Made by a program: the position numbers and the translations under genes. The notes beneath the pieces were generated by a model that saw only the letters and a program-made list of their open reading frames with translations, was not told where the DNA came from and ran no database searches. Source: an uncultured Acidobacteriota bacterium (GTDB lineage: Bacteria; Acidobacteriota; Thermoanaerobaculia; UBA5066). Taken from it: a DNA stretch of 64,000 nt. The stretch is taken from contig CAVZYA010000001.1 of assembly GCA_963779415.1 (NCBI GenBank), positions 1,248,001 through 1,312,000 on the forward strand, in the 5' to 3' direction. Shown one piece after another: positions 1-64,000 of the stretch. Within the stretch, counting starts at the first letter, position 1. Each line of letters opens with the position of its first letter.

Positions 1-1
1 G

Positions 2-1291
2 CGACAGATCCTCCTGTACGTGGACGACGAGCACCTGATGCCCTTCGACCGTCCGCGGGCGTTCGAAGGGCTGCGGGACCTCGTCACCAAGCTCTCCCCC
101 TCGGACCAGGTCGCCCTCTTCCGGTACAACCGGGGCGCCACCCGTGCCCTCGTCCCCTTCACCTCCTCGAAGGAGGCGCTCCTGGACGGGATCGCGAAAC
201 TCACGCCGATGGCCCCGAACGGGCTCAGCTGGTACGTCCAGGCCGAACAGGACTACCGGACGGCGCGCGCCTCCAGCGCGCAGTCCCGGCAAAGCATCAT
301 CCGGGACTACTCCGCGCGGGCGAAGGTCCGCGAAGACAACGCCCTCTCCGACCTCCGCCGCGCCATCTCGGCGCTCGCCGCGCGCTCGGGCAAGCGGACG
401 CTCGTCTATGTCGGGACCGGGATCGAGCTCCACCCCGGCCAGACGCTGGCCTTCTCGGTCGGGTTTCGCGGGCTCCAGCAGTTCGAGTACGACGTGGTGC
501 CGAGCTACCGGGCCGTCCTCGCCGAGGCGAACGAATCCGGGGTCACGATCTATGCGATCGACGCCCGGGGCCTGACGACCGACGTCGACGCCGGCGAGTC
601 CCAGCCCTCGGAGCTGACGCCGTTCGAGCGGATCGCCGCACGACGCGAGGTCCCGGCGGGGCTGGCCGGGGAGACCGGCGGATTCCTCTTCGAGAATCGC
701 AACGTCTTCAAATCGGCCGCCGACCAGATCTACCGGGAGTCGAGCACTTTCTACTCACTCGGCGTCACCCTCTCGAACCTCCCGAAGAAGGAGGCCTACT
801 CGATCAAGGTCTCGGTGACCCGGCCGGGCGTGACCGTCCGTTCGCGGAGCGCCCTCGTCCCGACGAGCGCCGGGAAGGCCGCGGCAAACCGGATGGAGCT
901 GGCCCTCATGACGCCGGAAGCGCGGGGCGACTTCGACCTCGATGTCTCCGCCGGCGCCGCGAAATCCGGCGGGATCGGGCGCCGCCTGGTGCCGCTCGAG
1001 GTGAAGATCCCCCTTTCCGCCCTGACGTACCGCGACGTCGCCGGCCGGAAGGAAGCCGTCGTCGACGTGACGGTCGCGGCCGTCGAGGATTCGGGCGCGC
1101 GCTCCGAACCCGTGACGAAGCGGCAGGTCATCTCACTCGACCCCGCCCGGTGGGAAGCCGACAAGGGACGCTACTTCCTCTTCGTCGCCGACCTGAAGAG
1201 CCGAACCGGCAACCATCGGTTCGTCGTCACCGCCAGGGACCTGACGACGAACCGGATGGGGCTCGGATCGGCGAGCGTCCGGGTCGAGTAG
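2..1291 (+). CDS. VWA (von Willebrand A) domain protein, Acidobacterial type; 5' end lies outside the window
   Basis: Frame is open from the left edge (RQILLYVDDEHL...). Motifs DQVALFRY, GKRTLVYVGTG, ANESGVTIYAIDARGL, LAGETGG and FYSLG. Confidence 0.8.
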   Translation, partial: RQILLYVDDEHLMPFDRPRAFEGLRDLVTKLSPSDQVALFRYNRGATRALVPFTSSKEALLDGIAKLTPMAPNGLSWYVQAEQDYRTARASSAQSRQSIIRDYSARAKVREDNALSDLRRAISALAARSGKRTLVYVGTGIELHPGQTLAFSVGFRGLQQFEYDVVPSYRAVLAEANESGVTIYAIDARGLTTDVDAGESQPSELTPFERIAARREVPAGLAGETGGFLFENRNVFKSAADQIYRESSTFYSLGVTLSNLPKKEAYSIKVSVTRPGVTVRSRSALVPTSAGKAAANRMELALMTPEARGDFDLDVSAGAAKSGGIGRRLVPLEVKIPLSALTYRDVAGRKEAVVDVTVAAVEDSGARSEPVTKRQVISLDPARWEADKGRYFLFVADLKSRTGNHRFVVTARDLTTNRMGLGSASVRVE

Positions 1292-1302
1292 TCGGGCAGC
1301 GG

Positions 1303-2853
1303 CTAGTTCTTCGGCGTGTCCGGCGCCGGTGGCTTCGGGGCACCCGTCAGCGTGAAGGGGGCCGAGGCTTCCAGCTTCTTACCGGTCGCCTGGTCCAACA
1401 ACGTGATCCGGAGCTCGAAATCGCCTGTGCGGAAATAGTCCCCGAGCTTATCGTCCACGATCACGCCGGCGAGGTCGAGAATCAGCGTTCCGGGCTCCTT
1501 GAAATCCGGTACGGGAATCGGCTTTTCCTCGCCCCCCGGGACATCGATGGCGGATCCCCCCTTCGGCCGGATCCGGAGCGACCGCCTGATGAACGTCGTC
1601 TTCGTGACGGGGTCGACCGAAGGGTTGTAGATCCGGATCGCGTACGAAAGCCCGTCCTTGACGTCAAACTTCCCTTCCGGCGGCGCCACGAATCTCCTTC
1701 CGGAGAAGGTGAAGGCCTCGTCGAGCTTCTTCGGATCTGCCGGGAGGTCGTCGTTCCCGACGAAGAGGCCCGAGGAGGCGAACTCCGTCGGAACGGGAGC
1801 CACGGTCGCCGTCCGGTGACAGACGGCGATCACGGCGCCCGAGGCGTCGACGAGCGCCTCCGCGACGTCGTAGTCCCCCGGTGCGAGAGCGATCGCCCGG
1901 TTCGCGAAGAGGTCGTTCTTCGACCTCTCGAGGCCGGCCGCCTCTTCGAGTCGCGCCGCGTCTTTTCCTTCCTTGTCGCGCGCAAGAAGGGCGAGCTTCG
2001 TCGTCTCCGGGGCCGTCACCGAGACCGCGGCGACAGAGAGCTGCAGCATCAGGCGCGTGGCGCCGTCCCGGTAGGCGATCGGCAGGGCCACGAGAGGGCC
2101 GGCCGGCGGCCTGGCGATCGCGGCCTCCAGCGACGCCCGGACTGCCGGCGTCAGAACCGGACCCTTCGCAGCCTCGGCGGCGGCCTTCTGCTCGGCCTCG
2201 TACTGCTCCCGCGTCAGGTAGACCGGAGGCTCCTTGAGCGCCGGATTGACGAGCGCCGCTTCCACGGCCTTCTTCTGCAGCGCGGCGAACTGGCTCGCCT
2301 TCACTAGCGTCTCGGTGCCGCGCGCCTGGTCGTTCTCGACGACGATCTCGATCTTCTTGACCCCCGAGAAGGCCGGAATCCGGTCCTCCTCGTAGACGAA
2401 GGTGTACTGGATCGTCCGGGGCCCGGGGAGCTGGGGCTCGTCTCCCTTCTGTGGATTCTCGGCTCCGAATGAAGAAGAAATCTGACGCGGAACGATCTGC
2501 TTCGGCGGACCGAGGACGATGAGGACCTTCCCCCGCTCGGTCAGGGAGCCGCGGCGGCCGCGCAGCGCGAAGCGCTCGTCGGCGAGCTTCACGAGCGCCT
2601 CGACCCGGTCCTTGAACTCGTTCTGCTGAGTCTTGAGGTCGGGGTCCCGGCGCGCCCAGAAGAGCGCGATGAAGCGGACGGCCTCGTCGTCGGAATTCAG
2701 CTTCCGGAACGCGGCCTTCTCGTCGTCCGTCGCGAAGTAGAGGAACTCGGGCCCCTTGTCCCAGTCCTTGTACTTGTCGAGAGCGGCCAAGGCCGGTGCG
2801 GCGACGGTCGCGGCGAGAGTCGCGACCGCCATCATGCGGCAGAGTGTCTTCAT
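1303..2853 (-). CDS. GWxTD-domain protein with signal peptide
   Basis: FIALFWARRDPD...NEFK...ADERF...GSLTERGKVLIVLGPP matches the GWxTD domain (variant GSLTE). N-terminal signal peptide. Confidence 0.8.
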   Translation of the reverse strand: MKTLCRMMAVATLAATVAAPALAALDKYKDWDKGPEFLYFATDDEKAAFRKLNSDDEAVRFIALFWARRDPDLKTQQNEFKDRVEALVKLADERFALRGRRGSLTERGKVLIVLGPPKQIVPRQISSSFGAENPQKGDEPQLPGPRTIQYTFVYEEDRIPAFSGVKKIEIVVENDQARGTETLVKASQFAALQKKAVEAALVNPALKEPPVYLTREQYEAEQKAAAEAAKGPVLTPAVRASLEAAIARPPAGPLVALPIAYRDGATRLMLQLSVAAVSVTAPETTKLALLARDKEGKDAARLEEAAGLERSKNDLFANRAIALAPGDYDVAEALVDASGAVIAVCHRTATVAPVPTEFASSGLFVGNDDLPADPKKLDEAFTFSGRRFVAPPEGKFDVKDGLSYAIRIYNPSVDPVTKTTFIRRSLRIRPKGGSAIDVPGGEEKPIPVPDFKEPGTLILDLAGVIVDDKLGDYFRTGDFELRITLLDQATGKKLEASAPFTLTGAPKPPAPDTPKN

Positions 2854-3009
2854 GCTGGGGAACCCCCGGATGGAGAGATCTCGGCGCGCGGCCGCGCCGA
2901 CGGATCACTATAACGCCCGACCCCCTCCCCGTCGTCCCGAGTCAAGTGCTTCAGGCGGCGCCGCTCCCCGCCTCGACGCCGGTAGACTCCCGCGCGGAGG
3001 GCTCGCCCG

Positions 3010-4620
3010 ATGGATCGACCCCGGCCGGTTCTTCTCGCCGTCCTCGACGGCTTCGGAAAGGCTCCGGATTCGCCGTGGAACGCGGTCTCCCGCGCCACGA
3101 AGCCCACCTTCGACCGCCTCTTCGCCCGCCGCCCCTGGACGATGGTCGAGACTTCGGGTGAGCGGGTCGGCCTCCCCGAAGGCCAGATGGGGAACTCCGA
3201 GGTCGGTCACACGATTCTCGGTGCCGGCCGGGTCGTCTATCAGGACATCGTCCGGATCTCGAAGTCGATCAAGGACGGGGACTTCTTCACGAATCCCGCC
3301 CTCCTCAGCGCCTGCGCGGCCGCGGAAGCCGGAAGCGGCACCCTCCATTTCTTCGGCCTTCTCTCGCACGGCGGCGTTCACTCGCTTCAGGAGCACCTCG
3401 ACGCCCTGATCGATCTCGCGCACCGCGCCGGCGTGCCCCGCGTCATCGTCCACGCCTTCCTCGACGGACGCGACACGCCGCCGACCTCGGGCGTCGGGAA
3501 CGTCCGGGAGCTTCTCGCGACGCTCGCGCGGTACCCCCAAGCGCGCCTCGGCTCGATCGTCGGGCGCTACTACGCCATGGACCGCGACAAGCGCTGGGAG
3601 CGTGTCGAAAAGGCCTACCGCCTCCTGACCGAGGGCGAGGCCGCGCAGATCGTCGCCGAGGCGGACGCTCCGGCCGCCGTGGAGAACGCCTACGCCAGGA
3701 AAATCACGGACGAGTTCATGGAGCCGATCTCGGTTCGGTCCGGGCCCGGTGCCCCCCGCGTCGTCGCCGACGGGGACGCCGCCGTCTTCTTCAACTTCCG
3801 GGCGGACCGGCCCCGCGAGCTTTCGAGGGCGTTCTTCGAGACGGAGTTCTCTGGCTTTTCGCGCCGCGTCCACCCGAAGATCTCCCTCGTCTCGATGACC
3901 GAGTACCAGGCCGACTTTCCCCTCCCGGTCGCCTTCCCGCCTCAGTCGCTCGTCAACTCCTTCCCCCAGATCCTTGCGTCCCGTCACCTGAAGAACCTCA
4001 GAATCGCGGAGACGGAGAAGTACGCCCACGTCACCTTCTTCTTCAATGGTGGCGAAGAGAAGGTCTACCCCGGCGAGGAGCGGATTCTCGTCCCGTCGCC
4101 CAAGGTCGCCACGTACGACCTGAAGCCCGAGATGTCGGCCTTCGAGGTGACGGAGAAGCTCCTCGCCGCCATCGCCTCCGAACGGTTCGACTTCATCCTC
4201 GTCAACTACGCGAACTGCGACATGGTGGGGCACACGGGTCTCTTCGAGGCGGCGAAGAGAGCCGTCGAGGTCGTCGACGGCTGCCTCGGGCGCATCCTCG
4301 CCGCCGTCGAGGCGAAGGGGGGGGCCGCGATCGTCACCTCCGATCACGGCAACGCGGAGAAGATGTGGGACGAGGCGCGGAACGAGCCCTACACCGCCCA
4401 CACGGTCGGCCCCGTTCCCCTCATCCTCGCCGTCGCACCTCCGAGAGCCGACTGCGCGACGCTGTCCGGGGGCGGCTCGCTGGAAGACGTCTCTCCCACG
4501 CTTCTCGGGATCATGGGAATCCCGCAGCCGAAGGAGATGACGGGGAAGGACCTCCGGGTGGATCCCGGGCGCTCCTCACTTCCGCGGACGGACGAGTACG
4601 GGAAGAAGCCGGCACCATGA
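3010..4620 (+). CDS. gpmI: 2,3-bisphosphoglycerate-independent phosphoglycerate mutase
   Basis: VLDGFG, GQMGNSEVGH, GRYYAMDRD, AETEKYAHVTFFFNGG, DMVGHTG and TSDHGNAE. GGAGG upstream. Confidence 0.97.
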   Translation: MDRPRPVLLAVLDGFGKAPDSPWNAVSRATKPTFDRLFARRPWTMVETSGERVGLPEGQMGNSEVGHTILGAGRVVYQDIVRISKSIKDGDFFTNPALLSACAAAEAGSGTLHFFGLLSHGGVHSLQEHLDALIDLAHRAGVPRVIVHAFLDGRDTPPTSGVGNVRELLATLARYPQARLGSIVGRYYAMDRDKRWERVEKAYRLLTEGEAAQIVAEADAPAAVENAYARKITDEFMEPISVRSGPGAPRVVADGDAAVFFNFRADRPRELSRAFFETEFSGFSRRVHPKISLVSMTEYQADFPLPVAFPPQSLVNSFPQILASRHLKNLRIAETEKYAHVTFFFNGGEEKVYPGEERILVPSPKVATYDLKPEMSAFEVTEKLLAAIASERFDFILVNYANCDMVGHTGLFEAAKRAVEVVDGCLGRILAAVEAKGGAAIVTSDHGNAEKMWDEARNEPYTAHTVGPVPLILAVAPPRADCATLSGGGSLEDVSPTLLGIMGIPQPKEMTGKDLRVDPGRSSLPRTDEYGKKPAP

Positions 4621-6047
4621 GGCCGGGGCGACGAACCTGCTCCTTCGCTCTCGGCCTGCTGCTCCTCCGGGCGGCGCCCGGGCAGGCGGAAGAGCCGCTG
4701 TCATACACCGTCGACGCGACCGGGGTCGCCAAGGGCCGTGTCCGCATCACCCTGATGCTCCCCGTAGCCCTCGCGGCCCCAGTAGACCTCGTGATGCCCC
4801 GCAGCTATCCGGGCGGCTACTCGACCGTCCTCTACGACCGGTTCGTCCAGACGGTGGAGACGTTTAGCCCCTCGGGCGCGTCCCTCTCCGTGGCGCCTGC
4901 CGAGTACGGCCCAAGGTGGCGGCTCGGTAGGACCGGCGAGCGCGTCGCGAAGATCGCCTACGAGGTGGACGTCGCGCGAATGGAGCGCGAGCTCCCCTCC
5001 GCGATCGACGCCTCGAAGGTCCGGTCGCGCTACGCCGGTCTCCTCGGCTACTCGGTGTTCGCTTTCGTGGACGGCTTCGAACGACATCCGGTCTCTCTCT
5101 CGGTCCTCGCGCCGGAGGGCTGGCCCGTTCTTACGACGCTCGCGCCGTCCGTGCCCGCTCCGGTCGGGACGCTCTCCGCGCGGGCTGCGGACTACGACGC
5201 GCTCGCGGACTCCGAGATCCTCATGGGGCCCGGCCTCGCACTCACCCGCCTTCCCGGCGCAATCCCTCTCGTCATGGCGGTCTACGCCGAGTGCGAGGAA
5301 GACCTCGCTCTCGAGGGCGCGCTCGCGCGAACGGCTCTCGACCGTGTGCAGGCGTACTTCGGGGACGTTCCGCTCCGGTCCTACACGGTTCAGCTCGAAC
5401 TCCTCAAGCCCCTCCCGGACCACGGGTATGGCTTCAGCCAGGAGCACGTCGACAGCGGGACATTCAGCCTCTCCGAGAAAGAAGCGACAACCGAGAAGAC
5501 GAGCGAGGACCAGCGTCTCCGAACGCTCCTGAACTACGCGCACCACATGGCACACAGCTGGATCCCGAAGCGCGCCTACGGACCCGGTTACTCCCCGTAC
5601 ACATGGGAGCTGACTCCCGCGCTCGACACCGTCTGGTTCAACGAGGGCTTCGGCCGCTACGCCGCGATCCAGGCGGTCGCCGACGGGATGTCTCCCGCCG
5701 ACGGCGCCGCCGTTCGCGCACGCTCTCTCGCGCGGCTGAAGCAGATCCTCGACCAGGCGCCGCCCTTCCTGCAGCGGATGTCGCTGCTCGACCTCTCCCG
5801 CACGGCATCGTTCCTCTACTCCGCGGACTTTCGCGTCGGCAGGAACACGTTTGCGCGCGGCGCGCTCATGGCCGCCGAGATGGACGACCGGATTCGCGCG
5901 GCGTCGGGCGGGACCCGGAGCCTGCGCGGCGCGCTCCGCGCCCTCCTCCGCACGCCGCAGCCGTTCCGGATCGGAGACCTCCCCCGCATCTTCCGCGAAG
6001 CCACGGGCGTCGACGTGGGGGAGATCCTCGACCGCTGGATGAAGTAG
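4617..6047 (+). CDS. M61-family (glycyl aminopeptidase-like) secreted peptidase with atypical zinc motif
   Basis: ATG overlaps the gpmI stop (ATGA). Signal peptide; MPRSYPGGY, DYDALADSEI, QEH, AHHMAHSWIPKR and WFNEGFGRY. Confidence 0.75.
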   Translation: MRPGRRTCSFALGLLLLRAAPGQAEEPLSYTVDATGVAKGRVRITLMLPVALAAPVDLVMPRSYPGGYSTVLYDRFVQTVETFSPSGASLSVAPAEYGPRWRLGRTGERVAKIAYEVDVARMERELPSAIDASKVRSRYAGLLGYSVFAFVDGFERHPVSLSVLAPEGWPVLTTLAPSVPAPVGTLSARAADYDALADSEILMGPGLALTRLPGAIPLVMAVYAECEEDLALEGALARTALDRVQAYFGDVPLRSYTVQLELLKPLPDHGYGFSQEHVDSGTFSLSEKEATTEKTSEDQRLRTLLNYAHHMAHSWIPKRAYGPGYSPYTWELTPALDTVWFNEGFGRYAAIQAVADGMSPADGAAVRARSLARLKQILDQAPPFLQRMSLLDLSRTASFLYSADFRVGRNTFARGALMAAEMDDRIRAASGGTRSLRGALRALLRTPQPFRIGDLPRIFREATGVDVGEILDRWMK

Positions 6048-6232
6048 CCGATCCTCGCCTGCGCCCGTTCCCGTGGTTCCTGTCAAAGAACGGGCCCATA
6101 ACCCGTCAACAACTGGGACTTGTACTTGCAGGACGCCCCTCCGGGTCGCCGCTGAGATCTCGGGGCGCGCGAGCCGTCCGCGCCGTCGGCTCGCCGGCCA
6201 AAGCCCGATCTCCGAAAGTCAGGCTGACGCGG

Positions 6233-7915
6233 TCAGGGCTCCCGCCCGGCGAGAACGGGCATCGCGGCTCCGAGAAGCGCCCGGGCTTCCTCGAGCGGCG
6301 CGTCGTCCCGGATCGAGTCGATCGGAAGGCGGACGAATCGTGCGGCGGCGTGCCGGAGAGGGTGCCCGTCGGGCATGCGCGAGGCCTCCGCCACGAGAAG
6401 GGCGGCCTCCACGGCGTGGCCCACGGTCAGGGCGAATCGCCGCGCGCCGGCTTCGAGCGCCGCCGTGTCCGGAACGCGGGAGAGCCATGCCGCCGCGTGC
6501 CGGAGAGCGCCGGAGATCGACCGGGCCGCGGGTTCGAGCGGTCCCCGGGCTTCCGCGAGGCATCGTGAAATTTCGCGTTCGACCGGCGCGAGTCCTTCTC
6601 CCTTCGAGGTCGCGCGAAGCAGGTCGAGCGAGAGAACGTTCGTCGTCCCTTCCCAGAGCGGCAAGACCTGCGCGTCCCGGAGAAGCCGCGGAAGCCCCGT
6701 GTCCTCGATGTAACCGGCGCCCCCGAACGCCTCGAGGGCCTCGCTCGCGATGACGATCGCCTGCTTCCCCGTCGTCAGCTTCGCGATCGGCGTCAGGAGA
6801 CGGAGAAGCCCCTCTTCGCCATCGGAGAGAGCGCCGTTCTCCTCCCGACCGAGGAGCTCGACGACCCGGAACGTGAGAAGGAACGCCCCGGCATAGAGCG
6901 CCTCGATGTCCGCGAGCGTCTCGGCGTGGAGCGGCTTCTCGGTCAGGTGAGCCCCGAAGGCGACCCGCTTCGCCGCCCAGTCACGCGCAAGGTCGAGCGC
7001 CCGCCTCATTCCGGAGACCGCGGCGACGGCGTTCCAGGTCCGCGTCATGTTCAGCATCGTCGTGATGTTCTTGACGCCGTTCACGAGTCCCATCACCGGG
7101 ACCGCCCGGGCCCCGACGAGGTCCAGCTCCGCGGTCGGCAGCATTCGCGTCCCGAGCTTGTCCTTCAGCCGGTGAATGACGAGGCCGTTCGGCTCGCCCG
7201 CCTCGTCGCGGATCTCGAGATAGAAGAGGGCCAGGCCCTTTCCGCCCGGCGGGTTCCCCTCGGGGCGCGCCAGCGTCAGGGCCATCTCCGAGGTCGTCGC
7301 GGACGTGAACCACTTGTTCCCGTAGAGCCTCCACGTGCCCCCTTCGGGCCGCGCCACGGTCTCGCTCTCCCCCACGTCGGATCCTCCGATCCGCTCGGTC
7401 ATCCACTGGCCCGAGGTCCAGGCACGGGCGGGGTCCCGCGCGGTCAGGCGCGGCAACGCCCGGGCGGCGAGGTCGGCGTTTCCGGACGTGACGAGCGTCT
7501 TCGCCGCGCCGTCGGTCATCGCGAGCGGGCAGGAGGTGACCCCCGACGAGGGCTCGAAGAGGTGGACGAGGGCGAACTGATGGAGGCGCGAAAAGGGGCC
7601 GTGCCGCCGTTCGTACGGAATGGCGACGAGCCCCTTCTCGGCCGAGATCCGGAGCGTCTCCTTCCAGAGCCGCGTCAGCTCGATCCGGTCGATCCGGCGC
7701 CCCCACGGGTCCCACGAGGTCAGGACCGGGATCGCCGCCTCGTCCTCCCGGAGAAGCTCGTGGAGCGGCCCGCCCGAAAGGGCCCCCATCTCCCGGAGAG
7801 AGGGCTCGATCTCCCGGAGGACCCCGGCCGGGACGTGATTCTCGAGAAAGGCTCGAAGAAGCGCGTCGCTCTCGTACGTGTTGCCGAGCGCTGGGGGAGC
7901 CTGGATGAAGGTCAT
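6233..7915 (-). CDS. Acyl-CoA dehydrogenase family protein (AidB-like)
   Basis: CPLAMTDGA, GQWMTERIGGSDV, GNKWFTS, RLKDKLGTR, EAFGGAGYIED and LWEGTTNV. Confidence 0.9.
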   Translation of the reverse strand: MTFIQAPPALGNTYESDALLRAFLENHVPAGVLREIEPSLREMGALSGGPLHELLREDEAAIPVLTSWDPWGRRIDRIELTRLWKETLRISAEKGLVAIPYERRHGPFSRLHQFALVHLFEPSSGVTSCPLAMTDGAAKTLVTSGNADLAARALPRLTARDPARAWTSGQWMTERIGGSDVGESETVARPEGGTWRLYGNKWFTSATTSEMALTLARPEGNPPGGKGLALFYLEIRDEAGEPNGLVIHRLKDKLGTRMLPTAELDLVGARAVPVMGLVNGVKNITTMLNMTRTWNAVAAVSGMRRALDLARDWAAKRVAFGAHLTEKPLHAETLADIEALYAGAFLLTFRVVELLGREENGALSDGEEGLLRLLTPIAKLTTGKQAIVIASEALEAFGGAGYIEDTGLPRLLRDAQVLPLWEGTTNVLSLDLLRATSKGEGLAPVEREISRCLAEARGPLEPAARSISGALRHAAAWLSRVPDTAALEAGARRFALTVGHAVEAALLVAEASRMPDGHPLRHAAARFVRLPIDSIRDDAPLEEARALLGAAMPVLAGREP

Positions 7916-8078
7916 CGTGTTGCCTCCGTCTGGTCAGCTCTTCGATCCATTCTCCTTCAACACCCTGAAAATCCCTCGGTCACCGTCCTGGGCTCCGGGT
8001 CGTACGTGCTAGGCTGTAAATGTCGGGCGGGGGGCCCGGCTCTACAACAATCAGAAACACGAAGAAAGGGGAAACTCT

Positions 8079-8501
8079 ATGAAGCGCATCCACCTGTTGC
8101 TCAAGTTTGTCCTGGCCGTGATCGTTGCGTCAGGCGTATCCAGCGGGATGCTGAGCGCCCAGGAACCGCTGAAGGCCGGGAAGGTCCTGGCCCGGACGGA
8201 GCTGGCGAACGCAAAGGGAATGGAAGCCATCCTGGTGCTCCGCATCCTGCCTCCCGGAGTCGAGAGTGGAAAGCATACCCAGTCAGGCACCGAGATCGTC
8301 TACGTCCAGGAAGGCTCCATCATCTTCGAGGCGCAGGGAAAGCCTCCCGTGACGCTCAAGGCCGGGGAGGCGTTCCACACCGTGGCCGGTGAAGTGCACA
8401 ACGTGAAGAATGCCAGCGCCACCGAGCCCGCCAGGGCCCTCGCGTTCTACGTCGAAAAGAAGGGCACCAGGCTCGAAGACCTCTCTGTTCCCGCGAAATA
8501 G
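8079..8501 (+). CDS. Cupin-domain protein with signal peptide
   Basis: KHTQSGTEIVYVQEGSI...LKAGEAF...EVHNVKN cupin motifs. Lower GC than its neighbours. Confidence 0.85.
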   Translation: MKRIHLLLKFVLAVIVASGVSSGMLSAQEPLKAGKVLARTELANAKGMEAILVLRILPPGVESGKHTQSGTEIVYVQEGSIIFEAQGKPPVTLKAGEAFHTVAGEVHNVKNASATEPARALAFYVEKKGTRLEDLSVPAK

Positions 8502-8694
8502 GCCGTCTGCCTCGCCGGACTAGCGGCTGATTCAAGAGAAATCGGGCCCGAGGTGTGAAGGGACACCTCGAGGCCCGTGCCGCCTGCCTCCCCGGGTCGA
8601 ATGAAGGCGGATCGTGTCCGCGGAGATCGGGAGAGTCGTGGCTGCAACTGAGTCTCCTTCCATGTATGATCTCGCCAAAAAGGGGGGATGTCCT

Positions 8695-10068
8695 ATGGCG
8701 AAGCAGACCATGGAGGAGCTCCGCGGAGCGGTCCGCGGTCCGGTGATCATCCGCGGCGACTCGGATTACGACGCCGCACGCAAGGTCTACAACGGAATGA
8801 TCGACCGGCACCCGAGCGTGATCGTCCGCGCGGTGGACGCCGCCGACGTGATCGCGGCCGTCGCCTTCTCCCGCGAGAACGGCCTCGACCTTTCGGTCCG
8901 GGGCGGATCGCACAGCGTCCCCGGGTTCGGCACGAACGACGGCGGCGTCGTGATCGACCTCGGGAGGATGAAGGGGATTCGGGTAGACGCGGCGGCCCGG
9001 ACGGTGCGCGCCGACGGAGGCTGCACGTGGGGCGACGTCTTCCACGCCACCTATCCGTTCGGCATGACGACGACGGGCGGCATCATCTCGACGACGGGGA
9101 TCGGCGGCCTCACCCTCGGGGGCGGCATCGGCCATCTGTCGCGTGGCCACGGGCTCTCGATCGACAACCTGCTCTCCGCCGACGTCGTCACGGCCGACGG
9201 GCGCTTCCTCGTCGCGAGCCCGAGGGAGAACCCGGACCTCTTCTGGGCGCTCCGGGGCGGCGGCGGCAACTTCGGCGCCGTCACGTCGTTCAAGTACCGG
9301 CTGCATCCGGTGAAAGACGTCTTCGTCGGCCTCGTTTTCTTCGAGCTGTCGGCGGCCCGGCAGGTGCTGGAGTTCTACCGCCAGTACATCGCGACGGCTC
9401 CGGAGGAGATGGGCGCGTTCTTCGCATGGCAGATCGCGCCACCGCTCCCCTTCATTCCCGAGAAACGGCACGGCGAGCCCTTCTGCGCGATCGTAGCCTG
9501 CTGGGCCGGGCCGCTCGAGAAGGGAGAGCAGGCCATGCAGCCGATCCGGAAGGCCGGGCCCATCGCCGCCGAGCTGATGACGCCGATGCCCTTCCCGGCG
9601 CTGAACGGCGCCTTCGACGCCCTGGTGCCGGCCGGCCTCCAGCACTACTGGAAGACGGCCTTCGCGCCCGACATCACCGACGGGGCGATCGCGGCGCACC
9701 TCGCGCACGGGCCGAAGGTCCCCGTCGTCAACTCGACGGTCCACATCTATCCGATCAACGGGGCCTGCAACCGGGTCGCCCCCGACGCGACGGCGTTCGC
9801 CTGGCGCGACGCCCGTTTCGCGACGGTGATCGCCGGAATGTGGCCGGACCCGAAAGACAACGCGAAGAACACCCGGTGGGTGAAGGATTTCTACGCCGCC
9901 CTCGCCCCCCACTCGTCCCAGGGCGGCTACGTCAACTTCATGGCCGAAGACGACCAGGGCCGCGTGAGGGACAGCTACAAGGGAAACTACGACCGGCTCG
10001 CTTCGATCAAGAGGAAATACGATCCGGGAAACCTCTTCCACATGAACCAGAACATCAAGCCTGCCTGA
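8695..10068 (+). CDS. FAD-binding oxidoreductase (VAO/berberine-bridge-enzyme-like)
   Basis: VRGGSHS (covalent FAD His), GIGGLTLGGGIG, LFWALRGGGGNFG, YVNF...KRKYDPGNLF. Confidence 0.92.
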   Translation: MAKQTMEELRGAVRGPVIIRGDSDYDAARKVYNGMIDRHPSVIVRAVDAADVIAAVAFSRENGLDLSVRGGSHSVPGFGTNDGGVVIDLGRMKGIRVDAAARTVRADGGCTWGDVFHATYPFGMTTTGGIISTTGIGGLTLGGGIGHLSRGHGLSIDNLLSADVVTADGRFLVASPRENPDLFWALRGGGGNFGAVTSFKYRLHPVKDVFVGLVFFELSAARQVLEFYRQYIATAPEEMGAFFAWQIAPPLPFIPEKRHGEPFCAIVACWAGPLEKGEQAMQPIRKAGPIAAELMTPMPFPALNGAFDALVPAGLQHYWKTAFAPDITDGAIAAHLAHGPKVPVVNSTVHIYPINGACNRVAPDATAFAWRDARFATVIAGMWPDPKDNAKNTRWVKDFYAALAPHSSQGGYVNFMAEDDQGRVRDSYKGNYDRLASIKRKYDPGNLFHMNQNIKPA

Positions 10069-11131
10069 GGCCGGTCGGGACGTCGAGACGCTTTTGGGTC
10101 GCTGCCGAGAAAACGTGGATCTTCTCGGGCGGCACGCGGAAGAAGACCGTCTCGGGCCAGTCGCGGGGAGCGGTCAGGGCCCGGAGCGTCTCCTCGCCGG
10201 CGCGAAGCGTCAGGAGAATGCGGTCGCCCGAAAGCTCGCTCATCGTGACTCTCGCCGACAGGCGTCCTGCCGACCGCTCGGCCGCCACGTCGACGTCCTC
10301 GGGACGGATGCCGACGTAGAGCGCGTCCTCGGCCGGCCCTTCCGGAAGAGGGAGGCTCAGGCCGCGGCCGGCAAAGGCTCCGTTCTCGCGCCCCCCCCGG
10401 AGGACCGACATGCGCGGGCTTCCGATGAACGTCGCGGTGAAGAGGTTCCCGGGACGAAGGTAGAGCTCGAGCGGCGAGCCCGTCTGCAGAGCCCGCCCGC
10501 CTCTGAGGACGAGGATCTCGTCCGAAAGGGAGAGGGCCTCTCCCTGGTCGTGCGTCACATAGAGGACGGTGGCGTTGAGCCGCCCGAAGAGCTCCTTGAG
10601 CTCGCCCCGCATCCCTTCGCGCAGGAGAGCGTCGAGGTTCGAGAGTGGCTCGTCCATGAGGTAGAGGCGCGGCCGCTTCACAAGCGCCCGGCCGAGAGCG
10701 ACGCGCTGCTGCTCTCCGCCGGAGAGCTGGCGGGGCCGCCGGTCGAGGAGCTCCGTGAGGCCGAGCAATCTCGCCGCTTCGCCGACGCGTGCTTCGATCT
10801 CCTTGCGGGAGAGCCCCCTCGCCTCCAGGGCCAGCGAGAGATTCCGCGCGACTGGAAGGTGCGGGTAGAGCGCGTAGTTCTGGAAAACGAAGCCGACGTC
10901 CCGCCGACCCGGAGGCACGCCGTCGAGGGGCTCTCCGTCCAGCGTGAGGGAACCCGACGTGGCCTGCTCGAGCCCTGCCACGATCCGGAGTAGCGTCGAC
11001 TTCCCGCATCCTGACGGGCCGAGGAGCGTCAGAACCCGCCCCGCGCCCACGGAGAACGACACGCCGTCCAGGGCCCGAGTCCCACCCGGATAGACTTTCG
11101 AGATCCCCTCGCCGCGCAGCTCACCGGACAT
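10055..11131 (-). CDS. Sugar ABC transporter ATP-binding protein (MalK/SugC-like)
   Basis: GPSGCGKST, VFQNYALYPHL, LSGGEQQRVALGRA, MDEPLSNLD and YVTHDQ. Confidence 0.93.
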   Translation of the reverse strand: MSGELRGEGISKVYPGGTRALDGVSFSVGAGRVLTLLGPSGCGKSTLLRIVAGLEQATSGSLTLDGEPLDGVPPGRRDVGFVFQNYALYPHLPVARNLSLALEARGLSRKEIEARVGEAARLLGLTELLDRRPRQLSGGEQQRVALGRALVKRPRLYLMDEPLSNLDALLREGMRGELKELFGRLNATVLYVTHDQGEALSLSDEILVLRGGRALQTGSPLELYLRPGNLFTATFIGSPRMSVLRGGRENGAFAGRGLSLPLPEGPAEDALYVGIRPEDVDVAAERSAGRLSARVTMSELSGDRILLTLRAGEETLRALTAPRDWPETVFFRVPPEKIHVFSAATQKRLDVPTGLRQA

Positions 11132-11134
11132 CCT

Positions 11135-11962
11135 TCACCCCTTGACCGCACCGCGGGTCAGGCCGCTCGTGATTCTCCGCTCGAAGAGGAACACCAGAAT
11201 GGCGAGCGGCAGCGTGGCGATGACGATGGCTGCCGACAGCTGGCCCCACGGGATCTCGAACATGGACGAACCGCTGACGCTGGCGATCCCCGCGGTGACC
11301 GTTTTCCGGTCATCCCGCGTCATGAACGTCAGCGCCAGCATGAACTCGTTCCAGGAGAAGATGAAGACGAGAATCGCCGCCGTCACGAGTGACGGCGCGG
11401 CCAGGGGCAACTGGATCTTCAGGATGCGGCTCAACGGTCCGAGACCGTCAAGCACCGCCGCCTCGTCGACCGCGTCGGGGATCTGGCCGAAGCCCCTCTC
11501 CAGGATCCAGACCGACAGGGGAAGCGAAAGGGCGGCGTAGGGAAGGATCAGCGCCAGCGGCTGATTGAGTCCCCCCAGCGCTCGCACGCCGAGGTAGAGG
11601 GGGAAAAGAAGAAGGATCGGCGGGAAGACCGTCAGGACGAGAAGACCGCCCAGAATCTTCCGGCGGTGGCGCCCGGACAGGCGTCTGAGCCCGCTCGCTG
11701 CGGGCGCTGCGAGGAGGATCGAGAGGACGGTCGCCGCGCCCGAAATCGCCGCGCTGTTCGCGAGATATACGCCGAACGGCTTCCTCTCCCAGAGCGCGGC
11801 CACGTGCTTCCACGTCACCGGGCGGGGAAGATAGACCGTCGGCACCCGCGTGATCTCCCGATCCGGCTTCAACGCGGTGGCGACCTGCCAGGCCCCGGGC
11901 GCGAGGCTCCAGACCACGATGGCCGCGACCCCGGCCCAGAGCCCGACGCGCCTTCCCGTCAT
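11135..11962 (-). CDS. Carbohydrate ABC transporter permease
   Basis: Starts MTGRRVGLW, overlapping the upstream stop. EAA loop DEAAVLDG and FIFSWNEF. Confidence 0.9.
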   Translation of the reverse strand: MTGRRVGLWAGVAAIVVWSLAPGAWQVATALKPDREITRVPTVYLPRPVTWKHVAALWERKPFGVYLANSAAISGAATVLSILLAAPAASGLRRLSGRHRRKILGGLLVLTVFPPILLLFPLYLGVRALGGLNQPLALILPYAALSLPLSVWILERGFGQIPDAVDEAAVLDGLGPLSRILKIQLPLAAPSLVTAAILVFIFSWNEFMLALTFMTRDDRKTVTAGIASVSGSSMFEIPWGQLSAAIVIATLPLAILVFLFERRITSGLTRGAVKG

Positions 11963-12837
11963 GAGGCGACTCCACGCCGGCGCCCGAGCATCGTGACGAA
12001 AGCGACCGCCGCCGCGAGGAGCGTCGCGTGGGTCGCGATTGCCGCGCCATAGCCGAAATCGAGATACCGGAAGAAGTTCCGGAAGGCATAGAGCGAGACC
12101 GTCTCGGTCGAGCCACCCGGACCGCCGCCCGTCATGACGTAGACGATGTCGAAGGCTCCCCATGCCTGCGCGGCCCGGAAGAGCGCCGCGACCAGAATCG
12201 ACGGGGCGAGCAGGGGCAGGACGACGTGACGGAAGCGCTGCCAGGCCGAGAGACCGTCCACCCGCGCCGCCTCGATGATCTCCTCGGGGATTCCCTGAAG
12301 GCCCGCGAGAACGATGAGGGCGACGAACGGGACCGTCTTCCAGACATCCGAGAGGACGATCGCCGCCATCGCGGTCGCGGGCCCGCTCAGCCACGCGACC
12401 GGCGCCTTCGCGAGGCCGGTGCGAAGAAGGAGGTCGTTCGCCACGCCGAAGGTGTCGTTGAAGATCCACGAGAACGCGAGGGCCATGACGGCGGTCGGGA
12501 GGGCCCACGGCAGAAGGACGGCGGACCGGACCAGGCCCCGGCCCCGAAACGGCCGGTCGAGGACGAGCGCAAATCCGACGCCGAGCAGCGTCTCGAGGAA
12601 GACCGACGAAACGGTGAAGACCACAGTGTTCCCGAGCGCGCCGAGGAAGCGGCTGTCCTGCCAGAGGCGGACCGAGGGCGAGAGTCCCGCCCATTGCAGC
12701 GTCACGCCTCCTGTCGGTCCAGCGCGGGTGAAGGAGAGGAGAACGACGCCGAGGATCGGCATCCCGACGACAACGGCCACGAGAAGGAGCGCGGGGAGGA
12801 GGAGAAGGCGGTCTCGCCGCCGGACGGGTTCCGTCAT
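11959..12837 (-). CDS. Sugar ABC transporter permease
   Basis: Starts MTEPVRRR. LLPWALPT, WKTVPFVALIVLAGLQGIP, EAARVDG and MTGGGPG. Confidence 0.92.
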   Translation of the reverse strand: MTEPVRRRDRLLLLPALLLVAVVVGMPILGVVLLSFTRAGPTGGVTLQWAGLSPSVRLWQDSRFLGALGNTVVFTVSSVFLETLLGVGFALVLDRPFRGRGLVRSAVLLPWALPTAVMALAFSWIFNDTFGVANDLLLRTGLAKAPVAWLSGPATAMAAIVLSDVWKTVPFVALIVLAGLQGIPEEIIEAARVDGLSAWQRFRHVVLPLLAPSILVAALFRAAQAWGAFDIVYVMTGGGPGGSTETVSLYAFRNFFRYLDFGYGAAIATHATLLAAAVAFVTMLGRRRGVAS

Positions 12838-14117
12838 CGACGTGCCGAGAGCATAAGACGCGTTTCGCGGGCCGCGTCGGCGAGGGCGCGGTCTGCGGGC
12901 ACGAGCCCCGCGAGGCACGCGCTGACGTGGCGCTGCAGGATGTCGGACGCGAGCGCGTAGCCTGGAATCGAAGGACGCGAAACGGCGTCCTCATGGAGCC
13001 GGAGGAGCTCCGGCAGAAGCGGATCGGCAGCGAGGAGCTGCGCATCGCGGTAGGCCTCGACGCGGGCCGGCGCATAGCCCGACGAGAGGCAGAGGGCGCG
13101 CTGCGCCGGAAGCGCGATGACCCGGCGGATGAAATCCGCCGCCAGGTCCGGGTGCCGGCTGAACCGCGAGATACCGAATCCCCAGCCGCCGAGGACCCCC
13201 CCGCCCGCGAACCCGTCCGCGTGGGGGATCGCCGCTACGCCGACCTTTCCCGCGACGCTGGAGTCCGGGCCTTCGGCGAGGCGAAACACATAGGGCCAGT
13301 TCCTGAGAAAGACCGCGCGTCCGTCCTGGAAGAGGCGGCGGCTCTCGTCCTCCTTGAGGCTCGTAACACCGGGAGGGCTGATCGGATCGTCGAGCCGGCA
13401 GCCCCGCAGGAACTCCAGCGCCGCCACCGCCTCGGGACGGTCGAGGCCGACCTCGAGCGTCTCCGGATCGACCCAGGTGCCTCCGAAGCCGTGCAGGACC
13501 TCGAGAAAGACGCAGACGAGCCCTTCGTACTGGCTCCCCTGCCAGACGAATCCCCATCGACCGGGCGGAGCCTCGAGAGCCCGCGCGACTTCGCGGAGGT
13601 CGTCGAAGGTCTTCGGCGGCGCCCGCCCCGCCTTTTCGAGCAGATCGCGCCGATAGTAGAGAAGCCCGACGTCGGTCCTCACCGGGATCCGGTAGAGGCG
13701 GTCCCGGTAGCGTCCGGCCTCGACAGCCCGCGGAAGGAGCGCGTCCAGCTCCGACGCCCCGAAGAGACCGTCGAGCGGGAGAAGCCACCCGGCCGAAGCG
13801 AACTTCGACGTCCACGTGACGTCCATGTAGACGAGATCCAGAGAGTCGTCTTCCGCGAGGAGCGCCCCGGTGTAGAGGCTCTCCCGCAAGTCAGTGGCGT
13901 TGGGTCCCTCGACCAGGTCGACGCGAACCCCGCGCGACGCCTGGAATCCTTTCACGATCGGGAGCCAGAGGTCGCGCTCGCTCGCGAGGACGATGAACGC
14001 GAGGTGGGACGGGGTCGGGGCGCTTCGGCCGCCGGCGCCACCGCACCCGAGCTCCACGGCGCCGACGAGAGGCACACACACGAGGAAGAGCCGGGCCAGA
14101 CCCGCCGAGAGGATCAC
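12834..14117 (-). CDS. ABC sugar-binding lipoprotein (trehalose/maltose-like)
   Basis: Lipobox-like LGC. DLVYMDVTW, GLLYYRRDLL, QYEGLVC and AVFLRNWPY. Confidence 0.88.
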   Translation of the reverse strand: MILSAGLARLFLVCVPLVGAVELGCGGAGGRSAPTPSHLAFIVLASERDLWLPIVKGFQASRGVRVDLVEGPNATDLRESLYTGALLAEDDSLDLVYMDVTWTSKFASAGWLLPLDGLFGASELDALLPRAVEAGRYRDRLYRIPVRTDVGLLYYRRDLLEKAGRAPPKTFDDLREVARALEAPPGRWGFVWQGSQYEGLVCVFLEVLHGFGGTWVDPETLEVGLDRPEAVAALEFLRGCRLDDPISPPGVTSLKEDESRRLFQDGRAVFLRNWPYVFRLAEGPDSSVAGKVGVAAIPHADGFAGGGVLGGWGFGISRFSRHPDLAADFIRRVIALPAQRALCLSSGYAPARVEAYRDAQLLAADPLLPELLRLHEDAVSRPSIPGYALASDILQRHVSACLAGLVPADRALADAARETRLMLSARR

Positions 14118-14181
14118 TTCCTCTACCTTACAGTCCGGCGTCCCGACGTGTCACGATGATCCGCCGTGCGAGAATCCGCGC

Positions 14182-16251
14182 GTGCTTCCAGGACTGAAAC
14201 CGGAACTGGAGGAGGCGCTCGGCGCGGCCTGCCGGAAGCTCTTCGACACCGACCGGCCGCGCATCGTCCTCGAGACCCCGCCGAAGGTGGAGCTCGGGGA
14301 CGTCGCCTGTCCCATCGCTTTCGAGCTGGCCAAGCGGCTGAAGCGCGCGCCGCGAAAGATCGCGGAAGAGCTGGCTCCCGCGCTGGAGCTTCCGGCCATA
14401 GTCGAAAAGGTCAAGGTCGAAGGCGGGGGCTACCTCAACTTCTTCCTGAAACGGGCCCAGACGCTCTCCCGGATGCTGGCCTCCGCGCCCCACCCCGAAC
14501 CGTCGGGCCCGAAGATCATCGTCGAACATACGAACATCAACCCGAACAAGGCGGCGCACATCGGGCATCTCCGGAACGCCGTTCTCGGCGACACGCTTGT
14601 CCGGAACTTCCGGCGTCTCGGGCGGCGGGTCGAGGTGCAGAACTACCTCGACGACACGGGCGTCCAGGTGGCGGACGTCGTCGTCGGGCTGACACACCCC
14701 GGGGAGATGCTCGAGCCCTCCCGCGCGAAGGAGCTGGCCGCCCGGATCGGCGAGATCCTCGCCGCCTTCCCGGACGACGCTCCCGGCATCGCGCCGCGGG
14801 AGCTGGGGGACCTCGCGTGGGATCTCTACGCGCTCGTGGGAAGGAGTTATGCGGCCGATCCTTCGCTGGACGAAAAGCGGCGGGAGACGCTGCACGCCGT
14901 CGAGAGGGCCGCTCTCGGCGAGCCTCTTTCCGACGAGGAAGGGCGGGTCGCCAGCCTCGCCGCGCGCCTCGCCGAGGCCGTCGTCCGGTGTCATCTGCTG
15001 ACCATGGGGCGGATCGGGGTCGCGTACGACCTTCTCCCGCGCGAGAGCGACATCCTCGGCCGCCGGTTCTGGGCGACGGCGTTCGAGCTTCTGAAGAAGG
15101 TCGGCGCGGCCCAGGTGGAGACCGAAGGGAAGAACGCGGGCTGCTGGGTGATGCACCTCGAAGGGGCGGCGGATTTCGAGGGGATGGAGGACGCCGACAA
15201 GGTTCTCGTCCGTTCGAACGGCACCGTGACCTACACGGGAAAGGACGTCGCCTACCAGCTCTGGAAGCTCGGCCTTCTTCCGGTGGACTTCGAGTACGAG
15301 CCGGTGCCGTACCGCGATCCGTTCGGCGAGCCCGAGTTCCACGCCTCCGACGGCTCCTCGACGCTCTACCGGACCCGTCACGACGCCGAGGGGGCGGACC
15401 CTTCCGCGCAAGGCCGGTACGGTCACGGCGAGACGGTCATCAACGTCATCGACGTGAGGCAGTCGTACCTCCAGAAGGTCGTGAAGGAGGCCGTCCGGCG
15501 CGCCGGATTCCCCGAGGCGGCCGACCGCTCGATCCACTTCGCCTACGAGATGGTCGCGCTGACCCCGGGCTCGGCCGAGGCGATGGGGGTCCCGCTCTCG
15601 GACGAGGACCGCGTCCGCTCCTTCGTCGAGATGTCGGGCCGGAAGGGGCTCGGCGTGAAGGCCGACGACCTCCTCGACCGGCTCGCGGAAAAGGCGCGCG
15701 ACCAGATCCTCGCCCGGAGCCCCGGTGAGGCCCCGGACCTCGGCCGGATCGAGGCGATCGGCGTCGGAGCCCTGCGCGTCTACATGACCCGCTTCTCCCG
15801 GAACAAGGTCATCGCCTTCGACTTCGACGAGGCGCTTGCGTTCGAGGGAGACACCGGGCCGTACCTCCAATACGCCGCCGTCCGCGCCGCGAACATCTTC
15901 CGGAAGCTGGAAGAGCAGGGGCTCCCCGGAAGGCTCGAAGGCGGCGAGATCGCGGCCGTCTCCGCGCTCGCCCCCGGGCACCTCGACGACGGCCTCTGGG
16001 ACGTCGTCCGGACCTGCGGACGGACGCTGGAGACTCTCGAGAAGGTCGCCGAGACGCTGGAGGTCTCCCTTCTCGTCCGGCACGCCCTCGCGGTCGCGGC
16101 GTCCTTCCATCACCTCTATCACACGCACCCGATCCTCCAGGCGCCCGACGCCGAGAGCCGGCGGGCGCGGCGGGCCGCCCTACAGCTCGTCGGGGAGACG
16201 CTCGCCGACGTCCTGGACGTGCTCGGAGTCCCGATCCCGGAGCGGATGTAG
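14182..16251 (+). CDS. argS: Arginine--tRNA ligase (archaeal/Thermus-like type)
   Basis: EHTNINPNKAAHIGHLRN (HIGH), EMSGRKG, FEGDTGPYLQY and C-terminal PERM. GTG start inferred. Confidence 0.95.
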   Translation: MLPGLKPELEEALGAACRKLFDTDRPRIVLETPPKVELGDVACPIAFELAKRLKRAPRKIAEELAPALELPAIVEKVKVEGGGYLNFFLKRAQTLSRMLASAPHPEPSGPKIIVEHTNINPNKAAHIGHLRNAVLGDTLVRNFRRLGRRVEVQNYLDDTGVQVADVVVGLTHPGEMLEPSRAKELAARIGEILAAFPDDAPGIAPRELGDLAWDLYALVGRSYAADPSLDEKRRETLHAVERAALGEPLSDEEGRVASLAARLAEAVVRCHLLTMGRIGVAYDLLPRESDILGRRFWATAFELLKKVGAAQVETEGKNAGCWVMHLEGAADFEGMEDADKVLVRSNGTVTYTGKDVAYQLWKLGLLPVDFEYEPVPYRDPFGEPEFHASDGSSTLYRTRHDAEGADPSAQGRYGHGETVINVIDVRQSYLQKVVKEAVRRAGFPEAADRSIHFAYEMVALTPGSAEAMGVPLSDEDRVRSFVEMSGRKGLGVKADDLLDRLAEKARDQILARSPGEAPDLGRIEAIGVGALRVYMTRFSRNKVIAFDFDEALAFEGDTGPYLQYAAVRAANIFRKLEEQGLPGRLEGGEIAAVSALAPGHLDDGLWDVVRTCGRTLETLEKVAETLEVSLLVRHALAVAASFHHLYHTHPILQAPDAESRRARRAALQLVGETLADVLDVLGVPIPERM

Positions 16252-16263
16252 GGACTGCCGTCG

Positions 16264-16776
16264 ATGGTCCCCGTCTCCACGGTCACCTATCGCAGCGCCG
16301 GCCCGGAGGGCGTTCCCGAGGCCTTCCGGCTCGTCGAGAAGGTCTTCCACGAGGAGTACGACGTCTCCGTCGGCCCGCTCCTCGCGCAGGACACCGAGAC
16401 GGCGCGCTGGCAGTTCGAGGAATCCCGGGATCTCCTCCTCCTCGCCGAGAGCGGCGGGAGGAGCGTCGGCTCGATTCTCGTCCTCCATGACGCCCCCGCG
16501 CCAGCTCCGACGGTCGTCTTCAGCTGGATCGTCGTCGATGGGGCGTTCCGCGGACAGGGAATCGGCCGGGACCTCTTCGGGCGTGCGCTCGCGACCTCCC
16601 GGGAGAGAGGCATCGTCCGGATCCGGGCCCGCTCCCCCGTCTTCAGTCCGGCCGCGCCACATCTCTACTGGATGCACGGCCTTCGTGTCGTGGAGCTGGT
16701 GCCTGTCGTTCTCGGCGGACGGACGCGGGAGACGCTCCTCTTCGAAAAGCTCCTCACCTCGCCCACGGAGGGCTGA
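16264..16776 (+). CDS. GNAT family N-acetyltransferase
   Basis: VVDGAFRGQGIGRDL acetyl-CoA-binding motif. Confidence 0.8.
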   Translation: MVPVSTVTYRSAGPEGVPEAFRLVEKVFHEEYDVSVGPLLAQDTETARWQFEESRDLLLLAESGGRSVGSILVLHDAPAPAPTVVFSWIVVDGAFRGQGIGRDLFGRALATSRERGIVRIRARSPVFSPAAPHLYWMHGLRVVELVPVVLGGRTRETLLFEKLLTSPTEG

Positions 16777-16784
16777 AGAGCGAG

Positions 16785-16850
16785 AAGCCCCGGACTTGCC
16801 GGGGCTTTCATCCGGGGATTCCAATGCCGGGGGGCCTTCTGGCCCCCCGG
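16785..16850. terminator. Two GC-rich hairpins between the convergent GNAT and atpE genes (probable bidirectional terminator)
   Basis: AAGCCCCGG-acttg-CCGGGGCTT at 16785-16807 and CCGGGGGGCC-ttct-GGCCCCCCGG at 16827-16850. Confidence 0.65.
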
Positions 16851-16859
16851 ACCCCCCCG

Positions 16860-17183
16860 TCACTTCCCTTGGACGACGAACGCGATGACGAGCGCGTAGA
16901 TGACGAGCGACTCGATCAGCACGAGCGCGAGGAAGGCCATTCCGCGGATCTGGCCCGTCGCGCCGGGATTCCGGGCAATTCCGTCGCAGGCGGCGGCAGC
17001 GGCCCGACCCTGGGCGAGGGCACCGAACGCGGCCGCGAGGCCGATCGCGAAGGCGGCCGAAACGTGGCCCCAGCTGACGCCGCCGGCAGCCGCCGCCTTG
17101 GCGGCCTCCTCGGCGAGCGCCGCGCCGGGAACGAGGAGAACGATGGCCGCGAGCGCTGCCAGGGTTCCGAGCTTCTTGGTCAT
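16860..17183 (-). CDS. atpE: ATP synthase Fo subunit c
   Basis: GALAQG...IARNPG...LIESLVIY, with an N-terminal extension. Confidence 0.95.
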   Translation of the reverse strand: MTKKLGTLAALAAIVLLVPGAALAEEAAKAAAAGGVSWGHVSAAFAIGLAAAFGALAQGRAAAAACDGIARNPGATGQIRGMAFLALVLIESLVIYALVIAFVVQGK

Positions 17184-17214
17184 TTCACAGGCTCCTTTCG
17201 ACGAGAACGTGATG

Positions 17215-18009
17215 TCAATGAGACTCGTGGGCGGTGGCGCCCCCGATGTAGACCGAGCAGAGAAGGGCGAAGACGTAGGCCTGGAGGAGAGCGGCGAGAA
17301 GGCCGAGCGCCTGGATCGGCCAGGGAACGAGGATCGGGACGAAGCCCGAGAAGATGTCCTTGGCCATGTGCTCGCCGAAGATGTTCCCGAAGAGACGCAT
17401 CGCCAGCGAGAGGGCGCGGGCGAAGTTCCCGATCATCTCGATCACGAAGAGGAGCGGTGCGATCGCGAGCATCGGTCCGAGGAAGTTCTTCAGGTAGCCG
17501 AGGAAGCCGTGCTCCTTGAAGCCGGCCGCGTTGAAGAAGATGAAGCAGGAGATCGAGAGCGCGAAGGTCGTGTTGAGGTTCGCCGTCGGCGGCTGGAGGA
17601 AGAAGAACCAGCCGAAAGCGTTCGCGATGAGGATGAAGAAGAAGAAGCCCCCGACGATCGGAAGGTACTTCTCGCCGTGATGCGGGATGTTCTCCTTCAC
17701 GACCCCCCGGAGGAAGTCGACGAAGACCTCGACGACGTTCTGGGCCGGCCCCGGCGCCTCTTTCCGGTAGGCACGGGCGAGAAGCGGGAAGAAGATCGCG
17801 CAGAGGACGAAGACGAGGAAGGCCATGCAGACGTGGTCGGGAAGCCATGCGACGACGTTCCCTTCCTCGTGGACGGCACCCCCCGCGATGTGAAAGCCGC
17901 CGATCGTCACCCCGTCTCGCCAGAAGGCCGGAGCGCCCGAGGCCGGTCCGAAGAGAATCTCGAAAAGCCGGTTCAGGGGCGCGTAGAGGATCGAATGTGC
18001 GTGCTCCAT
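17215..18009 (-). CDS. atpB: ATP synthase Fo subunit a
   Basis: PPTANLNTT and ARALSLAMRLFGNIFGEH...LQAYVF. Confidence 0.95.
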   Translation of the reverse strand: MEHAHSILYAPLNRLFEILFGPASGAPAFWRDGVTIGGFHIAGGAVHEEGNVVAWLPDHVCMAFLVFVLCAIFFPLLARAYRKEAPGPAQNVVEVFVDFLRGVVKENIPHHGEKYLPIVGGFFFFILIANAFGWFFFLQPPTANLNTTFALSISCFIFFNAAGFKEHGFLGYLKNFLGPMLAIAPLLFVIEMIGNFARALSLAMRLFGNIFGEHMAKDIFSGFVPILVPWPIQALGLLAALLQAYVFALLCSVYIGGATAHESH

Positions 18010-18428
18010 CAGTCCTTCCGTCCCTCCTCGTCAGCTCCCGGCTTCGGGTCCCGCTCCGTCGCCACCTGCCACGCGGCCCCGATCAGGACGACCGACGTGC
18101 CGGCGAGAAGCCACGGGACCTCTCCCGGAAAAGTCTCCACCGCCCACCAGATGGCGATTGCGGCCAGGCCGTAGCGGAGGAGTCCCGTCGTCGCGAATTT
18201 CCACGTGATCCCGGAGGCGGGCGAGACACCGCGCGCCCCGAAGCGGCGCACGAGATCCGCCAACCAGAGCGCGCCGACGATAGCCACAGCAGCCCCCAGA
18301 GTCAAGGCGGCGGCGGCCCGAAAACGTCCCGCGGCGCCGAGAAGGGAGGCAGCCAGAATCGCGGCGAGGGCGGCCGCCCTGAAGAAGGCCGTTCGGGGCG
18401 CCGGAGAGATTCCGGAAACGTCGCTCAT
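18009..18428 (-). CDS. atpI: ATP synthase subunit I-like membrane protein
   Basis: Four hydrophobic segments (MSDVSGISP...LLRYGL...), located between atpZ and atpB with overlapping stop/start codons. Confidence 0.7.
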   Translation of the reverse strand: MSDVSGISPAPRTAFFRAAALAAILAASLLGAAGRFRAAAALTLGAAVAIVGALWLADLVRRFGARGVSPASGITWKFATTGLLRYGLAAIAIWWAVETFPGEVPWLLAGTSVVLIGAAWQVATERDPKPGADEEGRKD

Positions 18429-18679
18429 CCCCCATCGTCTCCGCCCGGGGGCCCCGGAGGTCCCCCGTCGCCCCGGGAGACGATCTGGACCTCCCGCCAG
18501 AGCTGCCAGACCCCGGCGAAAAAGCCGAGGAAGCCGACGACGAACGTCAGGATCGGGAAGAAGCCGAAGAGCCGGTCGAGGAGCCAGCCGAGGCCCGCCC
18601 CGGCCGCGATCGAGGCGGGGAGGACCCAGCCGAAGCTCAGGACGTCGGCGAGGACGCGGGCGTACGAGCGGTCCGCCAA
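18425..18679 (-). CDS. AtpZ/AtpI family protein
   Basis: GAGLGWLLDRLFG...GFLGFFAG motif. Confidence 0.85.
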   Translation of the reverse strand: MADRSYARVLADVLSFGWVLPASIAAGAGLGWLLDRLFGFFPILTFVVGFLGFFAGVWQLWREVQIVSRGDGGPPGPPGGDDGG

Positions 18680-18691
18680 GGTGGAAAGACG

Positions 18692-20149
18692 TTACTTCAG
18701 AAGGCAGCTCTGCGCGAACCGGACGAACGGCTGGGGAAGGACACCCATCGCGAGCGTTCCGGCCACGCAGACGGCGATCGCCGCGCTCACCGCCGGCTCC
18801 TCGCGCCAGCGCAGTTCCCCGTCCCCTTCCACGAGATACATCGCCCGTGCGATCCGGAAGTAGTAGAAGAGCGAGACCGCCGACATCAGCACCGCGAGAA
18901 GCGTCAGCCAGAACCAGCCCGCCTTCATGGCCGCCGAGAAGAGGAAGTACTTCCCGACGAAGCCCGCCGTCGGCGGGATCCCGGCCAGCGAGAGAAGGAA
19001 GAGGATCATCGCCGCGGCCGCCCACGGGTTCTTCTTCGAAAGGCCGTTGAAGTCGTCCACGGTCTCCGTCGCGTATCCCTTCGACTCGAGGAGGATCACG
19101 AGGCCGAAGGCCCCGAGATTCATCAGCGTGTAGGCGAAGAGGTAGACGAGGATGGCCCAGAGCCCGAAGTCGGTCCCGTAGGCGAGGAGGCCGAGCAGGG
19201 CGTACCCGGCATGGCTGATGGAGGAGTAGCCGAGCAGGCGCTTCACGTTCGTCTGCATCAGCGCGCCGACGTTTCCGACGACCATCGTCAGCGCCGCCGA
19301 CGCGGCGATCACGGGGCTCCAGTCCCCCAGGCCCGGGCCGAAGCCGCCGAAGAAGATCCGGGCGAAGATGGCGTAGGCCGCGACCTTCGGGGCGACCGAG
19401 AAGAAGGCCGTCACCGGCGTCGGCGCCCCTTCGTAGACGTCCGGCGCCCAGACGTGGAACGGGGCCGAGGCGATCTTGAAGAGGAGGCCGCACGCGACGA
19501 GGATCACGCCGACGACGAGGAGGGTGGTCGGCGTCCCCCTCGAGAAGGCGGCCGCCACCTCGGCGAGCGCGAGAGAGCCGGCCGCCCCGTAGACGAGCGA
19601 CAGCCCGTAGAGGAGGACGCCCGAGGAGAACGCGCCGAGGACGAAGTACTTCGCCGCCGCCTCGAGCGATTTCGACTCCCGCTTGAAATAGCCGGCGAGG
19701 ACGTACTGCGCGAGGGCCATCGTCTCGAGCGCGATGTAGATCGAGACGAGATGGATGCCCGACGCCATGAAGAGCATGCCGACGGTCGAGAAGAGGATCA
19801 GCCCGTAGTACTCCCCTCCCGGATACGGCGAGGTCCCGACGAACTTCAGCGAGAAGAGGATCGTCACGGCGGACGCGAGGAGGATGAGGACCTTGAAAAA
19901 GAGGCTGAACCGATCGAGGGAGAACATCCCCGCGCAGACCGTCCGGGGGAGCGGGCCCGCCATCTCCGAGGAGACGAAGACGAGGACGAGGGTGACGGCG
20001 AGCGTCACCAGGGAGAGGCGCGCAATGAGCCCTTCCTTCTCCCGCGGCAGCACGGACGCCCAGACGAGGAGGATGAGCGACGCCTGCGTCAGGAACAGCT
20101 CCGGCAGGAGCGCCCAGAGGTCCGAAAGCGGGAAGGGGAAGCTTCCCAC
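18692..20149 (-). CDS. nuoN: NADH-quinone oxidoreductase subunit N
   Basis: EAAAKYFVLG, FKIASAPFHVWAPDVYEGAPTP, KRLLGYSSISHAGY and SLAGIPPTAGF. Confidence 0.96.
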   Translation of the reverse strand: MGSFPFPLSDLWALLPELFLTQASLILLVWASVLPREKEGLIARLSLVTLAVTLVLVFVSSEMAGPLPRTVCAGMFSLDRFSLFFKVLILLASAVTILFSLKFVGTSPYPGGEYYGLILFSTVGMLFMASGIHLVSIYIALETMALAQYVLAGYFKRESKSLEAAAKYFVLGAFSSGVLLYGLSLVYGAAGSLALAEVAAAFSRGTPTTLLVVGVILVACGLLFKIASAPFHVWAPDVYEGAPTPVTAFFSVAPKVAAYAIFARIFFGGFGPGLGDWSPVIAASAALTMVVGNVGALMQTNVKRLLGYSSISHAGYALLGLLAYGTDFGLWAILVYLFAYTLMNLGAFGLVILLESKGYATETVDDFNGLSKKNPWAAAAMILFLLSLAGIPPTAGFVGKYFLFSAAMKAGWFWLTLLAVLMSAVSLFYYFRIARAMYLVEGDGELRWREEPAVSAAIAVCVAGTLAMGVLPQPFVRFAQSCLLK

Positions 20150-20152
20150 GAT

Positions 20153-21778
20153 CTATTTCTCCGTCACCGCCGCCGCCGGGACCACGGCGGCCGGCACGGC
20201 AGCCGCCGACGCCGCCGGAGCCGAGGGGGCCGGTGCGACGTTCGCGGGAGCGGTGGCCGCCGCCGAGGCGGCAAGCGTCGTCACGATCTTCCCGGTCGAC
20301 TTGGCCGTCATCTCGAAGAACGGCTTCGGGTAGAGGCCGATCCAGAAGCAGATCGCGATGAGCGGCACGATCGTGAGGATCTCGCGGACGTTCACGTCCT
20401 CGAGAGCCTTGTTCTCCTCGTTCTTCATCTCGCCGAAGAAGACACGCTGGTAGAGCCAGAGCATGTAGGCGGCCCCGAGGACGATTCCGAGCGCGCCGAC
20501 CGCGGCCCAGCGCCAGTTCGTCAGGAAGGCCCCCTGCAGGATCGTGAACTCGCCGATGAACCCGTTCAGCGTCGGCAGGCCGATCGAGGCGAGGAGGATG
20601 ACCATGAAGAGCGTCGCGTAGACCGGCATGACGCCCGAGAGCCCCCCGTACTCGGAGATGAGGCGGGTGTGCCGGCGCTCGTAGACGATCCCGACGAGAA
20701 GGAACAAGCCTCCGGTCGAGAGGCCGTGGTTGATCGACTGGAGCATCCCGCCCTGCAGTCCGGCGTGGTTCAGCGCGAAGAATCCGAGCATGACGTAGCC
20801 GAGGTGCGCGACGGACGAGTACGCGACGAGCTTCTTCATGTCCGGCTGCACCATCGCGACGAGCGAGCCGTAGACGATGCCGACGAGCGCGAGGCCGACG
20901 ACGGAGGCCTGGACCCAGCCCGTCTGCGACGCTGCCGGGAAGATCGGAAGCGAGAAGCGGAGGAAACCGTACGTCCCCATTTTCAGGAGGACGCCGGCGA
21001 GGATCACGGAGCCGGCGGTGGGCGCCTCGACGTGGGCGTCCGGAAGCCACGTATGGAAGGGGAACATCGGGACCTTGATCGCGAAGCCGATGAAGAAGGC
21101 CCAGAAGAGCCAGATCTGGAGGTCCGCCGGGATCTGCGTCGCGATCGCGTGGTAGTGGAGGATGTCGAACGTCGGGGCATTCCCGAGTCCACGCCACCAA
21201 AGCAGGCCGGTCGTGTTGAAGAAGTAGAGGGCGATGATCGCGAGAAGCATGACGACCGACCCGACGAGGGTGTAGAGGAAGAACTTGATGGCCGCGTAAA
21301 GCTTGCGCGGGCCGCCCCAGATGCCGATCAGGAAGTACATCGGGACGAGCATCACTTCCCAGAAGACGTAGAAGAGGAAGAAGTCGAGGGCGCAGAAGAC
21401 GCCCACCATTCCGGCCTCGAGCAGGAGGAGGAACGCGTAGTACTCCTTCTCGCGCTTCGTGATGGCCGTGAAGCTCGAGTAGACCGAGATGAAGGTCAGG
21501 AGCGTCGTCAGAAGGATCAGGAGCGCGGCGATGCCGTCCACCCCGAGCGAGTAGCGCGCGCCGAGAGACGGAATCCACTCGAAGTTCTCCCGGAAGAAGA
21601 AGTCGCCGGACCTGCGGAACCCCTCCTCCATCCAGAGCGGGAGCGAGACGACGAACTCGGCCCCCGCGATGGCCGTCGTCACGTACATGATCGCCTTCGT
21701 CTTCTCCCGCGGGAAGAAGAGGAGCACGAGGGCCCCGGCGACCGGCAGGAAGATCAGGAGCGAGAGAAGTCCGTTCAT
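20153..21778 (-). CDS. nuoM: NADH-quinone oxidoreductase subunit M
   Basis: FYVFWEVMLVPMY, KVPMFPFHTWLPDAHVEAPT and GFIGEF. Ala/Pro-rich tail. Confidence 0.96.
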   Translation of the reverse strand: MNGLLSLLIFLPVAGALVLLFFPREKTKAIMYVTTAIAGAEFVVSLPLWMEEGFRRSGDFFFRENFEWIPSLGARYSLGVDGIAALLILLTTLLTFISVYSSFTAITKREKEYYAFLLLLEAGMVGVFCALDFFLFYVFWEVMLVPMYFLIGIWGGPRKLYAAIKFFLYTLVGSVVMLLAIIALYFFNTTGLLWWRGLGNAPTFDILHYHAIATQIPADLQIWLFWAFFIGFAIKVPMFPFHTWLPDAHVEAPTAGSVILAGVLLKMGTYGFLRFSLPIFPAASQTGWVQASVVGLALVGIVYGSLVAMVQPDMKKLVAYSSVAHLGYVMLGFFALNHAGLQGGMLQSINHGLSTGGLFLLVGIVYERRHTRLISEYGGLSGVMPVYATLFMVILLASIGLPTLNGFIGEFTILQGAFLTNWRWAAVGALGIVLGAAYMLWLYQRVFFGEMKNEENKALEDVNVREILTIVPLIAICFWIGLYPKPFFEMTAKSTGKIVTTLAASAAATAPANVAPAPSAPAASAAAVPAAVVPAAAVTEK

Positions 21779-21791
21779 GCCGCGTCCTTGC

Positions 21792-24053
21792 TCATCTCAG
21801 GATGATCCAGAGGCAGACGGCGCCGAAGACGCCGACGGCCATCGTGAGCGCGTAGTTTTCGGTCCGGCCGGTCTGGACGCGGCGGTAGCCGCGCCACGCC
21901 GCCTGCAGCGTCTCCGCGACGCCGTTCACGGCGCCGTCCACGAAGGCGAGGTCGAACCAGGAGGATATCCTCGAGATCTGGACGGTGAGCCAGCTCGTCC
22001 CGTTGACACCGACGCCGTCCACGACGCGGGCGTCCACCTCCCAGAGGAGCCGGCCGAGCCCCTTGCCCATCCCCTCCACGACGACCTTCTCGTAGAACTC
22101 GTCGACGTAGTACTTGTCGCGGATCCACCGGTAGAGGCGCGGGAAGGCCGCGGCCACCTGCTCGGGCATCGCGAACGGATAGGGTCCGCTGAAGAAGCGC
22201 CAGGCGAGCGCGATCCCCGCGAAGGCGACGAGGACCGAAGCGCCCATCAGGCTCCATTCGGTCCCGGCGGCAAGGGGGTGCAGACGGGGCATCCAGTCGG
22301 CCGGGAGCGCCGGCATCGCGGGCTCGAGGAACCTCTCGACCGCGTTCTCGTGCCCCAGCATGAAGGAGGGGATCCCGAACCACCCGACGACGAGCGAGCC
22401 GGCCGCGAGGACCCAGAGCGGAATCGTCATCGACGGGGGCGACTCGTGGACGTGCCGGAGCTGTTCCGGCGTTCCCCGGAACGTCCCCCAGAACGTCATC
22501 CGCATCAGGCGGAACATGTAGAAGGCGGTCATGCCGGCCGTCAGGACCGCGAAGGCCCAGAGGACCGTGTGCCCCTCGGCGAACGTCTCGGCGAGGATGG
22601 CGTCCTTCGAGAAGAACCCGGCGAGGCCCGGTACGCCCGCGATCGCGAGGGTCGCGACGAACATCGTCACGAAGGTGTGGGGAATCAGCTTCCGGAGCCC
22701 CCCCATCTTCGTCATGTCCTGCTCGCCGCCGAGGGCGTGGATCACGGAGCCCGAGCCGAGGAAGAGGCAGGCCTTGAACCAGGCGTGCGTGAAGACGTGG
22801 AACATCCCCCCCGAGAACGCGAGGACGCCGCAGCCGAGGAACATGTAGCCGAGCTGCGAGACCGTCGAGTAGGCGAGGACTTTCTTGATGTCGGTCTGGG
22901 CGAGGCCCATCGTCGCCGCGACGAACGCCGTCGCGCAGCCGACGACCGCGACGACGAAGGACGCGTCGTGCGTCAGGAGGCCCCACGCCGTCGCCCCCTC
23001 CCCCAGCGTCCGGAGCGCCCACTCGTGGGAGATCCGGTAGAAGACGTTGCAGCGCGCCACCATGTAGACGCCCGCCGTCACCATCGTCGCCGCGTGGATG
23101 AGGGCGGAGACCGGCGTCGGGCCCGCCATGGCGTCCGGCAGCCAGACGTAGAGCGGGATCTGCGCGCTCTTGCCGCAGGCGCCGATGAAGAGCGCGATGG
23201 CGACGGCCGTCATCAGCCCGCCGGCCCCGTAGACGGCCGGGTTCTTCGACGCGGCGTCGAACATGGCGCCGAAGTCGGTCGTCCCGAAGAGCGCCGCGCA
23301 GCCGAAGATGCCGAGCATGAAGCCGAGGTCGCCGATCCGGTTGACGACGAACGCCTTCTTCCCCGCGTCCGCGGCGAAGTCCTTGTCCCAGAAGTAGCCG
23401 ATCAGGAGGTACGAGCAGAGGCCGACGCCCTCCCACCCGACGAAGAGAATCGGGAGGTTCGCGCCGAGGACGAGCGTCAGCATCGCGAACATGAAGAGGT
23501 TCAGGTACGAGAAGTAGCGCCCATAGCCCGCGTCGTGCCCCATGTAGCCGACCGAGTACAGGTGGATCAGGGACCCGACGAGGGTGACGAAGAAGAGCAT
23601 CAGCGCCGAGAGGGCGTCGAGACGGAACGCGACGTCGATCGAGAGCGTCTTCATCCCGAACCAGGTCGGGTTCGAGCCGAGCGGCACCCAGGTCCAGAGG
23701 GTGGCCACGAGCGCCTCCTCTCCGTGCGTCTCGGCCCACCAGGAGCCGATGGCGAGGAGCGCGAAGAGGAAGGAGAGGCCGCAGGCGAGCGGGCCGACGA
23801 CGGAGTAGAGCGCCGAATAGGGGATCGCCGCGTGGCCCCCCTCCCCGTGGCCTCCGTGGGAGCCGTGGCTGCCGTGCGACGCGGGAGCATGGGCAGCGCC
23901 GGGATCGGCTCCGTGAGAGGCGGCGCCGTGGGGCCCCTTCGGAGCGTCCTTCCCGCCGAGCTTCGAATGCGAGAGGAGGTGGACGAGCCCGTTGACGAGG
24001 AACCCGATCAGCGGGAAGACCGGGATCCACGGGAGAAGGGAAAGGGCGCGCAT
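21792..24053 (-). CDS. nuoL: NADH-quinone oxidoreductase subunit L
   Basis: GWEGVGLCSYLLIG, GKSAQIPLYVWLPDAMAGPTPVSALIHAATMV and KKVLAYSTVSQLG. Confidence 0.96.
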   Translation of the reverse strand: MRALSLLPWIPVFPLIGFLVNGLVHLLSHSKLGGKDAPKGPHGAASHGADPGAAHAPASHGSHGSHGGHGEGGHAAIPYSALYSVVGPLACGLSFLFALLAIGSWWAETHGEEALVATLWTWVPLGSNPTWFGMKTLSIDVAFRLDALSALMLFFVTLVGSLIHLYSVGYMGHDAGYGRYFSYLNLFMFAMLTLVLGANLPILFVGWEGVGLCSYLLIGYFWDKDFAADAGKKAFVVNRIGDLGFMLGIFGCAALFGTTDFGAMFDAASKNPAVYGAGGLMTAVAIALFIGACGKSAQIPLYVWLPDAMAGPTPVSALIHAATMVTAGVYMVARCNVFYRISHEWALRTLGEGATAWGLLTHDASFVVAVVGCATAFVAATMGLAQTDIKKVLAYSTVSQLGYMFLGCGVLAFSGGMFHVFTHAWFKACLFLGSGSVIHALGGEQDMTKMGGLRKLIPHTFVTMFVATLAIAGVPGLAGFFSKDAILAETFAEGHTVLWAFAVLTAGMTAFYMFRLMRMTFWGTFRGTPEQLRHVHESPPSMTIPLWVLAAGSLVVGWFGIPSFMLGHENAVERFLEPAMPALPADWMPRLHPLAAGTEWSLMGASVLVAFAGIALAWRFFSGPYPFAMPEQVAAAFPRLYRWIRDKYYVDEFYEKVVVEGMGKGLGRLLWEVDARVVDGVGVNGTSWLTVQISRISSWFDLAFVDGAVNGVAETLQAAWRGYRRVQTGRTENYALTMAVGVFGAVCLWIILR

Positions 24054-24060
24054 CAGGCCT

Positions 24061-24363
24061 TCATCCCTTCATCTCGGCCGCGTCATCGAGGTTGACGGAG
24101 CCCTTGAGCCGGTAGAGGGAGATGATGATCGCGAGGCCGATGGCCGCCTCCCCCGCCGCCACCGCGATGATGAAGACGACGAAGACCTGCCCCGCGAGGT
24201 CTCCGAGCTGCCGGGAGAACGCGACGAGGTTCAGGTTCACGGCGTTCAGCATCAGCTCGATGGACATCAGGACGGTCAGGAGGTTCCGCCGGACGAGGAC
24301 GCCGACGACCCCGAGGATGAAGAGGAGGAACGAGAGGGCGAGGTAGTGGGTCAGGGGGACCAT
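24061..24363 (-). CDS. nuoK: NADH-quinone oxidoreductase subunit K
   Basis: [13 protein letters not shown] and [11 protein letters not shown]. Confidence 0.96.
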
Positions 24364-24914
24364 CAGTCCACCTTCTCCATCGTCCGCTTGCCGAGGACGA
24401 CGGCGCCGATCATCGCCACGAGGAGAAAGACCGAGGCGACCTCGAACGGAAGCGCGTAGTCGCGGTAGAGGAGCCAGCCGACCGCCTCGCTGTTCCCCGC
24501 CGCCCGGCCCCCGGCCAGAACGAGGCGCGCCGGGTCGGCGGCCCCGGCCACGTCGAAGCCGCTCATCCGCTTCGCCGCCCCGACGAGGAACCCGCCGACG
24601 ACGGCGTAGAACGCGATGCCGACGAGAACCGCGACGCCCGCCTGCCGGTGGAGGAAGCGCTCGGCCTCCTGGCGCCTCACGTTGACGAGCATGATCGTGA
24701 AGAGGAAGAGGACCATGATCCCGCCCGCGTAGACGAGGATCTGGACCGCCGCGAGGAACTCGGCCCGCGAGAGGACGAAGAGGCCCGCGATCGCGACGAA
24801 GGAGAGAAGAAGGAAGAGCGCCGAGTGGACCGGCTGCCGCATGACGACGACGCCGACGGCGCCGATCACGACGACGGATGCGAGGGCCCAGAAGATGACG
24901 AGCGCGGGGGTCAC
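24363..24914 (-). CDS. nuoJ: NADH-quinone oxidoreductase subunit J
   Basis: GTG start. [15 protein letters not shown] and [16 protein letters not shown]. Confidence 0.95.
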
Positions 24915-25396
24915 GGCTTTTTCTCCTCCTCCCCCGGCGCCGGCGGGATCGTGACGCCCTTCTGGACGTCCCACTGCGTCAGCTTGACGATGTCGAGGTA
25001 GAGCGCTTCGTTCCGCTCGTAGGCGCCCAGCTCGTACGTCTTCGTCTTCAGCCAGATCGACTTCGGGTTCGTCGGGCACGCGTCCTCGCAGAGGCCGCAG
25101 AACATGCAGCGCTTCAGGTCGAGGTCGAAGCGGTCGAGGACCTTCTCCGCCTTCCCTTCCGGGTTCTTCTCGTTGTGCCAGTCGATGAAGATGATGTTGA
25201 TGGGGCACTCGATCGCGCAGAGCGTGCACTTGATGCAGCGCTCCTCGTCGAGCTTGAACATCCCGCGGAAGCGGTCGCTCGCCTCGCGCCGCGCCTCCGG
25301 GTAGGGGACGGTGTCCTTCCTCCGCCACCAGTGGCGTCCCGTGATCTTCAGCCCCGTGAAGATGTCGAAGAGGAGGATCCGGTCGAGAAGGCCCAT
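24911..25396 (-). CDS. nuoI: NADH-quinone oxidoreductase subunit I
   Basis: [12 protein letters not shown] and [12 protein letters not shown] (two [4Fe-4S] motifs). Confidence 0.95.
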
Positions 25397-25398
25397 CG

Positions 25399-26556
25399 TC
25401 ACGCCCCTTCCGCCAGGACCGTCCGCCGCGTCGGCGTCGCCCGGGAGAGGACGACGAAGCCGCCGACGACCGCCACCCAGAGGACGACCGAGAGCACCTT
25501 GAGCCCCGGGAGCCCCCAGAGCGCCGCGAAGGCGACGAGGACGACGTTGCCGATCGAGAGCGGGATCAGGACCTTCCACCCGAGCGCCATCAGCTGGTCG
25601 AACCGGTATCGCGGGAAGGTCCCGCGGAACCAGATGTAGACGAAGAGGAAGACCGAGACCTTGAGGAGGAACCAGACGATCCCCGGGACGAAGTCGAGGA
25701 ACGAGAGCCACGAGACGTTCGGGAAGGGGCGGAGCCACCCGCCGAAGAAGAGCGTCGTGGCGATCGCCGAGATCGTGATCATGTTCGCGTACTCGGAGAG
25801 GAAGAAGACGGCCCAGCGGAAGCCCGAGTACTCGGTATGGAAGCCGGCGACCAGCTCGCTCTCGGCCTCGGGAAGGTCGAACGGGATCCGGTTCGTCTCG
25901 GCGACACCCGAGACGAAGTAGAGGAAGAAGGCGAGGAGGCCGGGGAAAATGAACCAGAGGTGCGCCGCCTTCTGCGCCTCGACGATCCCGACGAGGGAGA
26001 GCGACCGGGACATCAGGATCGTGGCGACGAGCGCGAAGCCCATCGGGACCTCGTAGCTGATGAGCTGCGCGGCCGACCGGAGCCCCCCCATCAGCGCGTA
26101 CTTCGAGTTGGAGGCCCAGCCGCCGAGGATGATCCCGTAGACGCCGATCGACGTGATCGCGACGAGAAGGAGGAGCCCCACGTTCACGTCGGTGCCGTAC
26201 GGGCCCGTCCGGATCAGGCCGAGGCCCGGAATCCGGAACGTCCCCTCGGGCCCCCATGGAATGAACGCGTAGACGGTCAGCGCCGGGACCATGACGAGGA
26301 TCGGCGCGAGGAAGTGGATCGCGCTCTCGGCGTGCGCCGGGACGACGTCTTCCTTGAAGATCAGCTTCACGACGTCCGCGACCCACTGCAGGGCGCCGTT
26401 CCACCCGACGCGGTTCGGTCCCTGCCGGACCTGGAGCCGCGCGAGGACCCGGCGCTCGATCAGCGTCAGGATGCCGGCCACCGTCGCGACGACGAGGACC
26501 GAGACGACGGCCTTCACGGCCGGGATGACGACGTTGTAGAGGAGGGCCTCGTTCAT
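25399..26556 (-). CDS. nuoH: NADH-quinone oxidoreductase subunit H
   Basis: RQGPNRVG, SNSKYALMGGLRS and AETNRIPFDLPEAESELVAGFHTEYSG. Confidence 0.96.
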   Translation of the reverse strand: MNEALLYNVVIPAVKAVVSVLVVATVAGILTLIERRVLARLQVRQGPNRVGWNGALQWVADVVKLIFKEDVVPAHAESAIHFLAPILVMVPALTVYAFIPWGPEGTFRIPGLGLIRTGPYGTDVNVGLLLLVAITSIGVYGIILGGWASNSKYALMGGLRSAAQLISYEVPMGFALVATILMSRSLSLVGIVEAQKAAHLWFIFPGLLAFFLYFVSGVAETNRIPFDLPEAESELVAGFHTEYSGFRWAVFFLSEYANMITISAIATTLFFGGWLRPFPNVSWLSFLDFVPGIVWFLLKVSVFLFVYIWFRGTFPRYRFDQLMALGWKVLIPLSIGNVVLVAFAALWGLPGLKVLSVVLWVAVVGGFVVLSRATPTRRTVLAEGA

Positions 26557-27716
26557 CAGCGGTCCACCTCGCCGAGGACGATGTCTATGGTTCCGATGAT
26601 GGCCACGAGGTCCGCCACGAGGTGCCCCTTCGCCATCTCGGGGAGGGCCTGGAGGTTGATGAAGGACGGGGGGCGGACGCGGAGCCGGTAGGGCTTGTTG
26701 CTCCCGTTCGAGACGAGGTAGAAGCCCAGCTCCCCCTTCGGCGCCTCGACGGCGGCGTAGACGTCCCCGGCGACGGGCTTGATGACCCGGGGGACCTTCC
26801 CGCGGATCTCCCCCTCCGGGTTCTTCGCGAGCCAGTCGCAGCACTGGAGGACGATGCGGCGGCTCTGGCGGAGCTCGGCGACGCGGACGAGGTAGCGGTC
26901 GTACGTGTCCGCGTTCGGGTAGACCGGGATCTCGAAGTCGAGATCCGCGTAGCACTCGTAGGGAATCGCCCGCCGGACGTCCCACTTCACCCCGGCGCCG
27001 CGCAGCGGCGGCCCCGTGACGCCCCACTCGATGCACTGCTCGCCCGTGAGGATGCCGATCCCGATCGTCCGCTGTCTCCAGATCCGGTTCTCGGTCAGGA
27101 GGTCCTCGTACTCGTCGATGTTCTTGTCGAACACCTCGGTGAAGGCGCGGACCCGCTCGATCCAGCCCGGAGGAAGCTCTTCGAGGAGCCCGCCGATCCG
27201 CATGCAGTTGAGCGTCAGCCGCGCGCCGCAGTAGTCCTCGAAGAGGTCGAGGATCACTTCCCGCTCGCGGAACGTGTAGAAGAACGGCGTGATGGCGCCG
27301 AGGTCGATCGCCGCGGTCGCGAGCCAGAGGAGGTGCGAGGAGATCCGCTGCAGCTCGTCGAGGAGGACGCGGATGTATTGCGCCTTCTTCGGCACCTCGA
27401 GCGCGAGGAGCTTCTCGACGGCGAGGCAGTAGGCGTGGTTGTTCGTCGCCGCCGCCACGTAGTCCATCCGGTCCGTGTGCGGGATGACCATCGGGTAGGT
27501 CTCGGTCTCGAAGAGCTTCTCGGTCCCGCGGTGGAGGTAGCCGATGTCCGGACGCGCCGAGACGATCCGCTCGCCGTCCACCTTCAGGACGAGCCGGAGG
27601 ACGCCGTGCGTGGAGGGATGCTGAGGCCCGAAGTTCAGCTCCATCTCGCGCAGGCCGAGCATCGGCTCGCCCGAATCGGGGACGCTTGCGGCGGTTCCGG
27701 GGCGTTCCTCGCTCAC
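26556..27716 (-). CDS. nuoD: NADH-quinone oxidoreductase subunit D
   Basis: NFGPQHPSTHGVLRL, GYLHRGTEK, EAPKGELG and C-terminal GEVDR. Confidence 0.96.
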   Translation of the reverse strand: MSEERPGTAASVPDSGEPMLGLREMELNFGPQHPSTHGVLRLVLKVDGERIVSARPDIGYLHRGTEKLFETETYPMVIPHTDRMDYVAAATNNHAYCLAVEKLLALEVPKKAQYIRVLLDELQRISSHLLWLATAAIDLGAITPFFYTFREREVILDLFEDYCGARLTLNCMRIGGLLEELPPGWIERVRAFTEVFDKNIDEYEDLLTENRIWRQRTIGIGILTGEQCIEWGVTGPPLRGAGVKWDVRRAIPYECYADLDFEIPVYPNADTYDRYLVRVAELRQSRRIVLQCCDWLAKNPEGEIRGKVPRVIKPVAGDVYAAVEAPKGELGFYLVSNGSNKPYRLRVRPPSFINLQALPEMAKGHLVADLVAIIGTIDIVLGEVDR

Positions 27717-28411
27717 GACACGACCTTTCGGTTGGAGTCCTTGCCCGACGGGCCGCCCCCTTCCGGGTACCGGTCCGGGTAGATCGCGGCGCCGGTGTCG
27801 ATCCCCTCCACGGGGAAGTCCTTCCGGAGCGGATGGCCCTGGAAACCGTCCCAGGTCAGGATCCGCCGCAGATCGGGATGGCCGGCGAAGCGGATGCCGA
27901 AGAGGTCCCACACCTCGCGCTCCATCCAGTTCGCCGCAAGGAAGACGCCGCAGGCCGTCGGGCATTCCGCGCCGTCGGCCACGCCCGTCCGGACCCGGAT
28001 CCGGGTGTTCCCCTTCTCGAAGGAGTGGAGCCAGTAGACGACGTCGAACCGCGGCACGCGCGCCTTCCAGTCGACGGCGGTGAGGTCGACGAGATACGTG
28101 TAGGCCTCGCTCCCTTTCAGGTGCCGGAGGACGTCGGGCACCTTTTCGGGCGGGACCTCCACCGTCACCTGCCCCACCAGCTCCTTGGCGGCGAGGACGG
28201 CTCCAGGGAGGGCCGCCGAGAGGCGCTGGACGACGGGGTCGGCCGACGCGTCGTTCGCGGTCGGGCCCTTCGGCTTGGGCGGGGCCGGAGGAGCGGCGGC
28301 CTTTGCGGGCGCCGCCGCGGCGGGCGTGGCTGCGGGCTTCGGGGCCTCCGCGGAGGGCTTCGGGGCCTCGGCCGGAGGAGAAGGCGTCGGAGGCTTCGTC
28401 TCGTCCGTCAC
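27713..28411 (-). CDS. nuoC: NADH-quinone oxidoreductase subunit C with Pro/Ala-rich N-terminus
   Basis: [24 protein letters not shown]...GHPLRKDFP. Confidence 0.95.
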
Positions 28412-28905
28412 GCGCTCTCCGTTCCCTCTTTCCGGAGGACCTTCATCTTCTGGATCTTCTTCTGCAGCTCCATGAGCCCGTACAGGAGCGCCTCCGGGCG
28501 CGGCGGGCAGCCGGGGACGTAGACGTCCACCGGGATGATCCGGTCGACCCCCTGCGTCACGGCGTAGCTGCGGTAGGGGCCGCCGCACATGGCGCAGGAC
28601 CCCATCGCGATGACCCACTTCGGGTCGGCCATCTGGTCGTAGAGGCGCTTGATGATCGGCGCCATCTTCTCGGTCACGGTGCCGGCCACGAGCATCAGGT
28701 CGCACTGCCGCGGCGAGCCGCGAAAGACCTCGGCGCCGAAGCGCGCCATGTCGTGGCGGCTGTCGACGACGGCCATCATCTCGATCGCGCAGCAGGCGAG
28801 GCCGAACTGCATCGGCCAGAGCGAGTTCTTCCGCCCCCAGCTGATGACGGCGTCGACCGTCGTCGTGATGACGTTGTCCGGGAGGGAGTTCTCGATCAGG
28901 CCCAC
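28408..28905 (-). CDS. nuoB: NADH-quinone oxidoreductase subunit B
   Basis: [15 protein letters not shown] and [11 protein letters not shown]. Confidence 0.96.
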
Positions 28906-29270
28906 GTCAACGCGCCTCTCTTCCAGACGTAGACGTACCCGATCAGGAGGATGTAGATGAAGACGAGCATCTCCACGAGGCCGAAGACGAGGAGCCGGTG
29001 GTACATGACCGCCCACGGGAAGAGGAAAACGGTCTCCACGTCGAAGACGACGAAGAGGACGGCGATCAGGTAATACCGGACCGAGAATCGGTGGTCGAAC
29101 GCCTCGGTCGTCGCCGCGACGCCGCATTCGTACGGCGCGAGCTTCGTCGCATTCGGACGAGACGGCCGGAAAAGCGCCATCAGGACGAGGAGGACGACGG
29201 GAAGAGCCCCCGCCACGAGGGCGAAGTAGAACACCGGCAGATATGCCGCCATGTCAGGCGCCTGGGACAC
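28896..29270 (-). CDS. nuoA: NADH-quinone oxidoreductase subunit A
   Basis: [20 protein letters not shown] and WKRGALTW. The start may instead be the ATG at 29252. Confidence 0.95.
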
Positions 29271-29331
29271 ACGCCCCCCTTTGGATCACGAGCCGGCCTG
29301 TCTGGCCGCCCTCAGGCTCACAACGCGCGGG

Positions 29332-29360
29332 ATTTTCTGGTCCCCCCCCCCATCCGTCAA
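29332..29360 (-). promoter_or_regulatory. Predicted sigma70 promoter of the nuo-atp operon with a G10 tract in its spacer
   Basis: Minus strand TTGACG (29355-29360), 17 nt, GAAAAT (29332-29337). C10 on + at 29342-29351. Confidence 0.55.
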
Positions 29361-29373
29361 TGATTCGACCGCA

Positions 29374-43679: not shown

Positions 43680-44372
43680 AGCGGCGAGGGCGCCCCGGAG
43701 CACCGAGTCGAACATCTCTGCCGTGAGGCGCCCCGTGTTCGTGTTCTGGCGGCTCACGTGGTACGAGGCGAAGAGCGTCGCGCCCCCCGGGAGGACGACG
43801 CGGGCGCCGTGCGCGAAGGCCGGGCGCGGCGACACGGCCCCGAGCCCGGCGTCCTCGAAGGCCCGGAGCGTCTGCCGGAAGGCCAGCTCTCCCAGAGCGA
43901 GAAGGACCGAAATCCGCGGGAGCGACGCGATCTCACGGACGAGGAACGGCCGGCAGCGGTCGAACTCCCGCGGCGACGGGCGGTTGTCGGGGGGCGCGCA
44001 TCGCGCCGCCGCGGTCACCCGGCAGTCGGTCAGCCGAAGGCCGTCCTTCCGCGATGCCGACCGCGCCTGATTCGCGACGCCGGCGCGGTGAAGCGCGGCG
44101 AAGAGAAAGTCTCCCGAGGCGTCTCCCGTGAAAACGCGCCCCGTCCGGTTTCCGCCGTGGGCCGCCGGCGCGAGGCCGACGACGAGAAGGCGCGCGCGAG
44201 GGTCTCCGAATCCCGGCACGGGCCTCGCCCAGTAGCTCTCCGAAGCGAAACGGCGTGGCGCGTCCCGCGCGGCCGTCTCGCGCCACCGGACAAGCCGCGG
44301 ACAGGCCCGGCACGTCACGATCTCGTTCTCGAGGGCCGCGAGGGCGGCCTCGGGCCGGGGCGGAAGGCTCAA
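43671..44372 (-). CDS. Uracil-DNA glycosylase family 5 (UdgB-like)
   Basis: CRACPRL, GLAPAAHGGNRTGRVFTGD, CAPPDNRP and YHVSRQNTNTG. TTG start inferred. Confidence 0.9.
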   Translation of the reverse strand: MSLPPRPEAALAALENEIVTCRACPRLVRWRETAARDAPRRFASESYWARPVPGFGDPRARLLVVGLAPAAHGGNRTGRVFTGDASGDFLFAALHRAGVANQARSASRKDGLRLTDCRVTAAARCAPPDNRPSPREFDRCRPFLVREIASLPRISVLLALGELAFRQTLRAFEDAGLGAVSPRPAFAHGARVVLPGGATLFASYHVSRQNTNTGRLTAEMFDSVLRGALAALA

Positions 44373-44731
44373 TACTTCTCCGGCTTTCTTCGGGCTCCGG
44401 CGGGAGGCGGCGGCGTCGTCGGCCGGGGTTTCTGCACCTCGATCGCGACGTTCCCGGCGGTCTGCTTCACGTCGTCGCCGACCTTGCGCGCCCCCTCCGA
44501 AGCCGCCTGCCCGGCGCGCCCGGCGCGGTCCGCCGCGTCCGCGCCCGCGGCCGTCGCCGTCGCCTTGAGCCGGTCTGCCGCTTCTTTCGCGGCCTCGCCC
44601 GCTTTTTCGATCGCCTCGTCGGCCTTCCGTCCGGCCTTTTCCAGCGACCCTTTCCTGCCGCATCCGGGCGAGAGCGCGAGCAGGGCCAAGAGCCCCGCCG
44701 CGACGACTCCCCGCTTACGCAACCCGGTCAT
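44369..44731 (-). CDS. Ala/Lys-rich lipoprotein
   Basis: LLALLALSPGC lipobox, EKAGRKADEAIEKAG repeats, Pro-rich tail. Confidence 0.7.
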   Translation of the reverse strand: MTGLRKRGVVAAGLLALLALSPGCGRKGSLEKAGRKADEAIEKAGEAAKEAADRLKATATAAGADAADRAGRAGQAASEGARKVGDDVKQTAGNVAIEVQKPRPTTPPPPAGARRKPEKY

Positions 44732-45518
44732 GACGTTCCCTTCCTTTCAACCCCGGCCTTCCCTTCTCCCTCTCGATCTCGCGGAGGAATGCCGCGCGCA
44801 GAAAGTAGTACCACCCCTGGAGGAACGCAACGGTGACGCCGATCTTCCCGTCGAGGAAGCCCCGCTTGACGAGCAGGCTCCGGAGAACCTCGAAGATAGG
44901 CCGGATCAACGTCCCCGCGATGTTCGCCTTCTGCCCCAGGTCGTACCGGTCCTCCGCCGAGAGACGTGCGTAGAGGGAGGCCTTGCGGAGGAAATCCGAG
45001 AAGTTCCGGTAGGGCTCGTGGAGGAGCGGCCTCGAGAGAACGGCGACCGGACCGTCGGCGAGAAACGTCTCGTGGACGCGCCCTCCCGAGACCCGGAAGC
45101 CCCGGGAGCGGCGGCCGATCCGGAACTGGACGTCCGGGGCCCACGCGCCGTGCCGGACCTCGCGGCCGAGGAACGTCGAGAGGCGCGGCATCCGGAGCCC
45201 CGCGAACCTCTCTCCGCCGTCGGAGAGCCGTGCCCGGATCTCGTCGCGCAGCCCGTCCGGGACGCGCTCGTCGGCGTCGACGAAGAAGACCCAGTCGTGC
45301 GACGCGAGCGAGAGGGCGCGGTTGCGCGAGGCGACGTACCCTTCCCACGGGATCTCCTCCACCCGGGCGCCGGTTCTCCGGGCGATCTCCTGCGTCCCGT
45401 CCGAGGAGCCCGTATCGGCGACCAGCACCTCGTCCGCCCATCCCACCGTCGCGAGGGCCGCCGGGAGGCGGTCGTGCTCGTCCTTCACGAGGAGGATGAC
45501 CGAGACGGGCGGGGCCAC
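44715..45518 (-). CDS. Glycosyltransferase family 2 (WaaE/KdtX-like)
   Basis: DTGSSDGT, WVFFVDADE, VHE and GFLDG. Confidence 0.88.
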   Translation of the reverse strand: MAPPVSVILLVKDEHDRLPAALATVGWADEVLVADTGSSDGTQEIARRTGARVEEIPWEGYVASRNRALSLASHDWVFFVDADERVPDGLRDEIRARLSDGGERFAGLRMPRLSTFLGREVRHGAWAPDVQFRIGRRSRGFRVSGGRVHETFLADGPVAVLSRPLLHEPYRNFSDFLRKASLYARLSAEDRYDLGQKANIAGTLIRPIFEVLRSLLVKRGFLDGKIGVTVAFLQGWYYFLRAAFLREIEREKGRPGLKGRERHDRVA

Positions 45519-45754
45519 GCCGCGAGGATAGTCGACCCCGGTGACACGGACGACATTTCGACGGACGACGTGGACGACGTGCGCCAGACACCATGGGAGT
45601 GACGCCGCGGCCCGCGACCTCTCGCATGAGCGCGGCCGACGACGACGCGGACCAGCTGCCGCGCGGACCCTTCGAGTCGGGCGTCCTTCGCCCTCGCCGC
45701 TGAGCGGGTATCGCGGGGCGGCGATTTCTCGGCCTGTCGAGGAGGCTCCTGACC

Positions 45755-46153
45755 ATGCCAGCGCAAAGAATCGTCGTCGCGCTCCTGTTCGTCGCGCTTC
45801 TACCGATCACGCCTCTCGCAGATGCCGAAACCGAGGTCAACCCATGCGGCGGCGTCCACTTCTTGGAGCACCTCAGCACGATTACGTTCGTCACGAGCGC
45901 ACTACGGCTCCTGAATGGCACCGAAGACTTCAAACTCAGGCGTCTTCGGCGTGCAGCCGCAGATGCGAAATCGCAGCTTGATCGGGGCGTTGTTGTCGAT
46001 GCCGTCGCTCTTCCTAACCTCTCCGAGGGCCTTCGCAGGGCACGAGCCTATGCTGAGAGTCACTCCTTACCCGCCAAAGTCACCGCCGATCTCATGGCTC
46101 TAAAGGCGTGGATTTCTAAGCAGCCATGGGGCCTGTCGTCACCACCACGTTAG
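45755..46153 (+). CDS. Hypothetical secreted protein, lower GC
   Basis: GAGGAGG SD, signal peptide, atypical codon usage. Confidence 0.6.
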   Translation: MPAQRIVVALLFVALLPITPLADAETEVNPCGGVHFLEHLSTITFVTSALRLLNGTEDFKLRRLRRAAADAKSQLDRGVVVDAVALPNLSEGLRRARAYAESHSLPAKVTADLMALKAWISKQPWGLSSPPR

Positions 46154-46192
46154 GCCGCCGCCTGACCTCGCTATCCTTCATCCCTCAGGGCC

Positions 46193-47256
46193 ATGAGAAT
46201 TCTCGCCCTCGATCTCGGCGCCGGATGGCGCGGCGGACAGAAGCAGACGGCGCTCGTCGCCGCCGCTCTGGCCGCGCGCGGACACGACGTGACGCTCGTC
46301 GCGGCGGACGGCTCCCCTCTCGCGAGCGAGGCGCGCGTCGATGGGCCGCGCCGGGCTCATTCCCGTTCGCGGGCGAGGCGAGGCGTCGCCGCGGCTCCTC
46401 GCCGCGGTCGCCGCAGCGGTTCGTCGGCTCCGCCCGGACGTCCTCTGGGCCTCCGACGGGCGCGGGCACGGGGCCGCCGTCTGGAGCCTCGCGGCGGCAC
46501 GAACGCCCCTCGTAGTCCACCGGCGCGTCGCCTTCCGGCCGGGGCGCGATCCGCTCTCGCGCCTGAAATTCCGGGCGGCACGCCGTTTCGTCGCCATCTC
46601 CGCGGAGGTCGCCCGCGTCCTTTCCGAAGCGGGGATTCCGAAGGAGCGGATCGCCGTCGTTCCGGATGGCCTTCCGGACGAGGCGTTCCTTCACGCGCCG
46701 GCGCCCCCCGCGCCCCCTTTCCGTCTCCTTCACGCCGGGGCCTTCGACGGACTCAAGGGGCAGGACGTCGCCGTCGCGGCACTCGCCCGCGTCGTCGAGG
46801 GGGGAATCGACGCGACGCTCACGTTCCTCGGCGACGGACCGCGGCGCGCCGAGACGGAACGCCTCGCCGGGGAATCCGGGGTCCTTTCGCGCTGCACCTT
46901 CGCCGGCGAGGTCCGGGACGTCCCCGAGCGTCTCGCCGCCTCGCACCTTCTTCTCCTCCCCTCGAGAAGCGAAGGCGCGTCCCTCGTCCTCGTCGAGGCG
47001 ATGGCCGCCGGTTGCCCCGTCCTCGCCCACGACCTTCCGGCGCCGCGCGAGATCTGCGGCGCCGGCGCCGCGGGACGCGCTCGTTCCGACGCTCGAGCCC
47101 CGCGCCTGGGCGGACGCGGTCTCGAGCCTCCTTCGCAACGAGGAGGAACGCCTCCGCCTCGTCGCGGAGGGACGCAGGGCTGCCGCGACGCGGACGCTCG
47201 CCGCGAGCGTCGAGCGGTTCGAAGACGTTCTCGGGGCAGCTCTCGGGGCCGCATGA
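46193..47256 (+). CDS. Glycosyltransferase family 4, frameshifted twice (about 46340 and 47075)
   Basis: WRGGQKQ in one frame, KGQD...SRSEGASLVLVEAMAAGCPV in a second, and LVPTLEP...AALGAA* in a third. Confidence 0.8.
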
Positions 47257-48288
47257 GAGTCCTCCTCCGGGCGACGAACTGGGTCGGGGACGTCGCCATG
47301 TCGCTCCCCGCGGTCAAGGCGCTCCGCGCCTCGTTTCCGAAGGATCACCTCGCCGTCCTCGCGCGCCCCTGGGTGGCAGACCTCTACCGCCTTCGTCCGG
47401 AGGTCGACGAGGTTCTCGTCGAGGAGAGCTCCGGCGCTCACGCCGGGTCCGAGGGGCGGCGGCGGCTGGCAGCGGAGATCCGGGAGAGCCGGTTCGAGCG
47501 GGCCGTCGTCTTTCCGACCAGCTTCGGAACAGCCTGGACGGTGCAGCAGGCGGGGATCCCCGAGCGGATCGGCTGGGCCGCCGAGGGGCGTTCGCCGCTT
47601 CTGACACGGGCTCTCCCGCAGCGGCTTCACCGGGGCCGGCACCAGGTCTGGAAGCACCTGCTTCTCGCCGAGGCGGCGGGGGCCGCAATGCCGGCCGCAC
47701 CGGACGCGTCATGGGAGGTGTCGAAGGAGACCTCCGGCATGGGACGGGCTCTCCTCGACGCGGCCGGACTCGCGGGGCGCCCGTTCGCCGCGGTCCACCT
47801 CGCCTCCTTCGCCCACGCCGCCAAGCGGTGGGAGCTTTCCCGCTTCGCCGACCTCCTCGACCGCCTCGCCGCCTGTCAGGGCCTCGCGGCCGTCCTCCTC
47901 GGAAGCGCCGGCGAAGGGGGCGTCAACGCCGAGGCGTCCGCTCTGACGAAGCGTGCGACGCTCTTCGATCTCTCCGGGAAGAGTTCGCTCCCCGAAGTCC
48001 TCGGCGTTCTCTCCCTCGCCCGCCTCTTCGTCGGGAACGACTCGGGGATCGGCCATCTTGCCGCCGCGGTCGGAACGCCGACCGTCACCGTCTTCGGCCC
48101 GACCGATCCGGAAGCCACCCGGCCGTGGGACGGGCCGCGGGGCAACGGAAAGCCGGTCCGGGTCGCGCTCGCGCGCCGGAGGACCGTCTGCGCCCCCTGC
48201 CGCTTCGACGTCTGCCCCCTCGACCACCGGTGCATGACGCGGTCTCGACGTCGAGAGCGTCCTCGAGGCCGTGGCGTCGGTCCTTTGA
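47253..48288 (+). CDS. waaF: LPS heptosyltransferase II, frameshift near the 3' end
   Basis: TNWVGDVAMS, AKRW, GNDSGIGHLAAAVGTPTVTVFGPTDP and CAPC..CP...CM. The tail GLDVESVL is in another frame. Confidence 0.85.
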
Positions 48289-48290
48289 AG

Positions 48291-50583
48291 CTAGCGCCGC
48301 GCCCGTCCAGCGCGTGCAGAAAGCCGAGAGGGCGCGCGAGGCGCGGTCGATCTTCCGGTAGACCGGAATCCCGCCGCGCTGGAGGACGGCCACGAAGTCG
48401 TCGTAGAGGCGGCCCGAGTCGACGTTGACGACGACCGGCTTTCCCGTCCTGCGGAAGAGGCGCAGCAGCTCCTGCGGCAGCGACTCGGGGGCGTGGATGT
48501 TCTCCGAATGTGTCCCGACGAGGTCGGGGGCGAGGTTGTCGAGGGCCGGCGTGACGGGGACGGGCGAGACGATCAGCGCGTCGACCCCCGGGTCCTCGAG
48601 AAGGGCCCCGGCCGCCTCCACGAATTTCGGCGTCTCCGCCATCGGGGTCGCGTCGACCGGGTTGTCCGCGTGGGCGACGGCGGGAAGGCAGGCGGAGAGG
48701 CGCCGCCTCGTCTCCGCCGAGAGGACGGCGGCCGTCAGGCCGAACAGCTCGTCGAGGACGGAGGCGCACTCGAAGCCGGCGTTCGAGAGGATCGCAACCC
48801 GGCGGCCGGCCACCGTCCGGCCGTCGAGCATCGTGAAGATCTTCACGTAGTCCTCGAACATGTCGAGTGTCTCGGTCACGACGACGCCCGCCTGCTCCAT
48901 GAGGGCGCGCGCGACGGCGTAGTCGCCGGCGAGCGAAGCGGTGTGGCTCTGGGCCGCCTTCGCCCCGAGCGGCGTCTTCCCCCCCTTGAAGGCGAGGACC
49001 CGCTTCCCCTTCTGGCGGAGCCGCCGGGCCATCCGGACGAACCGCTCCCCGTCGAGCGGCTGGAACCCCTCGATGTAGCAGGCGAGGATCGAGACGGAGT
49101 CGTCCCGCTCGAAATACTCCAGAAAGTCCGACACGGTCAGGTCCATCTGGTTCCCGAACGAGATCGAGGCCTTCGGAAAGACGATCCCGTCGAGGTTGCT
49201 CGTCAGCGAGACGAGGTAGGCCCCGCTCTGGCTGATCGCCACGAGCCGGTCTCCCGGGGCGTCGTGGAACGGCAGCTTGTAATACGGCACGAAGAAGGTG
49301 TTGTACCGGTGCTTCGAGACGATGCCGAGGCAGTTCCCGCCGACGAGGACCGGACCCCCGTCGGCGCGCGACCGGCTCTCCACGAGCGTCCTCCGGATCT
49401 CCTCGTCGAGGGCGCGCTGCCCCGTCTCCGCGAAGCCCCCCGGGATCAGGATGATGGAGGCCGCCTTCCCCGTCGCGCAGAGCTCCGCGACCGCGTCGCG
49501 CGCTCCCTCCGCGGGGATCGCGATCACGGCGAGGTCCACCGCCTCGGGAAGGTTCCGCCCGCTCGTCACGCACGGGACGCCGTCCACGGCCGGGGCCTTC
49601 GGGTGAACGGCCCAGAGCTTCCCGTAGCGGAGCCCCTCCGAGGCCTTCAGGTTCCGGAGGATGATCCGGCCCGGGGTTCATCACCGTCGTGGACGCCCCG
49701 AAGACGGCGGCGCTCTCCGGCTCGAGGAGGTTCCGGATCTTCCGGATCGGGCGCGAGGGGCGCGCCGTCCGCCTCTCCGACAGATGCGCCTTCCCGTCGG
49801 CCGCCACCCAGCGCCCGTCCGGGCAGAGGAGAAGAGGGTTGATCTCGACCTCTTCCAGCGTCAGCGTGCTCCCGCGGCATCGGGCGCGAACGACGTCGGC
49901 GAGCCGGCCCAGCGCCTCGAGCCTCGCTCGCGACGGCGTCGAGATCGAGCGGCGCCACCGGGTGCAGGCGCGACGGCGAGAAGAGAATCCCGAGGGCCGG
50001 CGCCGCGGCGGCCGCGGCCGCGAGCCCCTCGCGGACGCGACCCGGCGCGAGGATCGCCGTCGAGCCTCCGGCGCTCACGCTCCCGAACCATTCGGTCAGG
50101 ACGCCGCCGAGGCCCAGGACGAGAACCGGTCCGAAGGCGGGGTCCTGCTTCACCGAAACGAGCGTCTCGGCGGCGGGCGATCCCCGACAGGGACGTCAGC
50201 CTTTCGAGCAGGAGGATCCCCGTCCGCCCGGCTCCCGGCGCACGGCGCCCCACGTCGTCCCAGATCTTCCGCGCCGCCCCGAGGACGGCATCCGCCTCCG
50301 AAGGGGCCGACGCCACGCCTCCGACGTCGGACTTGTGGAGGAGATCCGGCGAGACGATCTTCAGGAAGCATCCCGCCCCGCAGAGCGATGCGAGGAAGGA
50401 CTCCGCCCCCGCGGAGAGCCGGCCGCCGGGGGCTCCTTCCCAGAAGAAAGAGCGCGGCACGTCGAAGCCGGCGCCCGCGAGAAGCGCATAGACCTCCTGC
50501 TCGAGGAGGTCCGTCCGTCCGGCGGCGCGGACCGATTCGAAAAGCTCACCGGGGGAGAGCGCGGCCGTCTCTCTCGCGGGCAT
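48291..50583 (-). CDS. Acetate--CoA ligase (ADP-forming) family; ATP-grasp domain first, CoA-binding domain second; multiple frameshifts
   Basis: LKIVSPDLLHKSDVGGV, DPAFGPV, EVEINPL, GGFAETG, SQSGA and AQSHTASLAG (phospho-His) spread over several frames. Confidence 0.8.
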
Positions 50584-50585
50584 CT

Positions 50586-51149
50586 TCAGCCCCTCCGCTT
50601 CAGCTCTTCGTCCACGTGACGACAGATGAGGTGGATTGCGGCGAGATGCAGCTCCTGCACGTGCGCCGTCTCGGCGGACGGGACGACGAGGCCGACGTCC
50701 CACTGCTGGGCCTCCGCCCGCCCCTTCGCCCCCGTCATCAGGATCGTCGACATCCCCTTCGACCTCGCGGCGTCGAGCGCCTTGAGGACGTTCGGGCTCG
50801 AGCCGGACGTGGAGATCCCGACGGCCACGTCGCCGCTCCTGCCGAGCGCCTCCACCTGCCGCGAGAAGACAGTCTCGTACCCGTAGTCGTTCGCGCAGGC
50901 GGTCAGGATCGAGACGTCCGACGCGAGGGCGACGGCCGGAAGGGCGGGCCGGTCGTCCTTGTACCGGACGACCAGCTCGGCCGCGAAATGCTGCGCCTGC
51001 GTCGCGCTCCCCCCGTTGCCGAAGACGAGCGTCATCCGGCCGGAGAGCGCGGCGTCGGCGACGAGGGCCGCCGCCCGCGCCACCGCGGGACCGATCGTCC
51101 GTTCCGCCTCCGAGGCGAGCTGGGCGAGATCGGTGAAGTAGGACTTCAT
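50586..51149 (-). CDS. gmhA: Sedoheptulose-7-phosphate isomerase
   Basis: GNGGSA..AQHFAAEL, ANDYGYE.VFSRQV, STSGSSPNV and VQELH. Confidence 0.93.
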   Translation of the reverse strand: MKSYFTDLAQLASEAERTIGPAVARAAALVADAALSGRMTLVFGNGGSATQAQHFAAELVVRYKDDRPALPAVALASDVSILTACANDYGYETVFSRQVEALGRSGDVAVGISTSGSSPNVLKALDAARSKGMSTILMTGAKGRAEAQQWDVGLVVPSAETAHVQELHLAAIHLICRHVDEELKRRG

Positions 51150-52606
51150 TCGCCGCTTCCTTTCGCGCGCGTGAGCATGGAGGTCGTCGAGCGTCCCGCG
51201 ACGAGCGGGATCAGCTCCACCCGTCCGCCGTAGGAGCGGACGAACGGCGCGCCGACCACGGTCGCCTCGGTGTAGTCGCCCCCCTTGACGAGAACGTCGG
51301 GCCGGACGAGTTCGATCAGCCTTTCCGGCGTCTCCTCCTCGAAGAGGACGACGAAGTCGACCGCGTCGAGCCCCCCGAGCACCTGCGCCCGGTCGTGCTC
51401 GGAGAGGATCGGGCGCTCCGGCCCCTTGAGCCTCCGGACCGACGCGTCGCTGTTCAGGCCGACGACGAGGAGGTCCCCGCGCTTGCGCGCCTCGGTGAGG
51501 AGCCGGATGTGCCCGGGATGGAGGAGGTCGAAGCAGCCGTTCGTGAAGACGATCTTCCGGTGCGCCCGCCGGAGCGTCGAGGCGACGGCGGCGAGGTGGG
51601 CCCGGTCGAGGAGCTTCTCCTCCGGCGACGCCGTGAGCCCCTCGAGGAGGTCGGCCCAGTGGACGGGAGCCGTCCCGACCCGGGCCACGGCGCACCCGGC
51701 GGCCCGGTTCGCGACCTCGGCGGCCGCGGCGAGGTCGAGGCCGGCGCCGAGCGCGACGCCGAGGGCGGCGAGGACCGTATCCCCGGCTCCGGTCACGTCG
51801 AAGACCTCCCGGGCGCGGGCGCGGATGCGGCGCGGCTCGTCGCGGCCGTCGAGGAGGAGCATCCCCTCCTCGGAGAGCTTCACGAGGAGCGCGTCGAGCG
51901 AAAGGTCCCGCCGGAGGCGCTCGCCGATCGCCGCGACGTCCGCGACGTCGCGCGCGCCGTCTCGCCCGCCACGGTCTCCAGCTCCTTCCGGTTCGGCGTC
52001 ACGCATCGTGGCGCCGCGGTAGCGGCCGTAGTCGCGCCCCTTCGGATCGACGAGGACCGGGATCCCCTTCCGCCTCGCCGCGGCGATGAGCTCCGAGAGG
52101 AGCGCCGGCGTCAGCGTCCCTTTCGCGTAGTCGGAGAGGAGGAGGACGTCGGCCGTCCTCGACCGCCCGGAGCGCGGCGGCGGTGAGCTCCCGCTCGGCC
52201 CCGGGCGAGAGCCCCGCGGCCAGCTCCTGGTCGACGCGGAGCATCTGCCGCCCCTCCGAGACCATCCGGCGCTTGACCGGCGTCGTCCGGAGCGGATCGG
52301 CGACGATCGTTCCGCGCGCACCGGGGAGCGTCGTCAGCCGCCGCGCGAGCCACGCCCCCTCTTCCTCCGGGCCGACGGCGCCGAGGGCGATGACGTGCCC
52401 GCCGAGCGCGGAGAGGTTCTCGACGACGTTGCCCGCGCCGCCGGCCCGCCGGCTCATCGCCGAGAGGTTGAGGAGCGGCACGGGCGCCTCGGGGGCGACG
52501 CGCGTCACCTCCCCGTCCAGGTCTCGTCGAGCATCAGGTCTCCCGCGACGGCGACCGTGACGCTCGCCGCCGCGTCGGCGAGGGCGGCCAGCTCCCGCGG
52601 CGTCAC
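51146..52606 (-). CDS. hldE: Bifunctional heptose-7-P kinase / heptose-1-P adenylyltransferase, frameshifted
   Basis: GDLMLD, PEAPVP, GGAGNV, SDYAKG, DVTGAGDT, FTNGCFDLLHPGH and KGGDY across frames. Confidence 0.88.
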
Positions 52607-53547
52607 GCCCGCTCCCCGAGGCCGAGGAGGAGCGCTTTCGCGAGGAGCGGCACGGTGATCTCGTGGTGCCCCGTGATCGCGTACGAGGCGCCCCCCGCGA
52701 GGATCGGCCGCTTCAGGACGTTCTCGTGGGGGCGGTAGTGGCGGATCATGTCGAGGTCGACGGTCGTGAAGTTCCTCACGTCGTGGCCGAGGTTCCGCGA
52801 GAGGGAGAGCGCCTTGAGGAAGACCTCGGGGAGGATGACCGAGGAGCCGGCGTTGATCCAGACCCCCCCGTCCCCGAGCCGCGCGACGACCCCCTGGATC
52901 GTCCGGAAGTCGCGCATCGACATCTCGCCGACGAGCGCGCCGTCCATCCCCGGCTGCTGCGCCAGCGTGTCCGTCCCGAGCGCCACGTGGACGGTCAGCG
53001 GCACTTCCCGCTCCGCCGCGGCGGCGAAGAGCGAAAGGTGGCGGAAGGGATACCGGCTCCGCCGGAGAAACTCCCCGAGCGCCCGGCCGTAGCCCCACCC
53101 TTTCGGCCGCCCCGCGCGGAGGGCGCGGAAGATGCCGACCCCCGTCTCGCGGCTCATCCCGAACTCGCCGTCCGAGAGGACCGACCCGACGTCCTCGGAG
53201 GTCGCCCCGTGGTAGGCCAGCTCGAAGTCGTGAATTCCGCTCGCGCCGTTCGTCGCGAGCGCCGTGACGTACCCCTCGCGCAGGAGCGCGAGAATCGAGG
53301 GGGTGAGGCCCGTCTTCACGACGTGCGCGCCGAAGGCGAAGACGACGGGTTTCTTCTTCCGGCGCGCGGCGGCGATCGCTCGGACGACCGCCCGGAGCGC
53401 GTCGGCGGCGAGAAGGTGGGGCAGGCCGTCCCAGAAGGCCGTGAACGAGTCGTCGACGCCGGGCGGAGCGCCGAGGTCCTTCACGTGGACCTTGAAGCGG
53501 CGCGTCGCGATCGGATAGGTCCGGGCCCGGCGGCGGATCGCGGCCAT
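52603..53547 (-). CDS. Deoxyhypusine-synthase-like fold protein (GSU2086-like)
   Basis: GAHVVKTG, ATNGASGIHDFE, GSSVILPEVFLKAL and GHHE. No SWGK lysine motif. Confidence 0.65.
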   Translation of the reverse strand: MAAIRRRARTYPIATRRFKVHVKDLGAPPGVDDSFTAFWDGLPHLLAADALRAVVRAIAAARRKKKPVVFAFGAHVVKTGLTPSILALLREGYVTALATNGASGIHDFELAYHGATSEDVGSVLSDGEFGMSRETGVGIFRALRAGRPKGWGYGRALGEFLRRSRYPFRHLSLFAAAAEREVPLTVHVALGTDTLAQQPGMDGALVGEMSMRDFRTIQGVVARLGDGGVWINAGSSVILPEVFLKALSLSRNLGHDVRNFTTVDLDMIRHYRPHENVLKRPILAGGASYAITGHHEITVPLLAKALLLGLGERA

Positions 53548-53559
53548 CGGCGTCCCCGC

Positions 53560-54060
53560 CTACCTCGGAGCCCCGAGCGCCGTGCGGATCGCCCCGGCGA
53601 ACGCCGCCTCGCTCTGCGGCCCCGCGAGCCGGGCCGCGACCGCCCCTTTCCGGTCGTAGACGATCGTGTAGGGGAGCGTCCCGTCCCAGCTCCGGTCGGC
53701 CGCGTCGATGAAGGTCTGTGGGTCGGCCGTCTTCACCTGCCAGCAGACGAACGGGACCTTCTCCTCCTTGAGGAACTTCGGAACCGCCGGGGCGGTCTTC
53801 GCCGTGTCCGTCGCGACGAGGACGACGGCGACGTCCTTCGCCGAAAAGCCGGAGGCCGCGGCCGCGAGCCGCGGCATCTCTTCCCGGCAGGGGATGCACC
53901 ACGTCGCCCAGAAGTTGACGACGAGGACGCGTCCTTTCTTCGCCTCCACGATCCGCGGGCGGTACTGCTCCGGCCGGAGGAGCTTCACCGGCTCGGCGGC
54001 GGCCGGCGCCCCGAAAAGGAGGAGCGCCGCCGCGAGAAGAAAGAGTCGGCGCGTTCTCAA
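53560..54060 (-). CDS. TlpA-like thiol:disulfide oxidoreductase
   Basis: Signal peptide and VNFWATWCIPC. TTG start inferred. Confidence 0.88.
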   Translation of the reverse strand: MRTRRLFLLAAALLLFGAPAAAEPVKLLRPEQYRPRIVEAKKGRVLVVNFWATWCIPCREEMPRLAAAASGFSAKDVAVVLVATDTAKTAPAVPKFLKEEKVPFVCWQVKTADPQTFIDAADRSWDGTLPYTIVYDRKGAVAARLAGPQSEAAFAGAIRTALGAPR

Positions 54061-54644
54061 ATCCGCTTGATCGTGCAGCCGAACGCCTTCGTCTCGGCGA
54101 CGGGCACCGGCTTGCCAACGAGGAAGGCGTCGAGGGCGTTCCGGAAATCGGGCGACCGGACGCTCTTCGCGTCGTCCTCGTTCTCGTCGATCCGTCCGTG
54201 ATAGATCAGCTTTCCCGAGCCGTCGAGGAGGAAGACCTCGGGGGTCTTCTGCGCCCCGTACGCGTCGGCCACCTTGTTCCCCTCGTCCTTCACGACGAAG
54301 AAGCCGAAGCCGTGCTTCCTCGCGTGCTCGGCGGTCTCGGCGGCCGGCTCCGTCTTGTTCGAGTTGATCCCGACGAAGGCGACCCCCTTCGCCATGTACT
54401 CCTTCGCGAGCGCGGCCATCCGCTCGTTGTAGGCGTTCGAGACGGGGCACTTCGTGGCGATGAAGAGGACGGCGACTCCCTTGTTCTTCGAGAGCAGCTC
54501 CTTGAGCGAAACGGGCTTTCCGTCGCGCGCCGCGGGGAGCGTGAAGTCGGGCGCGGTCGTGCCGATGGCGAGATTGGCGGCCGGGGCGGCGGCGGCCGCG
54601 AGAATCGCCCCGAAGGTCAGCGCGGCGATGCGGGCGAGGTTCAT
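54057..54644 (-). CDS. Thioredoxin/AhpC-TSA family protein, exported
   Basis: APDFTLP, CPVS, GINSN, TPEVF, YHGRID and GCTIK. Confidence 0.85.
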
Positions 54645-56866
54645 CGGGATCCCCCCATGAGTCGTTCGAAGGCGTTCTCCCAGATCGCGCGAAGCTCCGC
54701 CGCCGGGCGGTCGATGACGACGGCGCCGTTCACCGCGAGGCGCAGCGCGCCCGACGTCACGCGGCCGAGCAGCGAAGTCGGAACCCGGAGGCGGCGCGCC
54801 GCGGAGAGGACGGTCATCTCGCGCCCCGGCTCGAACGAGACGAGCGCGCGCGGGAAGGACTGGGAGAAGAGGGCCCGCGTCGCGGAGAGCGGCGTGAGAA
54901 GAGCGAGGTCGGCGCCGCGCGTCGCCTGGCCGAAGCAGGCCTCGGCCGCAGCCACCGCGAGCCCCCCCTCCCCGAGGTCGTGCGCGGAGGCGAGGATGGC
55001 GTCCTCGGCCAGCTCGGAGAGGAGCGTGACGAGGGCTTTCACCGCCGCGAGGTCGAGCGTCGGGCAGGGGCCCTCGTCCCGGCCGAGAACGGTCGCGAGG
55101 TACTCGCTCGCCCCCAGCTCGTCGCGCGTCTCGCCGAGGAGCGCCACGACGTCCCCTTCCCGGACGAAGCACGACGGGATCGCCCGTGCCACGTCCGGGA
55201 CGAGGCCGACCATCCCGACCGTCGGCGTCGGGAGGATGGAGCGTCCGTCTGTCTCGTTGTAGAGCGAGACGTTCCCCGAGACGACGGGCGTCTCCAGCGC
55301 GCGGCACGCCCCGGCGATTCCGCGGATCCCGGCGGCGAACTGTCCGAGAATCTCCGGCCGCTCGGGGTTGCCGTAGTTCAGGCAATCGGTCACCGCGAGC
55401 GGCCGCGCTCCCGCGCACGCCACGTTCAGGGCCGACTCCGCGACGGCGAACGCCGCCCCGCGCTTCGGGTCGGCCGTGCAGTAGCGAGGGTTCACGTCCG
55501 CCGCGATGGCGAGCCCCTTCGTCGTTCCGGGGACCCGGATCACCGCCGCGTCGCCTCCGGGTCCCTTCACCGTGTTCGTCCGGACGGTGTGGTCGTACTG
55601 CGTCCAGATCCAGCGCTTGCTCGAGAGGTTCGGGGAGGAGAGGAGACGGACCAGCGCCTCCCCGTCATCCGGCCCCCCCGGGATCGGGACGGAGACCGGT
55701 TCCTCGGGCGATCCGGCCGGCATCGAGACCGGGCGGCGGTAGACGGGGGCGTCGTGGACGAGGGGGGCGATCTCGAGGTCGGTCACGAGCTTCCCCTCGA
55801 AGAGGAGCTGCATCCGTGGCTCGCGGATCACCTCCCCCATCACGACCGCGTCGACGCCCCAGCGTCGGAAGACGCGCGCCACCTCTTCCTCGCGCCCCTT
55901 CCGCGCCACGATCACCATCCGCTCCTGCGATTCGGAGAGCATCAGCTCGTACGGCGTCATCCCCGTCTCGCGCCTCGGAACCTTCGAGAGGTCGAGCCGC
56001 ATCCCGACGCCGCCGCGCGAGCACATCTCGAACGTGGACGACGTCAGCCCGGCGGCCCCCATGTCCTGGATCGCGACGACGGCGTCTCCCTCCAGCACCT
56101 CGAGGACCGCCTCGAGGAGGAGCTTCTCCACGAACGGGTCCCCCACCTGCACCGTCGGGCGCCGCTGGGACTTCTGGTCGTCGAAGACGTCGGACGCCAT
56201 CGAGGCGCCGTGGATACCGTCCCGCCCCGTCTTCGAGCCGACGTAGAGAACCGGGTTCCCCGGCCCCGACGCCTTCGCGCGGAAGATCCGGTCGTGCCGG
56301 ACGACGCCGACCGCCATCGCGTTGACGAGGATGTTCTTGTTGTACGCGGGGTGGAAGAACGTCATCCCCCCGACCGTCGGGACGCCGATGCAGTTCCCGT
56401 AGCCGCCGATCCCGCGGACGACCCCGTCGACGAGGTCGTGCATCCGCGGGGCCGCGGGGTCGCCGAAGAAGAGCGGGTCGAGGATGGCGATGGGGCGTGC
56501 CCCCATCGTGAAGACGTCCCGGAGGATCCCCCCCACTCCCGTCGCCGCCCCCTGGTACGGCTCGATGAACGAAGGGTGGTTGTGCGACTCCATCTTGAAG
56601 ACGACCGCCCACCCGTCCCCGATGTCCACGGCGCCCGCGTTCTCCCCCGGCCCCTGCAGGACCCGCGGCCCCGTCGTCGGGAACTCCTTCAGGTAGACCC
56701 GCGACGACTTGTAGGAGCAGTGCTCGCTCCAGAGGGCCGAGTAGATCCCCAGCTCGGTGATGTTCGGGACCCGCCCGAGGATCGCCTTGATCCGCTCGAA
56801 CTCGTCGGCCGAGATCCCGTGCTCGGCCGCCAGGGCGGGCGTCACCGCCGCCGCAACGTTCGTCAT
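54641..56866 (-). CDS. purL: FGAM synthase subunit PurL
   Basis: [31 protein letters not shown] and SGNVSLYN. Confidence 0.97.
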
Positions 56867-56909
56867 CAGGGTCGTAGTTTAGAGGAAGGGGCAGCCGGTG
56901 AATCCGGCG

Positions 56910-57179
56910 TCACGCGACTTCGTGGCGCACGTGCAGCCTTCCCGCCTCGCGAAGCTGGAGAAGGATGGAGGAGGGGCTCAGCTCGAAGCCGTTCGGCCAG
57001 CAGAGGGCGCCAAGCTCGAGAAAACACCGACGGAAGAGCTCCGGATCTCGCAGGGGGCGGACCATGACCGTGTCGCGGGCCACCAGCGGCCCGACGTCGT
57101 AGTCACCCGTGGAGCCGTCCGAGAACTCCAGCCGGACGACAAACCCTTCGAGCGGCACGGCGCGGACGATCCTAATCAT
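56910..57179 (-). CDS. DUF2442 family protein (putative antitoxin)
   Basis: IVRAVPLEGF.VRLEFSDG...PLRDPELF...LCWPNG.ELSP. Confidence 0.82.
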   Translation of the reverse strand: MIRIVRAVPLEGFVVRLEFSDGSTGDYDVGPLVARDTVMVRPLRDPELFRRCFLELGALCWPNGFELSPSSILLQLREAGRLHVRHEVA

Positions 57180-57330
57180 TGTCGGCTCCCGGGATTCGCT
57201 CCAACGGCTGCAAAGCCCGTCCCTTCTCCCAGTTTCTCATGAGCGCGGCCCTGTTTTCGAGACACCACTCGCGAGCCAGCCGGGCCGCGCGCTCCGGAAA
57301 CCGGCCATCGATGATCTCTCTTCCGTAAAC
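57172..57330 (-). pseudogene. DUF4160 family (putative toxin) C-terminal remnant
   Basis: EIIDGRFPERAARLAREW...ALMRNWE overlaps the DUF2442 start. The N-terminal H.PPH.H motif is missing. Confidence 0.7.
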
Positions 57331-57388
57331 CGCTTCCCCTTCATCGAGCTCTCCTTCCCTAAGTCTATGGAGAACGCCAAACCGGATC

Positions 57389-57485
57389 CGGCTACTTCTC
57401 GGGGAGCAGGTCATTGAAACATCAAGGGAAACTTCAAAAACATCGGCAGTTTGGTCGCGCCCGCACGGCGCGCGTGGATTGAAAC
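57389..57485 (+). CRISPR. Orphan type I-C-like mini-array: diverged repeat, 33-nt spacer, intact repeat
   Basis: 57454-57485 GTCGCGCCCGCACGGCGCGCGTGGATTGAAAC; 57389-57420 CGGCTACTTCTCGGGGAGCAGGTCATTGAAAC; spacer 57421-57453. No cas genes in the window. Confidence 0.72.
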
Positions 57486-57486
57486 T

Positions 57487-57551
57487 GTAGGGGACGGCCG
57501 TTTCAGCGCGGATGGCGCAGGCGGCCACGCTGGAGGGCAGCTCGTCCCCTA
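57487..57551. repeat. GTAG-type REP-like imperfect long hairpin
   Basis: GTAGGGGACG-gccgtTTCAGCGcGG...CCaCGCTGGAg-ggcagct-CGTCCCCTA. Confidence 0.6.
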
Positions 57552-57624
57552 GGGATGCTCTTTTCGGAGGAGGAAAAGCGCCTCCTGGACGCTATGCTTC
57601 TGGCGGTACCGAGATAGGAGTGCG

Positions 57625-57900
57625 ATGGCCAGCAGGCTGAAGGACTAGGTCATCACGTCTCACGCTACTCTCCAGATGCGGCGTCGCGGCATCAGCGAGG
57701 GGATCGTCAGGAGAATCCTGAGCGCGCCGGAGCACCGTGAGTCCGTGGGGCCGGGTCGCGATGTCGTTCAGGCCAGAGCAGTGTTCGAGGGTAAGACCTA
57801 TCTCGTTCGAGTTTTCGTGGATGTGGATCGCCATCCCCCCGAGGTCGTGACGGTCTATCGGACCGGCAGGATCGAGAAGTACCGGAGGAACAAGCCGTGA
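57625..57900 (+). pseudogene. DUF4258 family (putative RelE/BrnT-like toxin) with an in-frame TAG at codon 8
   Basis: AGGAG SD then ATG at 57625: MASRLKD*VITSHATLQMRRRGI...VVTVYRT. TAG at 57646-57648. Confidence 0.72.
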
Positions 57901-58097
57901 AAGTCACCTACGATTCAAAGACGGACACCCTGACGGTCGTCCTGAAGGAGCGTGCCAGGGTGGCGGAGAGCGACGAGGACAAACCCGGGGTCATCCTGGA
58001 CTATGACGATCGCGGAAATCTCGTGTCGCTGGAAGTGCTCGACGCATCAAAACGCGTTACGGAAGCAAGGAAAATCGAGTTCCAGACGACGGCATGA
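57897..58097 (+). CDS. DUF2283 family protein (putative antitoxin)
   Basis: MKVTYD..TDTL...GVILDYD..GNLVSLEVLDAS. Confidence 0.88.
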   Translation: MKVTYDSKTDTLTVVLKERARVAESDEDKPGVILDYDDRGNLVSLEVLDASKRVTEARKIEFQTTA

Positions 58098-58258
58098 AAC
58101 ACTTCTCGAAGAAGGTTCGAAGATCGAAGAGCCGAGCCCTGAAGCCGCCAGCTCCACCGCCGAAAGGTCGGACGCCCGGAAGCGCCCGCGGAAGGCTGAT
58201 CGTCCGGCCCAACTTCGACGATCCACTACCGAAGTCCATCCGCAAGAATTTCGAATAG
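58094..58258 (+). CDS. 54-aa small ORF resembling the DUF2281/Phd-VapB antitoxin C-terminus
   Basis: ATGA overlap with DUF2283. MKHFSKKVRRSKSRALKPPAPPPKGRTPGSARGRLIVRPNFDDPLPKSIRKNFE. Below the ORF-track cutoff. Confidence 0.6.
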   Translation: MKHFSKKVRRSKSRALKPPAPPPKGRTPGSARGRLIVRPNFDDPLPKSIRKNFE

Positions 58259-58294
58259 CCCTCGTCCCTGAAGTTCGGCCCTGCGAGTCGCGCG

Positions 58295-59059
58295 CTACGA
58301 CATCGAGCGAGTTTGGTAGCCGGCCAAGGCCCGAAGCTCGAATCCCGCTTCCGTGAGGGCCCTCCGGACCGCCTTCGCGTTGGCCGCGGCGCCGGGAGTG
58401 TCGCCGTGGAGGCAGATGGTCTCGACGCGGACGGGGATCCGCGTGCCGTCCAGGGCGACGGCGATGCCGTCCTTCGCGAGGGAGAGTGCTTTTGCCGCCG
58501 CCTGTTCCGGCGTCTCGACGAGGGCCCCTTTCATCCCGCGCGCGACGAGGGTGCCGTCCGCGTTGTAGCCGCGGTCGGCGAAGCCTTCCGCTGCGGCGCG
58601 CATCCCGAGCGCGTTCGCAGTCAGGAGGAGAACCGATCCCGGAGAGGAGACGAGAATCAGCGCGGGAGAGACGCGGCGCGCGGCTTGGGCGAGCGCACGG
58701 GCGGTGGCGGCATCGTGCGCCGCCGCATGGTAGAGGCCGCCGTGAGGCTTCACTCCGGCGACGGTAACGCCTTCCTCCCCGGCGACCCGGACGAGCGCCT
58801 CGACCTGCTCCCGGACGAGCCGCTCGATTTCCCTGGCGGGAAGCGCCATCCGTTTCCGGCCGAAGCCCTCCCGGTCGGGATACGACGGGTGGGCGAAGAC
58901 CGCCACGCCGTGAGCCTTCGCGAGGCGGACCGTGGCGCGCATCGTCTTCTCGTCACCCGCGTGGGCCCCGCAGGCGACGTTCACCGTCGTCACGTGCGGC
59001 ATCAGGGCCGCGTCGTCGCACCCCTCGCCGCCGTCGAAGTTCAGATCGATCGCCTTCAT
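58295..59059 (-). CDS. pxpA: 5-oxoprolinase subunit A (LamB/YcsF)
   Basis: IDLN.D.GEG, NVACGAHAGD, HPSYPDREGFGR, KPHG.LY, FADRGY and CLHGDTP. Confidence 0.93.
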   Translation of the reverse strand: MKAIDLNFDGGEGCDDAALMPHVTTVNVACGAHAGDEKTMRATVRLAKAHGVAVFAHPSYPDREGFGRKRMALPAREIERLVREQVEALVRVAGEEGVTVAGVKPHGGLYHAAAHDAATARALAQAARRVSPALILVSSPGSVLLLTANALGMRAAAEGFADRGYNADGTLVARGMKGALVETPEQAAAKALSLAKDGIAVALDGTRIPVRVETICLHGDTPGAAANAKAVRRALTEAGFELRALAGYQTRSMS

Positions 59060-59997
59060 CCGCGCCGGACCTCCTCCCCGAAGCTCCGGATTCTCTCTTC
59101 CTTCTCCGCGAGAAGGCGGCGGGCCTCGCCCGGCGTCGTCACCACGAAGCGGAGGGAAGCGCCCGGTTGCGCCCGGACGAGGAGGGCGAGATCCGCGGCG
59201 AGAACGGTGGCGATCTTCGGATAGCCCCCTGTCGTCGGCCGCTCCGAAAGAAGGACGATCGGCTGGCCGTCCGCCGTGATCTGGATCGCGCCGAGCGCCG
59301 TCCCCTCCGACGGCAGCTCCTCGATCTCCCGGAGGTCGCCTCGGACGGAAGGTCCTTCGAGTCGAAAGCCGATCCGGTTCGACTCCGGGCGGATCCGGTA
59401 CGCCGAGCCGTAGAACGTCCGGACCGCCCCGTCTCCGAAAAGATCCGCCTGAGGCCCGGGAAGGACGCGCACCACCGGATCGGCCGGGGCCGGGACTTCG
59501 GGGACGGCGAGGTCGAGGCGCGGCGGACGCTTCGGCGCCCCGACGGGAAGGAGATCTCCCTTCCGGAGGGGCCAGCCATGGAGTCCGCCGAAGCGCGCCA
59601 CGACGCAGGTCGAGCGGCTTTTGAGGATCTCCGGAACGGCGATTCCTCCCGCGACCGCGACGACCGCTCGCGCCGGGCCGATCCCCGGACTCTCCGCGCG
59701 CAGGACGATCCTCTCGCCGTCGCGAAGGACGGTCGCTCGCCCCGGCGCCGGCCCGAACGCTCCCCCGGCGACGGCGAGCGTGACGTCGCCTCGCGCCTCG
59801 AGAACCGGCCCCACGAGCGTGATCTCCAACCCTGCCGCCCCCTCGTCGTTTCCCGCGAGGAGATTCGCGAGGCGGAGCGACTCGGCGTCGAGCGCCCCGG
59901 CCGCCGGTATCCCGAGCGCCCCCCAGCCGGGGCGGCCGAAATCCTGAACGGTCGTCAGGAGCCCCGCCTCGCAGACGACGAGCGCCCGCTCCGTCAC
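59056..59997 (-). CDS. pxpC: 5-oxoprolinase subunit C
   Basis: GLLTTVQDFGRPG, SNRIGFRL, GAIQ and TTGGYPKIA. Confidence 0.9.
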   Translation of the reverse strand: MTERALVVCEAGLLTTVQDFGRPGWGALGIPAAGALDAESLRLANLLAGNDEGAAGLEITLVGPVLEARGDVTLAVAGGAFGPAPGRATVLRDGERIVLRAESPGIGPARAVVAVAGGIAVPEILKSRSTCVVARFGGLHGWPLRKGDLLPVGAPKRPPRLDLAVPEVPAPADPVVRVLPGPQADLFGDGAVRTFYGSAYRIRPESNRIGFRLEGPSVRGDLREIEELPSEGTALGAIQITADGQPIVLLSERPTTGGYPKIATVLAADLALLVRAQPGASLRFVVTTPGEARRLLAEKEERIRSFGEEVRRG

Positions 59998-60602
59998 AGA
60001 AGAAACCTCACGCTCTCGCCCGGCGCAAAGAACGTCGGCGGACGCCGGCCGGGATCGAAGAGCGTCACATCGGCCGTCCCCAGGAGATTCCATCCCCCGG
60101 GCATCGCGGCCGGATAGATGCCGACGTACGGTCCCGCCATCGCGAGGCTCCGCGCCGGGACGGAGAGACGCGGCGTCTTCCGCCGCGGTCGCCGGAGCGG
60201 ACGCGGCAGGCCGTAGAGGTAGGCGAAGCCGGGAGAAAAACCGAGGAAGCCGACGGTGTACGTCGGCGCGAGAAACCGCTCCCAGAACGCTTCCGGCGAA
60301 ATGCCGAGCGCCGAGGAGACCGGGACGACGTCCTCTCCGTCCGGAACGATCCGGATCTCGTGGAGGCGCGGCGGCGCCTCCGGGGCCGGCAGCCGCACCG
60401 CCTCGAGGCCCATGAGGACCCCCGCGTCGAAGGCCGGGCCCCCCGCGACGAAGAGGGTCCGGGCGGCCGGAATCACGTCGACGAGCCCCTCGGGAGAAAG
60501 CCCCTCGAGGAGGTCCGCCGCTGCGCGGGCGCGCTGGTTCGCTCGGCGCTCCTCCTCGTCGTCGAACGTCAGGATCCACGAGTACTCGCCGACCGCCTTC
60601 AC
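59994..60602 (-). CDS. pxpB: 5-oxoprolinase subunit B
   Basis: GFSPGFAYL, PR..VPA.S and GIYP..MPGGWNLLG. Confidence 0.9.
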   Translation of the reverse strand: MKAVGEYSWILTFDDEEERRANQRARAAADLLEGLSPEGLVDVIPAARTLFVAGGPAFDAGVLMGLEAVRLPAPEAPPRLHEIRIVPDGEDVVPVSSALGISPEAFWERFLAPTYTVGFLGFSPGFAYLYGLPRPLRRPRRKTPRLSVPARSLAMAGPYVGIYPAAMPGGWNLLGTADVTLFDPGRRPPTFFAPGESVRFLL

Positions 60603-61942
60603 GCGGCTCTCCTCTTCCACGCGTGGTGGACGACGGCTCCGAGGAGGACGAGAAGGAACCCGGGCCACGTCGTCCGCGGGCTACCGGCCGCGAGAAGGAC
60701 GACGATCGCCGATGCGAGGGCGACAAAGCTCCCTCCGAGAAGCGGCCATGCCGGCGTCCGGAACGGACGGGGGGCGTCTGGCTTCTTCTTCCGGAGGACC
60801 GGGACAGCGAGGACGACGAGGATCAGGATGAGGAACTCCACGGCCACGACGTACCGGAGGAGCTCCGAGTACGTCCCCGAGGCGATCAGAAGGGAGGTCC
60901 AGACGGCCTGGAGAACGAGCGCGACTCCCGGCACGCCCGCGCCGTTCAAGCGCGCGGCCGGCGCGACGAAGAGGCCATCCGCCGCGAGCGCGTACATCAC
61001 CCGCGCCCCGGAGAGGATCAGTCCGTTCGCGCAGCCGAACGTCGAGACGAGGATGGCCGCGGCCATCCACGCGCCGCCGCGCCCGGGGAGAAGCGCCTCG
61101 GCCGAGGCCGTTCCGACGCGGTCCGAGGCGGAATACGCGATTCCGGAAATACCGAGGACCTTGAGGTACGAGACGTTCGCAAGGACGTAGAGGACCGAAA
61201 CGAGCAGGCATCCCAGGATGAGCGCGAGCGGGAGCGTCCGCCCCGGATCTCGCACTTCGCCCCCGGGGAACGTGACGTTCGTCCATGCGGACTGCGCGAA
61301 CGCCGGCCCGACGAGGGCGAGAGCGAAGGCGAGCGCGAGCGCCCCACCGGAAGGCGCCGACATCTCCGGGCTCGCGCCGGTCGGCAGCGCGACCGTCCTC
61401 GGTGTCAGGAGGAAGCCGGCGAGCGTCAGGCCGAGGAGCGCCGCGTACTTGATCACCGTCAGGACGTTCTGCGTCCGCGTTCCCGTCTTCACGCCGAGGG
61501 CGTTCGTCCAAGTGAGAACGGCCACGACGAGGACCGCCACTCCCTTGGCGGCTCCTCCCGTCACCGACGGAACGAGGGCGCCGAGGAACTTCGAGAACGC
61601 GACGGCGACGGCCGCGATCGTCCCGGTCTGGACGACGAGGAGAAGCGTCCACGCGAAGAGAAAACCGGTCCGCTCGCCGTAGGCCTCACGGAAGAAGACG
61701 TACGGCCCCCCCGCGAGCGGGAACATCGCCGCCAGCTCCGCGCACGAGAGCGCCGCGAGGAGCGTCAGGAGCCCCGCCGCGCCCCAGACCGCGAGAAGCC
61801 TCCCCGGCGTCCCGAGAAGCCGCGCCGACTCGGCCGAGACGATGAAGATCCCCGAGCCGATCATGGAGCCGACGACGAGCGCCGTGGCGTCGAACGGTCC
61901 GATGACGCGCCGCGGCACGCCGGCTCCCCTTTCGTGCGGCAC
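60599..61942 (-). CDS. APC family amino-acid permease
   Basis: VVGSMIGSGIF, AELAAMFP.AGG.Y and GEVRDPGRTLP. Translationally coupled to pxpB. Confidence 0.9.
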   Translation of the reverse strand: MPHERGAGVPRRVIGPFDATALVVGSMIGSGIFIVSAESARLLGTPGRLLAVWGAAGLLTLLAALSCAELAAMFPLAGGPYVFFREAYGERTGFLFAWTLLLVVQTGTIAAVAVAFSKFLGALVPSVTGGAAKGVAVLVVAVLTWTNALGVKTGTRTQNVLTVIKYAALLGLTLAGFLLTPRTVALPTGASPEMSAPSGGALALAFALALVGPAFAQSAWTNVTFPGGEVRDPGRTLPLALILGCLLVSVLYVLANVSYLKVLGISGIAYSASDRVGTASAEALLPGRGGAWMAAAILVSTFGCANGLILSGARVMYALAADGLFVAPAARLNGAGVPGVALVLQAVWTSLLIASGTYSELLRYVVAVEFLILILVVLAVPVLRKKKPDAPRPFRTPAWPLLGGSFVALASAIVVLLAAGSPRTTWPGFLLVLLGAVVHHAWKRRAA

Positions 61943-62032
61943 GGCCGGATTATCCCCGTCTCGTCAGAGGCGCCGTTCCGCGTCAGAATAGACGCCCCCC
62001 CGACGCACGGGGAGGGATCCCGGGAGGTTGTG

Positions 62033-62887
62033 ATGATCCTCGTGACAGGCGCGACCGGAAAGACGGGAATCGACGTCGTCCGCGGCCTTGCAATCGTCGG
62101 CGCGGGAGTCCGCGCCCTCGTACGCGACCCGGCGAAGGCGCCGGCGCTGCGGCGGCCCGGCGTCGAGGTCGTCGTGGGAGACCTCGAGAGACCCGACTCC
62201 CTCCATGCCGCTCTTCACAATGTCGAGCGGGTCTTCCTCTGCTCGGCGGTCGATCCGCGGCAGGTGGAGCTTCAGGGGAACCTCGTCAAGGCCGCAAAGG
62301 AAGCCGGGATCAGGCTCGTCGTCAAGCTCAGTGTGCTCGGCAGCTCGCTCGACAGCCCGGTTCCCTTCGCGCGCTGGCACGCCGAGACGGAAAAGCAGCT
62401 CATCGCGGCCGGCATTCCGTGGACCTTCCTCCGCCCCCATTACTTCATGCAGAACCTCCTCGGCTTCGTCCCCGTTCTCAAGGCGACCGGGACGCTCTCC
62501 CTTCCGATGAAGAGCGCGAGGTTCTCGCTCGTCGACACGCGCGACGTCGCGGCCGTCGCCGTCGAGACCCTCACCGGCGCCGGGCACGAGCGGAAGATCT
62601 ACGAGATCACGGGCCCGGAGGCTCTCGCCGGAGCGGATCTGGCCCAGAAGCTCGCGAAGGCGACGGGAAAGGCGATCCGCTACATGGACGTCTCCCCCGA
62701 CCAGGCGAAGAAGGAGATGCTCGCCGCGGGGTGGCCGGAGTGGCTCGCGGCCTCCATGACGGCCCTCTTCGGCGTCTTCGCGACCGGCCGCGCCGCCGCG
62801 ATCAGCCCGATCGTGGAGGAGCTGACCGGCTACCCGCCCCGCTCGTTCGACGACTGGGCCCGCGAGAACGCCGCCGCCTTCCGCTGA
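62033..62887 (+). CDS. NmrA-like / atypical SDR oxidoreductase
   Basis: GGAGG SD, MILVTGATGKTG, WTFLRP..FMQN, DTRDVA and ITGPEAL. Confidence 0.9.
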   Translation: MILVTGATGKTGIDVVRGLAIVGAGVRALVRDPAKAPALRRPGVEVVVGDLERPDSLHAALHNVERVFLCSAVDPRQVELQGNLVKAAKEAGIRLVVKLSVLGSSLDSPVPFARWHAETEKQLIAAGIPWTFLRPHYFMQNLLGFVPVLKATGTLSLPMKSARFSLVDTRDVAAVAVETLTGAGHERKIYEITGPEALAGADLAQKLAKATGKAIRYMDVSPDQAKKEMLAAGWPEWLAASMTALFGVFATGRAAAISPIVEELTGYPPRSFDDWARENAAAFR

Positions 62888-62893
62888 GGCGTC

Positions 62894-63604
62894 TCAGCTC
62901 CGGTGCGCGAGGAGGGCGGAGGCGAAGCTCTTGAAGATCTTCGCGCCGTCGGTGTTTCCGAGAAGCTCCTCGGAGCAGCGCTCGGGATGGGGCATGAGGC
63001 CGACGACGTTCCCCGCCACGTTGCAGATCCCCGCGACGTTCGCGAGGGAGCCGTTGGGGTTCCATTCGGGTGCTTCGTTTCCCGCCGGGTCGACGTAGCG
63101 GAAGACGATCTGCTCGCGCTCCCCCATCCGGCGGAAGGTCTCGGGGTCGGCCGTCCAGTTTCCGTCGCCGTGCGCGATCGGGACGCGCAGCACCTCGCCC
63201 CGGTTCAGGACGAGCGTGAACGGTGTCCGCTTCGTCTCCACTCGGAGAAAGACGTCCTTGCAGACGAACCTGAGCCCCGCGTTCCGGAGCATCGCGCCGG
63301 GAAGAAGCCCCGCCTCGCAGAGGATCTGGAAGCCGTTGCAGATGCCGAGGACGGCGCCCCCCTTCTCCGCGAACGCGGCCGCGGAGTCCATCGCGGGCGA
63401 GAATCGCGCCATCGCGCCGCTCCGCAGGTAGTCGCCGTAGGAGAAGCCGCCGGGGAGGATGACGAGGTCGGGGTTTCCGAGGTCCCTCTCGTCGTGCCGG
63501 ACGAGGCGCGCGTCGGCGCCGATGACGTTCCGGACGGCGATCACGGCGTCCTCGTCGCAGTTGCTCCCCGGGAAGAGGACGACCGTGACGCGGGGAGCCG
63601 TCAT
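62894..63604 (-). CDS. purQ: FGAM synthase glutaminase subunit
   Basis: FPGSNCD, GGFSYGDYLR, GICNGFQ and MPHPER. Confidence 0.97.
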   Translation of the reverse strand: MTAPRVTVVLFPGSNCDEDAVIAVRNVIGADARLVRHDERDLGNPDLVILPGGFSYGDYLRSGAMARFSPAMDSAAAFAEKGGAVLGICNGFQILCEAGLLPGAMLRNAGLRFVCKDVFLRVETKRTPFTLVLNRGEVLRVPIAHGDGNWTADPETFRRMGEREQIVFRYVDPAGNEAPEWNPNGSLANVAGICNVAGNVVGLMPHPERCSEELLGNTDGAKIFKSFASALLAHRS

Positions 63605-63858
63605 CGAGGCGCCCCGGCCGGGGCGACCTCCACGCTGAAGTCCTCGATGACCGGGTTCGCGAGGAGCTGGTCCGCGAGCTTCCGCGCGGCCTCGAGTGCC
63701 GCGGAGGCGTCTGTCGTCTCCATCTCGATCCGGAAGAGCTTCCCGGCCCGGACATCATTGACCGTGCCGTACCCGAGGCGGTGGAGAGCGTCGTTGATCG
63801 CCTTCCCCTGCGGGTCGAGGACCCCTTCCTTGAGGAAGACGCGAACGTAAACCGTCAT
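63601..63858 (-). CDS. purS: FGAM synthase subunit PurS
   Basis: VLDPQGKA...LLANPVIEDF. Confidence 0.95.
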   Translation of the reverse strand: MTVYVRVFLKEGVLDPQGKAINDALHRLGYGTVNDVRAGKLFRIEMETTDASAALEAARKLADQLLANPVIEDFSVEVAPAGAPR

Positions 63859-63998
63859 CGGCCGATCTCCTCCCCTTCCGAGCTTACGCCGATCCACTCC
63901 GTCGCTTCGTCGTGGAGCGCGACCGAGACCGGGATCGAACAGCCCATCCCGCCGATCGCCTCGCGGAAGACCCGCCGCGCGAGGGCGAAGGTGTTGTT
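63855..63998 (-). CDS. 3' end of a gene running off the window, possibly an MBL-fold hydrolase (YycJ-like)
   Basis: ...NNTFALARRVFREAIGGMG...EIGR*; the stop overlaps the purS ATG. Confidence 0.4.
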   Translation of the reverse strand, partial: NNTFALARRVFREAIGGMGCSIPVSVALHDEATEWIGVSSEGEEIGR

Positions 63999-64000
63999 CT

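Follow-up and report, generated by a model that had tools for sequence, protein, structure and literature searches.

Gene content of the islet between purL and pxpA

The window is the whole stretch of DNA that was analysed, 64,000 nucleotides from an assembly (G000) of 4.36 Mb in 3 contigs that is estimated to be 92% complete. Between the core genes purL and pxpA, the window carries a variable islet in which one CRISPR-type repeat and one spacer are embedded among small genes and gene fragments. The features of the locus are listed below in the order of their coordinates.

54641–56866, − strand: purL, left core flank (NCBIfam PurL equivalog NF002290, 988.8 bits against a cut-off of 648)
56882–58318, no strand: variable islet from purL to pxpA, 1,437 nt, delimited by BLAST against the relatives' loci
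56910–57179, − strand: DUF2442 gene, DhiA-like antitoxin partner (Pfam, 35.7 bits against a cut-off of 23.9)
57172–57318, − strand: 3' half of a DUF4160 (DhiT-like) gene, first ~35 codons gone (Pfam, BLASTP)
57309–57413, − strand: IS3-family scrap with the left terminal inverted repeat (TGACCTGCTCCCC...) and the first orfA codons (DNA search, three-way alignment)
57414–57420, + strand: end of a second type I-C repeat, last 7 nt TTGAAAC; 8 nt (ATTGAAAC, 57413–57420) when A57413 is counted
57421–57453, + strand: single spacer, 33 nt, 39% GC (direct reading)
57454–57485, + strand: type I-C repeat, full length, mutated variant, 32 nt (direct reading)
57486–57563, + strand: stretch 3' of the repeat, array trailer or junk, 78 nt
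57564–57617, + strand: last 17 codons and stop (SEEEKRLLDAMLLAVPR, then stop) of a large gene, the rest deleted (DNA identity to 3' ends elsewhere)
57676–57900, + strand: DUF4258-like small gene, putative toxin partner (Pfam E 0.0069, 17.1 bits, under the cut-off of 25)
57897–58097, + strand: DUF2283 gene (Pfam, 57.3 bits against a cut-off of 23)
58139–58258, + strand: C-terminal remnant of a Phd/VapB-type antitoxin, inside ORF 58094–58258
58295–59059, − strand: pxpA, right core flank (Pfam LamB_YcsF, 272 bits; NCBIfam PxpA subfamily, 267.4 bits against a cut-off of 226)

The left flank is well conserved, with purL sharing 84–89% DNA identity in the genus relatives. The DUF2442 gene next to it is apparently intact, encoding 89 amino acids, the same length as its homologue in G013; it matches NCBIfam DhiA only weakly (18 bits, cut-off 200). 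The adjoining DUF4160 gene is truncated. Its remnant covers only positions 35–65 of the 65-position Pfam profile, and in BLASTP it aligns only to residues 36–88 of the intact 88-amino-acid homologue in G013, with 58% identity and an E value of 1e-22. Both the NCBIfam DhiT and DhiA scores lie far under their cut-offs.

The short coding end at 57564–57617 shows 84–91% DNA identity to gene 3' ends in five genomes of other families. In one of them, G301, the counterpart gene is at least 390 amino acids long, has the same ending, is followed by DUF2283 genes, and weakly resembles DUF1156, an anti-phage family (28.7 bits, cut-off 1000). Homologous DUF2283 cassettes are found elsewhere in the phylum at 67–77% DNA identity. 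The DUF4258-like gene that precedes DUF2283 in the window has no NCBIfam match. At the right edge of the islet, the antitoxin remnant shares 22 of 39 residues (56%, E 1e-14) with the C-terminal end of the Phd antitoxin that G006, a genus relative, encodes at the same locus, and it matches NCBIfam VapB weakly (20.2 bits, cut-off 60). The ORF that contains it (58094–58258) has no Pfam match, lacks the N-terminal Phd domain, and is without a VapC partner.

An earlier note on this DNA had placed the repeat between two divergent toxin-antitoxin (TA) operons, which is only half right. The left DUF4160/DUF2442 (DhiT/DhiA-like) pair is not full length in both members, DUF2442 being intact and DUF4160 lacking its first ~35 codons, and the right pair consists of a DUF4258-like gene and a DUF2283 gene. 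No phage or plasmid genes are present in the islet. As a whole, the islet is a patchwork of defence and TA gene remnants at a variable hotspot.

Repeat and spacer

Direct reading of the sequence confirms the 32-nt repeat and the 33-nt spacer that the earlier note had described. The spacer contains 13 G+C in 33 positions, compared with a base composition of 68.3–68.7% GC for G000. The traits of a type I-C repeat are present, namely a length of 32–33 nt, a start with GTCGC, a G+C hairpin, and GGATTGAAAC at the end. The hairpin comprises 6–7 bp at −11.6 kcal/mol and is no better than that of shuffled sequences (z −0.21). Among Rfam families, CRISPR-DR9 matches the repeat with 23.2 bits, under the gathering score of 45, and nothing besides this sub-threshold match was obtained for 56850–58350.

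The octamer ATTGAAAC lies one exact spacer length 5' of the repeat. Its first base, A57413, is also the last base of the insertion sequence (IS) described below. In the 4.36-Mb genome, ATTGAAAC occurs 12 times, both strands together, and the 8-mer would fall by chance at one of 8 plausible spacer lengths with a probability of ~1e-5 (~6e-5 for the 7-mer). Because ATTGAAAC is rare and stands at the exact spacer distance, we infer that a second repeat was formerly located there. The regularity of the array thus amounts to one full-length repeat and the last 7–8 nt of another, at a spacing of 33 nt. A local-alignment scan of the islet revealed no further repeats, as the next best score, 12, does not stand out from the shuffles (null 11.1 ± 1.1), and more decayed repeats in the islets of G000 and G006 and at 7 other loci did not rise above chance.

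In G000, the 32-nt repeat is present in a single copy in a scan allowing up to 3 mismatches, and at the same tolerance it is absent from all 60 relatives scanned. The exact 32-mer has 0 copies in genome_contigs (185,579 species genomes) and metagenome_contigs (241 million records), scans that may omit records of the window's own genome. When the loop was left free, the search returned four matching loci (L058–L061), all in Acidobacteriota assemblies by record title. At each of these loci, the matching unit is a lone variant within an otherwise regular type I-C array and carries the same G-to-C change as the repeat in the window. In L058 this variant closes the array, in L061 only decayed repeats come after it, and in L059 and L060 it is internal. 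The repeat in the window is additionally one C short compared with the consensus repeats of these arrays. Judged on sequence, the G-to-C change and the missing C would fit a drifted trailer-side repeat, and the position of the change at or next to the trailer end in two of the four arrays (L058 and L061) resembles the situation proposed here, with the difference that in the window the remaining array and the cas operon are gone. The repeat at 57454–57485 is probably the trailer-end repeat of a lost array.

Single pattern matches also occur in G070 and G035. A pattern match in G163 was rejected as chance; it sits at the coding start of a gene located 3' of an aminotransferase-like ORF, a gene that we take to resemble hisB.

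An IS3-family end upstream of the spacer

Upstream of the spacer, the earlier note had recognized a strongly diverged repeat with a stem of its own. This assignment does not hold, as 57309–57413 is the left end of an IS3-family element. In a DNA search within the genus, the segment matches G000:C3:571-676 at 94% identity and G003:C2:74764-74869 at 92%. In the three-way alignment, unrelated sequence gives way in each of the three copies to an abrupt onset of likeness at TGACCTGCTCCCC (57413 on the − strand of the window), and the terminus TGACC... is common to them. The likeness among the copies stops ~105 nt inward, at window positions 57309–57318. The supposed repeat stem falls inside the terminal repeat of the IS and, at −4.9 kcal/mol (z 0.04), is no better than shuffles. 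What survives of the claim is the run of terminal repeat bases directly upstream of the spacer, since ATTGAAAC is real; the remainder of that "repeat" is IS terminus.

The copy on contig C3 encodes orfA (MKGKRFTEEQ..., HTH_Tnp_1, 91.7 bits) followed by the start of orfB (HTH_21, 44.8 bits), a layout that by its predicted domains is that of the IS3 family. The catalytic rve domain is not visible in this copy, as contig C3 begins inside the element; the IS is present in several copies, and the assembly is broken by it where C3 starts. The TG-type terminus, the HTH_Tnp_1 orfA and the HTH_21 start of orfB (the latter two in the C3 copy) are the points of likeness to IS3-family elements. In contrast to a complete element, only ~105 nt of the left end remain in the window, and the right end and any target duplication have been lost, so that the original insertion site is not reconstructable.

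At its inner edge, the IS scrap shares a 9-nt string, CGATGATCT (57309–57317), with the DUF4160 remnant. Public read evidence comes from four DNA runs (Logan contigs at low depth), which may include the source sample. IS-bearing contigs of these runs part from the window at 57318, and pieces identical to the window cover 56929–57079, 57169–57319 and 57447–57635. Among the run pieces listed, none spans 57385–57446, leaving the IS/ATTGAAAC junction without independent read support, and no alternative longer array was seen in the public-run contigs.

Type I-C relatives and cas genes

Csd2 (Cas7c) scored over the cut-off in 3 of 60 relatives (G012, G058 and G042), or in 2 of 59 when the unpublished G042 is left out, and in none of the seven genus relatives. 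G012 and G058 also have Cas5d and Cas8c over the cut-off, on the same contigs as Csd2, and their arrays lie directly 3' of cas5d/cas8c/cas7 in the same orientation as the cas genes. The repeats of these arrays are 32–33 nt long, differ at few positions from the repeat in the window, and end in GG(A/G)TTGAAAC. These near-identical repeats beside type I-C cas genes identify the repeat at 57454–57485 as a member of the I-C family, transcribed from left to right on the + strand, and uphold the type I-C assignment of the earlier note.

The earlier note had also reported that cas genes are missing from the window, and this absence extends to the assembly. Profile searches of the whole of G000 gave no matches for Cas5d, Cas1, Cas7c (Csd2) or Cas8c (Csd1). 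For the Cas5d and Cas8c models, the built-in controls were silent; both models gave matches over the cut-off in G012 and G058, and the same runs were blank for G000 and G006. For cas3, the cas3_core model gave only a helicase match of 26.7 bits in G000, compared with a cut-off of 102. Neither did a tblastn search for cas fragments in G000, using 14 ORFs of the G012 I-C locus, return a match at E <= 0.01. These ORFs include cas3, cas5d, cas7, cas4, cas1 and cas2; the cas8c ORF had been dropped by a GC3 filter. A k-mer scan of G000 for other arrays with regularly spaced repeats found only coding tandem repeats. G006 is likewise without Cas5d, Cas7c and Cas8c. With the assembly 92% complete, type I-C cas genes could still be carried on an unassembled replicon.

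The I-C locus of G012 was also considered as an intact form of the islet locus and was rejected, because neither purL nor pxpA nor any islet gene has a homologue near it.

Spacer targets

A target of the spacer was sought, as the earlier note had proposed, in phage and plasmid databases and beside TTC in the host genome, and only chance-level matches or none were obtained. Compared with 50,697 phage and 72,556 plasmid records, the spacer had no match better than E 0.3, and in IMG/VR there was none that was exact and none with every sixth base left free. Within the own genome, the best agreement is 22 of 33 positions, reached at four sites. The single site combining TTC with the seed, C2:295184, agrees at 14 of 33 positions overall. 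No partial target beside TTC in the own genome goes beyond chance, a result that, coming from sequence, still leaves room for very short seed-only pairing.

The locus in related genomes

The islet is absent from five of the seven genus relatives (G002, G003, G004, G005 and G007), in which the gap between purL and pxpA measures 19 to ~60 nt. In G003, for example, window positions 56881 and 58319 are only 19 nt apart. In G006, ~900 nt lie between the two genes and include a copy of the repeat in the same orientation that agrees at 25 of 32 positions. This copy is decayed, with a degenerate 5' end and changes in 2 of the last 7 bases. Chance sites of this quality are not found in the 8.7 million positions of G000, where the best value is 24, reached once. 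The G006 repeat is followed by a Phd gene (43.3 bits) and a PIN gene (29.4 bits). The flanks of the repeats in G000 and G006 do not align above shuffles (score 50 against 39.4 ± 7.5, maximum 65), and G006, the only relative that keeps a repeat at the locus, has no spacer similar to 57421–57453. The earlier note had asked whether related genomes share this spacer; in G006 it is not shared. The note had also envisaged relatives with a full array plus cas genes at this locus, and no relative with a complete I-C locus at the purL–pxpA site was found.

In genus g4, the purL–pxpA interval is short in G019, G024, G030 and G026. In G022 of this genus it reaches 7 kb, with an SNF2/SWIM helicase, Uma2 and Phd-PIN, and in G028 it extends over 17.7 kb and carries a type III restriction-modification system (methylase plus ResIII), SNF2/SWIM, Uma2, HicB and DUF5131. 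These islands of defence and TA genes mark the purL–pxpA interval as a hotspot for such cargo.

A purL tree of 1.58 kb (1,582 columns, 10 rows, rooted only at the midpoint) groups the genus as (G002,G004),(G000,(G006,(G003,G007))), with supports of 90/96 and 81/86. G005, in which purL is split over two contigs, and G001, which has no purL match, were left out. On this tree the two relic-bearing genomes, G000 and G006, are not sisters, so that a single origin of the relics needs a later clean loss or recombination. The relics may reflect one gain followed by clean loss, or an exchange by recombination in the flanks.

Probable erosion of a type I-C array

Taken together, we consider it very probable that the feature is a non-functional end-piece of a type I-C array that was truncated by an IS and then lost, and thus an ordinary relic. 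The fallback reading of the earlier note, the relic of a deleted array, is thereby supported. We postulate that an IS3-family element inserted into the next-to-last, upstream repeat of a type I-C array. A later deletion would then have run from inside the IS to inside the DUF4160 gene, joined at the 9-nt microhomology, and would have taken with it most of the IS, the remaining array, whatever lay beyond, and the 5' part of the DUF4160 toxin-like gene. Separate deletions on the right side of the stump would have spared only the 17 codons of the DUF1156-like gene and the C-terminal half of the Phd/VapB antitoxin. From 5' to 3' on the + strand, the survivors of these events would be the last 7–8 nt of a repeat, one old spacer, and one full-length mutated repeat. 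The array may have decayed where it now lies, or recombination at the hotspot may have brought in a stump that was broken before.

As the assembly contains no Cas5d, Cas7c or Cas8c and there is no processing site 5' of the spacer, crRNA is presumably neither made nor used. According to the excerpted text of PMC5965381, what Cas5d recognises is the hairpin base of the repeat together with the 3' overhang, and a 5' tag of 11 nt is left behind. Since no hairpin and only 7–8 of the 11 handle bases stand 5' of the spacer, even a borrowed I-C effector should be unable to cut the 5' end of the spacer. On the sequence evidence, the element is best read as inert DNA.

It is very unlikely, in our estimate, that the stump has been kept for a reason. 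Three such roles can be conceived. The hairpin repeat and its AT-rich spacer could have been co-opted to bound a transcript of the TA-like genes on either side or to act as their 5' element; they could be on stand-by, as a decoy or a guide, for I-C effectors supplied by mobile elements or an unassembled replicon; or, more speculatively, as the repeat relics at the purL–pxpA hotspot in two non-sister species could suggest, old repeats might act as recombination points at which defence and TA cassettes are swapped.

The earlier note had favoured a crRNA-like guide, as known for CreA and CreR, that uses a Cascade encoded elsewhere. A regulatory guide of this CreA/CreR/crlRNA type would be loaded into an I-C Cascade and repress, for example, a neighbouring toxin gene. 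This idea draws on the single spacer between repeat-derived sequences, on the retained handle-proximal ATTGAAAC, and on the TA-like genes on both sides, and type I loci are known to include regulatory mini-arrays that have degenerate repeats and are tied to TA genes (PMC10120712, in the portion used here). It is nevertheless extremely improbable and was not borne out. The assembly is without Cas5d, Cas7c, Cas8c or cas fragments, and the upstream "repeat" is an IS end that provides neither a Cas5d hairpin nor a complete handle before the spacer. The spacer itself has no convincing target, with a best self-match of 22/33 and 14/33 at the lone TTC-plus-seed site, and is not shared with G006. In the portion of Shmakov et al. 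2023 (PMC10120712) that we consulted, CreA of CreTA, CreR and crlRNAs are located in or beside cas loci, need Cascade, and show two arms that are recognisably repeat-like, with a spacer that is in part complementary to a promoter. The stump shares with them, as described there, a single spacer between repeat-derived sequences and the vicinity of TA genes, but is without a cas locus, a Cascade, a second repeat arm or a promoter-matching spacer. Furthermore, neither its position nor its spacer is conserved, the islet being absent in 5 of 7 relatives and the spacer and flank in G006 being dissimilar.

We regard as scarcely credible a solitary-repeat decoy, that is, a Racr-like RNA anti-CRISPR on a mobile islet that would soak up I-C Cas5d or Cascade. 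One full-length hairpin repeat does stand alone in a horizontally variable islet with IS debris, and Racrs are solitary repeat units of viral genomes according to the part of Camara-Wilpert et al. 2023 (PMC10651486) consulted. However, I-C Cas7c is absent from the host and from all seven genus relatives, leaving nothing to inhibit, and the islet is without phage or plasmid genes. No sigma-70-like promoter was found in 57150–57750, and no other copy of the exact repeat turned up in the public collections scanned. The adjacent ATTGAAAC and spacer mark former membership of an array instead of a stand-alone unit. Compared with the RNA anti-CRISPRs covered by that part of the source, the likeness is thus confined to one stand-alone full-length repeat hairpin, while the stump lies off any phage or plasmid, has no cognate system in its host lineage, and visibly stems from an array.

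An "empty" array of leader plus single repeat, in which the 33 AT-rich bases would be the leader end and ATTGAAAC would be present by chance, is exceedingly unlikely: the 33 nt are AT-rich, like many leaders, and lie immediately upstream of the repeat as transcribed, but ATTGAAAC stands at the exact spacer distance (P ~1e-5), the leader ends of G012 and G058 share ...TTGATCG..GCG before the first repeat, unlike the 33 nt, and the repeat mutations are of the trailer-side kind.

Relation to orphan arrays

The preferred reading, the end-piece of a lost type I-C array, has its closest known counterpart in the orphan CRISPR remnants, of which the stump is another instance as far as the sections of the two reports used here describe them. 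With the orphan arrays and remnants of cas-less genomes covered there (Zhang & Ye 2017, PMC5294841; Bernheim et al. 2019, PMC7145637), it has in common a true repeat and spacer without cas genes, target or partner array. It differs from the orphan arrays described in those sections in being below the size recognized by array finders (one full repeat), in having an IS terminus as one end, and in lying amid truncated defence and TA genes.

The stump opens no new biological question. Its value is that of a worked example of CRISPR locus erosion, in which an IS would have entered a repeat, a microhomology-joined deletion would have followed, and the trailer end would have survived, within a defence and TA hotspot that also gathers fragments of other genes. 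It also advises caution in the search for mini-arrays and RNA anti-CRISPRs, as the terminal inverted repeat of an IS abutting a cut repeat can mimic a degenerate repeat with its own stem. For mini-array candidates, the genome should be checked for paralogous copies before a guide-RNA reading is adopted.

On the 3' side of the full-length repeat, the stretch of 78 nt contains one terminator-like hairpin at 57543–57557, compared with a shuffle mean of 0.4.

Genomic context of the islet

The interval between purL and pxpA is a variable island hotspot within the family to which the window's genome belongs. Most genomes looked at have it empty, with a length between 19 and about 100 nt; it is occupied in the window and in two genomes of genus g4 (G028 and G022) as follows.

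Window 56867–58294, purL–pxpA interval
G028:C37:6600–24600 (L044), purL–pxpA interval of 17.7 kb, with a type III methylase and ResIII, an SNF2/SWIM helicase, Uma2, HicB and DUF5131
G022:C97:28600–36000 (L045), purL–pxpA interval of 7 kb, with SNF2/SWIM, Uma2 and Phd-PIN

Within the islet, a 9-nt string, CGATGATCT (window 57309–57317), is common to the orfA sequence of the IS3-family scrap and the DUF4160 remnant and lies exactly at their junction, which suggests that a deletion between the two was joined at this microhomology. IS3-family copies also occur elsewhere. Contig C3 of the source assembly (G000) begins within one (G000:C3:1–676), and the element is therefore the probable cause of the assembly break. 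The copy in the genus relative G003 (L038, G003:C2:73800–77200) is truncated after orfA.

Further downstream, the islet retains the end of a DUF1156-like gene.

Window 57570–57615, 3' end of the DUF1156-like gene, about 45 nt, reading …EEKRLLDAMLLAVPR to the stop

This segment shares 84–91% DNA identity with five genomes from other families of the phylum, an unusually high value for a gene end. In G301, a genome with a DUF1156-like gene of at least 390 aa, the same 3' end also lies ahead of DUF2283-type small genes.

Related repeats and neighboring genes in other genomes

In the genus relative G006, a PIN ORF stands beside the CRISPR repeat.

L009 (G006 locus) 2623–3441, PIN (VapC) ORF

Its PIN-like sequence stops after about 96 residues, while the ORF continues to 272 aa, into pxpA antisense. 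The ORF may be frameshifted, and the toxin-antitoxin pair of G006 may thus be decaying too.

In each of four Acidobacteriota type I-C arrays (L058–L061; genome_contigs), a single repeat shows an identical G-to-C substitution in the 3' hairpin arm, which looks like a recurrent single-repeat mutation. Outside the window, the array scan also picked up long tandem repeats at G000:C1:274730–275350 and G000:C1:1906034–1906480, whose periods are 69 nt and 90 nt. As all periods are multiples of 3, these are probably coding repeats rather than CRISPRs.
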